Source: Candidatus Heimdallarchaeota archaeon (GTDB lineage: Archaea; Asgardarchaeota; Heimdallarchaeia; Heimdallarchaeales; Heimdallarchaeaceae). From it: 64,000 nt of DNA. Positions within the stretch are counted from its first letter, which is position 1, and each line of letters opens with the position of its first letter. Both the position numbers and the translations under genes were made by a program. Positions 1 to 64,000 of the stretch are shown here, one piece after another. The stretch covers positions 288,001-352,000 of the forward strand of contig JAUVXV010000002.1 in assembly GCA_030603365.1 (NCBI GenBank), given 5' to 3'. A model generated the notes under the pieces. It was not told the origin of the DNA. It saw only the letters and a list, made by a program, of their open reading frames with translations, and searched no databases.

Positions 1-704
1 AAGACCAACTTTTGATACTTGGGATGAAGTCTACTTTTGAAAAAGCAATACCCATGATAATACATTCAGAGAAATCAGACAAGTCTGAATACAACTCAAG
101 TAAGTATGTTATCCAATGTGGTGATCTCATGCAATACGATTATGGTGTCAGTCATATGAACTTTGGAACTGACTTCAAACGGGTTGCATATGTGTTACAA
201 GAAGGAGAAAGTTCAGTACCATCTGGGATTCAGTTTGGATGGGATAGAGCTTTAGAAGCTCGCGAAGTAATTAAGCCTAATATTAGGACAGGTCAGACAG
301 CTGGTGAAACTTTAGAGAAAATTGGTCAAGCTCTTGAAAAAGCAGGATTTGAATATTTTCACCTAACAGTTGATCCAATGCTTGGTGGAGGACCAAGTTT
401 AGAACCTAAAGAAAATCAAGAATATCCTGGAAAAACAGAAGTAATGATAGATTGTCACTGTGTAGGAAACACAGGAAATAGTGAAGTTGCTTCAGGTCCC
501 TCAATTGCTGGTTTTAGACAGGATAGAGCCCATTTGATTATTAAACCAAACAATCTTTTTGCTTTCGAATTTATGGCTTACACCCCTAATCCAGACTGGG
601 ATGGTAGAAAAATTCGGTTCAATATAGAAGATAATGCGGTCGTCACTGTGAAAGGTGTTGAATGGTTGTATCCACCTAATGAACAAATTCTATTAATCAA
701 ATGA
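1..704 (+). CDS. M24 family (Xaa-Pro aminopeptidase-like) metallopeptidase, C-terminal part; probably begins before the window
   Basis: Pita-bread fold motifs: IQCGDL..D, GTDFKRVAYVL, HCVG, FEF, NIEDNAVVT..GVEWL. Confidence 0.75.
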   Translation, partial: DQLLILGMKSTFEKAIPMIIHSEKSDKSEYNSSKYVIQCGDLMQYDYGVSHMNFGTDFKRVAYVLQEGESSVPSGIQFGWDRALEAREVIKPNIRTGQTAGETLEKIGQALEKAGFEYFHLTVDPMLGGGPSLEPKENQEYPGKTEVMIDCHCVGNTGNSEVASGPSIAGFRQDRAHLIIKPNNLFAFEFMAYTPNPDWDGRKIRFNIEDNAVVTVKGVEWLYPPNEQILLIK

Positions 705-799
705 ACTTGTTATCCTAGGATGATCACATATTCTTTGTATAATTCAAACTCATGATATCTTCGATAGAAATTTATACTACACTATTTCTCCTTTTTTGA

Positions 800-1485
800 A
801 TGCTAACAGAAAAAAGAACAAAACTATTCATAAATTCCAGTTTAATCTTAGCAATTATTTCAATTGTCATTTTTATAACTGGTACATTGATTACCATGTT
901 ACTTGTTGAAAATCACGATTTTATCTATGATGTTTTCTCAGCAACAGGACATGATAACGATTATGCGTGGCTTTTCAATTCTTCATTAATTGTATCGGGT
1001 ATTCTTATGATACCATGTTTTCCAGCAATTTATTTTGTAATGAAAATGAGGATGTTCCAAAACCCAAATTACTTCTAGCACTTACTATAACAGGTGTATT
1101 AATAGGTCCGTTCATGTCTTTTGCAGGAGTGTTTAATGAAGGAGCCTTCTTTGTTACCCATCTGGTCTTTGCTGTAGGAGCATATTTCTTCGTGTTAGCA
1201 ACAGCATTCTGTTGGGGTATCTATGTTAAAGCGCTTGATAGTGATCATGTCTATAAAAGATTCAAAATATGGTATCTGGATTTAGCAGTAATTGTAATTA
1301 TAATTGGATGTATCATAGCTTATGCAATAGCAATGATATTTTTTGATCATATTATCTGGAATAATCTAGGAATTATGGAGAAAGTTACAATATATTCCTT
1401 CTTTGTATTCTTTATAACTATATTAGTAAGAATACTAATCATAGTGAATAAGCAACAAAATTGTAATGAAATACTCTCACCCTAA
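800..1485 (+). pseudogene. DUF998-like multipass membrane protein split by a frameshift (or a sequencing error)
   Basis: ORF 800-1078 (…PAIYFVMK) joins ORF 967-1485 (NEDVPKPK…) if the AAAA run at 1043-1046 had one more A. DUF998-like motifs FNSSLIVSG, GVFNE…H, MEK. Confidence 0.65.
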
Positions 1486-1584
1486 AAGATATTAATACGT
1501 GAACTGTTAATATCTAAAGTCATTGTTTGGTTTGCAGTCATTTCAAGTCTGGGTTATTCAACAATAAAAACCTATGAATTCACA

Positions 1585-2118
1585 TTGAGAAAAAGCAGAG
1601 GTTTCTTTTCTTATCAAGATATGAGAGATGCTGAATTGATTGGATTTCTTAGAGGGAGTGCATACTACCTGGCAGTATCCTTAGGTTTTTCAACCAAAGA
1701 ACAATGGACAAGTTCTCAGAATGCTGGGTTCATTACTGAAGATGATTGGATTTCAGCTCTCCAGAAAGGCTATGCAAATTCTAGTTCAAAAACTGAGATT
1801 GAAGAAATTGGTTTCTCTGACATTTTTGTTTTTAGAAATGAGCTCAGTACTAAACTTCGTAAAACTAGGTTTAGACTAAACAACCTTCTTTCTCAAATGA
1901 TAGAGTTTGATCAACTTGAAGAAACAAATTTGAAAGCAATGAATAGGTTTAGGAATCAAATTCGAAAAACTCACAATGAGTGTAGACTTCTAATTGATCA
2001 ATTGGTTCCTTTTTCAGGTATTTCCAGTGGTTTACCTGAACTTGATAAAACATTACTATCTGAATTAGAAAGAAGTGAAGCACTTCTGCAGAAAGCAAAG
2101 AGAATAATTACTGAGTAA
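1585..2118 (+). CDS. Protein with 14-aa GF repeats and a helical domain; paralogue of the cytoplasmic tail of the 10200-13844 protein. Frame is open from 1486
   Basis: GFSTKEQW…LSTKLRKTRFRLNNL aligns with GFSTQEQW…LTKQLRKYKFRLNKL. Confidence 0.65.
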   Translation: MRKSRGFFSYQDMRDAELIGFLRGSAYYLAVSLGFSTKEQWTSSQNAGFITEDDWISALQKGYANSSSKTEIEEIGFSDIFVFRNELSTKLRKTRFRLNNLLSQMIEFDQLEETNLKAMNRFRNQIRKTHNECRLLIDQLVPFSGISSGLPELDKTLLSELERSEALLQKAKRIITE

Positions 2119-2289
2119 TCTTTGATTTAAGCTTTATTTCAGTTATAAAATCGTTATTCCATAATGTTTTATTATTTACTAAAAAATACTTGTGAATAGA
2201 ATAGGTTATAACTAAAATGTTTTTAAAACTAAACTACTCCAAAAATAATGTAGGTGTTATAAATTCTATCTGGTCAGATTATTATTTCT

Positions 2290-3708
2290 TTGTGTTTCTT
2301 AGCAGTTGTTGTTCTGCTGTTCACAAATAAATTGAATAGGGCAATAGCTGCAATAACAGCTGCTATAATCACTTACTTAGTTTTAGTCTTTATTGAGGGT
2401 AAAGGATTCAGTGTAATAGTAGAATTACTTTTCGGAACCCCTGATGATCAGTTTGTAAATCTTCACACCTTAATTTTAATTATAGGTATGATGTTCATTG
2501 TTCAAATCTCTGATGAAGCTGGTCTCTTTCAATTTCTAGGAGTCTTAGCAATAAAGATAACAAAAGGAAAGTCATTAGCTCTAATGTCTGTTCTCTGTAC
2601 ACTCTCTGTTATCTTTTCTGCTTTGATAAATAATATTTTGACAGTAATGATCCTTATCCCACTTACCATCACTATTTCTCGTATCCTCAATATAAATCCA
2701 ACTCCTTATATCATCACAGAAGCTGTAATGGTCAATGTTGGTGGAACCTTCTTCTCGATTTCATCAATACCTAACATTCTCATTGTTACTGAAACAGATA
2801 TTGGTTTTAATGAATTCTTCCTTAACGTTGGTTTGTTTTCTTTGCTTATCGCTGTAGTTACAATTGGATTCTTTATCTTTCTCTATAAACAAGAATTAAA
2901 AGAACCAAGGAAAGGGATGGTTTCAACATTAGAAGAGTTTAATCCCTGGAACTTTGTACAGAATCGCAGAATGTTATATGCTTCAATGAGTTCTTTAATC
3001 GTCCTAGTAGTTCTACTAGTAGCGATAGATTCTCCAATCTTCACTTCAGATATTATTGCGTTATCAATAGCTATGATCTTAACAATCTTCAGTTCTTTCA
3101 ATGGAATAAAACCAAGAGAGATTATGACGAAGTTTGATATTGAGCTTATCCTGTATCTCTTAGGAATATTCGTTGTTGCTGGAGGACTAGAAGAAGTAGG
3201 TATAATAGATATTATAGGAAATGCTCTAAAGAATATAGGCAGTAGCAATCCTGTTTTTCAACTTATAATTATTATTTGGATCTCAGCGTCCCTTAGTTCT
3301 CTAATCGATAATATCCCAATAACCAAAGTGCTGATTCCAATAGTAGGAATAATGGAGACAGGAAACAATTACTACTATGCTTTAGCTTTCGGAGCTAACT
3401 GGGGAGATAATCTCACTCCTCTTGGAGATAATATTTTAGTTCTAAATATCGCAGAACAGAATAAACGTCCTGTGAAAATCAAAACTTTCTGGAAGATAGG
3501 ATTTACAACTGCAATTCTTCAGCTGATATTGGTAACAATTTACTTTACTTTCTTCTCTACTCAGACTTATCTAATAGGGATAATCCTAAGTATAGCGATA
3601 ATTGCGATAGTTGGAATAGTTTTTATAATTTCAAAGTATGGTAGTGAACAAGGCAAATCATACGTGAATAAAATAATCAATAATTTCAGATCAAGGATAA
3701 TAAGTTAA
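2290..3708 (+). CDS. ArsB/NhaD/SLC13 (CitMHS, P-protein-like) ion transporter
   Basis: About 12 TM segments; SALINNILT, NVGGT…SSIPNI, SSLIDNIP, GANWGDNLTPLG motifs. Confidence 0.85.
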   Translation: MCFLAVVVLLFTNKLNRAIAAITAAIITYLVLVFIEGKGFSVIVELLFGTPDDQFVNLHTLILIIGMMFIVQISDEAGLFQFLGVLAIKITKGKSLALMSVLCTLSVIFSALINNILTVMILIPLTITISRILNINPTPYIITEAVMVNVGGTFFSISSIPNILIVTETDIGFNEFFLNVGLFSLLIAVVTIGFFIFLYKQELKEPRKGMVSTLEEFNPWNFVQNRRMLYASMSSLIVLVVLLVAIDSPIFTSDIIALSIAMILTIFSSFNGIKPREIMTKFDIELILYLLGIFVVAGGLEEVGIIDIIGNALKNIGSSNPVFQLIIIIWISASLSSLIDNIPITKVLIPIVGIMETGNNYYYALAFGANWGDNLTPLGDNILVLNIAEQNKRPVKIKTFWKIGFTTAILQLILVTIYFTFFSTQTYLIGIILSIAIIAIVGIVFIISKYGSEQGKSYVNKIINNFRSRIIS

Positions 3709-3709
3709 G

Positions 3710-5404
3710 GTGAAAAAGATGGTATTGAAAACAATAGAAAGGATAAAGAGAGCACTTCCTGAGGTAGAACACATTGTCATGTTCTACAATGATGGGACAG
3801 TTTATCAAACAACTTTCGAACAATTTGAGGAGGCAGTAAATATTCCTAAAGTTGGTGAAGATCTCTCCACAATTCTTTCAACAATCCGTGACTTGTATGA
3901 TTTATCAAATTATAAGTTCAAAGGGTATAATCAACTTCTCTTTGATACTGATGATATAGACATTCTTATTATTAAAATCGGGGAAGATACTAATCTAGCC
4001 CTATTTTTCAGAAAGTCTATTGTTAAAGGAGAGCTCCAAATCGATTCTATTCGAAGATATGTCACTCAAATAGGGAGAATGATTGATATTGGTAGAATAG
4101 GTCTAATTGAACAAGAAATAAGAGCAGGTGGAAAAGAACTTAAAGCTCTTTATGTTGATTTGGAAGCGATATTAGAGAAACAAAGACAGTTACATATTCA
4201 ACTTGGCGCATCTTCTGATGATCTAAATGATTTAGAAAAAACCGAGAAAGAGATTGAGCAGATAACTATAGATATAGAAATTGGTGATCTTGAAAGAGAC
4301 AAAAAGATTGAAGAAATTACCAATCTTGAAGAAAAAATTACTTCTGAAGAAGAACGAAAAGATTTAGTAAAGAAAGAGCTCAGACTTAAGAGGACTATTA
4401 TTAAAGATTTAGAGAAAAGAATTGTAGATCGTAAAGATAAGAAATCTACACTAGCAGCAGTAACTGAGGATGAAAGGGAAGTCGATCGAATCAACGAACT
4501 TGAAATTGAAATAGAGGAATTAGTTAATCAATTGGATTCTGAAAAACTTAGACTCGAAGAGCAGAGTGATCAATTAGAACAATTGAAAGAAAAACACGAA
4601 GAAGATAAACAACGATTAGATGAAAGCAATTCAGAGAGAGTAAGAAAAGAAGAACGTATTCAAGATTTATACAAAGAACTTGAAAATAAAATGCATAAAG
4701 AGACATCCCTTCAAGACATTGTTGGAGTTAGGAAAGAAACAGATAAACTAACAGTTATTGAAGATGAAATTAAAGGACTAAATAACCAAATTACTGAGAC
4801 TAAAAAGAAACTAGAAGAGAAGGACCAAGAAATCAAGGATTTGATGGATAAGATCAAAGACATTGAAAAACAAGTAAAAGATTTCGAAAAGAGTATTCAA
4901 GATAATAAAGAGGAAATTGCTGAACTTCAAGAACAGATGAACGATGATATTAAAAAAATCGCTGATTTGAGGAAGGAACAAGAAGCTGAGGAAGACGAGA
5001 AGAAAATAAAGAAGATTGAAAAAGAAATCGAAAAGCTCGAAAAAGATAGAGATTACTGCATTGAATGTATAAAGATTGATAATGAAAAAATGGAAAAGGA
5101 CAAAGAAGATCTGAAAGAACTAATCTCTAAAATGAAAGAAGAGAAGAAATATTCTGAAAGAGCTCAAACAGAATTGGACCTTAAAGGTAAGCAATTAGAA
5201 GTATTATATAAAGAACTAGAAGCAGAATTAGAAATTCAGAAATCTCTTATAAAAGACATAGATAAAGAAGATGAGATTCGAAAAGCTAGTAAAGTTTCAA
5301 AGGAAATTACAGAACTTGAGGTTCAGATTAACAAGGTCAAGCAAGAGATAAATGCAAGAAATACTGAACTTAGCGATCTTAAGGAAAAAATAGAAGAAAA
5401 TTAG
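3710..5404 (+). CDS. Roadblock/profilin-like N-terminal domain fused to a ~430-aa coiled coil
   Basis: N-terminal VEHIVMFYNDGTVY…ILIIKIGEDTNLALF alpha/beta pattern, then E/K-rich heptads to the C-terminus. Confidence 0.65.
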   Translation: MKKMVLKTIERIKRALPEVEHIVMFYNDGTVYQTTFEQFEEAVNIPKVGEDLSTILSTIRDLYDLSNYKFKGYNQLLFDTDDIDILIIKIGEDTNLALFFRKSIVKGELQIDSIRRYVTQIGRMIDIGRIGLIEQEIRAGGKELKALYVDLEAILEKQRQLHIQLGASSDDLNDLEKTEKEIEQITIDIEIGDLERDKKIEEITNLEEKITSEEERKDLVKKELRLKRTIIKDLEKRIVDRKDKKSTLAAVTEDEREVDRINELEIEIEELVNQLDSEKLRLEEQSDQLEQLKEKHEEDKQRLDESNSERVRKEERIQDLYKELENKMHKETSLQDIVGVRKETDKLTVIEDEIKGLNNQITETKKKLEEKDQEIKDLMDKIKDIEKQVKDFEKSIQDNKEEIAELQEQMNDDIKKIADLRKEQEAEEDEKKIKKIEKEIEKLEKDRDYCIECIKIDNEKMEKDKEDLKELISKMKEEKKYSERAQTELDLKGKQLEVLYKELEAELEIQKSLIKDIDKEDEIRKASKVSKEITELEVQINKVKQEINARNTELSDLKEKIEEN

Positions 5405-5488
5405 TCAAATAATAGTCTTATTATTGTATTTGACAAATTATTATATCTTAAGATTCGTAGTTAACTTAGGAAAATGAAAACTAAGGGA
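5380..5488 (+). repeat. Imperfect ~109-bp direct repeat, copy 1 (gene end KEKIEEN*, intergenic region, MKTKG start)
   Basis: taaggaaaaaatagaagaaaattagtcaa…gtagttaacttaggaaaatgaaaactaaggga matches 7644-7751. Confidence 0.9.
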
Positions 5489-6595
5489 ATAGTAGTAATT
5501 TCAATTGTTTTAGTAAGTATTGTTACTACATTGGTAATTACATTACCCTTATTTCAGCAAGAAGATATGAGTGTAAGGTTTATTCATATAACTTCTGATG
5601 AAGATTTCTTAAAATATAATCTTCCTGGTTCAGGTACAGTCCAAGACCCCTATGTAATTGAATCTTTTAATCTAGGTTTTAAAAAGAGAAATCTCAAAGA
5701 TTATTCTCCACTCCTCTATCTCATAAATATCTCTAAAGATGTTATTATAAGAGATAATGTGTTTAATGGCAATCATATAGGAATTTTAATTATTGATGTT
5801 AACAGTAGTTCTGTTTTAATTGAAAACAATTATTTTAGTTCTAAAATTCAATGTATAGACGGTATTTGCATAAATAGTTTCTATGGGATAAAAATAGTCG
5901 ATTCAACTAGGATTATTGTTCAAAACAACGAATTTCAAGAGAGTAATTACAATGGTTATTTTTATGGTATATTTTTTGAAAGAAGTACTAATATTACTGT
6001 AATAAATAATAGAATAAGTTCTTTCTATGCCATTTATGCTCTAGAATCATTTTACTTTACTATTGAAGGAAACTACTATTTTGAATCAATTGATATTTAT
6101 TTTGAGAGATGCTCATATTTTGAAATTAGTAATAATATTCATGACTATATTTTTAGATTTAAGGTGAAATTTTCAAGTTTCATTAATTTTGAAAATAACC
6201 AAATTCTTGGATATAATAACAGTTTTGGACTAATTCTAGAAAATACTTTTGATGTTAATATAATTAATAATACATTTTATCAGAATACTGTGGGCATAAG
6301 TACTTATGATGCATATCAAGGAAAAATAATCAATAATACCTTTAAATTAAACACTAACTATGCAATAGAAGTTTTAGGAGATTCAACATTTTTTAAGATA
6401 TATCTAAATAACTTCTTAAACAACAATTTGAATTTTACTATGTTTACACAAGTGTTAGATGACGGATTCGACAATCTGTGGAATAATGAAGAAACTTTAG
6501 AAGGAAACTACTGGTCGGATATTGGAACAGGCAGTTATTATTTAATAGATGGAGATGCTGAAGCTAGAGATTATTATCCTTTGAAAGAATTTTAG
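5474..6595 (+). CDS. Membrane-anchored parallel beta-helix (NosD/CASH-like) protein
   Basis: N-terminal TM; GSGTVQDPYVIE; repeated I.NN.F/I rungs; C-terminal GNYWSD…DYYPL. Confidence 0.85.
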   Translation: MKTKGIVVISIVLVSIVTTLVITLPLFQQEDMSVRFIHITSDEDFLKYNLPGSGTVQDPYVIESFNLGFKKRNLKDYSPLLYLINISKDVIIRDNVFNGNHIGILIIDVNSSSVLIENNYFSSKIQCIDGICINSFYGIKIVDSTRIIVQNNEFQESNYNGYFYGIFFERSTNITVINNRISSFYAIYALESFYFTIEGNYYFESIDIYFERCSYFEISNNIHDYIFRFKVKFSSFINFENNQILGYNNSFGLILENTFDVNIINNTFYQNTVGISTYDAYQGKIINNTFKLNTNYAIEVLGDSTFFKIYLNNFLNNNLNFTMFTQVLDDGFDNLWNNEETLEGNYWSDIGTGSYYLIDGDAEARDYYPLKEF

Positions 6596-6780
6596 ATAGT
6601 TTAAATAAAATGTTATGGAAGGTTTATAGAATTGATGGAAAAGCGGAAGCTAATTATAGCCATTCACTTTTAGATTAATACGAGAATATTTTACAAAAAC
6701 ACAGTTTCTCTTATAACGAGGAGACAAAGGTTATCAAAGTCAACATTATAATACTAAACTATTGGTATGTTGGTGATAGA

Positions 6781-7668
6781 GTGGGTAAAGAATTAAGTTA
6801 CACAAACAAACCTCTTCTGATTTTGGGACTAATTGTCATATTATATGTGAATATTTCTAATTGGGCAATTTATCAATATATTGTCAACGTTCCCGTTATT
6901 ATTATAGATCCAATTTTTCTTTTAATAATTTTTGTAGGTGCATATTTTATTCCTAGATATATAGATCAAAAGAAGAATTATCTATTCTTTGTACGTTTAA
7001 CATATTATTTTTTGATGTTAATTCTCTTACTTCTTTGTACCCTAATTGTTTTTCTAGTCTTTATAATAGAAAGCAATTTATGGTTTGGAGTAGTAAGGAG
7101 TACAACAGTTTTTATTAGTGCTTCTACAATTTTGCTTCTATCCAAAATCAAACCAGATGTACATACAGATGAACCAAGAGATGCAAAGAACCCACTAAAA
7201 ATAATTTTCTTAAAAACTGTCATAATAATGGTTCAAATTCTCATTTTATCCATACCAATAATCTTATGGTTATTTTTGTATGTATTTAAAGTTGTCAAAG
7301 ACGAAGGAGTTTCAATTCTTATTCTATTTATAATGTTAGCACTATGTTCTGTCCCTTTTTCCTCTATGATAAGTACTATTCATCTAGTTCAAAGTAAGAA
7401 AACCCAAGAGAAAAACTATTATTGGAAAGCAAACTTGAAAAGAGCTATTCCTGTTATTTTCTTTACGATTTCATGCATTTCATTTTCTGTGGGTTCTGTA
7501 ATGTCAAAGTACCTTCAAGTAGGTTTAGACATTTCACTTGCAGTAAATATCACATTCTATTCGGTTGCAGTAATTGCATCATTCAGTTTTCTCATATTAG
7601 TTCTACTAATTCAAAAGCAATTGTTTGTATTAAAGAAAGTGAGTAAGGAAAAAATAGAAGAAAATTAG
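6781..7668 (+). CDS. Hypothetical ~8-TM membrane protein; paralogue of 8848-9765
   Basis: Hydrophobic segments; shared RYI.QKK.Y..FVR.TYYFL, SKI.P, DEGV, SKY.Q, FSFLIL….IQKQ. Confidence 0.8.
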   Translation: MGKELSYTNKPLLILGLIVILYVNISNWAIYQYIVNVPVIIIDPIFLLIIFVGAYFIPRYIDQKKNYLFFVRLTYYFLMLILLLLCTLIVFLVFIIESNLWFGVVRSTTVFISASTILLLSKIKPDVHTDEPRDAKNPLKIIFLKTVIIMVQILILSIPIILWLFLYVFKVVKDEGVSILILFIMLALCSVPFSSMISTIHLVQSKKTQEKNYYWKANLKRAIPVIFFTISCISFSVGSVMSKYLQVGLDISLAVNITFYSVAVIASFSFLILVLLIQKQLFVLKKVSKEKIEEN

Positions 7669-7751
7669 TCAACTAATTGTCTTATTTCTGTAATTGACAA
7701 ATTGTAATATCTTAAGTTTCGTAGTTAACTTAGGAAATGAAAACTAAGGGA
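7644..7751 (+). repeat. Imperfect direct repeat, copy 2
   Basis: Matches 5380-5488; its ATG at 7737 is out of frame with the ORF at 7828. Confidence 0.9.
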
Positions 7752-7827
7752 TTATTGATCGAACGTAAGCAAATCATGAATTTATTTCTACGAAAAACTT
7801 GTAAAGGTTGTTTCTATACGTTAGTGA

Positions 7828-8745
7828 ATGAACAAAGTATTGAAATGGATCTTTAAGTTTAGTTGGAATCGTGTCGCTATTTTATTTATGCTACTAATCC
7901 CTTCTTTCTTATTTCTAGGAATTCCACTAATGATCTATTTCTCAATACCTACAAATCCATTAGTTGAAAATATTATAATTATTGAAGCTGATTCAGATTT
8001 CGATAAATACAATCTAAATGGTACTGGATCAAGACAAAATCCCTTTATGATTGAAGATTTACTTCTTGGAGTAAACAGCTCTGGAATAGGAAATAGATAC
8101 TATGGTTTAGATGTTGCTAATACAACTAAATATTTTGTAGTGAGAAATTGTACTTTTTTTGGAGGAGATGATGCAATCAGAATAAGGAATATTGCACCTG
8201 GAACCTGTAAGATATTGAATAACAGCATTTATCACATATCTCAAGCAATAGTTGATTATTTCCATGGTCGTTCTGGAATTGTAATTGAGAATTCAAATGG
8301 GATTATTATCTCGGGGAATACTCTAGCAACTGCCTTTGAGAAAGATCCAGAGGAGGGATCTTCAGGAATCATAGTTAAAAATTCAAATAACACAGTAATT
8401 GAAGATAATATTCAGATACATAGAATCAATGCAGGATATTATTCTTCTGTTTTTGAAGTAATATCTTCATATAACGTTAATATTTCTAGAAATTTTATTT
8501 GGAGTTTTGATCATGGAATTTTGTATGTTTTTTGTAGTAATAGCATAATTTCAAACAATACTATCCTGTCACATGGCTCATCAATTAGACTTCACACCAG
8601 TTACAATATATCTATAGTGCACAACAGCTTCCATCTTGCAGAAGAATCAATTGATCCAATCAGTCAAATAGAATGCTATAATATCACTGATTTTGGAAAT
8701 GAGATTCATTATGATCTCCATGAATATTACAATTACGATGATTAA
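7828..8745 (+). CDS. Membrane-anchored parallel beta-helix protein; paralogue of 5474-6595
   Basis: N-terminal TM; DSDF.KYNL.G.G…NPFMIE; Asn-ladder rungs. Confidence 0.85.
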   Translation: MNKVLKWIFKFSWNRVAILFMLLIPSFLFLGIPLMIYFSIPTNPLVENIIIIEADSDFDKYNLNGTGSRQNPFMIEDLLLGVNSSGIGNRYYGLDVANTTKYFVVRNCTFFGGDDAIRIRNIAPGTCKILNNSIYHISQAIVDYFHGRSGIVIENSNGIIISGNTLATAFEKDPEEGSSGIIVKNSNNTVIEDNIQIHRINAGYYSSVFEVISSYNVNISRNFIWSFDHGILYVFCSNSIISNNTILSHGSSIRLHTSYNISIVHNSFHLAEESIDPISQIECYNITDFGNEIHYDLHEYYNYDD

Positions 8746-8847
8746 CTACAAACAGCCAATATTTTCTTAGACTATTCAACTATAGTGGAAATAAGAGGTC
8801 AAGTTCTTTGGTTCATTTATAAAAGAAAGAGAAATGTTAATTAATCA

Positions 8848-9765
8848 ATGTATCAATATTATGATATAATGAAACATATAGGAGAAATGAGTTCAGATAC
8901 AAAATACATAAATGCACCTGTTTTAGTCATAGGATTGATTTATCTAACACTATCACTTATATCTACTTGGAGTTTGTATTCACTAGTTGGGGGAGTGCCT
9001 ACTGTAGTCATTGATATTCCTCTGATCACAGTAATTGGTGCGGCGTTATTTCTTATTCTTAGGTACATCAATCAAAAGAAGGATTATTTTTACTTTGTAC
9101 GAATAACATATTACTTTTTGATTTTAATTCTCATATTCATATGTATTATCGCGATTCTATTTATCTTTGTTATAACTAATGATGAATGGTTTCTCTTTTT
9201 AAAGTATACACCAATTTTATTCGGTATTCCTACAATTTTCTTTATATCTAAAATTGATCCAAATGCAAAACTAGAAGAGTCAAAACTCATCCAATATTCG
9301 CGAAAATCAATATTCTTCAAAGTAATTTATTCGTTTATTCTCATTCTTATTTTCCTCTCACCTATAGTTGTTTGGTTAATTCTATATGCAATGCGATATG
9401 GTTCAGACGAAGGTGTAACTGCCTTTTTATTGGTCATGTTGGTTAATCAAAATGCTGTTCCCTTTATGTCTATTTGTGGAATAATCCACCTTATAAGAAA
9501 AAAGAAGTTTCCAATAGACACCAAATATCTAAAGACCAGATTAAAAACTATCATTCCCTTAGTAATAATAACTGTGAGTAGTGTATCAGTATCGTTAAGT
9601 ATTATAATCTCAAAATACTTCCAAGAAAGCTACAAAAAACTAATATCGGCTAATATAGTATTTTATTCTGTTTCAGTGGTTTCTGCATTCAGCTTTCTCA
9701 TATTAATTCTGTTTATTCAGAAGCAATTCATCTACTTAAAAAATGAGAGGAGTCTCCAGAAATGA
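8848..9765 (+). CDS. Hypothetical ~8-TM membrane protein; paralogue of 6781-7668
   Basis: Shared motifs listed for 6781-7668; true start may be a downstream ATG (8869 or 8887). Confidence 0.8.
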   Translation: MYQYYDIMKHIGEMSSDTKYINAPVLVIGLIYLTLSLISTWSLYSLVGGVPTVVIDIPLITVIGAALFLILRYINQKKDYFYFVRITYYFLILILIFICIIAILFIFVITNDEWFLFLKYTPILFGIPTIFFISKIDPNAKLEESKLIQYSRKSIFFKVIYSFILILIFLSPIVVWLILYAMRYGSDEGVTAFLLVMLVNQNAVPFMSICGIIHLIRKKKFPIDTKYLKTRLKTIIPLVIITVSSVSVSLSIIISKYFQESYKKLISANIVFYSVSVVSAFSFLILILFIQKQFIYLKNERSLQK

Positions 9766-10199
9766 AGAGAATTATTGTAAAAACTTTGTCACAATAATGT
9801 CATGATTCTGTATCAAACTAGAGATTATGAATGTTTGAGTAGAGTATAATTAGAGAAAAGAAATTTGAGAATAAGATGACATCTTCAAGTATGAATGATA
9901 GGATTGAAACCAAATGATAAAATTACTATCAATGCTGCTTCAAAAGATTATTTCAAGCATTAGACTAGATAAAATTCTAATTATTGAAATGTTGCCTGAA
10001 GACTTCAGACATTTATATGTCTTTCCCCCGCTAAACATTCGTATAATTAAATTAGAGCCCCAAGTTATATAAGTGTTTAAACCAATATTACTAGGATTAA
10101 GAAGAGAACAAGAGAACAAGACGCAGCACAAGATTTGGAGGTTAAGTGAAGATAAAATAACAATTATTCTCATTCTTTGAAGTCGCAGATGGGTCTAGA

Positions 10200-13100
10200 A
10201 TGAATAAAAACAGAAAGAAAACAATTCTAGTATTTGGTTTGCTAGTAATTCTTCTATATAGTTTCATTGCTATACAAGATACAAGCTCTTACACTCCTAC
10301 TGAAAACGAAAACTACTCTTTCAATATAGATTTTTCAAACATCATTTTCCAAATCGAATGGTATTATCCTCTCGAATGGTGCTCTCAAACACCTTGTGTT
10401 ATAGATATTGATCTGGATGGTAATCAGGAAATTCTTCTTTCAGGTTATTGTATAGATGATGATGGAAAGCTCATATGGTATAAATCAAATTTTGCTACAG
10501 TAGCTCAATCTACTTGTAGTTATGCAGATCTCGATAACGATAATGAGCTTGAAATTGTTATAGGAATGGCAGGTATTATTCGTTGTATTGACTATCAAGG
10601 AGCATTTGAGTGGAATTATGATAGAGTGGGGTACAGTTCATTATTCAAGACTCCGTGTATAGCAGATGTGGATGGAGATTCATATTTCGAAGTTATTAGT
10701 AGTACTGATTGGGATGGATTATTCTGTATATCACACGAAGGTAATCTTGAGTGGCAGCTAGAATTTGAAGATACTGGAAAAACTGGAGAACCAGCTGTAG
10801 TTGACATTAACGGAGACGGTTTATTTGAGATAATTGTGACTCATGGTAAGAAATTATTTTGCATAGACGGTCAAGGAGATATTATCTGGGAAACTGAATT
10901 CAGCAATTATCTGACAAGTTGTTTAGGAGTAGCTAATTTTGACATCATTTCTACTAGTATGGAAATAATTGTTTCAACTGACACACATCTTCACTGCGTA
11001 AACAACTTAGGATCTATCATATGGTCAAGTCCAATAGGCTTTGGAAATTATGATAATCCAATAATTGTTGACATAGACAGCAACGGATTCATGGATATAG
11101 TTTTGTGCTCTGATGCAGGGGTGGTATACTGCTACAGTAACACAGGAACATTATGGTGGGAAACTAATATTGAGGAAACGCTCCTAGAAACTCCTACAGT
11201 GATTGACTTCAATGATGACGGATTTTTAGAAATTATTGTTAGTTCTAGAAGCAACCATATCATCATACTTGACTGCTTAGGGAATATTCTCATATCTTAT
11301 GATATGTATATCTCAGCTAGAACTCCATTACTAATCACAGATTTAGATGGGAATAATAGATTTGAAATTCTTACTATCTGCGAAGATGATAATTTGTATT
11401 GTTGGGAGCTGTTTGGTATATCAATGACAGGTTCTCAAAGAATACTAACTTATAATGGTGGAGTATCAAGAACAAGAACTATTGACAGTGATGGGGATTA
11501 CTTAGATGACACAACAGAGTTGGCAATTCAAAGTAATTCAGCAGATGCTGATACAGATGATGATCAGTTGATTGATGGATTAGAGTTCTATAATTATGGA
11601 ACCAGTATAACTTCAAATGATACTGATGATGATGATATTTCGGACAAAAATGAATTATTTATTTACAATACTGACCCATTATCAAACGATACAGATCAAG
11701 ATAATCTAACTGATTTTGAAGAAATATTCACTTATCATACTAACCCATTGCATTTTGATTCAGATAATGATGCACTACCAGATTACTGGGAAATTACGGT
11801 GGATTTAGATCCAAATCTTTTCAACAGGTATAATGATCCAGATGATGATGGGCTTAACAATTATAGTGAGTATATTTTGAATCTTAATCCTTTATCTAAT
11901 GACACGGATGATGATAAAATGCCTGATAAGTGGGAAGTAGATAATTCCTTGGATCCTTTAACAAATGACTCTTACAATGACCCTGATAGTGACAATCTTT
12001 CTAACCTCATTGAGTTCACTTATCTAACGAATCCATTCAGTAATGACACGGATGGGGATTTGTTGTCAGATTATGATGAGATTTATACTTATCCCACGAA
12101 TCCAAAATTGCCCGATACAGATTTTGATGGATTAACTGATTATGAAGAGATTATGATTTATGGAACTAGTCCAATTTTAGTAGATACGGATGGGGATTTA
12201 ATATATGATTGGTGGGAGATAATGTATGGACTGAATCCATTTGAAGATGATAGTCAAGAGGATTGGGATAATGACACATTAAGTAATTTTGAAGAGTATG
12301 TTTATGGTACATCTCCGAGCAATCCAGATACAGATGGAGATACACTTCCAGATCAATACGAAATTCTTACAGGTTTAAATCCAAACATCAATGATACAGC
12401 TCAAGATCCAGATTTTGATGGTTTGACAAATATAGAAGAATACTTCTTCAACACAAACCCTCTCTACCATGATACTGATTACGATAGGTTATCTGACGGT
12501 GTCGAAGTAAAAGTACATCATACTAACCCAAACAGCCAAGATACCGATTCTGATGGGATGAGCGATTATTATGAAGTAGATTGTAATCTAAATCCTCTAA
12601 AGAATGATGCCAATTTAGATTTGGATCAGGATGGCTTAACTAATATTGAAGAATACGCAAACGGAACAGATCCTTGGGACTGGGATACTGATGGTGATGA
12701 AATGGATGATTACTGGGAGATCACTTATCACACAAATCCACTTCAATCAAATAAGGATAAAGACAATGATTGGGATGGTCTAACTAATTATGAAGAATAT
12801 CTTCTTGGTACAAATCCTACTGAAGATGATACCGATGGAGATAGCTTATTTGATGGTTATGAAGTTGAAAATGATCTTGATCCTCTTACTTCTGATAGTC
12901 ATACTGATCCTGATGGAGATGAGCTTACCAATCTCTCTGAATACTGGTTTGATACTGACCCCAATGATTTTGACACTGATGATGATGATTTAAATGATTA
13001 TTTGGAAGTAATGATCTATAATACCAATCCACTAAGAAAAGACACGGATGGGGATAACATGAAGGATGGTTATGAAGCAAAAGCTGGTTTAGATCCCCTT

Positions 13101-13844
13101 GTTAAAGATGCTTCTGAGGATCCTGATGGAGATCATCTCACAAATATTCAAGAGATGAGGATGGACAAAGACCCACTCAAATGGGATAATTGGTTATTAC
13201 TTTATGGTCTTTATCTTCTACCTGTTTGGATATCTCTATCTCTTTGTTATGTTCTCATTCTGAAGATGTCCAACAAGTTCATTACTGCCCGTCAAAGAGG
13301 TTTTAAAACACACAAAGAACAAAGACATGCTCACAAATTTGGTTTTCAAGGTGGTAAGCAGTTTAACGCAGCTAAAGAGAGTGGTTTCTCCACCCAAGAG
13401 CAATGGTATGAAGCGATTGAATCAGGCTTCCCCACGGTTGATGAATGGTTTGAAGCTAAAGTATCTGGTTTCCATTCTCTTGATCAGAAGATGATTGCTG
13501 AAAGCATAGGTTTCATAAATTTTTATGAGTTTGTTAACACTCTAACCAAACAGCTGAGGAAGTATAAATTCAGATTGAACAAACTTTTCTCTATTCTAGT
13601 TGAGCTTGATACTACAAAGACAATCACTTTAAAGAAGCTTCAAAGATATCACAAGGAAATAGTAGATATTATCAAAGTCAATAGTGAAATACATCCTAAC
13701 TTGATTCTCTATACCAATGTACCAACAGGCGATTACAAACTAACTAAAGATCTTCGAAACGAAGTCGTACGAGGAGAGGAATTACTTAACCAAGCCCGTT
13801 TAGTTGCACAGAAATTACATAAACAAATTCGAGCATCAACTTAG
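10200..13844 (+). CDS. Large single-pass surface protein: signal peptide, FG-GAP/VCBS-PQQ-type beta-propeller, ~24 TSP3-like Ca-binding repeats, TM, cytoplasmic GF-repeat/helical tail
   Basis: 8 DxDxDGxxEI-type motifs; ~24 DxDxDxxxD/NxxE…NP repeats; TM WLLLYGLYLLPVWISLSLCYVLIL. Confidence 0.9.
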   Translation: MNKNRKKTILVFGLLVILLYSFIAIQDTSSYTPTENENYSFNIDFSNIIFQIEWYYPLEWCSQTPCVIDIDLDGNQEILLSGYCIDDDGKLIWYKSNFATVAQSTCSYADLDNDNELEIVIGMAGIIRCIDYQGAFEWNYDRVGYSSLFKTPCIADVDGDSYFEVISSTDWDGLFCISHEGNLEWQLEFEDTGKTGEPAVVDINGDGLFEIIVTHGKKLFCIDGQGDIIWETEFSNYLTSCLGVANFDIISTSMEIIVSTDTHLHCVNNLGSIIWSSPIGFGNYDNPIIVDIDSNGFMDIVLCSDAGVVYCYSNTGTLWWETNIEETLLETPTVIDFNDDGFLEIIVSSRSNHIIILDCLGNILISYDMYISARTPLLITDLDGNNRFEILTICEDDNLYCWELFGISMTGSQRILTYNGGVSRTRTIDSDGDYLDDTTELAIQSNSADADTDDDQLIDGLEFYNYGTSITSNDTDDDDISDKNELFIYNTDPLSNDTDQDNLTDFEEIFTYHTNPLHFDSDNDALPDYWEITVDLDPNLFNRYNDPDDDGLNNYSEYILNLNPLSNDTDDDKMPDKWEVDNSLDPLTNDSYNDPDSDNLSNLIEFTYLTNPFSNDTDGDLLSDYDEIYTYPTNPKLPDTDFDGLTDYEEIMIYGTSPILVDTDGDLIYDWWEIMYGLNPFEDDSQEDWDNDTLSNFEEYVYGTSPSNPDTDGDTLPDQYEILTGLNPNINDTAQDPDFDGLTNIEEYFFNTNPLYHDTDYDRLSDGVEVKVHHTNPNSQDTDSDGMSDYYEVDCNLNPLKNDANLDLDQDGLTNIEEYANGTDPWDWDTDGDEMDDYWEITYHTNPLQSNKDKDNDWDGLTNYEEYLLGTNPTEDDTDGDSLFDGYEVENDLDPLTSDSHTDPDGDELTNLSEYWFDTDPNDFDTDDDDLNDYLEVMIYNTNPLRKDTDGDNMKDGYEAKAGLDPLVKDASEDPDGDHLTNIQEMRMDKDPLKWDNWLLLYGLYLLPVWISLSLCYVLILKMSNKFITARQRGFKTHKEQRHAHKFGFQGGKQFNAAKESGFSTQEQWYEAIESGFPTVDEWFEAKVSGFHSLDQKMIAESIGFINFYEFVNTLTKQLRKYKFRLNKLFSILVELDTTKTITLKKLQRYHKEIVDIIKVNSEIHPNLILYTNVPTGDYKLTKDLRNEVVRGEELLNQARLVAQKLHKQIRAST
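11484..13185 (+). repeat. Coding tandem repeat: ~24 degenerate TSP3-like (DTDGDGLTDxEE) units of about 23-27 aa
   Basis: Counted by eye in the translation. Confidence 0.85.
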
Positions 13845-13897
13845 ATTCTACAACGATTACACAAAATTATTAAACACTTAATTTTTCTAAACCTTGT

Positions 13898-14641
13898 ATG
13901 GTCACTATTAGATGTGGAGAGCAGAAACTCGAAAATGTTGAACTCGTTTGTTTTGATAAAGATGGTACAATTCTTACTCTTGATATGTATATTCCTGTAA
14001 TGGAAAAACGAGCTAAACTACTTCTTCAAAAATATGGACTTAAGGAAGACAGTTATAACGACATTGTTTCTTTAATGGGTCTTAATCCTGAAACTCATGA
14101 GATTATTTTGGGGGGTCCAATCCACATTGAAAGAGTTGAAATCATTCACAGAACAAGAGAATATCTTCGAACACTATCCATTAATTCTACTGTTGAAGAC
14201 ATTGCTGAACTTTTTGATGAAGTAGATCATATGGTTGATTTTCCAGACCATGTAAAGAGCTTGGAAGGTATTCAAGGAGTTCTAGAAAAAATCAGAAATT
14301 CTGATGCCAAGTTGGTTGTAGTTACTCACGATAGTACTGAACCTGCTGCGAAACAACTTGCTAGTGCAGGACTTTTCGATTATTTCGATTTAGTATTAGG
14401 TTTAGATATAGACTCTCCTTATCACGCAAAACCAGCACCTGATATGTTACAATATGCTTGTAAAATACTAAATGCTGATGTTTCTAAATCTATTGTCATT
14501 GGAGATGACGACCGTGATATGCTTATGGGAAAAAATGCTGGAGCCATGTCTTGTATAGGAGTTTTGACCGGAAAGGATAAAGAAGCTGAACTCAAGAATG
14601 CAGATGTGATACTAAATTCTGCATCAGAAATGAAACTCTAA
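13898..14641 (+). CDS. HAD-superfamily hydrolase (phosphoglycolate phosphatase-like)
   Basis: FDKDGT motif I, VVTH, KPAPD, IGDDDRD. Confidence 0.9.
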   Translation: MVTIRCGEQKLENVELVCFDKDGTILTLDMYIPVMEKRAKLLLQKYGLKEDSYNDIVSLMGLNPETHEIILGGPIHIERVEIIHRTREYLRTLSINSTVEDIAELFDEVDHMVDFPDHVKSLEGIQGVLEKIRNSDAKLVVVTHDSTEPAAKQLASAGLFDYFDLVLGLDIDSPYHAKPAPDMLQYACKILNADVSKSIVIGDDDRDMLMGKNAGAMSCIGVLTGKDKEAELKNADVILNSASEMKL

Positions 14642-14710
14642 ATTTCTGATTTTGTTGATAGATTTCGCATTTTCTTTTAATGTATATAGTGATGTAAAAA
14701 GAAGAAGATG

Positions 14711-16489
14711 TTACTCTTCTATTTCAATACCAAGGTAGTCTTCAATAATACCTTTCAATTTGTCAGGTGTCACTCTGAAATCATCTAATATTATTCCATC
14801 TTGTAACTTAATTAATCTAAAACCTGGACGAACAAGAGACAAGTCATGAGTGCTCATAATAATCGTTGTACCATATTTCTGAGCTGTTTCCATCAGAAGA
14901 GAGATAATGTTTCTGGCTAAGCGAGAGTCAAGGTTAGCTGATGGCTCATCTGCAAAGATGATGGGAGCTTTTCTAGCTAGTGCAACAGCTAAAGCTGCTC
15001 TTTGACGTTCTCCTGCTGAAAGTTCTGCTGCATATTGTCTAACCTTATGGTCTATTTCTACACCTTCTGCTATTGATAGTAAATCAGAATCCACAAATTC
15101 TTCTCTATCATTGAAGATTCTGGGTATCATCATATTTTCATTCACAGTATACTGGTTGAACAGATTGTTTATTTGATTAATCATTGCAATTTCATAAAAT
15201 CGGAAATCTGCTATTTCTTTTGCATTACCATTAACAATATCAAAATCCTTGATAAAGATGTTACCTTCATCAGGATTTTCAACTCCTGAAACCACATTCA
15301 TGAGAGTTGTTTTACCAGCACCACTTTTTCCAGAGATTACCACAAAGTCTCCTTTGTTTATTGTTAATGATACATCTTTGAGAACTTCATTGACTATTCT
15401 TCCAGCTGGGAAGGATTTGTAAAGGTTTTCTATTCGAATTATCTCTTCTGATTTCTTCGGATAATCAAACTGCTGTTCAAGAATAGGTTTAATCTCACTG
15501 AAAGATACTTGACTTCCTATCTTAGTTGCAGTTAAGCCTTCACCTTCAGTCTCTTCTTCTTCTTCTGGTTGGTAATCTTCCAATCTTTTTAGAATCTCAT
15601 AAACTTCTTCTGCATTAGTTTCATTTGGATTGAATAGAAAAGAAAATCTCTTTGAAGAATGGATATCAAATTCAACAATATGCTTATAGTTTCCAGCTAC
15701 AAAGACTTCGTCTGGTAGTCTAATAAATTGGGAACTATCAATCATTGATTGAAGATTTGATTCTTGTGGTCGCAAAATGAAATCAAGTTCTCCTCTATCA
15801 AGATCAGTATTTACACCAACTAGACGACCATCTCGTATGATATAGCTTTTCTTGAAAGCATTTCTGAAACGGAGATCATGGGTTACTACTAAGATTGTAG
15901 TTCCAAAGTTTTCATTCAAATCTCTAAAAGTTTCAATGATATCATTTGTATTTGCAGTATCTAGCTGACCTGTGGGTTCATCTGCTAGTAACAGTCTAGG
16001 TTTCTTCGCAAGTGCAACTCCTATACTTGCTCGCATGGCTTCTCCTCCAGAAACTTTAGTAATTGGATTTTTCCTTATCTTCTCCAGATGTAAAACGTCG
16101 ATTAAATTATCAAGACTTTTCTGAGCTCTTTCTCTAGTCATATACTTCATTTTCATAGGAAGAAGGATATTTTTCTCTAAAGTTAAGGAAGAAAGAAGGT
16201 TTTGTCCAACGAATTGATTCACAATACCCATTCGATGATATCTGAATTTCCTCATTTGTTTTTCAGATAATTCTGCTATGTTGACATTGTCTAGAAGTAC
16301 AGTCCCACCACTTGGTTTTTCTAACCCAGAGAGTATTTTTATCAAAGTACTTTTTCCTGCACCACTTGGACCGATTATACTCGCTACATCTCCCTCTTTG
16401 ATGTACATATCCAATCCCCTCAATGCAGAGACTTTAAGTTCTGTAATGGGATCATAGAACACTTTTATGAGATCTTTTGTTATTATCAT
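14711..16489 (-). CDS. ABC ATPase with two tandem LolD/MacB-type nucleotide-binding domains
   Basis: GPSGAGKS/VSGGE/LLLADEPT/THD and GKSGAGKT/LSAGE/IIFADEPS/THD. Confidence 0.92.
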   Translation of the reverse strand: MIITKDLIKVFYDPITELKVSALRGLDMYIKEGDVASIIGPSGAGKSTLIKILSGLEKPSGGTVLLDNVNIAELSEKQMRKFRYHRMGIVNQFVGQNLLSSLTLEKNILLPMKMKYMTRERAQKSLDNLIDVLHLEKIRKNPITKVSGGEAMRASIGVALAKKPRLLLADEPTGQLDTANTNDIIETFRDLNENFGTTILVVTHDLRFRNAFKKSYIIRDGRLVGVNTDLDRGELDFILRPQESNLQSMIDSSQFIRLPDEVFVAGNYKHIVEFDIHSSKRFSFLFNPNETNAEEVYEILKRLEDYQPEEEEETEGEGLTATKIGSQVSFSEIKPILEQQFDYPKKSEEIIRIENLYKSFPAGRIVNEVLKDVSLTINKGDFVVISGKSGAGKTTLMNVVSGVENPDEGNIFIKDFDIVNGNAKEIADFRFYEIAMINQINNLFNQYTVNENMMIPRIFNDREEFVDSDLLSIAEGVEIDHKVRQYAAELSAGERQRAALAVALARKAPIIFADEPSANLDSRLARNIISLLMETAQKYGTTIIMSTHDLSLVRPGFRLIKLQDGIILDDFRVTPDKLKGIIEDYLGIEIEE

Positions 16490-16498
16490 TTTCCATCA

Positions 16499-19400
16499 TC
16501 ACTCCATCATCGTTGGTGCATATTTACTAAATTCCTTTTTCAGGAAATAGTTTAGGCTAAAGTAGACTAGTAACGGTATCCCCACAAATAACAATCCTAT
16601 CACAATATATGGATAATTGATGTAGAATTTGTAAGGTGCTGCACCATAATTCAGCTGTTTTAACGTTATCTTTATTATGCTGAATCCTACAGCTGCTCCT
16701 ATACCTAATGCGGGTATTATCGCCGCTAACATCGTCTGGACTGAAGACATGGATATTATTTTTGCACTGTTTATACCCATCTTCTTCATGATATCATGCT
16801 TTATCACTCTCTTTTCTAGTATCTTTATTGCTGTTGTAAAAACTGAGAATATCAGAACTCCTGTTGCTACAAATAAAGACAGAAGCATCTCAATTATGAA
16901 GATGTTGTAAAGCGGGGTTTTTAGTCCATCTTTTACGTCTGACACTGTATCAATTGTCAATCCTTGCTCTATTTCATAGAGCTTATCAACAACTAATTCA
17001 GCATCATTTTCATAGTATGTTTTTATGAAAATTTCATCTTTGAATTTCAATCGTCTATAAATAATACTGTCTAATACCTCAAATGCGTCTGTTGATACTA
17101 TCATCATGTGCTCATCATTATTTAGATCCCATCTTGTGAAGAAAACCGGGAATAGATTGAAATTACCTAGTATTGTCAGAGTATGTGAAATTGCTGGTAT
17201 ATCTGGGTGAAAAATTTCTAATGTTCCTCCAATTGGTTTCTGCCAGTACTCTTTCATTGGATTTGAAATAATAACATTACTGCTATTAAGTAAAGCAAGT
17301 AAGTTCCAATCTATAGTCGTTACACCACTTGCTGGTACTGTCATCGTTTTCATGAATGTCGTAGTGTTTATCACCAATAAACGAGCATGATCAAATCCCT
17401 CACCAGGTGTTGATGTGTAGAGAGTGTATTCTTTGATATGTGTATAACTCTTTATCTGAGGCATTGAATCTAAATCATCTGTAGTAATGACGCTTGTATC
17501 ATCCCAATACATCACTCTTACATCAGCCCCATTCATGAAATAAGCTTGTTCGGTTAATGTCGTTTCCTTTGAATACGGTACAACTAATACTGGTACAATT
17601 ATCAGTACTACAAGTAAGAATATCAGAGTGATATTTTCAAAATGTCTGATATCCTTCCCTATTTCTGCAAGTGAGAAACTGAACCGAGATTTCTTATATC
17701 GCCAAATTAAGGCGCTTATTGATCTCAGAATCAACCCTAATATTTTCACTGCAAATGGTAAACCACCTATTAATGTAAATATTGCACCTGCTATTGTAAG
17801 AAACAGGTAAATTGTGAAATCTCCTACAGCTTGAGAATCAAATGAAACGAAAGCTCTACTATAGAAATAGTAGAATAATCCTATCCCTAAACCTAAGAAA
17901 AATATATCTCTCCAAGATAATAATCTAGATTTGATTATGAAGTTAACAAGCGAAGAGAATGTAGTTTGAGTCTCTTTCTCAGTGTATGCTTCTACTAGAC
18001 TTGAATCTGTTTTTTGCTCTCCTGCAATGATTGTTTCTTCTTGAGGAATATCATAAGTTGGTTCAGGTTCTTTCTTAATTCTTCTTTGAGCGATCCTTGG
18101 AGCTTTTTCAATCTTTCTCTTTCTTCTAACTAGCATAAAGATACGAGGAACGGATATAACAAATAACACACCCGCCACCAATCCTAGGGTTAGAGGAACA
18201 TTTCCAATCACTAGATGAGTATCAGTATTTGTAAATGATATGAACCCGTCGATTTTAATCAGAGGAACCGCAGTACCTACCGCGATTCCAAAGCTAACTA
18301 AACTTGCTATGATTATCTCCACAATCCGTATAACAAGATAATTCCAAAATAATCTCCCCGTAGAAATACCTCTATTTCTAAGTATTTCCATCTCTTTTTC
18401 AAAACTTGAAGAGAATAAATCCGAAGATTCAAATACCATAAAAATTGAAAGCAAAATAGCTGGAATTGCAAAAATCAACAATCGTGCCATATTGTTTAGA
18501 TAATACTCGTTGAATGATTCAAAGAATATTTTTAGTTCTGTTGTTTCCACATCATTTAATTCATCACGTAGTTGTGTGCTTATACTAGAAGAGGGATCAA
18601 AACTAAAAGTGAATATTTTTTGTTGCATAATTGATTGTTCGTTTACTAATGATGTTCTATCAGTTACACTAAATTCATCGAAATTCATTACCAACTGATA
18701 ATATCCCCACATACCAAGATGCATTTTATTACCATTGGATAATATTTCGAAGAATGAGCTTTGTTTTGTAATTATATCAGCGTTTTCAGATGCAATTGTA
18801 TAGATATCATATGGAACTTCCAAATGTTCTGCTACTCTTTTTGCTTGTCCTACATTTATTTTTTCAAAAATACCTACAACAGTACAATTAATCAGATAAT
18901 TTTCTTCGTCAGCTGGAGCTCCTAATACTCCTACCCAGAAATCAGCCCAAGCTCTTACTGTCAAAGTGTCACCAACATCCAAGTCAGCTCTTCTAGATAG
19001 TTGTTCTGTAATTACAACTTCACTTTCATTTATAGGAGTTCTTCCCTCTTGTATCATGGAGTATAAGAATTCATCACAATCATCTGGTAATCCTATAAAT
19101 CTATAATCTAGCTCTACATATAACGAGGGTTTGTGCACCTTTAGAATCGTTTTATAACCTGAGATTACATCCTCGATATATTTATCCACTGTCATGCCAT
19201 GATATAAATCTAAAATTTCATCTTTTGCGTCAGTATTATATGAAGGTGAAATTAATGAATAATTCCCTGTAATAAATGAAGTTTTAAGTCTTGCAGATAT
19301 TTCTCCATCTGCCATAAGTGGAAAAGATCTATCGAATGCTTTGACCATTGCTGATTCTTCACTTTGGGCTATGATCAATGAAGAACATAGCAAATAACCA

Positions 19401-20923
19401 GTTATTACAAAACCTGCTAATGTTATAACAGATCGTTTCTTATTCGACAACCAAATTGTAAATATAGTACTAAATGCGTTTCTTATTAATCTACCAATAT
19501 TCAAAAAGAATTTTGCAAATTTTGAGCGTTCTTCTCCAACTTGAGAATCTGTTAAGAAAGCTTTTATTTCCTGCTTTCTCCTCATCAAAGTTATCCATAA
19601 AAGAATCCCTACAAGTATTACTGCTACTGCTATTATTACAACAACCCACCATTTTGTAATAAAGAACTCAATAATGGGATTATAAACTTCCAAAGATTCA
19701 ATATATAATTCTGTCTCCAGAATTAAATCTGTTAATACAAAGAGAGCTAATCCAATCTTTTCTCTATATGCTAAGGGGGATTCTGGAGCGTACGGGGTTG
19801 TATTTATTCTTTTTGAGAATATAACGACAAAGTTAGCTCCTTCTAGATAAATTGCGTATTGATTTTCTACTATCTTTTTTTCTGATTGGATACTTTGAAC
19901 ACCCCAACTTGAACCAGTTAGAGTATAATAAAATAGATTTACAAAATTATCATCTACCAAATCCACCACTAGCACTGCTGTTGCAGTATCATCATAATTA
20001 TAGTTGAAATCTATTGGATTTTCATAAAATGTCGATTGAGATGCTTCTGAGATAGATATTCCATCAAAATAACCCCAATATAATCTTAAAGGATTAACAA
20101 ACACAAAAGAAAGTAGGCCTTCAGCTGGATCACACCTTTCTGCAGCAAATTTTGGAACATCATACAAGACGTCACTGAAAGTTCTAGTAGCTATTGGTGT
20201 CAGTAAAAAACTAAAATCATCCAACAATCCAATTCCAATACCATAATCATCTTGTCTTAACTCGTAAATATACCACAGGTTATAAAATTCATCAAGTACG
20301 ATATCCACAACATCTCTAGTTGGAGAACTAGAAATGTAGAAAGATTCATTATATATTGTTCCACCAGGTGGTCCCCAATATCTAGTTATATTCATGTGTT
20401 GGTTGTCTCCTCCCCAGTAAATATTATGAAAAGCATTAATCATACCATCTTCATAAATAAATTTGTAATAAGTTACATAATAGGCAACCAATTCACCAGT
20501 TAACTTAAATATCAATACATCTCGTTCAAAACTGTCTTGTTTTTCATATACTCTAAACTCTCTAGCACCTAACCCTGTGTCCTTTGAATATGCTACTCCA
20601 ACTTTTGTTCCATCGGCATATGCACTATAGATGTCAATACCTTGAGCGAAATCATCTAATATTTCAAAGAAGACTTCTCCTTCGATGTAATATAAGTGTA
20701 TGAACCTGGTACCATTGCTGTTCTTTATGATGAGAAAATTGTGCAGATTTCCATCACCATCCAACAGAGCCAATGATTCTAATACTCCGCCTTCGGACAC
20801 TGTATCTGTTAGATAGAGTATATCTTCATTTTCTTGAGCTTGAGAGGGAATGACAAAAAATGAACTAATTAGTACAAGTAAACTTAACAAAAACAGCTGT
20901 TTCTTTTTATGCAACGTTATCAT
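16499..20923 (-). CDS. Type VII (FtsX/MacB-like) ABC permease with two FtsX halves and an extra N-terminal ectodomain
   Basis: ILRNRGIS and IMKKMGI FtsX motifs, GADVRV, GRTP..ESEVVI; start placed at ATG 20923 ahead of a signal peptide. Confidence 0.85.
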   Translation of the reverse strand: MITLHKKKQLFLLSLLVLISSFFVIPSQAQENEDILYLTDTVSEGGVLESLALLDGDGNLHNFLIIKNSNGTRFIHLYYIEGEVFFEILDDFAQGIDIYSAYADGTKVGVAYSKDTGLGAREFRVYEKQDSFERDVLIFKLTGELVAYYVTYYKFIYEDGMINAFHNIYWGGDNQHMNITRYWGPPGGTIYNESFYISSSPTRDVVDIVLDEFYNLWYIYELRQDDYGIGIGLLDDFSFLLTPIATRTFSDVLYDVPKFAAERCDPAEGLLSFVFVNPLRLYWGYFDGISISEASQSTFYENPIDFNYNYDDTATAVLVVDLVDDNFVNLFYYTLTGSSWGVQSIQSEKKIVENQYAIYLEGANFVVIFSKRINTTPYAPESPLAYREKIGLALFVLTDLILETELYIESLEVYNPIIEFFITKWWVVVIIAVAVILVGILLWITLMRRKQEIKAFLTDSQVGEERSKFAKFFLNIGRLIRNAFSTIFTIWLSNKKRSVITLAGFVITGYLLCSSLIIAQSEESAMVKAFDRSFPLMADGEISARLKTSFITGNYSLISPSYNTDAKDEILDLYHGMTVDKYIEDVISGYKTILKVHKPSLYVELDYRFIGLPDDCDEFLYSMIQEGRTPINESEVVITEQLSRRADLDVGDTLTVRAWADFWVGVLGAPADEENYLINCTVVGIFEKINVGQAKRVAEHLEVPYDIYTIASENADIITKQSSFFEILSNGNKMHLGMWGYYQLVMNFDEFSVTDRTSLVNEQSIMQQKIFTFSFDPSSSISTQLRDELNDVETTELKIFFESFNEYYLNNMARLLIFAIPAILLSIFMVFESSDLFSSSFEKEMEILRNRGISTGRLFWNYLVIRIVEIIIASLVSFGIAVGTAVPLIKIDGFISFTNTDTHLVIGNVPLTLGLVAGVLFVISVPRIFMLVRRKRKIEKAPRIAQRRIKKEPEPTYDIPQEETIIAGEQKTDSSLVEAYTEKETQTTFSSLVNFIIKSRLLSWRDIFFLGLGIGLFYYFYSRAFVSFDSQAVGDFTIYLFLTIAGAIFTLIGGLPFAVKILGLILRSISALIWRYKKSRFSFSLAEIGKDIRHFENITLIFLLVVLIIVPVLVVPYSKETTLTEQAYFMNGADVRVMYWDDTSVITTDDLDSMPQIKSYTHIKEYTLYTSTPGEGFDHARLLVINTTTFMKTMTVPASGVTTIDWNLLALLNSSNVIISNPMKEYWQKPIGGTLEIFHPDIPAISHTLTILGNFNLFPVFFTRWDLNNDEHMMIVSTDAFEVLDSIIYRRLKFKDEIFIKTYYENDAELVVDKLYEIEQGLTIDTVSDVKDGLKTPLYNIFIIEMLLSLFVATGVLIFSVFTTAIKILEKRVIKHDIMKKMGINSAKIISMSSVQTMLAAIIPALGIGAAVGFSIIKITLKQLNYGAAPYKFYINYPYIVIGLLFVGIPLLVYFSLNYFLKKEFSKYAPTMME

Positions 20924-21243
20924 GCGTAGAGACCTTGGTGCGTTTATAATTTTTTTGTAACGTATATGTTGACAAATGGATCCATAGTATAATCTAATAG
21001 ACCAATTTTCAACAATCAAAATAATCTAATTGCAAGCATTTAAAAGTCTTACGTGTATAAGAACTAATTCTCATGACGATAAGAAATAAAAAGTAAACCC
21101 TAATCAAAAATACAAATCTATGTAGATTCAAATTTTTTAAAATGGGAGAGCATCACATTTATAAATGTACAATGCGTTTTCTCAGCATGTCAAGAAAGTT
21201 GTTTCATAATCTTGAGACACAAGTATCTTAATGTGGTTAATTT

Positions 21244-21903
21244 ATGGATTATCAAGATTTCAAAACTTATGAACCGAAACCAATTAAGCACGTTTATATT
21301 CCTAGAGACGACAATTCTTTTCGTGATCAGAATTTAATGTTTCTTCGTAATGTTCTAAACAAACAAGGTCCTATGACTGTCAAAGACATAATTTCTGAAT
21401 TCAAAGAAAATAAAGAAGTTGATGCAAAATCAGATAAAACCATTTACAGATATCTTGGTAAATTGAAGAACTTGGAGATGGTAACCCAAGTCGGTAAGCG
21501 AATCTATATAGATGATTTAAAAACAGAGACATTGTTTGGAGTTACTGCTAAATTTTTCTTGATTGGAACTCATAATACTCCGTTTCACGCAAATGCTACA
21601 GTCGAACTTCTTGAGAGAAGAAGAGTTCTTGCCGAGTTTATTGGTGAGATTCTTAAAAACCAGTTTGGTGGTAAGAAACCTGTCTTAGATTGTCTCGAGA
21701 AAATCATGGTCGATTTGACAGAAACTAGCACTCAGGTACTTATTGATAATTTTGAAAGTGCGTCCCTAGAGTCTATCGAGAAACTTATGGCTAGTACACC
21801 TCCTGGTGATGAAGGTACATATCTTATGGATTTTATCAATTGGCTTGGATTAGTTATTTCTCGAAAAGATCTTCATGATGAAATTGGTAAATGTTTTAAA
21901 TAA
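21244..21903 (+). CDS. Winged helix-turn-helix transcriptional regulator
   Basis: GPMTVKDI…KSDKTIYRYLGKL…VTQVGKR; divergent from the ABC operon. Confidence 0.75.
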   Translation: MDYQDFKTYEPKPIKHVYIPRDDNSFRDQNLMFLRNVLNKQGPMTVKDIISEFKENKEVDAKSDKTIYRYLGKLKNLEMVTQVGKRIYIDDLKTETLFGVTAKFFLIGTHNTPFHANATVELLERRRVLAEFIGEILKNQFGGKKPVLDCLEKIMVDLTETSTQVLIDNFESASLESIEKLMASTPPGDEGTYLMDFINWLGLVISRKDLHDEIGKCFK

Positions 21904-21956
21904 ACTGTAAGTTTGGTGAACCAAAGAAATATATTGTACCAAACACAATTTATTTT

Positions 21957-23795
21957 GTGAAAACGAAAACTATAGCTATAATCATATCAGCTGTAATTGT
22001 GACAGCATCAATCTGCACTGTTCTTATCATCTATATTCCTAGGCAATTTATTCCAACAACAGGTATAGACTGGCAATTTCCTCAGAATAGTACATTGTAT
22101 GCGGACTATGTAGAAGTCCCATATGCGGTTAACATGATTGATAATGTACGATTAGCTACTGATGTTTATCTTCCTTCTGAGCTTAACGAAGCTCTACCGG
22201 TCATTTTTGTAAGAACACCTTACAATAAAGATTCAATGGGGCTTTTAGCATCCTACACTCAAACTGGATATGCTGTTGTGATACAAGATTTCAGAGGTTT
22301 TTACGAATCTGAAGGAGAAAAATCGCTTCCCTTCATAACAGAACAAATAGATGGACAGATGTCACTAATCTGGATAGCAGAGCAACCTTGGTGCAACGGC
22401 AAAATTGGTACATGGGGACCTTCAGCTTTAGGGATTGCTCAACATTTGATGGCACCGAATGCACCTGACTCCTTAAAATGTCAACTACCAATAGTAGCAA
22501 CTCCGAATGTCTATAATGCAGGTTTTCGTGGAGGGGAGTTAAGAAGAGAATTATTCATTCCATGGATGGAAGGAAATGATTTTCCACAAGATAGTTTTGA
22601 TATGTTACAGGAAAATGAAAAATACAATCCTATTTGGTATGCGTTGAATATCGAAAACAATTATTCTGACATTCATGCAGCATCTCTACATATGGGTGGA
22701 TGGTATGATATTTTCACTCAAAATTCTATAGATGCATATTATGGTTATCAAAACTATGGAGGAGAAGGAGCACTAGGAAATGCCAAGTTGATTATGGGTC
22801 CTTGGGTTCATGGAGGAATGTTTGGAGCTCCAACAGGTGAAATAAGTTTTCCATACGCTCAGGATCTTAGCATAACCTTCTCAGCCAATGATGCTTTGTT
22901 TGAGAAGTGGTTAAGAAATGATTCAACTAAATGGGATTCTTTACCAAACATTACTTATTATCTTATGAGCTCAGTGGAGTATAATCCAACTCAATTAGGG
23001 AATGAGTGGTACCAAGCTGATGATTGGCCAATAAGTTCTACACCTTTAGAGATGTATTTACATTCCAATTATAGTTTGACTGAGAATCCAAGTCTTGAAA
23101 TTGAAGATTCAATCAGTTACATTTATGATCCCAATAACCCAGTGGGAACGCTTGGAGGAGGAAATTTAGCTCTTCCTGCAGGCATTTATGATCAGTCAAC
23201 ACTTGAGTTAAGGGATGATGTTTTAAGTTTTACAACACCTTCTCTGACTGAACCTCTGACTGTATTGGGACAAATGGAAATGACCTTCTTTGTAAGTTCA
23301 AATTGTACAGACACAGATTTCACTGTCAAAGTAACTGATGTTTATCCCGATAATAGATCCATGATAGTTACTGATACAATTATCAGAGCTCGAAACAGAA
23401 ATAGTATCACAAACTGGGAGTTTCTAACTCCAGGAGAGGTTTATGAAATTACTTTGTTGCTAGATAGTACTGCTTATCTGTTTGGTGAAAACCATAGATT
23501 TAGAGTAGACATATCAAGTTCCAATTATGAAAGATTTGAAACAAACCCAAATACTGGTGAAGCCTTATGGAGCAATACTACCACATATTTTGCAAACAAC
23601 ACTATTTTTCTAGATTCAACTTATTCATCAAAAATAACTTTACCAACTGTTAACTATCTATCATTAACTCCATTTGATTTTGATGACCTAGAGCCTTCGT
23701 TTATTCCATTTTCTCTGAGTAAAAAAGAACCTCCTCGTATAATGTTCTCAAGCGTTTGGTCACCTTTAATTCACGTTATAACAAGAAGAAGATGA
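21957..23795 (+). CDS. CocE/NonD family hydrolase (peptidase S15), N-terminally anchored
   Basis: RLATDVYLP, RTPY, QDFRG, GPSALG nucleophile, GGWYD, GPWVHG, RVDISSSNY.RF. Confidence 0.92.
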   Translation: MKTKTIAIIISAVIVTASICTVLIIYIPRQFIPTTGIDWQFPQNSTLYADYVEVPYAVNMIDNVRLATDVYLPSELNEALPVIFVRTPYNKDSMGLLASYTQTGYAVVIQDFRGFYESEGEKSLPFITEQIDGQMSLIWIAEQPWCNGKIGTWGPSALGIAQHLMAPNAPDSLKCQLPIVATPNVYNAGFRGGELRRELFIPWMEGNDFPQDSFDMLQENEKYNPIWYALNIENNYSDIHAASLHMGGWYDIFTQNSIDAYYGYQNYGGEGALGNAKLIMGPWVHGGMFGAPTGEISFPYAQDLSITFSANDALFEKWLRNDSTKWDSLPNITYYLMSSVEYNPTQLGNEWYQADDWPISSTPLEMYLHSNYSLTENPSLEIEDSISYIYDPNNPVGTLGGGNLALPAGIYDQSTLELRDDVLSFTTPSLTEPLTVLGQMEMTFFVSSNCTDTDFTVKVTDVYPDNRSMIVTDTIIRARNRNSITNWEFLTPGEVYEITLLLDSTAYLFGENHRFRVDISSSNYERFETNPNTGEALWSNTTTYFANNTIFLDSTYSSKITLPTVNYLSLTPFDFDDLEPSFIPFSLSKKEPPRIMFSSVWSPLIHVITRRR

Positions 23796-23814
23796 AGTTT
23801 TTCTAAACTTCTCT

Positions 23815-24957
23815 TCAGTTTCTTTTTCCCATTAGATTTAGTTTGAACTTTCTCACGGTTTCTGGTTTTATTATGTCTCCTTTTCTATTTTGGAAATAGA
23901 GAGCATCAAATGGACATTGGACTATGCAGGCTCCACATTGAACACAAAATTCTCTTCTTGGCATAGTTATTTTCTTCTTCAATTCATCCATCTCATAGCA
24001 ATTCCTTGGACACACATCAATACATATCCCCATTCCTTTGCATTTTTCCAAATCAATTTTTACATCATACAATTTGTCTGCATGAGAATCACTTTTGTAA
24101 GTAGGAGTCGATCCCTTAATCTCTAAATTCATCAAGAAGACCATTAGAAAGGAGACTATACACCATCTGAGTAAGATCCATGAAGTGTCTCTTTTATAGA
24201 CTAGTACATAGAGAATAATACCTATTGAAGAATAAGCCAGATTGATTAATAGTACTAGTAAATTGCCCAAACTCAGGAAAGTTTTTTTCTTCTCTTTTTC
24301 TCTTCTGTAAAGCCTTTCATAAATCGGAAATGAAACAAATGCTAACAGTGATGTTAAAGTAATTTGTGCTAACAGGAACAATGCTTCTATTTTAAACAAT
24401 GGTCCCCAAATTGGCATTAAAACAATTGCAATAAGAAAAGTCCACATTATAGCCATTTCTACTCTTTGTATAAATCTAAACTCAACTTGTTTCATTTCTG
24501 TTGTTTTCTCATAGTTTTGTTCTAAAAAATCGGGGATACTTTTTGCGTCTACTGGTCCCCAAAGAACTTTCCAACCTGTTTTCTTTTGGATTACCTTAGC
24601 TTCAACACCTGGTGCTGCTAGTTGAGGAAGAATGATTGTTCTATGATTTACTTTATCTTCAATCCCACTAGTCTTTATCACTGAAATAACTGAATGATTG
24701 TTTAGATGCCCACCAGTTGCAGCACACCAGACATTAATCCCTTTACTATTAGCTACTAAGAGATGGTAGTTTAACCCTTTAGTCGCCTTCTTTAAACGTA
24801 AAATAGTTAGATGGAAATTACATGTTAGCATCACAGGTGAATCTACATTCGGGTTACCAACATTCTGATACCCGGTTTTAGCAGGAAAAGGGAAGAGTCT
24901 GAGTAGAGTTTCTAAAACTGTTATAAATCCGTAATAAACATAATAAGAGATATTCAT
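23815..24957 (-). CDS. HgcAB-like fusion protein (CdhD/AcsC-type corrinoid domain, TM helices, ferredoxin)
   Basis: GINVWCAATGG cap helix, IILPQLAAPG, WGPV; 4-5 TM; CKGMGICIDVCP and CVQCGACIVQCP. Confidence 0.9.
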   Translation of the reverse strand: MNISYYVYYGFITVLETLLRLFPFPAKTGYQNVGNPNVDSPVMLTCNFHLTILRLKKATKGLNYHLLVANSKGINVWCAATGGHLNNHSVISVIKTSGIEDKVNHRTIILPQLAAPGVEAKVIQKKTGWKVLWGPVDAKSIPDFLEQNYEKTTEMKQVEFRFIQRVEMAIMWTFLIAIVLMPIWGPLFKIEALFLLAQITLTSLLAFVSFPIYERLYRREKEKKKTFLSLGNLLVLLINLAYSSIGIILYVLVYKRDTSWILLRWCIVSFLMVFLMNLEIKGSTPTYKSDSHADKLYDVKIDLEKCKGMGICIDVCPRNCYEMDELKKKITMPRREFCVQCGACIVQCPFDALYFQNRKGDIIKPETVRKFKLNLMGKRN

Positions 24958-25625
24958 TCCTTTACCTCCTTTACTATGTGCAATTCTATAAAATTGTCAA
25001 GAAAATTGAATCTACGAGATTCTATCATTAAACCAGCTTTGTTGATTCTTTCTTCTATGTTTGTCAATGCCTTTGTTGTTGTTTGTGTTAAAATGTAAGT
25101 AATAATTATCAGTGGAATTCTAATGAATATGTTGAGAAATCGCTTGAAAATAGATTTGCTTTTCACTTCATCTATTAGAAGAAAAACCCCTTCTTTTTTT
25201 AGAATTCTTTTAATATTTTTCAATGTGAATTTAATTTCATCATCACTTAGTTCAGAGAAACAAAGCCCACTCATCACAACATCATAGGAATGAGCTTCAA
25301 AATTATTAAGCTCAGCAACTCCCATCTCAATAAAAGTAGGTTGAATCTTCAATTCCATGTTATGCGCTCTTTTCTCGGCAATATCTAACATTTCAGAATT
25401 TATATCAATACCTGTCACATCAGCTCCTTTTAGAACGGCTCTGTAAGACAGCATACCTGTTCCACAACCGATATCTAGAACTGTATCTTCTTTTTTTATT
25501 GTCTCAACTATTCTATCGTATGCTTTGTTTATCTTACCTAGTGTAAGAATCTTTATTCCTCTATCATATCTATGAGGAGCAGATTCTAGTACTTTCATTA
25601 AAACATAACTCATGCTAGGAATCAA
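24954..25625 (-). CDS. cpaM: Corrinoid protein-associated class I SAM methyltransferase
   Basis: MSYVLMKVLESAPHRYDRGI N-terminus, VLDIGCGTG, FSELS; ATGA overlap with the hgcAB-like gene. Confidence 0.8.
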   Translation of the reverse strand: MIPSMSYVLMKVLESAPHRYDRGIKILTLGKINKAYDRIVETIKKEDTVLDIGCGTGMLSYRAVLKGADVTGIDINSEMLDIAEKRAHNMELKIQPTFIEMGVAELNNFEAHSYDVVMSGLCFSELSDDEIKFTLKNIKRILKKEGVFLLIDEVKSKSIFKRFLNIFIRIPLIIITYILTQTTTKALTNIEERINKAGLMIESRRFNFLDNFIELHIVKEVKE

Positions 25626-25743
25626 AATAATATGTGTAAGTGGAATAAAAAATCTTTCTAGTTAATTTATTCTTCAATTTTACTAAAAAACATCTACGTG
25701 TTCTGCAAAAAGTATTTATTCAACTGAATACTATTTTCTTTCT

Positions 25744-27201
25744 ATGGTTTCAGTTATTTCTAGAGTTATAAATCTCTATTCTAGATGGATTGGGAGGATC
25801 TTTCTATTCATCTTTCCTGCAGGTGTAATTGCTGGTTTGATTTATTTTGAGATAGAAGCAGCAAATGCTTACAGCTGGTTAGTTGACTTAGCTTGGTATC
25901 TGTTTCTTGGCAATAGTCTCATCTTAGCTTTTAATGGAGTGCTTGTTTCACTTTCATTTGATGGCGAAGTCAGAAGTTTAATCAAGGAGGGGACTCCAAT
26001 CAATTCAGCAGCAGGGTTTAGAAATCTGGAGAAAAAATACAAGCAGAGTAACCTTTATCTCTTGATTATTCTCTTCCTTGCTGTTTTAGCTTATGGTTTT
26101 TATGCTGCCGCAATCCACGCATCAGCTGGCCTCGAAGCATTATTTGCTTTATCAGAAGGGAACGGAAAAACGTTAGCTATCTACATATCTATAAGTTGTA
26201 TAATTTTTGCAATAGCAGCATCAATCATTATCAGAGTTCCTACTCTAACTGGTTTAGATGTGGGAGGTTTAGTTAAATACTATCGAGCTTCAAGGCACCC
26301 TCTTATTTTGGATATGATGATCTATGATGGAATTTACACTCTTCTAGATCCTATTACTCGTGTAAGGTTTTCACAATGGAGTGAGCACATTTCAAAAGAG
26401 ATTGTCCCAGAATTTGCGACTAATCTTAAACCAGAGAAAAACAGAAAACCTCTAGCTATACAAAATGTACTCGTTCTTTTATACTTATATTATCGATTCC
26501 CTAAAATTTTCAATAAAGAATTTCTCAAGAAAGAATTGCTTCGTATTATTCCTGCATCACACACTGAAGATATTCTAAAAGGCAAGGAGTTGAATATGAA
26601 AGTTTGGCATGACATTTTTACTCATTTGTCAGACCAAACTCCTGAGTTATTCCTAATTATCGATCGAATTATCTTAACATTAACAGAAACACCCGAGTTA
26701 GTAGAAGCAAAGGATTTCTGGGTTATTTCTGCTGTTCCTCCAACTCAAAAGAAAGAAGAAGCACAAGATATTGTTTTCTTTATTCTAAACAGAAAAGATG
26801 GAAGTAGTGATCAGAAGGTTATTATGAATTATAAGGGAGCAGATGATCTTTCTCCACATGATATTGATCTAACTTTCACAATTAATGCTTTTGATCAATT
26901 TGTTGCAATACCTGAGGACACCTCTGAATTTCTATCTGAAGACAAACGTCAATTAGTTAGATTAGTGACAGCTATACTATTTACTGGAACTGGTATATGG
27001 ATTTCTGCTCATTCAGAGAACATAGGATCGAACTTAGTTGCTTTAGATTTGAACGTTGATGATGAACCTATAGCTACACAAATTTTCAATCTTAGAGTTG
27101 TGAGAGATGCTAGATACTATCTACAAGCTTGGGGACCAAAAATCTTAGCATCCTTAGGGCTTCTAATACCAATAGTACGAGCTTTATTTGGAATACTCTG
27201 A
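25744..27201 (+). CDS. Hypothetical membrane protein (4 N-terminal TM, large soluble region, C-terminal hydrophobic tail)
   Basis: Long ORF; hydropathy pattern only. Confidence 0.75.
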   Translation: MVSVISRVINLYSRWIGRIFLFIFPAGVIAGLIYFEIEAANAYSWLVDLAWYLFLGNSLILAFNGVLVSLSFDGEVRSLIKEGTPINSAAGFRNLEKKYKQSNLYLLIILFLAVLAYGFYAAAIHASAGLEALFALSEGNGKTLAIYISISCIIFAIAASIIIRVPTLTGLDVGGLVKYYRASRHPLILDMMIYDGIYTLLDPITRVRFSQWSEHISKEIVPEFATNLKPEKNRKPLAIQNVLVLLYLYYRFPKIFNKEFLKKELLRIIPASHTEDILKGKELNMKVWHDIFTHLSDQTPELFLIIDRIILTLTETPELVEAKDFWVISAVPPTQKKEEAQDIVFFILNRKDGSSDQKVIMNYKGADDLSPHDIDLTFTINAFDQFVAIPEDTSEFLSEDKRQLVRLVTAILFTGTGIWISAHSENIGSNLVALDLNVDDEPIATQIFNLRVVRDARYYLQAWGPKILASLGLLIPIVRALFGIL

Positions 27202-27263
27202 ATTTAGCTCTTTTTTGTTTTCTTTTTTAAAAATATACAAAAGATATTTATTACCTAGTTATA

Positions 27264-28340
27264 GTGAAGGATGTGAACACATTGGCAGATAAAGACCCTC
27301 GTATAAAAGAATCTTATCTTCAAAAGAAATTGAGTAATGGTTCTGCTAAATGTCTGATTTGTCGTCGAATGTGTACCATCAAGGAAGGAGAGATTGGTTT
27401 CTGTAAAACAAGAAAGAATATTGAAGGAAAAATTTACACACTTCAATATGGAGATGTTTCAAGTTACAGTTTAAATCCTATTGAAAAGAAACCTGCTTAT
27501 CATTATTTCCCTGGATCAACTGCTTTAACATTAGGTTCTTGGGGATGTAATTTTACTTGCGATTGGTGTCTCAACTGGGATATCACCAAACGCCCTCCAC
27601 CTGAGAAATATGCTGATGCTAGTCTTATGACTGCTGAGAAAGTAGTTGAAAATGCGAACTTTAATCCTTCTATAAATGGTGTTTGTTTTTCTTTCAATGA
27701 ACCAACACTTTCCTTTGAATTTGCTGTAGATGTTTTTCAACAATTATCTAACGATTTCTATAAAATGTTTGTATCTAATGGCTATATGACTGGAGAAGCA
27801 TTGGATATCCTCATTTCGAATGGTATGAATGGTTTAACTGTTAGTTTCAAAGGAACAGAAAATGTTGTTGATTGCCTTCTAGATATCAAAGCTAAATATA
27901 TTTGGGAAAATCTTCAGATAGCCTATCAGAGGGGAGTTCACATTGAACTAGTTTATCTTCTTATACCAACCATAAATGATGATGAAGAATTCATTAGAGA
28001 TTTTTCTCAAAGAGTAATCAAAAATCTTTCTCCAAACACACCAGTACATTTTACGAGATATTTTCCCTCTCACCTTACAAAAATAGAGAAAACATCTATT
28101 TCTTTACTTCAAAAAGCTCATACAATTGCAAAAAATGAGGGGTTAAATTACGCTTATTTAGGTAATGTCCCAGGTCATCCTTTTCAAAGCACATATTGCC
28201 CAGAATGCTCAGAGTTGTTGATAAAAAGGGATGTCTTTTCAGTTACTTTCAGCAAACTTACTGAAGAAAATAGATGTCCAAAGTGTAATAAAACCATCCC
28301 TATTTTTCCTTACAGACCGGTTTATATATCTAATGCCTAA
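27264..28340 (+). CDS. amrS: AmmeMemoRadiSam-system radical SAM enzyme
   Basis: CLICRRMC…GFC, PIEKKP.YHY.PG, CNFTCDWC, FNEPT, HFTRYFP, C-terminal CPEC/CPKC. Confidence 0.9.
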   Translation: MKDVNTLADKDPRIKESYLQKKLSNGSAKCLICRRMCTIKEGEIGFCKTRKNIEGKIYTLQYGDVSSYSLNPIEKKPAYHYFPGSTALTLGSWGCNFTCDWCLNWDITKRPPPEKYADASLMTAEKVVENANFNPSINGVCFSFNEPTLSFEFAVDVFQQLSNDFYKMFVSNGYMTGEALDILISNGMNGLTVSFKGTENVVDCLLDIKAKYIWENLQIAYQRGVHIELVYLLIPTINDDEEFIRDFSQRVIKNLSPNTPVHFTRYFPSHLTKIEKTSISLLQKAHTIAKNEGLNYAYLGNVPGHPFQSTYCPECSELLIKRDVFSVTFSKLTEENRCPKCNKTIPIFPYRPVYISNA

Positions 28341-28485
28341 AGAAGGTAAAAACACTTAAAACTGGTATATATCTTGAAGAAGAGACAAAAATCACTAGTT
28401 ATAAAAGAGTATTTTTCATGATTAAAACTCAACTCAAAAATACATTATAAAGTTATTTATAATACTGTGACCATTATAAAAATGT

Positions 28486-29013
28486 ATGACTAGTATATTG
28501 TCTAATTTTGAGTTCCAATTTATGTGCTTTTTTCTTAAGCTTCGAGATAAAATCATTCCTCCTCAAAAAATTTTAAATGAAATTGGAATCAAACCTAATT
28601 TCATTCTACTCGATTATGGATGTGGTCCAGGTAGTTTTAGTCTTGCGGCAGCTGAACTAGTGGGAAAAACTGGTAAAGTTTTTGCACTGGATATTCATCC
28701 TCTTGCATTAAAGAAAGTTAAGAAAAAATCCTCTCAACAAGGACATTCTAACATTGAGATAATACATTCAGATTGTGAGACTGGTTTAGGAGACAACTCT
28801 ATAGATGTTGCTTTATTATTTGATATTATTCATATGTTGAGTGAACCAGAGAAAATATTACAAGAAATACATAGAATTTTGAAACCTAAAGGAAGAATAT
28901 CATTGACAATTCACCGACCTGACAAAAAAAAGGCACTTAGGATAGTAGAGCATACAGACTTATTCCAGTTCTCGTTTAAAGGAAAACATACTTACAATTT
29001 CTATAAAATTTAA
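28486..29013 (+). CDS. Class I SAM-dependent methyltransferase
   Basis: LLDYGCGPG, VFALDIH, HRILKPKG. Confidence 0.9.
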   Translation: MTSILSNFEFQFMCFFLKLRDKIIPPQKILNEIGIKPNFILLDYGCGPGSFSLAAAELVGKTGKVFALDIHPLALKKVKKKSSQQGHSNIEIIHSDCETGLGDNSIDVALLFDIIHMLSEPEKILQEIHRILKPKGRISLTIHRPDKKKALRIVEHTDLFQFSFKGKHTYNFYKI

Positions 29014-29109
29014 AAAAGTTTAAGCACATTTTATTTTTCAAAACTCCATATTAAATTGCTTTTTCGACAAATAAATCACTATGTCTAACAGAGTTTTTAC
29101 CTAACAAAT

Positions 29110-29326
29110 CTGTCTATATTTCGAAATGATGAAAAATGTTTAAAAATACTGATGTTTTCTATTAAACTTGATGAAGAGAACAAAATTTCTAATTCTGACT
29201 AATTTTCTTTGTGTTTTAATACTGCTAAATTCAGCAAGTAATATAACTGGTGTAGTTTTTGTCGAAACTAGTTTAGAATTCTCTGGGAATACTATTGCCT
29301 TCGATATCTATCATGGAGGGTATCAT
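29110..29326 (+). repeat. 217-bp near-identical direct repeat, copy 1 (promoter plus 5' end of GIFT-like gene 1)
   Basis: Matches 32814-33030 with 3 mismatches counted by eye. Confidence 0.92.
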
Positions 29327-30280
29327 ACTCCATTCATTAACAATCTAGTAGCAAATCTCACTGCAACTGGAAACATTGTGTTATTAATCGACCAAACATG
29401 GGAATTACCAGATACAGTTGATGCACTATTTCTGATATCAGCAGATACGGGTCAAAACTGGACAACAACAGAAATAACTGACATCGTTAACTGGATGAAT
29501 TTAGGGAATAAACTTCTCTGGGTTTCTGGAGATTCTGATTACGGAGGTTATTTCAACCAGGTTCCGATTAACAATGTGTTAGAAGATTTAGGTGCTATTT
29601 TAAGAATTGACGCAACTCACATATGGGATTCAGTTTATAATGATGGTGCATCTTACAGAGTTATCGCTACAGAATTTGGTGTGGGTGATCCACTTTATGA
29701 TGGAGATATTGTAGGGAATTTAACCAAAGATATGAATTCAGGAGTACAATTTCATGGACCTTGTGCAATTATTGCATATGATGGTTATGAATATAAGGAT
29801 CTTAGATATGGACATAGTATTTTTCCAGACAGGGTCTGGACACTAATGAGGTATAGTATCAATGCTACATCGGTAGATGAAGATTTAAGTGACAATGAAC
29901 TTGATTTGTATGCTAAAAGTAACGAAACAGGATTATACCCAGCTATTGCTTATGAGCATTTAGGAGATGTAAATAGTCATATCATCGCATCTGGAGAAGC
30001 AATCTACTCAGATTACAAGTACATGTATGACCAACAAACTGAAAATGGGGTCTACAATGACGGAGTTCATTCTGGTCAAGTCTTAGTTAATAATATTCTA
30101 AATTACTTCCTTGAAACAAAAGATATCATTACGACTCCTACACCAACTCCAACTCCAACACCAACTCCAACACCCTCAGAACCAAAAACAACTATAGTTG
30201 GTATAGGTATACCAGCAGTACTTCTAGCTTTATTTAGTATAGGAATTTCAATTGTATTTTACAGAAATAAGAGGAGATAA
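29171..30280 (+). CDS. Secreted GIFT/DUF4350-like (GATase-like fold) surface protein 1 with PT linker and C-terminal TM/basic tail
   Basis: Signal peptide, IAFDIYHGG, LWVSGDSDY, HGPC, ASGEAIYSDY, (PT)n, GIG-TM-RNKRR. Confidence 0.8.
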   Translation: MKRTKFLILTNFLCVLILLNSASNITGVVFVETSLEFSGNTIAFDIYHGGYHTPFINNLVANLTATGNIVLLIDQTWELPDTVDALFLISADTGQNWTTTEITDIVNWMNLGNKLLWVSGDSDYGGYFNQVPINNVLEDLGAILRIDATHIWDSVYNDGASYRVIATEFGVGDPLYDGDIVGNLTKDMNSGVQFHGPCAIIAYDGYEYKDLRYGHSIFPDRVWTLMRYSINATSVDEDLSDNELDLYAKSNETGLYPAIAYEHLGDVNSHIIASGEAIYSDYKYMYDQQTENGVYNDGVHSGQVLVNNILNYFLETKDIITTPTPTPTPTPTPTPSEPKTTIVGIGIPAVLLALFSIGISIVFYRNKRR

Positions 30281-30360
30281 GAGATTGTCTCCACCCTAGA
30301 TTTTTCCAATCCTAGATCTCACGGTACTATTATTGCTAGATACCTGTTCTTCTTTTTGCA

Positions 30361-30375
30361 GAAAAGCTTAAATTC
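30361..30375 (+). promoter_or_regulatory. Candidate archaeal BRE-TATA promoter (gaaaagcTTAAAT) of a probably leaderless gene
   Basis: About 25-30 nt upstream of ATG 30397; a similar gaaaaaacTTAAAT lies before ATG 31585. Confidence 0.55.
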
Positions 30376-30396
30376 AGTCAATCTAAGAGCTCTCTT

Positions 30397-31473
30397 ATGA
30401 AAAGAAAAGTGACTTTCTTCATGACTAACCTAGTAATAGTTTGTCTTTTATTGAATTCAACAAATTACCAAACAGCTTTAGCATACGAAACAGAGCTTGA
30501 TTTCTCCGGGAATATTATTGCCTTCGATTTATTCCATGGAGGTTACCATGCTACAGATATTGAAAATCTAGCTGCTAACTTAACTGCGGCTGGAAATTTT
30601 GTAGTCTATATCAATCAAACATGGGAAGGATTAACTGATGACGTAAATGTACTTATACTCACTCAATCTGATGATTTATTTACAACAGATCAAAAACAAG
30701 ACATTAAAGATTGGTTTGAACTTGGTAACAAATTGATTTTCGGTTCAGGAGACAGTGATTACGGTGGATATTATAATAGTGACCCAATAAACAATGTTAT
30801 GCACTTTCTGGATGCTCAAATAATGATAGATGCTACTTCGATTGAAGATCCAGTTTACAATGATGGTGCAGCATATCGTGTAGCCGCAAATGTATATGGA
30901 AATAGTACCACTGCAGTTGCTGTCAGCGAAGGATGTGAAGCAGGGATAATGATGCATGGTCCTTGTGGAATTTTAGGTTATAATGGTACTCATTACGTTA
31001 GTTTAAAAAGCGAAATTTTGCCTAATGTTGATGTTCTATTAAGCTATAGCGAGGAAGCTACTGCATATGATGCTGATTCTTCTAATGGAGAAAAAGATCT
31101 TTACAAAAATGTAGTGGGTTATATTCCTGCTGTAGTTTATGAGAAAGTTGATCTTGGTGATGGTAATTACAGCCATATTATTCTAGCAGGCGAATCTATC
31201 TATTCAGACTACAAACATATGTATGACCAAAGAACAGAATTTGGAGTATACAATAGTGATATACAGTATGGCCAATTGTTTGTTAACAATATTTTCAATT
31301 ACTTCCTTGAAACAATCGAAATACCTACGCCAACACCAACACCAACACCTACGCCAACACCAACACCTTCAAAATCTGAAACAACTTTAACTAGTTTTGG
31401 AATATCTGCTGTTCTTGTATCATTACTGAGTATTGCAGTATCTACAATCTTCATTTTAAGAAAGAAGAAATGA
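30397..31473 (+). CDS. GIFT/DUF4350-like surface protein 2
   Basis: Paralogue: IAFDLFHGG, GDSDY, HGPC, (PT)n, SFG-TM-RKKK. Confidence 0.8.
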   Translation: MKRKVTFFMTNLVIVCLLLNSTNYQTALAYETELDFSGNIIAFDLFHGGYHATDIENLAANLTAAGNFVVYINQTWEGLTDDVNVLILTQSDDLFTTDQKQDIKDWFELGNKLIFGSGDSDYGGYYNSDPINNVMHFLDAQIMIDATSIEDPVYNDGAAYRVAANVYGNSTTAVAVSEGCEAGIMMHGPCGILGYNGTHYVSLKSEILPNVDVLLSYSEEATAYDADSSNGEKDLYKNVVGYIPAVVYEKVDLGDGNYSHIILAGESIYSDYKHMYDQRTEFGVYNSDIQYGQLFVNNIFNYFLETIEIPTPTPTPTPTPTPTPSKSETTLTSFGISAVLVSLLSIAVSTIFILRKKK

Positions 31474-31475
31474 GA

Positions 31476-31504
31476 TTTTTTTCTCTTTTTTCATTTTATT
31501 TTTT
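31476..31504 (+). terminator. Archaeal oligo-T terminator
   Basis: tttttttctcttttttcattttatttttt immediately after the stop codon. Confidence 0.6.
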
Positions 31505-31584
31505 AAAGAATTAAATTATGCATATGTTTAATTCGATGTTTTATGTGGAAAAAACTTAAATTAAGCAAAAATGTTCAAAGCTTT

Positions 31585-32715
31585 ATGAAAAGAAAAGCAC
31601 ATCTACTTATATTCAATTTAGTTTTGGTTTGCCTTTTAATGAACTCAATAAACTCTCAAGCTGTGACATTTTACGAAACAGAACTTGAATTTTCTGGAAA
31701 CATAATTGCTTTTGATCTATATCATGGAGGTTATCTTGCTAACGATGTTGATAACTTAGTTGCAAATTTAACAGAAACAGGTAACTTTGTCTACTTAATA
31801 AACGAAACTTGGGAATTACCAGATGATGTTAATGCACTTTTTCTGACTCAAAGTGATTCAGGTAGAAGCTGGTTGTCTTCACAAGTTGCCGACATAGTTG
31901 ATTGGTTAGCTTTGGGTGATAAGCTTCTTTGGGTTTGTGGTGATACAGACTATGGTGGATACTTTAATCCAACACCAATTAACAATGTATTGAATGCTGC
32001 AGGAGCAATTGTAAGAATTGGGGGGACACAGATTTTTGACTCTGTTCATAATGATGGTGCAGACTATCGTACTGCTGCAACAGAAATTGGATCAGGAGTT
32101 CCTCTATATGATGGTGATCTTGTTGGAAATCTAACTGAAGGTGTGGATGCAGGTGTATTATTCTATTCTTCTTGTGCAATTATTGCATATGATGGTTACA
32201 ATTATAAAGATCTTAGAATTGGAGAAAGTGTTTTTCCAGACCGAGTTTGGACCATCATGAGATATAGTGAAAACGCTACTTCTTATGACTCTGATGTTAG
32301 CGATAATGAATTAGATCTGTATGCTAATAGCGCAGTAACTGGATTATATCCGGCTATTGTTTATGAACATCTGATTAATGTAAATAGTCATATTATTGCA
32401 TCAGGAGATGCAATCTATTCAGACTACAGATATATGTATGATCAAAAAACGGAAAATGGAGTCTACAATGGTGGAGTTCATTATGGTCAAGTATTAGTAA
32501 ATAATATCTTAAATTACTTCCTTGAGACTATAGAAATACCTACACCTACACCTACACCAACTCCTACTCCAACTCCAACACCAACTCCAACAGTCTCTGA
32601 AACACCTGAACCAACACCTAATACAACAATAGATGGTTTTGGTATTACTACCTTACTAATTTCTTTGTTTAGCATTGGTGTATCTGTGGTATTTACAATG
32701 AGAAAGAAGAACTAA
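31585..32715 (+). CDS. GIFT/DUF4350-like surface protein 3
   Basis: Paralogue; start placed at MKRKAH by alignment and TATA spacing; (PT)n, GFG-TM-RKKN. Confidence 0.8.
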   Translation: MKRKAHLLIFNLVLVCLLMNSINSQAVTFYETELEFSGNIIAFDLYHGGYLANDVDNLVANLTETGNFVYLINETWELPDDVNALFLTQSDSGRSWLSSQVADIVDWLALGDKLLWVCGDTDYGGYFNPTPINNVLNAAGAIVRIGGTQIFDSVHNDGADYRTAATEIGSGVPLYDGDLVGNLTEGVDAGVLFYSSCAIIAYDGYNYKDLRIGESVFPDRVWTIMRYSENATSYDSDVSDNELDLYANSAVTGLYPAIVYEHLINVNSHIIASGDAIYSDYRYMYDQKTENGVYNGGVHYGQVLVNNILNYFLETIEIPTPTPTPTPTPTPTPTPTVSETPEPTPNTTIDGFGITTLLISLFSIGVSVVFTMRKKN

Positions 32716-32813
32716 ATTCTTCTTTTTTCTTGTTTTCAGTTTTGCTTAATAATTGTAAACGTACAAAATAGATGTGCAAAATGCAATAAGATGATGACTA
32801 TTTCCTTATAGAC

Positions 32814-33030
32814 CTGTCTATATTTCGAAATGATGAAAAATGTTTAAAAATACTGATGTTTGCTATTAAATTTGATGAAGAGAACAAAATTGCTAATTCT
32901 GACTAATTTTCTTTGTGTTTTAATACTGCTAAATTCAGCAAGTAATATAACTGGTGTAGTTTTTGTCGAAACTAGTTTAGAATTCTCTGGGAATACTATT
33001 GCCTTCGATATCTATCATGGAGGGTATCAT
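32814..33030 (+). repeat. 217-bp direct repeat, copy 2
   Basis: Matches 29110-29326. Confidence 0.92.
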
Positions 33031-33966
33031 GCTAACGATGTTGATAACCTTGTAGCTAATTTGACAGCTGCTGGAAACATTGTAACATTCATTAATGAAA
33101 CATGGGATTTGCCAGATAATGTAGACGCACTTATTCTCACAAGTGCAGATATAGTTAATTGGACTACTACAGAAATAGCAGATATTGTTAATTGGATGGC
33201 ACTTGGAAATAGACTTCTTTGGGTTTCCGGTGATTCAGACTATTCTGGGTTTTTTGATCCAACACCAATTAATGACATTTTAAGTGCTATTGGAGCTATT
33301 GTAAGATTAGATGGAACATCCATCTCAGACCCAGTGTTCAATGATGGGGCATCATACAGAGTAGCTGCGACAGAATTTGGTGTAGATGATCCTTTCTATG
33401 ATGGTGATCTAGTAGGAAACTTGACTCAAGGAATGGATGCAGGTGCCATTTTTCATGGACCATGCTCAATCATTGCATTTGATGGCTATTACTATAAAGA
33501 TTTGAGATATGGGCATAGCGTTTTTCCTAATAGGGTTTGGACAATCATGAGATATAGTGAAAACGCTATTGCTGATGATACTGATACATCGAATGGAGAT
33601 CTAGATATATATGCTTATGACGTGGATACGGGATTATATCCTGCACTTGTTTATGAAACTCTTACAGATGTAAACAGCCACATCATAGCTTCTGGTGAAG
33701 CTATCTATTCCAACTACAAATATATGTATGATCAAAGGACAGAAAATGGAGTATACAATGAAAATCATCATTTTGGAGAAGTTTTGGTTAACAATATTTT
33801 CAATTATTTCTTAGAAACAAAAGTTATAACAACTCCAACACCAACACCAACACCAACACCAACTGATACTGAAACAACTATAGTTGGATTTGGTATAACT
33901 GCAGCATTAATATCTTTACTAAGCATAGGCATATCAACTGTTTTTATTATTAGAAAGAGATACTAA
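32875..33966 (+). CDS. GIFT/DUF4350-like surface protein 4
   Basis: Paralogue; first ~52 aa almost identical to protein 1; (PT)n, GFG-TM-RKRY. Confidence 0.8.
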   Translation: MKRTKLLILTNFLCVLILLNSASNITGVVFVETSLEFSGNTIAFDIYHGGYHANDVDNLVANLTAAGNIVTFINETWDLPDNVDALILTSADIVNWTTTEIADIVNWMALGNRLLWVSGDSDYSGFFDPTPINDILSAIGAIVRLDGTSISDPVFNDGASYRVAATEFGVDDPFYDGDLVGNLTQGMDAGAIFHGPCSIIAFDGYYYKDLRYGHSVFPNRVWTIMRYSENAIADDTDTSNGDLDIYAYDVDTGLYPALVYETLTDVNSHIIASGEAIYSNYKYMYDQRTENGVYNENHHFGEVLVNNIFNYFLETKVITTPTPTPTPTPTDTETTIVGFGITAALISLLSIGISTVFIIRKRY

Positions 33967-33970
33967 ATCC

Positions 33971-33992
33971 TCTTTTTTTTCCTTTTTTCTTC
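33971..33992 (+). terminator. Archaeal oligo-T terminator
   Basis: tcttttttttccttttttcttc after the stop codon. Confidence 0.6.
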
Positions 33993-34024
33993 AAGAAACT
34001 TGCATTAAATTTAAAAAACACATA

Positions 34025-35167
34025 ATGTTTGTATATCTAATGATAATTACTTCTCTTATTTATGCTGCTGTTTCCTTGTGTATTATTATTGCTATGATTG
34101 TTTTAGTCTTTAAGAGACAATATGAACTAGCCTCATCTGCTGTTTATTTCATGCTTGGGATTCTCTTTGGTATTGCAGGTTGGATTATCGCTGACATGTT
34201 TCAAATCATTTTTAGCAAACCAGGAAATGAAATCGTTATACTTGTTTTATCTGTTATTGCTACAATATGTAGTATGTTAGCAATGGGGTCTACAGTTTTA
34301 TTTGCGCGAGTCCTAAGTGCTAGAAGAACTCTAAACTCAAAAACAGTTGTCGTTGGAAGCATTCTTTTTGGGGCGACAGTCTTTCTTACACTTACTGCTG
34401 GCTATCCAAATGATGCAGATAAATTAATTAGTTATACAGTAAACTCCTCTGATTTTGCTAATTTAGACTTCATTGTCACTGATATGAGCTTCATCTGGAT
34501 AATTGTCGATGCTGCCATGGTGTTATTTGCAGGTGGTAGTTTGATATGGTATCTTTCGCGTCAATACAGATTTGTTGAACAAAAGCATAGGAAAGTCCTA
34601 GCTTTCATGATAGCTGGTACAGTAATTGCTTTTATTGTAAGTGCAATTTTATATTCGATTTATGCTTTTGCGAAAATTAAGGCTACTCTTCATCTTGAAT
34701 TAGTTTCTGCATCTGTTGGAGCTGCCATGATAGGAATTGGAATGATTGTAGGTGGAAAAAGAGCCCTTTATGGATCTTCAAGAGTTTATTCTGTTCATGT
34801 TTTTTCTAATTCAGGATTAAGTGTGTATGCGGGTCTATTCGAAGGTAAATATGATGTCAACGAACACCTAATTTCTGGAGTTGCGACTGCTATTTCAAGC
34901 TTTGCAGGTCAATTAATAGGTAAAGATGTGGTACCACGTGAGATTGATCTCGGAGATTATTCATTGATGCTCGAAGAAAAGGAAGATTATATTGGTTTCA
35001 TTATCTGTGAGTTTCCATCTGTGATGATCAGACAGGGGCTCAAGAATATCATGAAGAATTTTGATCCTAAAATGAGTATTGAAGAGATATCAGAATTTGT
35101 AGATGACTATCTACCTTATGGAAAACCAGCTGTTATGGATCTGTTTGAGGATTTTGATATACAATAA
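34025..35167 (+). CDS. 7-TM membrane protein with a C-terminal longin/roadblock-like domain
   Basis: Seven hydrophobic helices, then VHVFSNSGLSVY…LISGVATAISSFA…EIDLGDYSLMLE. Confidence 0.7.
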   Translation: MFVYLMIITSLIYAAVSLCIIIAMIVLVFKRQYELASSAVYFMLGILFGIAGWIIADMFQIIFSKPGNEIVILVLSVIATICSMLAMGSTVLFARVLSARRTLNSKTVVVGSILFGATVFLTLTAGYPNDADKLISYTVNSSDFANLDFIVTDMSFIWIIVDAAMVLFAGGSLIWYLSRQYRFVEQKHRKVLAFMIAGTVIAFIVSAILYSIYAFAKIKATLHLELVSASVGAAMIGIGMIVGGKRALYGSSRVYSVHVFSNSGLSVYAGLFEGKYDVNEHLISGVATAISSFAGQLIGKDVVPREIDLGDYSLMLEEKEDYIGFIICEFPSVMIRQGLKNIMKNFDPKMSIEEISEFVDDYLPYGKPAVMDLFEDFDIQ

Positions 35168-35211
35168 ATCTTTAGAACAAAACTCAAATATTCTTCTTTT
35201 TTCCTCTTCTT

Positions 35212-36564
35212 ATGGATTATGCAATCAAAGGTAGATTAGCAATTTATTATGACACTAATTCAAAACTACAAATTATCGAAAATCCACTTATTATTGTAGA
35301 AGAAGAGAAAATTGTAGATATAGGTACTTATGACAAAATGAAACCCAATCTCTCTGGACATGATGTAATCGGTGATTCCAATCAACTTCTCATTCCAGGT
35401 TTAGTCAATTGTCACACTCACATCGCCATGACAATATTTAGAGGAATAGCTGATGACATTCCATTGAAAACATGGTTGGAAGACTATATTTGGCCATTAG
35501 AAGCTAAATTGGGTGAGGAGGATGTTTATCAAGGAGCACTTCTAGGTAGCATTGAATCTGTTCTAAGTGGAGTAACAGCTGTCAATTCTATGTACTGGTA
35601 TCCAGGTTTTGAAGCAAAAGCAATCAGCAATATAGGTTTAAGAGGTTACATTGCAGCCCCCATTTTATCTGGAATAACTACATTTGAAGACGCATATGAT
35701 ATTATTGAGAAACATCATCACACTTTACAAGATCTCATTAGAGTCACATTTTCTTTACACTCCCCGTATACAGTTACTATTGAAGACTTTCAGAAAGCTC
35801 ATCAATATATTCATGATTATAATGAGAAGAATGATAAACCAGAGCTATTCATCCACACTCATTTAGCGGAATCTGAAACAGAAATGGAAGATAGTAGAAG
35901 TTTTAATGAGAAGAATAATCAAACTTATCCTGATGTTGATACTCCAGTAGAATTATTGGACTCGATTGGTGTTTTAGATGACAATCTCATAGCTGCACAT
36001 TGTATTCATATTACTGAAAAAGACATAAAAATCCTCAAAGATAGAGGTACAAGATTATCGCTCAACCCAATATCAAATGCCAAATTAGGCAATCACATGC
36101 CACCTATTCCTAGCATAATTGAACAAGTAGATAGAGTAGGATTAGGGACAGATGGGCCTTCAAGTAATAATACTCTTGACATATTTGATACTATCAGATT
36201 TCTAGCACTCTATTACAAAGGATTTCATCACAATCCAACAGTGATCAAAGCTCAAGAGATTTTCAAGCTTGCAACACTTGGTGGAGCTAAAGTTTTGAAT
36301 TGGGAAGGAATTGGCACTTTAGAGAAAGGATCATTAGCTGACATTGTCACTGTTAATCTGAAAAAACCGCATCTAACACCTAGTAAAAATCCCGATTATA
36401 TTCTCAATCATTTTGCTTATTCCATGAAAGGAAGTGATGTTAGTAACGTGTTAGTTAACGGTTCTCTTATTGTTCAAGATTCATCACTTGTCAACAGAGA
36501 TATTGAAAATACCATTGAGGAAGTAGAAAAAATCACTCATCGTTTAGTTTCTAAGAATGATTGA
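35212..36564 (+). CDS. Amidohydrolase, MTA/SAH (5'-deoxyadenosine) deaminase family
   Basis: PGLVNCHTH, HSPYT, HTHLAES, AAHC, GLGTDGPSSNN. Confidence 0.88.
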   Translation: MDYAIKGRLAIYYDTNSKLQIIENPLIIVEEEKIVDIGTYDKMKPNLSGHDVIGDSNQLLIPGLVNCHTHIAMTIFRGIADDIPLKTWLEDYIWPLEAKLGEEDVYQGALLGSIESVLSGVTAVNSMYWYPGFEAKAISNIGLRGYIAAPILSGITTFEDAYDIIEKHHHTLQDLIRVTFSLHSPYTVTIEDFQKAHQYIHDYNEKNDKPELFIHTHLAESETEMEDSRSFNEKNNQTYPDVDTPVELLDSIGVLDDNLIAAHCIHITEKDIKILKDRGTRLSLNPISNAKLGNHMPPIPSIIEQVDRVGLGTDGPSSNNTLDIFDTIRFLALYYKGFHHNPTVIKAQEIFKLATLGGAKVLNWEGIGTLEKGSLADIVTVNLKKPHLTPSKNPDYILNHFAYSMKGSDVSNVLVNGSLIVQDSSLVNRDIENTIEEVEKITHRLVSKND

Positions 36565-37445
36565 GAGTGCTTTAGGCTGAGCATGAGAATACCGACTATT
36601 GTCACAACTAGTGAAATCCCAAGAAAAATCTGTTGAACAGGTATTAGAGAGTTCCATTCTAGTAGAATTATTCCACCAAACAGTATTGGGAAAATAATCA
36701 TTACCCCATTGTATATTGCCATTATGTTTGAAACTTTTCCTTCTTTGAACGCAAATTGTAAACTTCCTGTTGACATCAGAGCAGTTGCCAAAATTCCAAG
36801 AATATAAAGAATTACGACAACTAAATCAGTACTAAATTGTTTTTCAGTTGTCCAAACTGTAATTCCTTTAAAGACAATTGCTTGAATTCCTGCCATTAAA
36901 CCTGCAAAAATTGCAATGTCAAAAGGTCTTATTTTTCTCTTGAATAGAACAGGGATAAAAGTGAATAAGACTGCTATTACTAAACTTCCCAATACAACAA
37001 TAGCTCCATTAATTGAGTGCGAAAATCCTTTCCATTCAACCCATGATAGTTCTTCGATACCAAAACTCATGATGTATGAGGAAACTATAATACCAATTAG
37101 CACTAAAACAAAACCTACAATTTCCAGTTTTTTCAAAGATTCTTTTAAATCAATATGAGCATATGTTACGAGTACGATGAGTCCAAAACCTGATAATGGT
37201 GCTATAGCGCTCAAAGGTGCCCAAAGTAAAGCTACATAGTAGAATCCCATACTAGCTATTGTCAAAAAAAGACCAAGTAACCAAAGTTTGTTTGTAAGTA
37301 TTGATTTGATTAAAGTTACTGTTCCATCTTTTTTTTCTTCTGGCATTTTCTGGATGGCTTTCTTTTCAAGAACGAATCCAATATTGTAACAGGCTGTATA
37401 AATTAACCCCGAGATTATAGATATACCGAACAATAAACCATCCAT
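36537..37445 (-). CDS. DMT superfamily (NIPA Mg-transporter-like) membrane protein
   Basis: About 9 TM; N.GFVLEKKA, LWLLG, ALLWAPLSAIAPL. Confidence 0.75.
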   Translation of the reverse strand: MDGLLFGISIISGLIYTACYNIGFVLEKKAIQKMPEEKKDGTVTLIKSILTNKLWLLGLFLTIASMGFYYVALLWAPLSAIAPLSGFGLIVLVTYAHIDLKESLKKLEIVGFVLVLIGIIVSSYIMSFGIEELSWVEWKGFSHSINGAIVVLGSLVIAVLFTFIPVLFKRKIRPFDIAIFAGLMAGIQAIVFKGITVWTTEKQFSTDLVVVILYILGILATALMSTGSLQFAFKEGKVSNIMAIYNGVMIIFPILFGGIILLEWNSLIPVQQIFLGISLVVTIVGILMLSLKHSQSFLETKR

Positions 37446-37541
37446 GAAGTAGAGATATTATATCTCCTTTTTAGATTTTACTCTCAGTCAGCTGGACATG
37501 TCTAATAAAATTTAATAACAAGCCCCCTCCATACTTGTAAC

Positions 37542-38279
37542 ATGGTTGAAACGGATCTTTTTATGATATTAGTTGCTGGTTACACTAATTATCATCGTAA
37601 GTATCCGGTTTATGAGGAAAAATTTGGAGATGAGAAATTTGCTCATACTACAAATTTCAAAAGATTCTCTATAGATGAACATCTTGAAGAATTAGAATCA
37701 TTAATTCCTGAGAATCGAGAGTATCTTCTAGTAGGATATAGTATGGGAGGATCCAACATTTTAGAACTACTAGGTAGAAAACATCTCACTAATTGTAGGG
37801 GAGCTGTGCTTGTTGGTGCTGCTCATGTTCAGGATGTGCATTGGTTCCTAAATTTCATGTTTCTCTTACCTGTCCCAATCATGTATCTTTTTACCATAAT
37901 TCTTGCTCTGCTATTTCCAATGAATCTTATCATTGCTGGATTTAATTTGAAAAAAGCGATTCCAGCTTCTTTTGAAGGAATTTATATGTTCTTTAAACAT
38001 GGTGCTAGAAACATGAAGAAAGAATATAATCAATGTCTTAGAAAGGTGGGTAGAAATCTATCAGATATAAAAGAAGAAAATAAGGATATACCTCTTTTAA
38101 TAATTCGTTTAGAGAAGGATATGATGGTAAAAGAGGAACACTATGAGACTGTATTAACCTGGTTCAATAAATCCAAAACTAGAGTATTACCACCAGATAT
38201 TATACATTTGACTCATAGACTCGATGGACTCTTTATTGATATTATAGAGGAAGAAAGCGAATTTTTTGGTTTTGACTAA
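37542..38279 (+). CDS. Alpha/beta hydrolase
   Basis: LVGYSMGG nucleophile elbow; D and H (KDMMV, IHLTH). Confidence 0.75.
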   Translation: MVETDLFMILVAGYTNYHRKYPVYEEKFGDEKFAHTTNFKRFSIDEHLEELESLIPENREYLLVGYSMGGSNILELLGRKHLTNCRGAVLVGAAHVQDVHWFLNFMFLLPVPIMYLFTIILALLFPMNLIIAGFNLKKAIPASFEGIYMFFKHGARNMKKEYNQCLRKVGRNLSDIKEENKDIPLLIIRLEKDMMVKEEHYETVLTWFNKSKTRVLPPDIIHLTHRLDGLFIDIIEEESEFFGFD

Positions 38280-38338
38280 ACAATAATATCTCTATCAAAA
38301 AAAAACAACTTTTTAAATGCAGTTCTAACATAATCTTT

Positions 38339-39244
38339 GTGTATTCAGAGACATTTGAAACTGAAATAAATAAACTGAAAGCTGATAAAATCAGTGGATC
38401 TGAGGAAATAGTCAGGAAAGCTATTCAAATTATTAAAAAAGAAATTGACAATGACCCAACTAGATATGGTAAGATTATAGATTTAGTTGAAATGCTTCGT
38501 GCAGTTATAATTATTAAGAAAGAAATGTCAGCTTTGAGAAATGTTCTAATTTATTTTATTGATTTCTTCCAAAAAGGAGTAGCAGTTGAAGATTTGGCTG
38601 AAAGGGTCATAGGGAAAATGGATGATCAAAGAAATAATGTCAATGATAAACTGCTTCCAATTATTTCAAAATGTAAAAACATTATGACCTTTTCAAGATC
38701 TAGCACCATTATGTATAGTCTAAGAAAGTTGAGTGAACAAGTGGGGAAAGATAAATTACCTGATTTAACTGTATTTGAATCCAGACCTGCGTTAGAAGGT
38801 AAAAAGCTAGCTTTAGAAGCCACTGAAATGGGTTATAAGGTAAACTACTTAGTAGATGCAGCTATGTCAATGGCAATAATAACGCTCAAACCTGATTTGG
38901 TTTTAATTGGTGCTGACACCATATTTCCTAATGGTAATGTAGTAAATAAAATTGGATGTCAAGCTTTAGCTCTTTTTGCTTATCAAAATAAAATCCCTTT
39001 TTATGTAGTCAGTTCTTCCTTGAAACTTCTACTCAAAGCAATTCCTTTCTCAATACAAAGCTACTCATCAAGCGATATCTGGTCAAAAGATAAACCTGAA
39101 GGTGTAAAAATCTACAATCCTTACTTCGAGATTATTCCTAAAAAATTAATTAGAGGATATGTAACTGAGTTTGGTTTTAGCGAAAACATCCCAGATGTTC
39201 GAATTGAATTGGAAAAAGAGTATATTCACGAAATGTATGACTAG
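38339..39244 (+). CDS. eIF-2B alpha/beta/delta family protein (aIF-2B-like)
   Basis: ESRPALEG, VDAA, GADTI…VVNKIG, NPYFE; TFSRS in place of the isomerase THC motif. Confidence 0.88.
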   Translation: MYSETFETEINKLKADKISGSEEIVRKAIQIIKKEIDNDPTRYGKIIDLVEMLRAVIIIKKEMSALRNVLIYFIDFFQKGVAVEDLAERVIGKMDDQRNNVNDKLLPIISKCKNIMTFSRSSTIMYSLRKLSEQVGKDKLPDLTVFESRPALEGKKLALEATEMGYKVNYLVDAAMSMAIITLKPDLVLIGADTIFPNGNVVNKIGCQALALFAYQNKIPFYVVSSSLKLLLKAIPFSIQSYSSSDIWSKDKPEGVKIYNPYFEIIPKKLIRGYVTEFGFSENIPDVRIELEKEYIHEMYD

Positions 39245-39358
39245 AAAATCTAGATATTAGTTATTCTGAATTTTTTTCACATATGTTTAAATAATGTAAA
39301 ATAGATAAAGGTAATTTGAACTAAGCATGATTTAGTTTATTAAATAGAGGTAATATAT

Positions 39359-40186
39359 ATGAAGAAAAAAGCAGTATTTATTCTATCTTTGTTATGTCTA
39401 TCTATAGTTTCATTTACAATGAGTACTATACAAGCAGATTTTGAAATTAGTTATCAAGGTTTTACTTACTCAGATAACTTATCTCCAGGTGAATCAGTTG
39501 CTTGGGAGATTATGAAACTAGAAAAAGATGACCAATATGAATGGGAAATAAAACCAGGAATAACTATGGAGTTAGGCGACATCCTTAGAGTTAATATCAC
39601 AACAGATCCAGATGCATTAAACCTTACTACATTTGAAGAAATACACACCACAAATGAAGAATGGGCGAACTTCTATAAAAATGACGATTATCTAGGAAAC
39701 GATGCATCTGACCTAAACTGGGGTAGCTCTCTTTATCCTGGAGCTTTACTCTGGGGTCCAATATTCTGGATGTACTTTGTTCCTGTAATTCTGCAAAATG
39801 CCACAGCAAGTGTTGATTTCTTTGATTTTGTAGTACAGCATTTTGGAGTGTATGTATTTGATGATCCAGGTGGATCATATGATATTGAAAAGAAAGGCAA
39901 TTTATTAATAATATCTGCGGAGGTACATGCTGATATATCTGGTGGAATTTTTGGAGGAGATTATAAATTTGATTCATTCGTGGAAATTAGCTACAACGTT
40001 GAATGGGGTACTTTGGATAAACTAGAAATTGATGAAACCGTAGATAGTAGTGCAGGAAAAGAAACATTCAAATTAATACTTTTGAACACTATCAGTACTC
40101 AAAGCATTCCCTTTAATTGGACATATGGTATGATAGCTCTTTTTATTATTGGATTAGCATATATTCTAAGGAAAAAAATACATTAA
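39359..40186 (+). CDS. Secreted protein with C-terminal TM and basic tail (CTERM-type anchor)
   Basis: Signal peptide; IPFNW-TM-RKKIH. Confidence 0.75.
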   Translation: MKKKAVFILSLLCLSIVSFTMSTIQADFEISYQGFTYSDNLSPGESVAWEIMKLEKDDQYEWEIKPGITMELGDILRVNITTDPDALNLTTFEEIHTTNEEWANFYKNDDYLGNDASDLNWGSSLYPGALLWGPIFWMYFVPVILQNATASVDFFDFVVQHFGVYVFDDPGGSYDIEKKGNLLIISAEVHADISGGIFGGDYKFDSFVEISYNVEWGTLDKLEIDETVDSSAGKETFKLILLNTISTQSIPFNWTYGMIALFIIGLAYILRKKIH

Positions 40187-40333
40187 AAGGAAAAAAAGGT
40201 TAATATTTTCTCCCTTTTTTTTATTATTTTTAAAAAATCTATTGTACCATAGTTGATGGTCTTGTAAAAAAATCTCCAAATTAGAAGAGAAACAGAAAAA
40301 GAGAATATTCAAGAAACTTGTGGGGAAGAGGAA

Positions 40334-41065
40334 TTAACTTCCTTCCCAATCAGTTTTCAACATTTGATCTTTATCCTCTGGGACAACTGGGTCTACATAA
40401 TAAGCGATTTTTCCAGCCCATCTGACCTCTCCTGTTCTATAAATTGGATTGGATCTGATATTTCGTAAGGTTGAAACTGGGATATTGTATTTCATACTTA
40501 ATGTTTTCAATGATGAAAAGGGATTATCAAATTCTCCAAATAACCTACGGATAAGACCTCTTTTGCTTTCTTCGATCATCAAATTTCCATTTTCATCAAC
40601 AGCATAACCAAAGGGTGGTCGAGACATGACTTTCTTATCATTAATTCTTCGTAACATTCCTTTGTATCGCTTTTCACGATATTTTTCCAGTTCCATTTCC
40701 CCGAATAAATCTTTAACTCTTGCAATCGCTTTGTTATCTTCATCATCCAAACAGACAATTGATAGTTCTTTTTTCTTGAGTAGAATTCTAATATAACCTA
40801 AAACGTCAACATCCCTGGATAATCTATCTCTGGATTGACTCCATAATTCATCAAATTCATCATTTTCAGTCATCCTCAATATTTCTAGAAAGCCTTCTCT
40901 ATATTCAGGATCACTGTCTCCAGGGCAATCTTCATCTCGAACAATCTTTACAATTTCTCGATCCCCAGCTTGGTAAATTTTTGCTGAAACATCATCAATT
41001 TGTGTTTCCAATCCTGATTCTTGATCAGCAGTTGAAGTTCGAACATATACAACACAACGAATCAT
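40334..41065 (-). CDS. Serine recombinase (resolvase catalytic domain plus short recombinase DNA-binding domain, no zinc ribbon)
   Basis: YVRTST catalytic Ser, REGF, SRDRLSRD, PPFGY, NPIY. Confidence 0.9.
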   Translation of the reverse strand: MIRCVVYVRTSTADQESGLETQIDDVSAKIYQAGDREIVKIVRDEDCPGDSDPEYREGFLEILRMTENDEFDELWSQSRDRLSRDVDVLGYIRILLKKKELSIVCLDDEDNKAIARVKDLFGEMELEKYREKRYKGMLRRINDKKVMSRPPFGYAVDENGNLMIEESKRGLIRRLFGEFDNPFSSLKTLSMKYNIPVSTLRNIRSNPIYRTGEVRWAGKIAYYVDPVVPEDKDQMLKTDWEGS

Positions 41066-41131
41066 AATAACCTTGTTAAGAAGGTTTAGACCTTCACTAA
41101 AAGGTATGTACTACTGGACAACATATGAAAC

Positions 41132-41581
41132 TTATCTTTCGTCGAAAACCACTTGTTCAACAAGCCTTTTATCTTGTTTTTTAGTTAGATAGCGATAAAT
41201 GAAATACTCCACCTTCTCAATTGATTCATCATAATTAAGAGGTAGTTCTCGTCCACTTTCCTTAAGATGGATTAATCTTTGTCTTAATAGACTCAAAGTA
41301 AGAGCAACAGTTCGATTTCTTTCATAAAGCTCATTCGCTTTTAATCGAATTAGAGCATACTCTTGAAATAAACTAGAATACTCTCTACTTAATTCTTGGA
41401 ATATTTTTTCATCTTCAGCTCTTTTATTAGAAAGATCATTCATGTCCCAATCAGTTAGTTCGTCAGGTATAATCTCCAAATAATAAAGATAATAAGCTAA
41501 ATCACTTGCAAGAATATTTTCATCCTCACATGGAATTTTGTCCTTGAATTTAATATTGAACCTTGTAGTATTTATTTTCAT
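41132..41581 (-). CDS. Hypothetical helical protein
   Basis: 149-aa ORF; ATGA overlap with the upstream gene. Confidence 0.7.
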   Translation of the reverse strand: MKINTTRFNIKFKDKIPCEDENILASDLAYYLYYLEIIPDELTDWDMNDLSNKRAEDEKIFQELSREYSSLFQEYALIRLKANELYERNRTVALTLSLLRQRLIHLKESGRELPLNYDESIEKVEYFIYRYLTKKQDKRLVEQVVFDER

Positions 41582-41955
41582 TGAATAGTCTCCCCACCTA
41601 AATCTTTGACAATTTGCTCAATTTTTATCACAGTGTTATAATCTTGATTATATTCCTCTAGAGCATCTCTAAGTATCTCAACATGGTCATTAATTTTTTG
41701 TAAATCATCTATTCGTTCCTTTAATCTAAATGCAAATTCTCCATATTTCATTACTCCTAGAAAAAAATCCCTGAAACTTTTTTCTTGTGAGTGAGCATAG
41801 TTTTTTTTCCAAGCATGGAAAATAATACTCATCACTTTTGGATACTTTGCTAAAATTTGTTTTTCTTGAATTTTGTTCTTCTGAGCATAATTCTTTATTC
41901 TTCTGCTCTGAGTAATATTAAAGGTAAGTTGTTTAATGGTTTTCATACCATTCAA
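41578..41955 (-). CDS. Hypothetical basic/helical protein
   Basis: 125-aa ORF between the GTPase and the next hypothetical gene. Confidence 0.7.
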   Translation of the reverse strand: MNGMKTIKQLTFNITQSRRIKNYAQKNKIQEKQILAKYPKVMSIIFHAWKKNYAHSQEKSFRDFFLGVMKYGEFAFRLKERIDDLQKINDHVEILRDALEEYNQDYNTVIKIEQIVKDLGGETIQ

Positions 41956-42006
41956 GTAAAAGTCTGATGCAAAATAGATAAAGATTTAGTTAGTTTGAGT
42001 GGTCTA

Positions 42007-42699
42007 TCATCTGTAAGTCTGCATTGCAAGATAATTAAAAATAATAGTTAATGGTAATTCGTAGCAGTCTGCATGAAAATTAGAGGTTTCATAGAAGAGG
42101 AGCTCTCTGTCAACAATAGATGAGTATACTATGCGTTCTGCAACTTCTTTTCCTAGATACACTCCTTTACTCTTCAGGTCAGATTTATTAATAAAGACAA
42201 TGACTGGAATATTCCTTTGTTTTCTTGCTTCTTCTATATTCACCATTTCAAGATAGTGGACAATTTTCTCTAGTGAGGATATATTGGTACCATCAGCCAT
42301 AATTACTACAAGATCTGCACCTTTAATGGCTATTTCTTGCATAAAATCAAAGCGTTCTTGACCTGCAGGATCATTAAAAACAACTTGAAATGCTGAATCA
42401 ATCGATTCAAAATCAAGGGTTTCGATCTGTTCGTATTTTCTTAAAATCACTTTGTTAAAACGGGTTAGTACAATAACAGAGTTTACAACATTCAGAGAAA
42501 TAGTTGTTGTACTAGAAGTGAAATTATTATATCTTAAAGGAGTAAAATCCAAATTATTACTGACTTCTTTGAATAGTCTTCTAGCTACATCATTTTTTTC
42601 TATATTTCCAAACATAGCTTCAAGAAAAGTAGTTTTGCCAGACCCTGTAGTTCCTAGAATAGTAATTTTCTTAAGTGTTAGATGGGTCATCAAATTCAT
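42007..42699 (-). CDS. Small (Ras-superfamily-like) GTPase
   Basis: G1 GTTGSGKT, G2 TTT, G3 DPAGQERF, G4 NKSD, G5 ETS. Confidence 0.9.
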   Translation of the reverse strand: MNLMTHLTLKKITILGTTGSGKTTFLEAMFGNIEKNDVARRLFKEVSNNLDFTPLRYNNFTSSTTTISLNVVNSVIVLTRFNKVILRKYEQIETLDFESIDSAFQVVFNDPAGQERFDFMQEIAIKGADLVVIMADGTNISSLEKIVHYLEMVNIEEARKQRNIPVIVFINKSDLKSKGVYLGKEVAERIVYSSIVDRELLFYETSNFHADCYELPLTIIFNYLAMQTYR

Positions 42700-42840
42700 T
42701 ACAGTTACTCCTACAGCAAAGCAGTTCTTATCTTAATAATCAAGAAAAAAATCCTTTATAAGAAGTCTGATAGTACAATCGGAAGGAAAATAAACCAAAT
42801 GAAAAACAAGATAGATTTTTATTGAATCTGTCCCCACACT

Positions 42841-43887
42841 TTATTCTACATAATAGATAGATTGTCTAGCGTCTCGAAGATGAGGTCTCTGATTAATGAC
42901 ACTTTTACCTTTGAGAATAGCAAGAGCATTTCTAACAGTACGATTCGGTAAACCTGTACTTTCAATTAATTCCTTTTGTGTCATCTCACCTTCAGTTAAA
43001 AGAAGTTTGAAAATGTATTTTGCAGAAGGGGGAACCCCTTGAAGATTTCTCAAATCAAGTTCTACCAGACGATTACGAAGTTTTGCTAGAATATTCTTTT
43101 TAGCTTGAAATCTCATGATTTTAGCAGTAGAGGATGACTTTCGGAGTAGAATTTCATCATCAACCCCTAGTCGTAATTGGCCATCAATAATTGCCTCGAT
43201 GGGTGATCTTGATTTCACATTGACAAGCTTTATTTCTGAATCTAATGGTAAAACTAAAGGAATATGGTCTTTACTTAAAGGATTAACAGGAACGATGATT
43301 ATAACATCAGGATTTCCAAAGGCTATAGGCCCTCCTGATGAGAGAGCATATCCTGTACTTCCTAATGCTGTTGATATTATTAAACCATCTGCCCTCCCAC
43401 GATATAATTGGTTCTTATTTATCATTAGAGTATAATTCATTAATAGTGCTGAATCTTTAGGAAAAATTGCTATTTCATTCAAAGCAGGAACAGGCAGATT
43501 ACTTTTCATATCTTGAAACACGACTTGATTATAATTATCAACATCATATTTTCTTGAAAGTAATGCTTGTAATGTTTCCCTCACATTTAGAGGGTTTATC
43601 TCAGTGAAAAAACTTATGCTTTCAGCTGTTGCTGATACAACAGGAATAGTATTTCTACTTAGGAAAATAGCTCTCAGAAATGTACCAGTTCCACCAATAG
43701 CAATCAAACAATTAATCCGTTGAGTTGAGAAATCTTGAATCTCATTCTGCCAGTTGTCCTCAGTTAGCTCTTTATCTTGTAGTTCAATAATATCTAAAGA
43801 AGGGTTCAACTCTAATAGAACTTCTTGGATTTCTTGAGCAAATTCTTTCGAAGTCTTTTCTTCTGCAATATAAAGAGCTAAATTCAT
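42841..43887 (-). CDS. NAD kinase-like domain (degenerate GGDG) fused to a C-terminal MarR-like winged HTH; putative regulator
   Basis: IGGTGTFL, ALNEI, ADGLIISTALGSTGYALSSGGP, IDGQ; tail PPSAKYIFKLL..GEMTQKELIESTGLPNRTVRNAL…DARQSIY. Confidence 0.85.
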   Translation of the reverse strand: MNLALYIAEEKTSKEFAQEIQEVLLELNPSLDIIELQDKELTEDNWQNEIQDFSTQRINCLIAIGGTGTFLRAIFLSRNTIPVVSATAESISFFTEINPLNVRETLQALLSRKYDVDNYNQVVFQDMKSNLPVPALNEIAIFPKDSALLMNYTLMINKNQLYRGRADGLIISTALGSTGYALSSGGPIAFGNPDVIIIVPVNPLSKDHIPLVLPLDSEIKLVNVKSRSPIEAIIDGQLRLGVDDEILLRKSSSTAKIMRFQAKKNILAKLRNRLVELDLRNLQGVPPSAKYIFKLLLTEGEMTQKELIESTGLPNRTVRNALAILKGKSVINQRPHLRDARQSIYYVE

Positions 43888-44183
43888 TTTTATCAACAAA
43901 TTTCTACTTATTTTAACAACTATGTAAATGATTTATTTATACTTATGCTCTGTTAATCTTATCAAGTCAATTTTATGTATATGCAATACAGAATGAAGTT
44001 AAAAGAGGAATTCGAAAATAATTATGAGAAAAAAATAGGCAAACCTTGCTTCTTTATTAGCACTTCAACCTTTAAAACATGAACTAGTTGTAATTTAGTA
44101 TCAGTGGAAACATTTTTCGTTCATTTTTGTCCTTAAACAAACACTCTTTAAATACAAGATGACAGAATTGTTCCCGACAGAAG

Positions 44184-45209
44184 ATGGTTGTAATAGAAGA
44201 GGCTCCTAAAGTAGTTAAAGAAAATATTTTTTCATTAGAGCAAGAAGTAGAACGCTTATATTCAAAATTAGGCAAATTGGGATGGAGTAAGAGTGCATGT
44301 GAATCTATAGCACCATTTACTCTGAAGATTAACACAATTAAAAAAGAAAAAGGTATTAAGATATTTGCTCATTCTTATCAAACAGCTGATATCGTTTTTG
44401 GTATTGCTGATATTGTGGGAGATTCTCTAGCATTAGCAAAGAAAGCAACAACTGTCAAAGAAGATACTATCCTGTTTTGTGGCGTTGATTTCATGGCTGA
44501 ATCAGTTAAAATTCTCAGTCCCGAGAAAACTGTAATTGTTCCCGAACGAGGTAGAGACTGCACTTTAGCAGATTCCATAATAGCTGATGATGTAAGAAAG
44601 CTGAAGATAGAAAATCCAGGAGTTCCTGTGATATGCTATGTGAATACAAATGCAGATGTTAAAGCAGAATCAGATATTTGCTGTACTTCCGCAAATGCAA
44701 AAAGAATTATTGAAAAAGTTAACACAGACACGGTAATTTTCATCCCTGATGAGAATATGGGGAAGAATCTCGCTAAAATTACTGGGAAGACCATTATCAC
44801 TTGGCCAGGTTATTGTAGAACACACGATGCAGTTACCCTAAAAAGACTAAATGCACTTTTGAAGGATAAAGATGTCAAAACCTTTGCTCATCTTGAATGC
44901 AAACCAGAAATAATTGAGAATGTAGATTATTATGGAGGGACTAGTGATATGCACAAATATGCAGAAGAAGGAGCAAATGGTGAGAAAGTTCTCTATGTAA
45001 CTGAACAAGGGTTCATAGATAGAATGAAAGTTGAATATCCTAATGTTGAGTTCGTTGACAGTAAAATGTTCTGTGTTAGCATGAAAAGAAATGATCTGAT
45101 ATCTACTTTGAATGCTCTTGAGAACCCAACTGAAGATAATATCATTGAACTTGAAGAAGATATCCGTAAAAGAGCTTATAGAGCAGTGAACAACATGCTC
45201 AAATACTAA
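44184..45209 (+). CDS. nadA: Quinolinate synthase
   Basis: AHSYQ, GDSL, FCGVDFMAE, YVNT, CTSANA, PDENMG, HLEC; three cluster Cys (DCTLA, GYCRTH, FCVSMK). Confidence 0.95.
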   Translation: MVVIEEAPKVVKENIFSLEQEVERLYSKLGKLGWSKSACESIAPFTLKINTIKKEKGIKIFAHSYQTADIVFGIADIVGDSLALAKKATTVKEDTILFCGVDFMAESVKILSPEKTVIVPERGRDCTLADSIIADDVRKLKIENPGVPVICYVNTNADVKAESDICCTSANAKRIIEKVNTDTVIFIPDENMGKNLAKITGKTIITWPGYCRTHDAVTLKRLNALLKDKDVKTFAHLECKPEIIENVDYYGGTSDMHKYAEEGANGEKVLYVTEQGFIDRMKVEYPNVEFVDSKMFCVSMKRNDLISTLNALENPTEDNIIELEEDIRKRAYRAVNNMLKY

Positions 45210-45226
45210 TTTACTAGTGTATTGCT

Positions 45227-46063
45227 ATGATTCCTGTTATTCTAATCGATGAAGATATTAAGAAGTGGATAGAAGAAGACATACCTTATTGGGATGTTAC
45301 AACATCACTTCTCCCAGAAGGTAAAGCTGAAGGAAAGATCTATTCAAAACAAGAAGGTACCGTTGCTGGATTATTTGTTGTAAAAAGAATTTTTGAACTT
45401 CTAGGAGCTGAGTTTGTTTCACTTGTAGATGAAGGTAAAGAAGTGGAGAAAAAGACTCCAATTGCAGCTGTTAAAGGTGATATTCATTCTCTTTTACAAG
45501 CAGAACGGGTAGCTTTGAATATTCTTGGAAGAATGTCTGGAATTGCAACACAGACCTCGAAAATGCTTAAAATTGCAAAAGAAGGGAATCCTAATCTTCG
45601 AATTTGTGGAACTAGAAAAGTTGTACCTGGATTAAGTAAATATGACAAATATGCAATAATTATGGGTGGAGGAGATACACATCGTTTCAATCTATCCGAT
45701 ATGATACTCTTAAAAGAGAATCATTTGATTGCATTCCAATCAATTACTGAAGCCATTACTACAGCCAAACAGAAAACTAGTTTTAGTAAGAAGATAGAGG
45801 TTGAGGTTCAAAACGAGGGGCAAGCTATTGAAGCAGCTAAAGCTGGAGCTGATATTATCATGCTCGATAATTTCTCACCAGAGCAAGCAAACCAAACAAT
45901 ATCAAAAATCGCAGATATTAACTCACGAATACTTTTCGAATTAAGTGGTAATATAACTTTAGAGAATCTTAGCAAATACGCTCTTAAGGGTGTAGATCTA
46001 ATCTCATCTGGATCTCTAACTCATTCTGTGAAAAATTTTGATGTTACTATGCTTATTGAATAA
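45227..46063 (+). CDS. nadC: Quinolinate phosphoribosyltransferase (nicotinate-nucleotide diphosphorylase)
   Basis: AERVALN, GTRK, HRFNLSD, KENH, EVEV, MLDN, SGNI, GSLTHS. Confidence 0.95.
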   Translation: MIPVILIDEDIKKWIEEDIPYWDVTTSLLPEGKAEGKIYSKQEGTVAGLFVVKRIFELLGAEFVSLVDEGKEVEKKTPIAAVKGDIHSLLQAERVALNILGRMSGIATQTSKMLKIAKEGNPNLRICGTRKVVPGLSKYDKYAIIMGGGDTHRFNLSDMILLKENHLIAFQSITEAITTAKQKTSFSKKIEVEVQNEGQAIEAAKAGADIIMLDNFSPEQANQTISKIADINSRILFELSGNITLENLSKYALKGVDLISSGSLTHSVKNFDVTMLIE

Positions 46064-46075
46064 AAAGAAAAGAAA

Positions 46076-47155
46076 TTAGACAGGTATGAAACTGTCTCCT
46101 TCTTTAATAGATTTTATAAATTCAACTACAAGAAGTACAATGTTTTTTACATCATCTAAACATACAATTTCAGATGCTGTATGCATATATCTATTTGGTA
46201 TCGCCAACAATCCTGTAGCTGCACCAGAAAGTTGTATGGCATTAGCATCAGTTCCTGTTCCTCTAGGGGCAGCATTTTTCTGATAAGGAATATCGTTCTC
46301 CTCAGCTATTTTGAAAAGTTTTGTAACAACAACTGGGTTGAAATTAGGTCCGATTGAAATGATAGGACCACCACCAAGTTTTGTATCCCCAACTAGCTTC
46401 TTTTCTATTTCAGGAGCGTCAGCAGCAAAACCAACATCAAAAGCTAATCCAATATCTGGCTTAATTGCTTCAGCAGCAATATGGGCTCCTCTCAAACCTA
46501 TTTCTTCTTGAACGGTAGAAACACCATATACTCCAGAATAGAAATCTTTGTCCTTTGCTAATTCTATCATGATTTCAGCTACTATGAAAGAGCCTATAGC
46601 ATCATCAAAACCAGCTGCAACTGCAAAGTTATTTTTACCTAGTTTTGCATAACCATAATCAAAAACTGCAAAATCACCTACATCTACATATTTCTTAGCT
46701 TCTTCTTCATCCTTGCAACCTATATCGATAAATAATTTCTCCATTTCAGGAGCTTTCTTCCTTTCATCTGGTTTCATTAAATGGATTGCTTTTTTGCCAA
46801 TAACGCCAAGAAGTTCACCCTTCTCTGAAATAACACGAACTCTTTTGCCAGGGAGGGTAGAAGTATCAAATCCACCTAGAGGAAGAATCCAGAGGAAACC
46901 TTTCTCATCAATATAAGAGATTTGAAAACCAATTTGATCAATATGACCTGCCAACATTATTTTGAATTTGCTTTCAGGGTTTATGATAGCACAAACATTT
47001 CCAACTTTATCAACTTCTATCTTGTCTACTTCATTTTCAAGATAAGTCTTTACTACACGTTGAGCAGGAAATTCATAACCTGTAGCTCTTGGTGTTGTTA
47101 CTAGTTTTTTTAGAAATTCTTCATTTAGTTCATAACTCAAAGTTAACACCTTCAA
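46076..47155 (-). CDS. M42 family (TET-like) aminopeptidase
   Basis: GHIDQIG, FDD, QEEIGLRGA, FDV, GTDA, RYMHT. Confidence 0.92.
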   Translation of the reverse strand: MKVLTLSYELNEEFLKKLVTTPRATGYEFPAQRVVKTYLENEVDKIEVDKVGNVCAIINPESKFKIMLAGHIDQIGFQISYIDEKGFLWILPLGGFDTSTLPGKRVRVISEKGELLGVIGKKAIHLMKPDERKKAPEMEKLFIDIGCKDEEEAKKYVDVGDFAVFDYGYAKLGKNNFAVAAGFDDAIGSFIVAEIMIELAKDKDFYSGVYGVSTVQEEIGLRGAHIAAEAIKPDIGLAFDVGFAADAPEIEKKLVGDTKLGGGPIISIGPNFNPVVVTKLFKIAEENDIPYQKNAAPRGTGTDANAIQLSGAATGLLAIPNRYMHTASEIVCLDDVKNIVLLVVEFIKSIKEGDSFIPV

Positions 47156-47286
47156 GTTTTCTTTTCAAAATTATTTTTAAAGATTTACTTAGCAATAAGA
47201 AAATTGGAAATAAGGTTAAGGAAGAATTCAATTCAGCTATTTTCACAAATGAAAAAAGTTAAGAAACCATATTCTTTTCAAAATTT

Positions 47287-47652
47287 ATGTCAGACATAGA
47301 GGTTGAAAGAACTCCAGATTTAAGCGAAAGTGTTGATAAGGATCAACAAAGAGAAGAGAAAATCTCAAAACTATTCAAAATTAGTAAAATCACAATTCTT
47401 GTTTCCTTATCAATTCTTTGGATTGTAACTGCAGTTCTAGGTCTTATAAGTCTCTGGAAAGGTCAGGGGATTTTGGAGACTCCTTGGGTGATCTTTGGTT
47501 TAGTATTAACTGTAGTAATAATAGTTTTGGTGGTAATTCCTCTTTTTAGAAGCCTTAGAGCTGATGTTAAGGAATTTAATAAGGAAAAAGCTGAAAAAGA
47601 AAGAAAAGAGAAAGAACTAAGTAAAGTTGAGGAAGAAATAGAGAAGGAATAA
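47287..47652 (+). CDS. Small 2-TM membrane protein with a charged tail
   Basis: Hydropathy pattern. Confidence 0.7.
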   Translation: MSDIEVERTPDLSESVDKDQQREEKISKLFKISKITILVSLSILWIVTAVLGLISLWKGQGILETPWVIFGLVLTVVIIVLVVIPLFRSLRADVKEFNKEKAEKERKEKELSKVEEEIEKE

Positions 47653-47664
47653 AAAAGAACAGGT

Positions 47665-50184
47665 TTATTCATAATCTCTTATAGTGAAAGTAATTTTTGT
47701 ACCTTGAGTGTAATCACCCTCAATTCTATCTTCTAGTAAAATTGTTCCTTCATAGGCTTTTATTATTCTATAGATGAACATCATTCCTAAACCTCGTATT
47801 CTGATTCCTGATTCAAAACTCTGAAGTATCTGTTTCTTCATATCATCAGAAATTCCTACTCCATCATCTTCGACTATCACTTTCCAATAAGACCCATATT
47901 TTTCATATAATTTCGAAATTTGTAGAGAAAATTTTATTTTTCCATCAGATGCAGACTGTAGCGCATTGTCGAAGATGTTAGAAAAAACATCTACCAGGAA
48001 AACGTTAGCATAAATTTCAATATCTTGGTCAAAATTTTTCTCTAAAATAATATCCATTTCAGGATATGAACTTTTTATTACGTCAAAAGCTTCATCTATA
48101 TAATCATCAAACTTTCTTTTAATAAATGGTTCAGAAGACTTCTCTAAACCACTAAGTTTTCGAATCTTATCTTTTACAGAATTTGCTCTGTTTATAATAC
48201 GTATAGCATGACCTACTAGGGTACTAACTTGTTTAGGTTCATCATTCATCATTCTTGCCATTTCGAGATAACCAAGAATTGCTTGATGATAATTGCTTAA
48301 ATCATGGGTGAACAGATCAATAGCTAATTCTGCTAAATGAGTAGCTTCTCGTTCCTTTCGAATAGCTTCTTCAAGTTTCAAAGCCATTTCTTCAAAAGCA
48401 AAATATATCTCGCCAACCTCATGAATATTTCGTTTTTCTGAAACATCAAAACTAACACTGTAGTCGCCTTCAGACACTGCCCTCATAGCTTTGAGCAATC
48501 GGACTGCATATTTAGAGAAGTTAACAGCCAAATATGTAGCTATTGAACCTATACCGATTATAATCGTAACTGATATAAGAACAAGAATTAATTCCAGAAA
48601 TCGCATATTTCTTTCAAGAGTATTCAAAATAGGTGTGAATTCATCCATTACTAATTCTAAGGGCGAGAAATGTAGCATAAACCAGGGAACGGAGGAAATA
48701 GGTTTGTAAAGAACAATGTATTCAGTATTGTTGTAAATTAGAATCTTATACCCAGATTCATAATTTAGAACTGAATCTACGCAAAATTGTAGATCTGTGT
48801 TATTGTAATCATCTATATTAGTTGTTGGGAATTCCTCTTTAGGTTTTCTTGTGGTGTTTGCAGCTATCTGAGGTGAAATTACTATTTCCTTCTGAACATT
48901 TATAATTAAAGAAAAATCATCTTTTGTTATATCTAATTCTAATGTATTCATTAGATAGTCGAGATTGACATCAAGTACCCAAAAACCAACCAAATCATTA
49001 TTTTCATCATATATGGCTTGACCTAGTGAGATGAAAATATACTGCAGTGTATAATCAACTCCTAGATTAGAGAAATGGCTTTCCATCCCTTTTCTTTCTG
49101 AAGCTGCTTCTGCTTCATGAAGTTCACTATACCAAGGCCTTTGAGTCCAGTCATAATCAGCTGTGTTTCCTAAAGAGATATCAGTGCTATAATCGGGTAT
49201 CCATGGATAGGTCCAGAAGTAATCAGGTGTAGCAAAATAAACCCATTGAAGTACTGGATTTAGTAGAGGTATCATATAGTTATACATTTCTTTAAGTCTA
49301 GTATCTGTATGACCAGATATAGAACCATTCAATTTACCCTTAAGTACACCAGAGTAATTTCCTTCTAAAGTTCCATTTATACAGCCTTCAATTCTAGATT
49401 TAACCCCTTCAGATGAAATAATACCAACACCATCTAAGTTATCATCTTGTATGAGGAAGTAAGTCTGAAGATAGTCAAGATCTAGTATTTCTAAAGAGTT
49501 ATTCATCTCTCCAGGAAAGGAATAGAAACCAATATTCCATAAGTCCAACAATGAGCTATTGAAGGAATTAGAAAAAAGTGTTGTATAGTACTCAGTGATA
49601 TCGATAGTAATGGTGTTATCATTCTTCACCCCAAAAATAGAGATATTACCACTTGTTGACAATTGACCAGAAAAAGATGCATTGATCTGAAGATAGATAG
49701 ATCCTGTGATATTTAGTTGGTTAATTACATCACCAAAAATGGATCCACCAGCTGTTTCATAATCATTTTCACCATCCTCGTTATAGTCAAAAAAACTCAC
49801 ATATTCTTCTCTATCTATAGTTAAACTTACGTTTCCATTTGTATAAATCTGCTCATCAGAGTTGTTAAAAGCTATGTAGTTATACTCATATAGAGAACTT
49901 GAACCCTCTGCATATAGACTACTTGAAATTGATTGCACAGTATTATTGAGTTCGTCTTTCATTCCCCCAATTAGTTGGTCAAAAGATTGAACAAATTGAT
50001 TACTTGAAACATCCATGCTTTGAATCTTTGCATCAAGGTATTTATCCGAAGCTTCTGCTGAAATTGTTGCTAGTCGCAATTCCATAAGAAGAATTATAGA
50101 ACCATTAATTAGTAACATAATAATTGATAACAGGATAATAATATAAAGCGCAAGGCGTCGTGCAAGACGAGTTCTTCTGACCAT
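47665..50184 (-). CDS. Sensor histidine kinase (TM, Cache-type ectodomain, TM, HAMP, HisKA, HATPase_c)
   Basis: YDWTQRPWY Cache motif; VSEGDY…EVGEI HAMP; FTHDLSN; NIFDNA, DDGVGI, GLGM, GTK. Confidence 0.9.
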   Translation of the reverse strand: MVRRTRLARRLALYIIILLSIIMLLINGSIILLMELRLATISAEASDKYLDAKIQSMDVSSNQFVQSFDQLIGGMKDELNNTVQSISSSLYAEGSSSLYEYNYIAFNNSDEQIYTNGNVSLTIDREEYVSFFDYNEDGENDYETAGGSIFGDVINQLNITGSIYLQINASFSGQLSTSGNISIFGVKNDNTITIDITEYYTTLFSNSFNSSLLDLWNIGFYSFPGEMNNSLEILDLDYLQTYFLIQDDNLDGVGIISSEGVKSRIEGCINGTLEGNYSGVLKGKLNGSISGHTDTRLKEMYNYMIPLLNPVLQWVYFATPDYFWTYPWIPDYSTDISLGNTADYDWTQRPWYSELHEAEAASERKGMESHFSNLGVDYTLQYIFISLGQAIYDENNDLVGFWVLDVNLDYLMNTLELDITKDDFSLIINVQKEIVISPQIAANTTRKPKEEFPTTNIDDYNNTDLQFCVDSVLNYESGYKILIYNNTEYIVLYKPISSVPWFMLHFSPLELVMDEFTPILNTLERNMRFLELILVLISVTIIIGIGSIATYLAVNFSKYAVRLLKAMRAVSEGDYSVSFDVSEKRNIHEVGEIYFAFEEMALKLEEAIRKEREATHLAELAIDLFTHDLSNYHQAILGYLEMARMMNDEPKQVSTLVGHAIRIINRANSVKDKIRKLSGLEKSSEPFIKRKFDDYIDEAFDVIKSSYPEMDIILEKNFDQDIEIYANVFLVDVFSNIFDNALQSASDGKIKFSLQISKLYEKYGSYWKVIVEDDGVGISDDMKKQILQSFESGIRIRGLGMMFIYRIIKAYEGTILLEDRIEGDYTQGTKITFTIRDYE

Positions 50185-50241
50185 ATATACAACTTAAGAA
50201 ATAGCGATATTAACTTTTTGCACTACTTTAAATAAATAGTA

Positions 50242-50628
50242 TCAATTTATATAAACTGCAAGAGAAGTTTCTCCAAAACTAACGGTAAAACTTTGGATAT
50301 TAGTTCCATTGTCAAAATCGTCTAAAAACCATCTCAAGTTATTCAAAATCAGTTCATTGTGCAGAAGTGTGCAATCCTCAAAATCGATAATAAACCATCT
50401 ATCTCGATCAGTTTCTGCTATATTTGATAAGTTACCAAAAATAGCTTTATGTCCCATTTTCTTAGGATTACCATAGATAACCGGAAAAGATGCACATCTA
50501 GAACTCAATCGAAAACTATCATCAACACAACCTGTTTTCTCATCTAGAAAACCACAATTAAAACAACATGCACCACAATCTTTACACTCTGAGAAAATAA
50601 GCAATAGATTGGGCATTTTATCGTTCAT
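50242..50628 (-). CDS. Cys-cluster protein (CxxCxxCC, YkgJ-like)
   Basis: CKDCGACCFNC…C…RCASFP. Confidence 0.6.
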   Translation of the reverse strand: MNDKMPNLLLIFSECKDCGACCFNCGFLDEKTGCVDDSFRLSSRCASFPVIYGNPKKMGHKAIFGNLSNIAETDRDRWFIIDFEDCTLLHNELILNNLRWFLDDFDNGTNIQSFTVSFGETSLAVYIN

Positions 50629-50632
50629 TCTC

Positions 50633-50938
50633 TTATTGATGTTTTGCCTTATAAGCTTCGTATTGTTCTCTCATATCTTCTACTTCGTGAGAAAGAATTT
50701 CTCCATATTGTTTAAGAACTTCTAGAACCTCTTCAGGGTTGTCTGCATGCCAGTGAACCTTGATCATCCCTCTCATACTTGTGATTGCTAGGCTATCCCC
50801 TGTACAATCTTTGACAATGTGATTTTTGATTTTCGCTGACCATTCTTTCAAATTTTCTTTTACTATTTCTTTATTCTTAACTACAGTTACAATATCATAT
50901 TGAAAGTTAACTGCATCATCGTGTGGTACATTTATCAT
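50633..50938 (-). CDS. Hypothetical protein
   Basis: 101-aa ORF with an upstream aggtga RBS-like sequence. Confidence 0.65.
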   Translation of the reverse strand: MINVPHDDAVNFQYDIVTVVKNKEIVKENLKEWSAKIKNHIVKDCTGDSLAITSMRGMIKVHWHADNPEEVLEVLKQYGEILSHEVEDMREQYEAYKAKHQ

Positions 50939-51010
50939 AATATCACCTAATTAATGAACAAACAAAAAGGAGGTTTTTAACTTTTACCTCTTCTGATGAA
51001 ATATGAGAAA

Positions 51011-51721
51011 TTATTTCTTTCTTTTTCTGTAAATAACAAATGAAATAGGTACAAGAACTACAATAGCTAGTAGAGCTGATGGAGCAGGTAAAGTTGTTAC
51101 AAACGTCACATGTACTCTTGCATCATAGTAGCTAAATCCAAGAATACGTGGATATAGAGGATTTTCTGGATTATATGTTAAAATAACTGACATACACTCC
51201 AACACAATATAATACCTGAGATCATGATGAACAGTATTTGTGTAAGTTATATTCGTGAAATATGTATCAGTAGTCAGTTGAATCTCATCGAAAGAAAGGG
51301 ATCCCAGATAACCTGTTGCTTGTCGAGTTTCCCCTTCAGTTAAATTATATGCACCAAAATATATTTCGACAGGTTCCAAATCAGCGTAAAGTAATCCTGT
51401 TGCAGTGTGAGTTCCTGTAGGTGGAGTAAGTTCTGCCCAAGGATAAACTTGATGTGCTGCTATATAATCCCAGATTGCTTCTAATTGGTCACGTTGTTCA
51501 TTATCAATTACAAACAAAGAACAATTATCTAGTTCAACATTCAGAACTTCTATTGTCATATCTACATACGAATTATCTTTTTCTAGGAATGTTAACTCGT
51601 AGAACCCAGGTGCATTATCTGCTACAACGTCAAACGATTCATTTATTGCATAAGTACCTGTTGTTGATAAGACAAGTAGAAATAATAAAGTTGCCAAACC
51701 TAAGCAATACCGATGTTTCAT
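51011..51721 (-). CDS. Secreted protein with C-terminal TM and basic tail
   Basis: Signal peptide; LPAP-TM-RKRKK. Confidence 0.75.
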   Translation of the reverse strand: MKHRYCLGLATLLFLLVLSTTGTYAINESFDVVADNAPGFYELTFLEKDNSYVDMTIEVLNVELDNCSLFVIDNEQRDQLEAIWDYIAAHQVYPWAELTPPTGTHTATGLLYADLEPVEIYFGAYNLTEGETRQATGYLGSLSFDEIQLTTDTYFTNITYTNTVHHDLRYYIVLECMSVILTYNPENPLYPRILGFSYYDARVHVTFVTTLPAPSALLAIVVLVPISFVIYRKRKK

Positions 51722-51836
51722 ATTTATTTCTATGTTTTATCTCTTAAATAATTTGTGATAATCTGTTTGCTAGATCATTCGATGTTTCAATGTTACGAAA
51801 TGTTTAATAGTTTATTTAAAAACCTATTTTAAGTAA

Positions 51837-52226
51837 GTGGGAATAATGAAGAGAATTATCATAATTGAAGATGAAAAAGACATCAGCAATTTATACAAAT
51901 TACTTTTCGAAAGAGAAGGTATTCAGATAGAAGAAATTATTTCTAGTGGAAAAATAGCTCTAGAAAAAATAGACGAATTGAAAGATAGTCTAACTGATAT
52001 TATTTTCATTATTGATCATAGAATTCCTGAAAAAACTGGTTTGGAAGTAGCTAAAAGGCTTATTGAAATCTCTCCTGTCTTAAAAAATCAGATTATTATC
52101 GCAACTGCAGATGATACTATTTCTAAAGATCAAGTACATGATTTGGGAATTCCTTATTTCTTGAGAAAACCCTTCAGTTTAGAAGATCTTCTAGCAACTC
52201 TTGATAAAATTGAAAAATCAAGTTAA
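51837..52226 (+). CDS. Stand-alone response regulator receiver
   Basis: IEDE, IDHRIP..TG, ATA, KPF. Confidence 0.88.
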   Translation: MGIMKRIIIIEDEKDISNLYKLLFEREGIQIEEIISSGKIALEKIDELKDSLTDIIFIIDHRIPEKTGLEVAKRLIEISPVLKNQIIIATADDTISKDQVHDLGIPYFLRKPFSLEDLLATLDKIEKSS

Positions 52227-52249
52227 ATAGTTGGAATTGTGATTTTTCA

Positions 52250-52588
52250 TTAGACAAAAGAAGCAGTTGTATTATCTTGTTTCTTAATCTGTTCAGGAAG
52301 TGATATTTCCCCAAATCTTGATTCAAAAGCTTTCAATTGCTCTGCAATAATTTTTGCTAATATTTTCAGTTGTTGAGGTGAGAAATTCACTTCTGTAATG
52401 ATTTCCTTGATAATCGATCTTGGCATTAATACATCGGGACCTACACTTGGTTCATTTTTGTATTCTGCTTTATCTTTGAATATAATCATTTTGAATCCAG
52501 CTACAGAGTGAACCATTTGTATGCTTTCAGCATAGAAGCTAGGGACATCAGCTTTTCTTTCTACTTTCATAGGAATGTTTCTACTCAT
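52250..52588 (-). CDS. DUF3467-like protein
   Basis: FYAE…F.MIIF…V.FSPQQLK.L…L..FE.RFGEI pattern. Confidence 0.65.
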   Translation of the reverse strand: MSRNIPMKVERKADVPSFYAESIQMVHSVAGFKMIIFKDKAEYKNEPSVGPDVLMPRSIIKEIITEVNFSPQQLKILAKIIAEQLKAFESRFGEISLPEQIKKQDNTTASFV

Positions 52589-52676
52589 TATTATCAGAAA
52601 AAAAGTAATATTGGAGAATAAAAATATATTGTTTAACAAAAAATATTAGAAACTATATTAACTGTGTTGAATCAGA

Positions 52677-53243
52677 ATGTCCGAAATATACACAGGAGTC
52701 AAATTTAAATATATAAGGTTAGGAGACATACAACCTTCAGAAGAAGTTGAATATCAAGCACAGAATATATCAAAGGTTCTTGGTGAGCTACCTACTGACT
52801 GTTCTTCTGGTTCTTCTGGAAATATTAGTGTGAAAACAGAAGGAGGAATTCTGATTTCGTCTAGTGGTTCTCTTCTGAAAAACTTACTTTATCCAGAACA
52901 TTTCTGTGAGGTTGTTTCAAATAGCGATGAAAAGAGGATTCGGTTCTTTGGTAAAGATTTACCTAGCTCTGAAACAAGGATGCACTTATTGATACATGAA
53001 AAACGAGTTGAAATAAAATACTGTCTTCACATTCATACTTCAAATATAACTAAACTTCAAATTCTAAATAGATTTCCTATTACTAGTCAGTTTCTTTCTT
53101 ATGGAACCATTAATCTAGCTCAAGAAGCATCAAATAATCTTCAAAGTAATGACATCGTGATTTTAAGAGATCATGGTATTGTTATTGTTGGTGAGGATTT
53201 AGTTTCTATCTTCAGAGAATCAGTTAGGGTTAGTAGCTTGTAA
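52677..53243 (+). CDS. Class II aldolase/adducin family protein
   Basis: GNISV, PSSE..MH, HIH, RDHG. Confidence 0.88.
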   Translation: MSEIYTGVKFKYIRLGDIQPSEEVEYQAQNISKVLGELPTDCSSGSSGNISVKTEGGILISSSGSLLKNLLYPEHFCEVVSNSDEKRIRFFGKDLPSSETRMHLLIHEKRVEIKYCLHIHTSNITKLQILNRFPITSQFLSYGTINLAQEASNNLQSNDIVILRDHGIVIVGEDLVSIFRESVRVSSL

Positions 53244-53324
53244 AGAAGTATTAGTGCTAGGAATTCTCAGACATTCCGCTATTGATGACAAAACTTTTTG
53301 AATAATTGCAATCAACTCACCTTA

Positions 53325-54377
53325 ATGCCTACATTTGCTATTGGAGTTATTCTATCCTTAACAGCTGCCCTTGGTTGGGGTTCAGCTTTAGTTTCTTTCA
53401 AAGTAGGTGTTAAAAATGTTGATGCTCTTGCTGCAACTTATATTAGAGGAATCATTGCAGTTCCATTATTGCTTATCCTAGGGATTACGATAAATGGTAC
53501 AGAAACATTTACAAAACTTTTTCTTTATCCTAATTACTTGTGGTTAATCTTCGGAGCAATCTGCATAACTCTAGGAGATTTATTTTCTTTATTTGCTCTA
53601 CAAAAAATAGATGTTTCTATTTCCCAACCTGTAACGGCAATTTACCCTATTTTTACTACATTTACATTGCTTATCGCAAAAATAGAGAACATCAATTTGT
53701 TCATTATAGGAGGCACTCTACTGATTACTTCTGGAGTGATATTGATTTCTTTCTTTAGTCAAAGAAGTGAGAATAAAAGAATCAAAGAAATCGCAAAGAA
53801 AAACGAATCAAATGAAGATGGTGAAAAGAAAAAAGTTCTTCCAATAGGTATTGGGTTATCAATTGCTGCTGCGTTATTCTGGGGATTTGCTATTGTTTTC
53901 AATCGTCTAATTCTAGAAGATCAAAGTATTGACATTCTTCCCTTAATGGGATTGAGAAATGGTCTAATGGTTGTAGTAGTTGCGGTCATGGTTTTCATCC
54001 GTCCATTGGTAAATAAAGAAAAATACAAAACAAAAATCTTTGCACCAAAAAAGGAAGCACTAATATTAATGGGTGGAGGAATTATATCTTGGTGTGTAGG
54101 AGGAGTATCTTTCTTCACTGCAGTAAAAATTATAGGAGCAGGTTACAGCACGCCTCTTTCATCTATTTCCCCCTTAATTGTAATGCTTCTTGGTGGAATT
54201 TTCTTGAAAGAGAAAATCACTTTCCCACAGATAATAGGAGTAGCAATAATTGTAGCAGGATCTATTGTACTTTCATTACCTGAATTATTGAATGTAAACC
54301 AATTAGAAATTATAACGAGTACAAATGAATTAATGACATGGTTTGAAAACCATGTTTATTTTGGAAATTTCTTCTAA
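53325..54377 (+). CDS. EamA/DMT family transporter
   Basis: Two EamA repeats (AALGWG/AALFWG, FLKEK). Confidence 0.9.
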   Translation: MPTFAIGVILSLTAALGWGSALVSFKVGVKNVDALAATYIRGIIAVPLLLILGITINGTETFTKLFLYPNYLWLIFGAICITLGDLFSLFALQKIDVSISQPVTAIYPIFTTFTLLIAKIENINLFIIGGTLLITSGVILISFFSQRSENKRIKEIAKKNESNEDGEKKKVLPIGIGLSIAAALFWGFAIVFNRLILEDQSIDILPLMGLRNGLMVVVVAVMVFIRPLVNKEKYKTKIFAPKKEALILMGGGIISWCVGGVSFFTAVKIIGAGYSTPLSSISPLIVMLLGGIFLKEKITFPQIIGVAIIVAGSIVLSLPELLNVNQLEIITSTNELMTWFENHVYFGNFF

Positions 54378-54592
54378 CCCCTTTCTCTTACTGTAAAAGC
54401 TTTAACCACTTGCAGAATTGCTATTAGAGCGATTAGATATGCCCAAAAAGCATACATTGACCACCAACTAGCTGCTACAGCAAAGCCAAAAGCAGCATTC
54501 ATACCTATTAGGCCATCTGCGTCAAGGATTGATAATGCTAAGAAAAGAGAGATTACACCTTGGATTAATGAAATGATTCTATAACCAGCCAT
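54374..54592 (-). CDS. Small membrane protein
   Basis: 72-aa hydrophobic ORF. Confidence 0.6.
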   Translation of the reverse strand: MAGYRIISLIQGVISLFLALSILDADGLIGMNAAFGFAVAASWWSMYAFWAYLIALIAILQVVKAFTVRERG

Positions 54593-54657
54593 GTTTTAGA
54601 ATCCTTAAGTCCGATATAAAAATTTTTGTTTTATAAGTCCTAGATAAGTACTCAACT

Positions 54658-55170
54658 TTACTCACTTGTATCTATGAGTTTGTATTTTTTAGCTAATTTT
54701 TGTGCTAGAGCTTCTTCCTCTAATGCATGTTTTTCATCTTTGGTTAAATCTTCAGGAAGCCATTTTGGTGTAAATTTCTTTATCTCGATATAATATGCTC
54801 TTAAAGCTCTTCTTAATGCTCCAACAGCTAAGCTTCCACAATGAGTTTTTACCTTGGGAAGTCCTCCTAAAGCTTCTGATACATCAGCCCAAGTTATATT
54901 CCAAGCATCTTCTAGAGATTTATTTTCAATCATAATGGTCAATTGACTTGCAGCTGCAATGTTAGAAGCACATCCATAGCTTTCAAAACTAGATTTTGTA
55001 ATAGTATCTGTGCTTTCATGAATTTTCAAATAAAATGCGATCATGTCCCCACAAGCTGGACTTCCTGCAGATGCAGCTATAGTTGCATCTTCCATCCTAC
55101 CTAGATTTTGTGGATTTTGAAATAATTCTAGAACTCTTGGAGCATATGGTAATGGTATTCTGCTTGACAT
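54658..55170 (-). CDS. iscU: Fe-S cluster scaffold IscU/NifU
   Basis: GSPACGD, GCASN, LP.VKTHC. Confidence 0.92.
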   Translation of the reverse strand: MSSRIPLPYAPRVLELFQNPQNLGRMEDATIAASAGSPACGDMIAFYLKIHESTDTITKSSFESYGCASNIAAASQLTIMIENKSLEDAWNITWADVSEALGGLPKVKTHCGSLAVGALRRALRAYYIEIKKFTPKWLPEDLTKDEKHALEEEALAQKLAKKYKLIDTSE

Positions 55171-55184
55171 TTTTATTAATCCAT

Positions 55185-56396
55185 TTATAGTTCGATTCCG
55201 CCTGTAATCGATCGAATTCTTGATATTATTTTAGGCATTCTTTCTAGAACATAGTTTACCTGTTCTTCTGTGTTGAGTCTATTCAGTTTCATTAATAGAC
55301 TTCCATGAGCTTCTTCTGGTTTTCTTCCTATAGCAGTTAATATATGACTTGGCATCAACACTCTACTAGTACAAGCACTACCACTAGAGACATAGATCCC
55401 ATTCATGCTGCATTCAACAGTAAGAGCTTCACCTTCACATCCCAGGTAACTAATATTCACATTATCTGGAGCTCTTCTTTTTCCTGAAGGACCATTTACT
55501 TCAGCTCGTTCAATGCTTGTTACAAGCCCATATAATAATTTATCTCTTAATCTAGTAATGTTGCTTGTAATCTCATCAAATTGACTAAATTGGAGTTCTA
55601 CTGCTTTTGCAAAACCTGCCAATAAAGCTGGGTTTTCTACATCAGGTGACAAAATTTCTACACTCAGTTGTCCTTCATACAGTGCTTTAATTTTAACTCC
55701 TTCTTTAACATATAATCCCGCGATACCTTTAGGACCAAGAATCTTATTACTACTAATTGTTGCCATATCAACTTCGATTTTACTGTAATCTAAAGGAATT
55801 CGTCCAAAAGCTGATGTTGCATCTGTATGAAAGAAGATATCTTCATTTTTATCTTTAACAATTTCAAGAGCTTTCTTTATTGGCTGTATTGTCCCAATTT
55901 CATGGTTAATAGTTTGTAAGCTTACAAGAAGAGTATTATCATCGAGTTTTTCTTGTAAGACATCCAGATTAATTGTTCCGTCATTCGAAACAGGGATAAT
56001 ATCAACTTGATACTGTTGATTGAAAAGTGATTTAGCAGCATGTATGACACTTAGATGTTCCGCTTCTGATACGATTATTTTTTTCCTCTTTTTATTAAGC
56101 GGAAGAATGCCTTTTATCGCTAGATTGTTTGATTCTGTGTAACTGTGGGTTAATGCTAAAGATTGAGGATTGATACTTAATGGTTTAGCGATTTTAGTCT
56201 TTGCTTTAACGTAAAAATCGTATGTTTCCCAGCCCATTTTATGAGTAATCGCAGGATTACCATATGTCTTCTCGAGATAAATTGGAATCATTGCATCTAA
56301 TACTTCTTTATCCACAACTGATCCATTTTCCCAATCTAAATATACATCTTGAACCGGAGTTCCATGTTGTTCTAATAATCCTTCCACGTTTGACAT
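55185..56396 (-). CDS. iscS: IscS/NifS-like class V PLP-fold protein with divergent active-site residues
   Basis: EH.SV, NHEIGTIQP, SSNK..GPKG, SSGSAC; adjacent to iscU. Confidence 0.8.
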   Translation of the reverse strand: MSNVEGLLEQHGTPVQDVYLDWENGSVVDKEVLDAMIPIYLEKTYGNPAITHKMGWETYDFYVKAKTKIAKPLSINPQSLALTHSYTESNNLAIKGILPLNKKRKKIIVSEAEHLSVIHAAKSLFNQQYQVDIIPVSNDGTINLDVLQEKLDDNTLLVSLQTINHEIGTIQPIKKALEIVKDKNEDIFFHTDATSAFGRIPLDYSKIEVDMATISSNKILGPKGIAGLYVKEGVKIKALYEGQLSVEILSPDVENPALLAGFAKAVELQFSQFDEITSNITRLRDKLLYGLVTSIERAEVNGPSGKRRAPDNVNISYLGCEGEALTVECSMNGIYVSSGSACTSRVLMPSHILTAIGRKPEEAHGSLLMKLNRLNTEEQVNYVLERMPKIISRIRSITGGIEL

Positions 56397-56400
56397 GTTT

Positions 56401-56655
56401 TTAACCTAGTAATTCTGTTAAGAAAATTTCAACTTGGTCAACTTCAGATAACATCAATTTTCCTGTTCTATAGAACGATATCTTATGTTTGCCGTATTGA
56501 TACTTCTCCACCATGTTGCCAATTTTTTGTATCAGATTACATTTTTCTTGTAATTTATGTTGGACTTCATCAATAGTTCCCCATTTGAGCATGATAACAT
56601 AGCTGTTATCCTTTTTACAACTCTCAACTATTGAGTCCACATATTTCTGGTACAA
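56401..56655 (-). CDS. Small hypothetical protein, probably co-transcribed with iscSU
   Basis: 4-bp gap to iscS; ISFYRTGKLML. Confidence 0.65.
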   Translation of the reverse strand: MYQKYVDSIVESCKKDNSYVIMLKWGTIDEVQHKLQEKCNLIQKIGNMVEKYQYGKHKISFYRTGKLMLSEVDQVEIFLTELLG

Positions 56656-56710
56656 TAATTAACACCTAGTTACAAGCTTAGTGAGATAAAGGACTTATTT
56701 AACCTTTGTT

Positions 56711-57208
56711 TCAATCAAAATTTTCTTTACTTTTTATGATGATTTCTTGACAGTTTTTACAGAGAAATGATGGTTTTTCTTTAGCTTCGTTTAAACTATT
56801 GGAATATTGCATCACACAAAAATTTTGACAGTGCTCTAGACCCAAAATATGACCACATTCATGGATACTCTCTTTAATTCTCATTTCTCTAGTTTCTAGA
56901 CGATGAAAAGAAACTATAGCGCCATAAAACTTTGAGGCTAGACCGAAAATAAAATCCATGACTGGCACATACAAATCTTTTGTTACTATCCAAAAAAAGA
57001 AACGTAAATTCTTTTTGTCAATTAACATATTTAGAAGTTTCTGACCATCAAACTGATCTCTTTTTTTATTATAGGTTTTATTATCTAACTTGCATTCTTT
57101 TAATTCCTTTATCTCAACATTGTATGTTTCCTCTAGATGTTTAGCTATCCCTTTTACTTCACTAATCTCCAAATTTGGGTCGTAAAGAATGGTTATGGGA
57201 GGAAACAT
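56711..57208 (-). CDS. amzA: Archaemetzincin (M54) zinc protease
   Basis: HECGHILGLEHC…CVM…CKNC; DLY…FIFG. Confidence 0.9.
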   Translation of the reverse strand: MFPPITILYDPNLEISEVKGIAKHLEETYNVEIKELKECKLDNKTYNKKRDQFDGQKLLNMLIDKKNLRFFFWIVTKDLYVPVMDFIFGLASKFYGAIVSFHRLETREMRIKESIHECGHILGLEHCQNFCVMQYSNSLNEAKEKPSFLCKNCQEIIIKSKENFD

Positions 57209-57273
57209 AAGTTATTCTACATAATGAGATGTTTAAATTTTTCGTAATCTGTTTAAGTAAGAGTACTAAATAT

Positions 57274-58545
57274 TCATTGTATTAACTTCGAACTAATTTT
57301 ATTTTCCTTTGCTATTTCAGCAAATATCTTTGCAGAATCTCTCACTTTACGTTCCTGAGTTTCATAATCTACTCCTATCATTCCAAAGCGAGGTTCAAAA
57401 CCTTCAGCCCACTCCCAATTATCAAGAGTGGACCAATAGAAATATCCTCTCACATCTGCACCTTCTTGAATAGATTTATGAACTTGAAGTAAGTGTTGGA
57501 GGATAAATTCTTGTCTTTTACTATCATCAAGAGTCGCTATACCATTCTCTGTAACATAAATTGGACCTTTATATGCTTCTTTTACTCTCATTATATTCTC
57601 ATACAACCCCTCTGGATATACGCCCCATCCCATTTGAGTTACTTCTGTTACACTAGGAAGTTTGAAATCAAGAGCAACAGGCAAACCAAACTTAAATCGG
57701 AAGTAAACTGCATCATAATAGTTTACACCAAAATAATCTATTGTGTCTCTCATCCAATTTTTATAAGTGGAAGGTACAAAAGGTACTTTGCCTTTGATGA
57801 CAGCATCAATTGCAACTTGATTATATGCATTATCTAAAGTTGAAGTTACTTTTCTTTGCCAAAAATTCCCATGATATTTCTGATAAAAATAAGGAAAACT
57901 TTTTACTATACCAACTTGACTATCTGGATTAAATTTTTTCAATGTGTTGTAAGCGATAGAATGAGCCTTCATCATGTTGCGATAAACCTTCAGATAGGCA
58001 ATTAGAGATTTTCGTCCAGGAGGAAACTCACCATAGAAGTAACTCATTAGTGGGACTACTCCAGGTTCATTAATAGGATTCCAGAATTCTATTTCAGGAA
58101 AGTTTTTTGCAATAACCTCGCAATATTCCTGGAAATGTCTTAGATTTTTTGTTTTTAGAAATCCTCCTTTTCTTTCAAACCAGATAGGAATTGTAAAGTG
58201 ATATAAGGTTACAAAACTTTTTAGTGCATTCTTTTTCAAAGATTCGAATACCTTATGATAATGCTCTATTTCCTCTGTATCAACTTTATTTTCTTGAGGA
58301 AAAATCCTGCTCCATTCAATGCCAGTTCTATGTGAATTATGATTCAGTTTTCTGAATAGGATATGATCCTTCTCAAACAGACCATAATGATTTGAGGATT
58401 CACCGCATTTATCATCATTTTTTATATTTCCAGGTTTCTGTTCAAATTCGTACCAGTCATTATTGTAATTATTTCCTTCAGTCTGATATGCTGATTGAGC
58501 ACCACCCCACAGAAAACCATTTGGAAAATTATAATCTTGAGACAT
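57274..58545 (-). CDS. Glycoside hydrolase family 1 (beta-glucosidase-like)
   Basis: AYQTEG, EWSRI, NEP, TENG, DNWEWAEG. Confidence 0.95.
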   Translation of the reverse strand: MSQDYNFPNGFLWGGAQSAYQTEGNNYNNDWYEFEQKPGNIKNDDKCGESSNHYGLFEKDHILFRKLNHNSHRTGIEWSRIFPQENKVDTEEIEHYHKVFESLKKNALKSFVTLYHFTIPIWFERKGGFLKTKNLRHFQEYCEVIAKNFPEIEFWNPINEPGVVPLMSYFYGEFPPGRKSLIAYLKVYRNMMKAHSIAYNTLKKFNPDSQVGIVKSFPYFYQKYHGNFWQRKVTSTLDNAYNQVAIDAVIKGKVPFVPSTYKNWMRDTIDYFGVNYYDAVYFRFKFGLPVALDFKLPSVTEVTQMGWGVYPEGLYENIMRVKEAYKGPIYVTENGIATLDDSKRQEFILQHLLQVHKSIQEGADVRGYFYWSTLDNWEWAEGFEPRFGMIGVDYETQERKVRDSAKIFAEIAKENKISSKLIQ

Positions 58546-58621
58546 TAAGGATTCATGATTTATTTTATTTAAAACTTTAGTGAACGCAAATTTCTTATAG
58601 CAAAATACAACTCCTCATTCA

Positions 58622-59791
58622 ATGAGTTCTAAATCTTGGAATATTTTGATGGTAGTCCTAAGCACTGTCGCTCCTGATGTGAGGGTAGAAAAGGAAGCTA
58701 GATATCTTGCGAACACAGGACACAATGTAACAATAATTGGTACTAATCCAAGAGGAGATTTACCTAATGAAGAAAAAAGAGATGGATACACAATCAAAAG
58801 AGTTCCAAGTAGTAAGAAATTGTTCTTCAAGTATTTTGAGTTCTGGAAAAATGTTCGAAAATTAGTAAATAAGCAGCAATTCGATATTGTACATCTTCAT
58901 GATTTGAATGTTCTTCCCCTTGCTACAAGACTAAGGAAAAATACTAAGATAATAATTTATGACAGCCATGAAAACTTCCCAGAACAGATGTCAGAAACTT
59001 TTGGTTTTCCAGCATTGTGGGGTTATTCTATTGTAGAAAGATATTACTTAAAGAGAGTTCATGGAGTTATAACTGCTGGAATAACTTATTCAGAGAATCT
59101 AAAGAAGAAGTATAAAACTGATAGCATCTGGATTGCAAATTACCCTTCAACTGTAGATATCAATCTTGCTCATAAAAAAGAAATTCCAAAAGATTATCAA
59201 ACTGGGCAGAAATTCAGAGTTGTACATTTTGGAGTGATGTATAGTAACCTTGGATACGATAAAACAGTTGAAGCTGTTAAACTCCTTAGTCAGAATCTAA
59301 AACCATCAGAGATACAATTTCTAATTATGGGATCAGGGGCATCATTAGAACCAATGAAAGAACTGATAGAAGAAAATAATTTGAGTGAATATTTCAAAGT
59401 CACAGGTTGGATGGATTATCATGAAGCTCTTTCAATAATGCGTTCATGTGATATTGGATTAATATTATTCCAACCAGGGAAGAATAATTTTCTAAGAATA
59501 CCTAATAGACTCTATGAATTTTGTTCAGCTGGTGTACCGTTCATAGGATCCAATTTTGAAGGTTTAAGAAGGTCAGTAGTAAATCGCGAGGAACTAGGAA
59601 TTCTTATCAATCCGACATCTCCAAGAGAGATAGCTGATGCCATTCTAACAGTTTATAATGATAAAGAAAAACTCAATAAAATGAAGAAAATTGCTTCAGA
59701 TGCTTACAAAGAACAATTTAACTGGGAAAGTGAAATACCTAAAATTGAGCAAAAGTATTTAGAATCATTTAGTAAACTTAAGAAGAACTAA
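58622..59791 (+). CDS. GT4 family glycosyltransferase
   Basis: DVRV.KE, HLHD, YDSHE, PNRLYE…GVP, FNWE. Confidence 0.9.
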   Translation: MSSKSWNILMVVLSTVAPDVRVEKEARYLANTGHNVTIIGTNPRGDLPNEEKRDGYTIKRVPSSKKLFFKYFEFWKNVRKLVNKQQFDIVHLHDLNVLPLATRLRKNTKIIIYDSHENFPEQMSETFGFPALWGYSIVERYYLKRVHGVITAGITYSENLKKKYKTDSIWIANYPSTVDINLAHKKEIPKDYQTGQKFRVVHFGVMYSNLGYDKTVEAVKLLSQNLKPSEIQFLIMGSGASLEPMKELIEENNLSEYFKVTGWMDYHEALSIMRSCDIGLILFQPGKNNFLRIPNRLYEFCSAGVPFIGSNFEGLRRSVVNREELGILINPTSPREIADAILTVYNDKEKLNKMKKIASDAYKEQFNWESEIPKIEQKYLESFSKLKKN

Positions 59792-60639
59792 AACCTTCTA
59801 ATTACATTATAAATTTGCTCTTCAACCATTGCAGCTTTTGCTTCAACTTCTGATATATCATTAACTCCAGCAAAAAACTGACCAAGGATATTCTTAATTT
59901 TATCAATACTATATATAAGATCTGAATATTCTGCTGGGTAACCTAATGCTACAATACAATAGTCAACTCCTCTGAATCGAGGATCTTTTTGGTCTTTATC
60001 TTTTACAACATATAGAAAGCTTGTAGCATTGTAATGTTTCATCTTTGGGATTTTTACAGGTCCAGATGTTGTTCCTGTTTCCAGCATCTCTAATTCACCC
60101 ATTCCGAAAATTGTGAATAGTAGAACCCCTAAAGCTAGAGTTACTGTTTCTCTAACACTTTCGTATTCACTTGGGATTTTTTCTATATAGATAGGATCTG
60201 TCCCTGATTCTCCGAAACGATAAAAAGAAACAAAAATCTTATCCATATCATATTTTGACTCGACTTTTGTTACTTTGTCAATTGCATTTGGAATTTGATT
60301 GAAGAATCTCCCTCTTTTTACAATATAGTCAGAAGCACCCATTTTCATAGCATTAACTGCAACTTCTTCAGAACCCTGTCCAGTTATTATTAAAACAGGA
60401 ATTTGTGCAACTTTTCTTATTTCTTCTAAAATCTCTAATCCTGTAGTATTGACCAGAAGATAGTCAAGAAGAATAACATCGATATCATAATTTAAGTCAG
60501 AAAGTAGTTTTAGAGTATCTTCCTTAGTTTTAGTGATGAATACTTCTGCTTCAGGGTATGCTTTTAGTACATTTACTTTAATTAGAAAGGCAATATCAGC
60601 ATCATCTTCACATAAAAGTATTCTTAGTTTGCTCTGCAT
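59788..60639 (-). CDS. Response regulator with an uncharacterised C-terminal alpha/beta output domain
   Basis: CEDD, LLDY, ITGQG, GASDYIVK receiver; C-terminal F..SG..P…GPV…DPRF…YC domain. Confidence 0.85.
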   Translation of the reverse strand: MQSKLRILLCEDDADIAFLIKVNVLKAYPEAEVFITKTKEDTLKLLSDLNYDIDVILLDYLLVNTTGLEILEEIRKVAQIPVLIITGQGSEEVAVNAMKMGASDYIVKRGRFFNQIPNAIDKVTKVESKYDMDKIFVSFYRFGESGTDPIYIEKIPSEYESVRETVTLALGVLLFTIFGMGELEMLETGTTSGPVKIPKMKHYNATSFLYVVKDKDQKDPRFRGVDYCIVALGYPAEYSDLIYSIDKIKNILGQFFAGVNDISEVEAKAAMVEEQIYNVIRRF

Positions 60640-60698
60640 CTTAGATACTCCAAGGTTATATTTGTCAATGGTTTATTTTATCTTTATTATAATGTCAA

Positions 60699-61703
60699 CT
60701 ATTCCAATAAACCATCTTCTTTTAACGACTCTAGTATTTCAGAGATTTCATCTTCCAATTTATCAATAGTTTCGTCCTTTCCTTTCTTGGGTTTCTTGGT
60801 TTTACGCCTTTCTTCTATCAAATCTCGTAAACTACTACCATCTGGTAGATCAACTAAAGTTCCACCCACTTTGGAAATTTCATCTCTAATGGTTTTTAAT
60901 TGAGCTTCAGATTCATCAAAAACTTCTTTATCAGGTAACATAGAAGCTAATTCAGGTACGGAGCTTGCTTCTTCTGCAGGTTGCAGTGAACCTAGATCAT
61001 TTAAACCAAGTTCTTGAAGTAAAGAAGTTTCATCTAAATCAAGATCCTTAATTGATCCTGAGGTAAATTGATCTATTTTTGTCTGAGATTTAGGTGTTGC
61101 ATCGAATTGTATTGTAGCCGTCTCTTTCTGCTTACAGTGGTGTTCTTCTGTAATGGGATGGTGAATACCACAATATGGACACACTGTCTCGTGTAAGGTT
61201 TGTATATGTACTCCCAAAGCTCTTTGATCATGAGTGACAAAACCACAATGACTACACTTGAGCAAAGGAATGAAATTTTCTGATGCCACAAATTCATCAA
61301 AATTTGCGTAAAGATACCATAGTAAAGATATTCTGACAGTCTTTGATGTACTCCAGCCTGTTTTCTTTTTAATACTTGTTAGACTTTCAGTACTTACTTG
61401 ATCTTTTAGTCTAAAAGAAAGCTTCGTTTCTTTTCTTGCTTTTGATTCATCCTCGTATCTTTTCATTAATAAAATCTCTAGTTTGATATAATCATTTAAT
61501 TCTTCAACAATATTTATACGACTCTTCATTTTTCTTACTCGAAGAGCTAGATCATCCAAAGAGAGAGTAATCATTTGGCTTGCACCTCCAAAGCTTTTAG
61601 ATTGCTCTAAAACTGCATTCTTAAAATTCTCAGGAACATTTATTGTATAAACATTGGAAGCTCTTGTACCACCAGTTTGCGGAGTTATTTGTTTCACCTT
61701 CAC
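60699..61703 (-). CDS. Putative DNA-binding protein: RHH-like segments, C2H2 and CxxC zinc fingers, acidic tail
   Basis: CSHC-x12-HIQTLH; CPYC…HHC; YTINVP and LSFRL beta-helix-helix patterns. Confidence 0.65.
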   Translation of the reverse strand: MKVKQITPQTGGTRASNVYTINVPENFKNAVLEQSKSFGGASQMITLSLDDLALRVRKMKSRINIVEELNDYIKLEILLMKRYEDESKARKETKLSFRLKDQVSTESLTSIKKKTGWSTSKTVRISLLWYLYANFDEFVASENFIPLLKCSHCGFVTHDQRALGVHIQTLHETVCPYCGIHHPITEEHHCKQKETATIQFDATPKSQTKIDQFTSGSIKDLDLDETSLLQELGLNDLGSLQPAEEASSVPELASMLPDKEVFDESEAQLKTIRDEISKVGGTLVDLPDGSSLRDLIEERRKTKKPKKGKDETIDKLEDEISEILESLKEDGLLE

Positions 61704-61928
61704 CGTATTATTTGCGTATTATTGTCTCGAGTTAATATTTTATAAGCTTTTGCCAATGAAAGAAATTTAAGAAAAAATCCGAAATTAGGAACTATCAAAA
61801 TCAATATTAAACACAATCTAGATATAATCTTGAGAGTTTATGATGATCATGCACTACTTTGAACATTAGTAATGCAATAAAAACGGGGATCTGAGGCTCT
61901 CACTAAATTAGCTTCTTAATTTAGTTTC

Positions 61929-62369
61929 TTAATTTAGATTCACTTTAATAGGGATCCCTTCTTTCACGCTTCCTGAAACAATACAATAGTTTTTGAAAAT
62001 TTCTAGACATCGGATGAAATTTTGGTCTTTATTATTCTCAACAACAGGTTCTAAATCTACTTCAATTTGAGAAATTCTCCAAAATCCTTCTTCATTTCTT
62101 TCACGTTTGAATTTTATTGTAGTATTAAGTTCCTTTAATTCAACTTTCTTCTTTGTTAAACAAAATGTTAGTGATGCTGAGAGACAATTTCCTACAGCAG
62201 TTGCTAATAACATAGATGCGGTTGGTCCAACCCCTTCTCCTCCAGGAACTGCTTCTTCTTCATCCATAACAAGATTCTTTATTGAATCTGATCCAAAATC
62301 AACTTCAAATTTGTAGTTGTCTTTTTTTACCATTTTAATTGTATACTCAAAATTATGACTTTCTGACAT
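61929..62369 (-). CDS. OsmC/Ohr family protein
   Basis: MDE…GG.G.GP…AVGNC…YCIVS.SV. Confidence 0.9.
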   Translation of the reverse strand: MSESHNFEYTIKMVKKDNYKFEVDFGSDSIKNLVMDEEEAVPGGEGVGPTASMLLATAVGNCLSASLTFCLTKKKVELKELNTTIKFKRERNEEGFWRISQIEVDLEPVVENNKDQNFIRCLEIFKNYCIVSGSVKEGIPIKVNLN

Positions 62370-62401
62370 CTCAATTCCATCCTTCAATTAATAAAAGAAA
62401 T

Positions 62402-63328
62402 TTAGTCACCTGATATTAAAATATCATCCAGAACCTCTTCTAAATCGGGTCTATCTGGTGGTTCTTCTGGTCTTTCGTAATCACCCTCAGTAATTGCATC
62501 AGTTAGATCTAAATCAACTTTACCTCTTTTTCTTGATGGAGTTGGAACTATCATTGTTCCACTAAGATTTTCTATCTTGTCATTTATTTCCATAACAAGG
62601 TTGACTAGTTTTGTTATCTGATCATTACTGAATCCTGATACTGTCTGTAAATCAGATCTAGCTTGATCTTCAAAACTCGGAACTGATTCTTGTGCTGAAG
62701 CGGCTATTGCTTTGGTTTCAGGACTTGCGCCATTATCCATAATTGCAACTGGTTTTTCTTGTTTTGACATTGCTCTTGCGGCTTTAGCAGCTATAGCTTC
62801 TGTTGGGAAAAGTTCTGTTAATTCTGCTAGGACTTGTTCTTGATTTGTTTCATTCAAAAGAACTATCTTGTCCTTTAGATCATCTCTTTCATTTATTAAA
62901 TCTTCAAACTCATTTTCTAGTGCAGAATATTTGTCCTTAACAAGCTTGGTCTCTTGATTTAGTAGTTTGATAAGTTTGATAAGCTTTGGAAGACCTCGAG
63001 CTAATTCCGTTGCATTGGTTTGCATTTCTTTGTATCTCGCAACTGATACAATTTTGACTCCTTTCTTATTTTGTTCTTTGAATTCTACTTCTAAGCCTTC
63101 AACTCTTTTCTTTAAATCTCGATTTTGTATTAAGAGTCTTTCTACAAGTAGCTTAACCTTTCTAAGTGCTTCTAACAGGATTCTATTTCTTTCTTGAAGC
63201 TCTTTAACATCTGAATCTGTGAAGCTCTTTGCGCTCAAAATCTCTTCAAAATCTTCATCTTCTTCATCGTAGGATTGTTGAATCTTCTTGAGAAGTTTTT
63301 CTTCGGGATTTAATCCTGTATAATTCAT
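62402..63328 (-). CDS. Coiled-coil protein with an acidic C-terminal tail
   Basis: Heptad-rich N-terminal half; low-complexity C-terminal half. Confidence 0.75.
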   Translation of the reverse strand: MNYTGLNPEEKLLKKIQQSYDEEDEDFEEILSAKSFTDSDVKELQERNRILLEALRKVKLLVERLLIQNRDLKKRVEGLEVEFKEQNKKGVKIVSVARYKEMQTNATELARGLPKLIKLIKLLNQETKLVKDKYSALENEFEDLINERDDLKDKIVLLNETNQEQVLAELTELFPTEAIAAKAARAMSKQEKPVAIMDNGASPETKAIAASAQESVPSFEDQARSDLQTVSGFSNDQITKLVNLVMEINDKIENLSGTMIVPTPSRKRGKVDLDLTDAITEGDYERPEEPPDRPDLEEVLDDILISGD

Positions 63329-63833
63329 TAGACAATCACAACGATATTAATTCTATTGTGTAATAGCCCTTAAAAAAAATTTGCTTTTAGTAAATTCCCT
63401 TTCATCCGATTACAGCAATCCTTGAATTATCCATCAAATGAAAACCCTAAGATTTTTGTCGGAATATCAAATAGCATTCATTAAGGATTTTAGAGAAAAA
63501 AAATCTATGATTGAATAAAATTATCTATACAATATGAAAAGAAAAAAAAGTAGAAATCACTTATAGGCTCCTTCTAGTTTTTTATATAGTACTAGTTAAC
63601 CAGCTAGATACTCGTCATGAACACCCACATATTTTTGGATAAATATTTAACTAATAATAAAGAATACCAAAGAAGCGCTAGAGAATTGCAAACTGATTAG
63701 GTATACTTAACCCAGCTAATTCTCCTATTCCTAAGAATGCTAGGAACACAAGTGGTTTCAATGTAAAAGAAAAATTCCCTTAAAGTTGTGAGAAAAGTTA
63801 AATACAGCCCTATGTTTATGTCTTCAGATTCTA

Positions 63834-64000
63834 ATGAAAATATTCAATGTAGAGGGTAAGAAAGGAGAAAAAACTTTTGGATATATTGACATGTTTGAAT
63901 ATCCACATGGAACAACAGAAAAACTTCCAATTTGTATAATAGAAGGATTTGAGGAAGGTCCTGCATTTCTTCTGACAGGGAATATCCATGGAGATGAACT
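63834..64000 (+). CDS. Succinylglutamate desuccinylase/aspartoacylase (M14) family protein, truncated by the window end; not in the ORF track
   Basis: Translated by hand: MKIFNVEGKKGEK…LPICIIEG.EEGPAFLLTGNIHGDE. Confidence 0.85.
   Translation, partial: MKIFNVEGKKGEKTFGYIDMFEYPHGTTEKLPICIIEGFEEGPAFLLTGNIHGDE

What the first reader, a model, noticed from the sequence alone, without database searches (positions are those of the whole stretch)
42841..46063. Pseudo-NAD-kinase/winged-HTH fusion divergent from nadA-nadC: candidate new NAD(P)-sensing transcription factor
Seen: an NAD kinase-fold protein keeps the dinucleotide-binding motifs (LNE, DG-x-STxxGSTGY-x-SSGGP, IDG). The catalytic GGDG reads GGTG (codon ACT at 43687-43689, two changes from an Asp codon, so not a single-base error). 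The usual GIN.G.LGFL loop has decayed to SATAESISFF. A ~65-aa MarR-like wHTH is fused at the C-terminus. The gene sits head-to-head with nadA-nadC across about 295 bp. Established: the GGDG Asp is required for NAD kinase catalysis, and the known NAD regulators (NadR, NiaR, NrtR, NadQ, Rex) use other sensor folds; NrtR and NadQ derive from enzyme domains. Inference: an NAD kinase repurposed as a ligand sensor that controls de novo NAD synthesis. NADK-HTH fusions may occur in other archaea; the Asp loss together with nadAC linkage is the notable part.
Basis: partly seen in the sequence, partly recalled or inferred. Interest (0 to 1): 0.85.

Follow-up and report, generated by a model that had tools for sequence, protein, structure and literature searches.

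The report
NAD-kinase-derived regulator of archaeal NAD synthesis
This Asgard archaeal gene joins a disabled copy of the enzyme NAD kinase to a DNA-binding domain. A short palindrome that appears in front of NAD-making genes almost only in archaea carrying this gene marks it as a very probable, apparently undescribed switch for NAD production.

Summary
Confirmed. Window 42841-43899(-) encodes an NAD-kinase fold plus a C-terminal winged helix, with catalytic GGDG reading GGTG, head-to-head with nadA-nadC. The host (Heimdallarchaeaceae-like) has a separate canonical NAD kinase. The fusion belongs to an archaea-wide group distinct from canonical kinases, found beside nadA in several lineages and beside pncB/pncA, nadE or pnuC in others. 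A palindrome, GGCAA-N3-TTGCC (window 44038-44050), is the best genome-wide hit of a matrix trained without this genome, and was recovered de novo from distant lineages. Where the fusion gene lies far from nadA, the site still precedes nadA in 23/27 genomes, against 1/42 lacking the fusion (kin-inflated). Sites are often paired 29-33 bp apart, upstream of TATA-like boxes, suggesting an activator. Correction: Asp loss is lineage-specific. Most relatives keep the Asp but have a decayed glycine-rich loop, and some (two named DPANN) keep GGDG intact. DNA binding, ligand and loss of activity are inferred, not measured. I found no paper describing it; the closest analogue is RbkR. This scan already reported the family on other genomes.

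The parts
42841..43899 (-). Gene for the NAD-kinase-fold/winged-helix fusion (likely start ATG at 43887, 348 aa; 352 aa from TTG at 43899)
43681..43695 (-). Degenerate catalytic motif GGTGT (canonical GGDGT); Thr71 codon ACT at 43687-43689
43474..43479 (-). NE motif (N141, E142), NAD adenine/ribose recognition in NAD kinases; retained
43327..43389 (-). Conserved region II (D171-P191, with T182 and Y184); retained as strongly as in canonical kinases
42844..43038 (-). Winged helix-turn-helix, residues ~288-352; recognition-helix RTVR (320-323) and wing D343/R345/Y349 conserved across the family
43934..43941 (-). Predicted TATA box of the regulator gene (TATAAATA), partly conserved in kin
   Evidence: inferred, no transcript data
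43974..43992 (.). Second, genus-level palindrome (TAYRTATTG-N-CAATAYRTA in kin; degenerate here); unexplained, perhaps another factor's site
44038..44050 (.). Predicted main operator GGCAAACCTTGCT (one mismatch to GGCAA-N3-TTGCC); top genome-wide matrix hit
44120..44132 (.). Degenerate TATA-proximal site TTCATTTTTGTCC, 14 nt before the nadA TATA box (two mismatches from consensus in some kin)
   Evidence: weaker inference
44147..44154 (+). Predicted TATA box of nadA (TTTAAATA), conserved in the genus
   Evidence: inferred
44184..45209 (+). nadA, quinolinate synthase (predicted target)
45227..46063 (+). nadC, quinolinate phosphoribosyltransferase (same operon, 17-bp gap)

Best explanation
A one-component transcription factor for NAD biosynthesis, built from a duplicated NAD kinase. 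SHOWN by sequence and comparison: the two-domain build, retention of the NAD-binding residues, decay of the glycine-rich catalytic loops, a separate canonical kinase, recurrent linkage to NAD genes, and a 13-bp palindrome GGCAA-N3-TTGCC that precedes nadA and some salvage genes where the gene is present. INFERRED: the winged helices of a dimer bind the palindrome (about 0.9); the kinase body in this lineage is catalytically dead (about 0.85) and serves as a pocket for NAD(H) or NADP(H) (about 0.75); the protein is an activator bound upstream of BRE/TATA (about 0.7). By analogy with RbkR, it most likely stimulates nadA-nadC when the pocket is empty and lets go when the dinucleotide is plentiful (about 0.5). 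Paired sites 29-33 bp apart may be bridged by a tetramer (speculative).
For: Separate canonical GGDG kinase at C8:70079-70939; second match in 23 of 26 family genomes. Fusions fall on one side of an SH-aLRT 100 branch against 37 of 40 canonical kinases (quick tree). Conservation of NE, region II and IDG is 0.84-0.98 in non-GGDG fusions against 0.92-0.97 in canonical kinases, whereas GGDGT falls to 0.59 (0.99) and the N-G-GF loop to 0.51 (0.97). nadA lies next to the gene in 23 of 26 family genomes; in other Asgard families nadA in 15 and pncB/pncA in 4 of 20; distant members adjoin nadA-nadC-nadX, pncB, pncA, nadE or pnuC plus a NadR-like kinase. A matrix built without this genome ranks the window site first in 3.65 Mb. 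De novo search on ten non-Heimdallarchaeaceae spacers returns the same palindrome (log-likelihood 62 vs 21-26 in shuffles). In genomes where the gene is NOT beside nadA, a site with at most one mismatch precedes nadA in 23/27, against 1/29 Thermoproteota and 0/13 Asgard genomes without the fusion; background in the own genome is 13 of 3031 upstream regions. Sites lie upstream of TATA-like boxes and are paired in 15 of 15 Asgard nadA promoters examined. The recognition helix RTVR is 86-98% conserved, as a phylum-spanning motif would need.
Against: No binding, ligand, expression or activity data. 20 of the 27 positive genomes look like one class (Nitrososphaeria), so the counts overstate independence; of the other seven, three had the site at one mismatch or better and two had none. 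Only 16 of 70 Thermoproteota fusions are beside an NAD gene. Five fusion-bearing genomes without nadA have no perfect site. The genome holds three stand-alone winged-helix proteins 34-38% identical to this domain, which might read a similar site. In this genus the strong site is 96 nt from the nadA TATA box and the proximal site is degenerate. pncB, nadE and nadK of this genome have no site. TATA boxes are assigned by pattern only.
Confidence: 0.85

Rival explanations
1. A bifunctional enzyme-regulator like RbkR, BirA or NadR: it controls nadA but also still phosphorylates NAD, perhaps using the Asp that most Heimdallarchaeaceae relatives carry one position earlier (GDTG).
For: 19 of 128 fusions keep literal GGDG, often with the N-x-G-x-x-GF loop; two such clusters are named Micrarchaeota and Diapherotrites. 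79 of 90 non-Heimdallarchaeaceae fusions keep the Asp. RbkR is such a bifunctional protein (PMC5397151).
Against: This protein has no Asp in the loop at all (GGTGT), and kin vary freely there (GGTG, GDTG, GDAG, GSTG, GHTG). The Asp is described as the catalytic centre and as critical by mutagenesis (PMC9763689). A canonical kinase is present.
Confidence: 0.12
2. It is a regulator of nadA but a repressor: the ligand-bound form blocks the promoter when NAD(P) is high, as NadR and NiaR do.
For: Proximal sites end about 9-15 nt before the TATA-like box, close enough to hinder TFB at the BRE. Most known NAD regulators are repressors (own knowledge; NrtR binding is released by ADP-ribose, PMC2330246).
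Against: No site was seen over a TATA box or between TATA and start codon in about 60 promoters. In many lineages the strong site is the distal one, 40-100 nt upstream. The same geometry was read as activation for RbkR and shown for OxsR (PMC9426492).
Confidence: 0.25
3. The palindrome belongs to another factor, such as one of the stand-alone winged-helix paralogues, and the fusion's position is inherited synteny.
For: The downstream GTPase block is also conserved in the genus, so synteny among kin is cheap. Related stand-alone HTH genes exist. The motif also precedes an unrelated ~140-aa gene family.
Against: The site tracks presence of the fusion across Asgard and Thermoproteota, the fusion recurs beside different NAD genes in different lineages, and the stand-alone genes have no site upstream.
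Confidence: 0.05
4. The sensed ligand is not NAD(P) itself but a related metabolite (NaAD, NMN, ADP-ribose, nicotinate) or the NADP:NAD or redox ratio.
For: The pocket is remodelled: R243 is 95% conserved in fusions and variable in canonical kinases, and N206 is 72% vs 12%. Targets include both de novo and salvage genes.
Against: The residues assigned to adenine, ribose and nicotinamide recognition (N141, E142, T182, Y184) are all kept, which fits an intact dinucleotide.
Confidence: 0.2

Closest known systems
RbkR, archaeal riboflavin kinase/wHTH regulator (PMC5397151)
   Same: Archaeal cofactor kinase fused to a winged helix; controls the cofactor's biosynthesis and uptake genes through palindromes upstream of TATA; likely activator.
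   Different: Different fold (riboflavin kinase barrel), wHTH at the N-terminus, catalytically active and usually the only RibK; here NAD kinase fold, C-terminal wHTH, degenerate loop and a separate kinase.
NrtR (Nudix-related regulator, PMC2330246)
   Same: Enzyme-derived N-terminal sensor plus C-terminal HTH-like domain regulating NAD synthesis genes; often clustered with them.
   Different: Nudix fold, ADP-ribose effector, described in bacteria, motif varies by lineage; here NAD kinase fold and one motif across archaeal phyla.
Canonical NAD kinase (NadK/PpnK, PF01513 + PF20143; PDB 1SUW, 1Z0S)
   Same: Same two-domain fold and NAD-binding motifs.
   Different: GGDG and N-x-G-x-x-GF loops decayed, extra wHTH, below every NCBIfam cut-off, separate branch in the tree.
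NadR, NiaR, NadQ, Rex (bacterial NAD regulators; partly from own knowledge)
   Same: Transcriptional control tied to NAD or its precursors.
   Different: Unrelated sensor domains; none is built on an NAD kinase.
ThiR, archaeal thiamine regulator (from memory; paper not held)
   Same: Archaeal regulator whose sensor is an inactive cofactor-pathway enzyme domain.
   Different: Thiamine-phosphate-synthase-like sensor, N-terminal HTH, described as a repressor. Not checked here.

Membership tests
Canonical NAD kinase | Two-domain NAD kinase fold | tested here: met
   Pfam above cut-off; Foldseek TM by target about 0.8 to solved kinases
Canonical NAD kinase | GGDG motif with catalytic Asp | tested here: not met
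   GGTG; Asp 100% conserved in 112 canonical kinases
Canonical NAD kinase | NE/D motif and conserved region II | tested here: met
   N141, E142, D171, T182, Y184 present
Canonical NAD kinase | Score above a curated NAD kinase cut-off | tested here: not met
   Best 146 bits vs cut-off 326
Canonical NAD kinase | NAD phosphorylation activity | not testable with these tools
   needs an assay
RbkR | Riboflavin kinase domain with N-terminal wHTH | tested here: not met
   NAD kinase fold, C-terminal wHTH
NrtR / NadR / NiaR / NadQ / Rex | Nudix, NMNAT-kinase, 3H, cytidylyltransferase-like or Rossmann sensor domain | tested here: not met
   No such Pfam or NCBIfam hit
MarR family | MarR/MarR_2 profile above cut-off | tested here: inconclusive
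   MarR_2 15 bits vs cut-off 27; TrmB, HTH_24, HTH_9 similar; winged-helix topology in model
Enzyme-derived one-component transcription factor (functional class) | Sensor domain fused to a conserved DNA-binding domain | tested here: met
   128 full-length fusions; RTVR 86-98% conserved
Enzyme-derived one-component transcription factor (functional class) | Conserved palindrome before pathway genes that co-occurs with the gene | tested here: met
   23/27 vs 1/29 and 0/13; de novo motif; paired sites
Enzyme-derived one-component transcription factor (functional class) | Ligand-dependent DNA binding shown in vitro or in vivo | not testable with these tools
   needs EMSA, ITC, genetics

The most novel reading that the evidence does not exclude
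An undescribed archaea-wide NAD regulator family that records the whole path from enzyme to sensor: intact GGDG kinase-regulators in DPANN, Asp-retaining but loop-decayed forms in Thermoproteota and other Asgard, and Asp-less forms in Heimdallarchaeaceae. It would act as an NAD(P)-gated activator whose tetramer spans two operators three helical turns apart, with one DNA motif kept across phyla, and in this genus would also control an uncharacterised ~140-aa protein family.
Probability: 0.35. Interest if true: 0.82.

Novelty: new variant of a known kind. Interest (0 to 1): 0.7.

Why it matters
My searches found no transcription factor described for archaeal NAD synthesis and no regulator built on an NAD kinase fold. 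The family occurs in 80 of 251 Thermoproteota genomes searched, including ammonia-oxidiser relatives, and in several Asgard families, where databases label it 'NAD kinase'; that would miscount NADP-forming capacity. It arrives with a predicted operator and targets, so it can be tested directly by EMSA and ITC. It also offers a case of enzyme-to-sensor evolution and possibly a scaffold for NAD(P) biosensors.

Tried and rejected
(1) Sequencing error at the Thr codon: rejected. (2) gdhA as a target: the site at C3:116804 is not conserved in 27 relatives. (3) pncB, nadE, pncA, nadK of this genome as targets: no site within 250 nt. (4) Autoregulation of stand-alone HTH genes by this motif: no site. 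(5) Homodimer prediction with NAD: no verdict (0.41 vs mark 0.42); no evidence either way. (6) Riboswitch or known RNA in 40000-48000: none in Rfam; the sigma-70 scan is at chance and not suited to archaea. (7) Transcript data: only contigs were available, none informative on starts or expression. (8) search for related loci was swamped by canonical kinases. (9) Searching targets in fusion-bearing genomes without nadA by perfect pattern or by PF17767 gave nothing usable. (10) Ten literature searches found no description; the library lacks most subscription papers, and the ThiR and Gelfand 2000 papers were not held. (11) The G029 nadA contig (L283) resembles another genus and may be misbinned, so it is not counted as a natural experiment. 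(12) The careful tree did not finish; only the quick tree is cited, without a root test.
Full report
Observation. The minus-strand ORF 42841-43899 encodes 352 aa from a TTG or 348 aa from the ATG at 43887; most close homologues are 348 aa. It hits both NAD kinase Pfam domains above cut-off and several helix-turn-helix families weakly at residues 288-346. It scores far below every curated NAD kinase cut-off. An AlphaFold2 model (pLDDT 87.9) shows the kinase body, a low-confidence linker at 267-281 and a winged-helix domain at 291-351; the 50 best PDB matches are NAD kinases. The catalytic motif reads GGTGT with ACT at 43687-43689, and contigs from two cold-seep studies cover the codon without a change there. 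nadA and nadC are full-length and pass NCBIfam cut-offs. The spacer is 296 bp. Close homologues are named Heimdallarchaeaceae.

A separate kinase exists. The genome carries a canonical GGDGT kinase at C8:70079-70939 and two further PF01513 proteins with GGDG. Of 26 genomes of the family with the fusion, 23 have a second match. Three named TACK genomes and most other Asgard carriers also have a second, shorter match.

The family. Protein searches gave 128 full-length fusions. They occur in 80 of 251 Thermoproteota genomes, in several Asgard families and in 3 of 201 genomes of one further phylum of small genomes; Atlas clusters are 100% archaeal. In a quick tree of the kinase domain the fusions are separated from 37 of 40 canonical kinases by a branch of SH-aLRT 100; the three exceptions sit among GGDG-keeping fusions. 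The NAD-binding motifs are as conserved as in real kinases (region II 0.96 vs 0.97, IDG 0.98 vs 0.96, NE 0.84 vs 0.92), while GGDGT and the N-x-G-x-x-GF loop are not (0.59 vs 0.99; 0.51 vs 0.97). A review assigns the GGDG Asp to catalysis and N, E, T and Y to adenine, ribose and nicotinamide recognition (PMC9763689); this protein keeps N141, E142, T182 and Y184. Outside Heimdallarchaeaceae 79 of 90 fusions keep the Asp, mostly as G-x-D-R/K/S, and 19 of 128 keep literal GGDG; two of those clusters are named Micrarchaeota and Diapherotrites. Asp loss is the end of a gradient, not the family's mark.

Neighbourhood. nadA adjoins the gene in 23 of 26 family genomes, but the downstream GTPase block is conserved in the genus too, so this alone is weak. 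Distant members are more telling: divergent nadA-nadC-aspartate dehydrogenase, nadA, pncB/pncA/nadE, pnuC plus a NadR-like kinase, pncA. In other Asgard families 15 of 20 loci have nadA and 4 have pncB/pncA. Linkage is not universal: 16 of 70 Thermoproteota loci, and none in Nitrososphaera- or Vulcanisaeta-like contexts.

The operator. Aligned spacers of kin are diverged except for TATA-like boxes and a palindrome near TAGGCAAA-N-TTTGCYT. A matrix from 19 relatives, with this genome left out, ranks window 44036-44052 first in the whole 3.65-Mb genome. An independent palindromic search on ten spacers from outside Heimdallarchaeaceae returned tatGCAAtnaTTGCata (62 vs 21-26 for shuffles). The stronger test uses genomes where the gene is far from nadA. 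A site within one mismatch of GGCAA-N3-TTGCC lies upstream of nadA in 23 of 27 of them, against 1 of 29 Thermoproteota and 0 of 13 Asgard genomes in which the fusion was not found. Background in the own genome is 13 of 3031 upstream regions. Twenty of the 27 look like Nitrososphaeria by gene context, so the number of independent cases is nearer three to five. In that class the site often follows the nadX stop codon, but it keeps its distance to nadA where nadX is absent, inverted or further off, so it is tied to the nadA promoter. In G023 an IS605-type ORF separates the two genes and the site stays with nadA. The recognition helix RTVR and wing residues D343, R345, Y349 are 86-98% conserved, which would explain one motif across phyla.

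Geometry. In 15 of 15 other-Asgard nadA promoters the site is paired 29-30 bp apart, the proximal copy ending about 9-11 nt before a TATA-like box; in linked Thermoproteota the spacing is 30-33 bp; in Nitrososphaeria-like genomes the strong copy is about 40-45 nt upstream of TATA. Salvage promoters show pairs 30-31 bp apart as well. In this window the strong site ends 96 nt before the TATA box at 44147 and a degenerate copy at 44120-44132 ends 14 nt before it. No site was seen over TATA or the start region. The same geometry was read as activation for RbkR, whose DNA binding is weakened by its end product FMN (PMC5397151), and a site upstream of BRE/TATA was needed for activation by OxsR (PMC9426492).

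Mechanism. Most likely a dimer or tetramer whose winged helices bind GGCAA-N3-TTGCC and help TFB/TBP onto the nadA-nadC promoter, while the dead kinase body reports NAD(H) or NADP(H), with release when the pool is full. The architecture, residue pattern, linkage and site co-occurrence are shown. Binding, ligand, direction and oligomer are inferred. Rivals are residual kinase activity (0.12 for this protein, higher for GGDG members), repression (0.25), another ligand (0.2) and another factor owning the site (0.05).

Regulon in this genome. Beyond nadA-nadC, pncB, nadE, pncA and nadK have no site, and the gdhA site is not conserved. The only perfect site in 3.65 Mb precedes a 145-aa protein of an unannotated, genus-level family; one or two sites recur upstream of most of its closest orthologues, with no Pfam or Atlas match. 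It may be a recruited target.

Novelty. It works like RbkR and NrtR but is a member of neither, and it fails the canonical NAD kinase test at the catalytic motif. Ten literature searches found no description, within a library that lacks most subscription papers. Earlier agents of this scan reached the same reading on other genomes; I saw those notes after my own tests, and they are not independent support. Verdict: real, a very probable new family of archaeal NAD regulators, new variant of a known kind, interest 0.7.

Noticed in passing
G000 C7:86060-86497(-), C11:65525-65944(+) and 4-5 paralogues; loci L298-L327: Unannotated ~140-aa family (RSRARRF motif, CxxC) found in two genera only, with no Pfam or Atlas match. 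The GGCAA-N3-TTGCC palindrome, often twice, is conserved upstream of many members; possible extra targets.
   Followed up: partly
window 43974-43992: A second, different palindrome (TAYRTATTG-N-CAATAYRTA in kin) upstream of the regulator's own predicted TATA box; not explained.
   Followed up: partly
L290 (G023:C86:1-1300) and L289 (G029:C152): IS200/IS605-type ORFs inserted upstream of the fusion gene at about the same place in two genomes; in G023 the operator stays with nadA on another contig.
   Followed up: partly
L286-L288 (G044, G055, G038); P0230, P0238, P0243: A long-branched subgroup of fusions in other Heimdallarchaeia with an almost erased catalytic loop and no nad gene beside it; in two loci it sits near a second kinase-like ORF and an SPFH-like ORF (by eye). 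Possibly a different regulon.
   Followed up: no
window 44184-45209: NadA here has an N-terminal extension of about 45 aa before the Pfam domain, shared by several Heimdallarchaeia.
   Followed up: no
G000 whole genome (89% complete): No aspartate dehydrogenase (nadX) and no nadB above cut-off were found (best 385 bits vs 453), so the source of iminoaspartate for NadA is unclear.
   Followed up: partly
L208 (G420:C5:19890-23873): A GGDG-keeping fusion ends against a nadD-like gene (by its N-terminal motif); the genome's other kinase match is only a fragment, so this member may be bifunctional.
   Followed up: partly
window 40334-42699 (-): Small GTPase, two small hypothetical genes and a resolvase-domain gene follow the regulator; the GTPase and small genes are syntenic in most of the genus.
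   Followed up: partly
G000 C1:180514-180759, C1:499045-499260, C1:346872-347144: Three stand-alone winged-helix genes 34-38% identical to the fused domain; the last is close to an AcoX-type kinase gene.
   Followed up: partly
G027:C1:1886643-1889646: The canonical NAD kinase match appears twice with identical scores about 2.2 kb apart (tandem duplication or assembly repeat).
   Followed up: no
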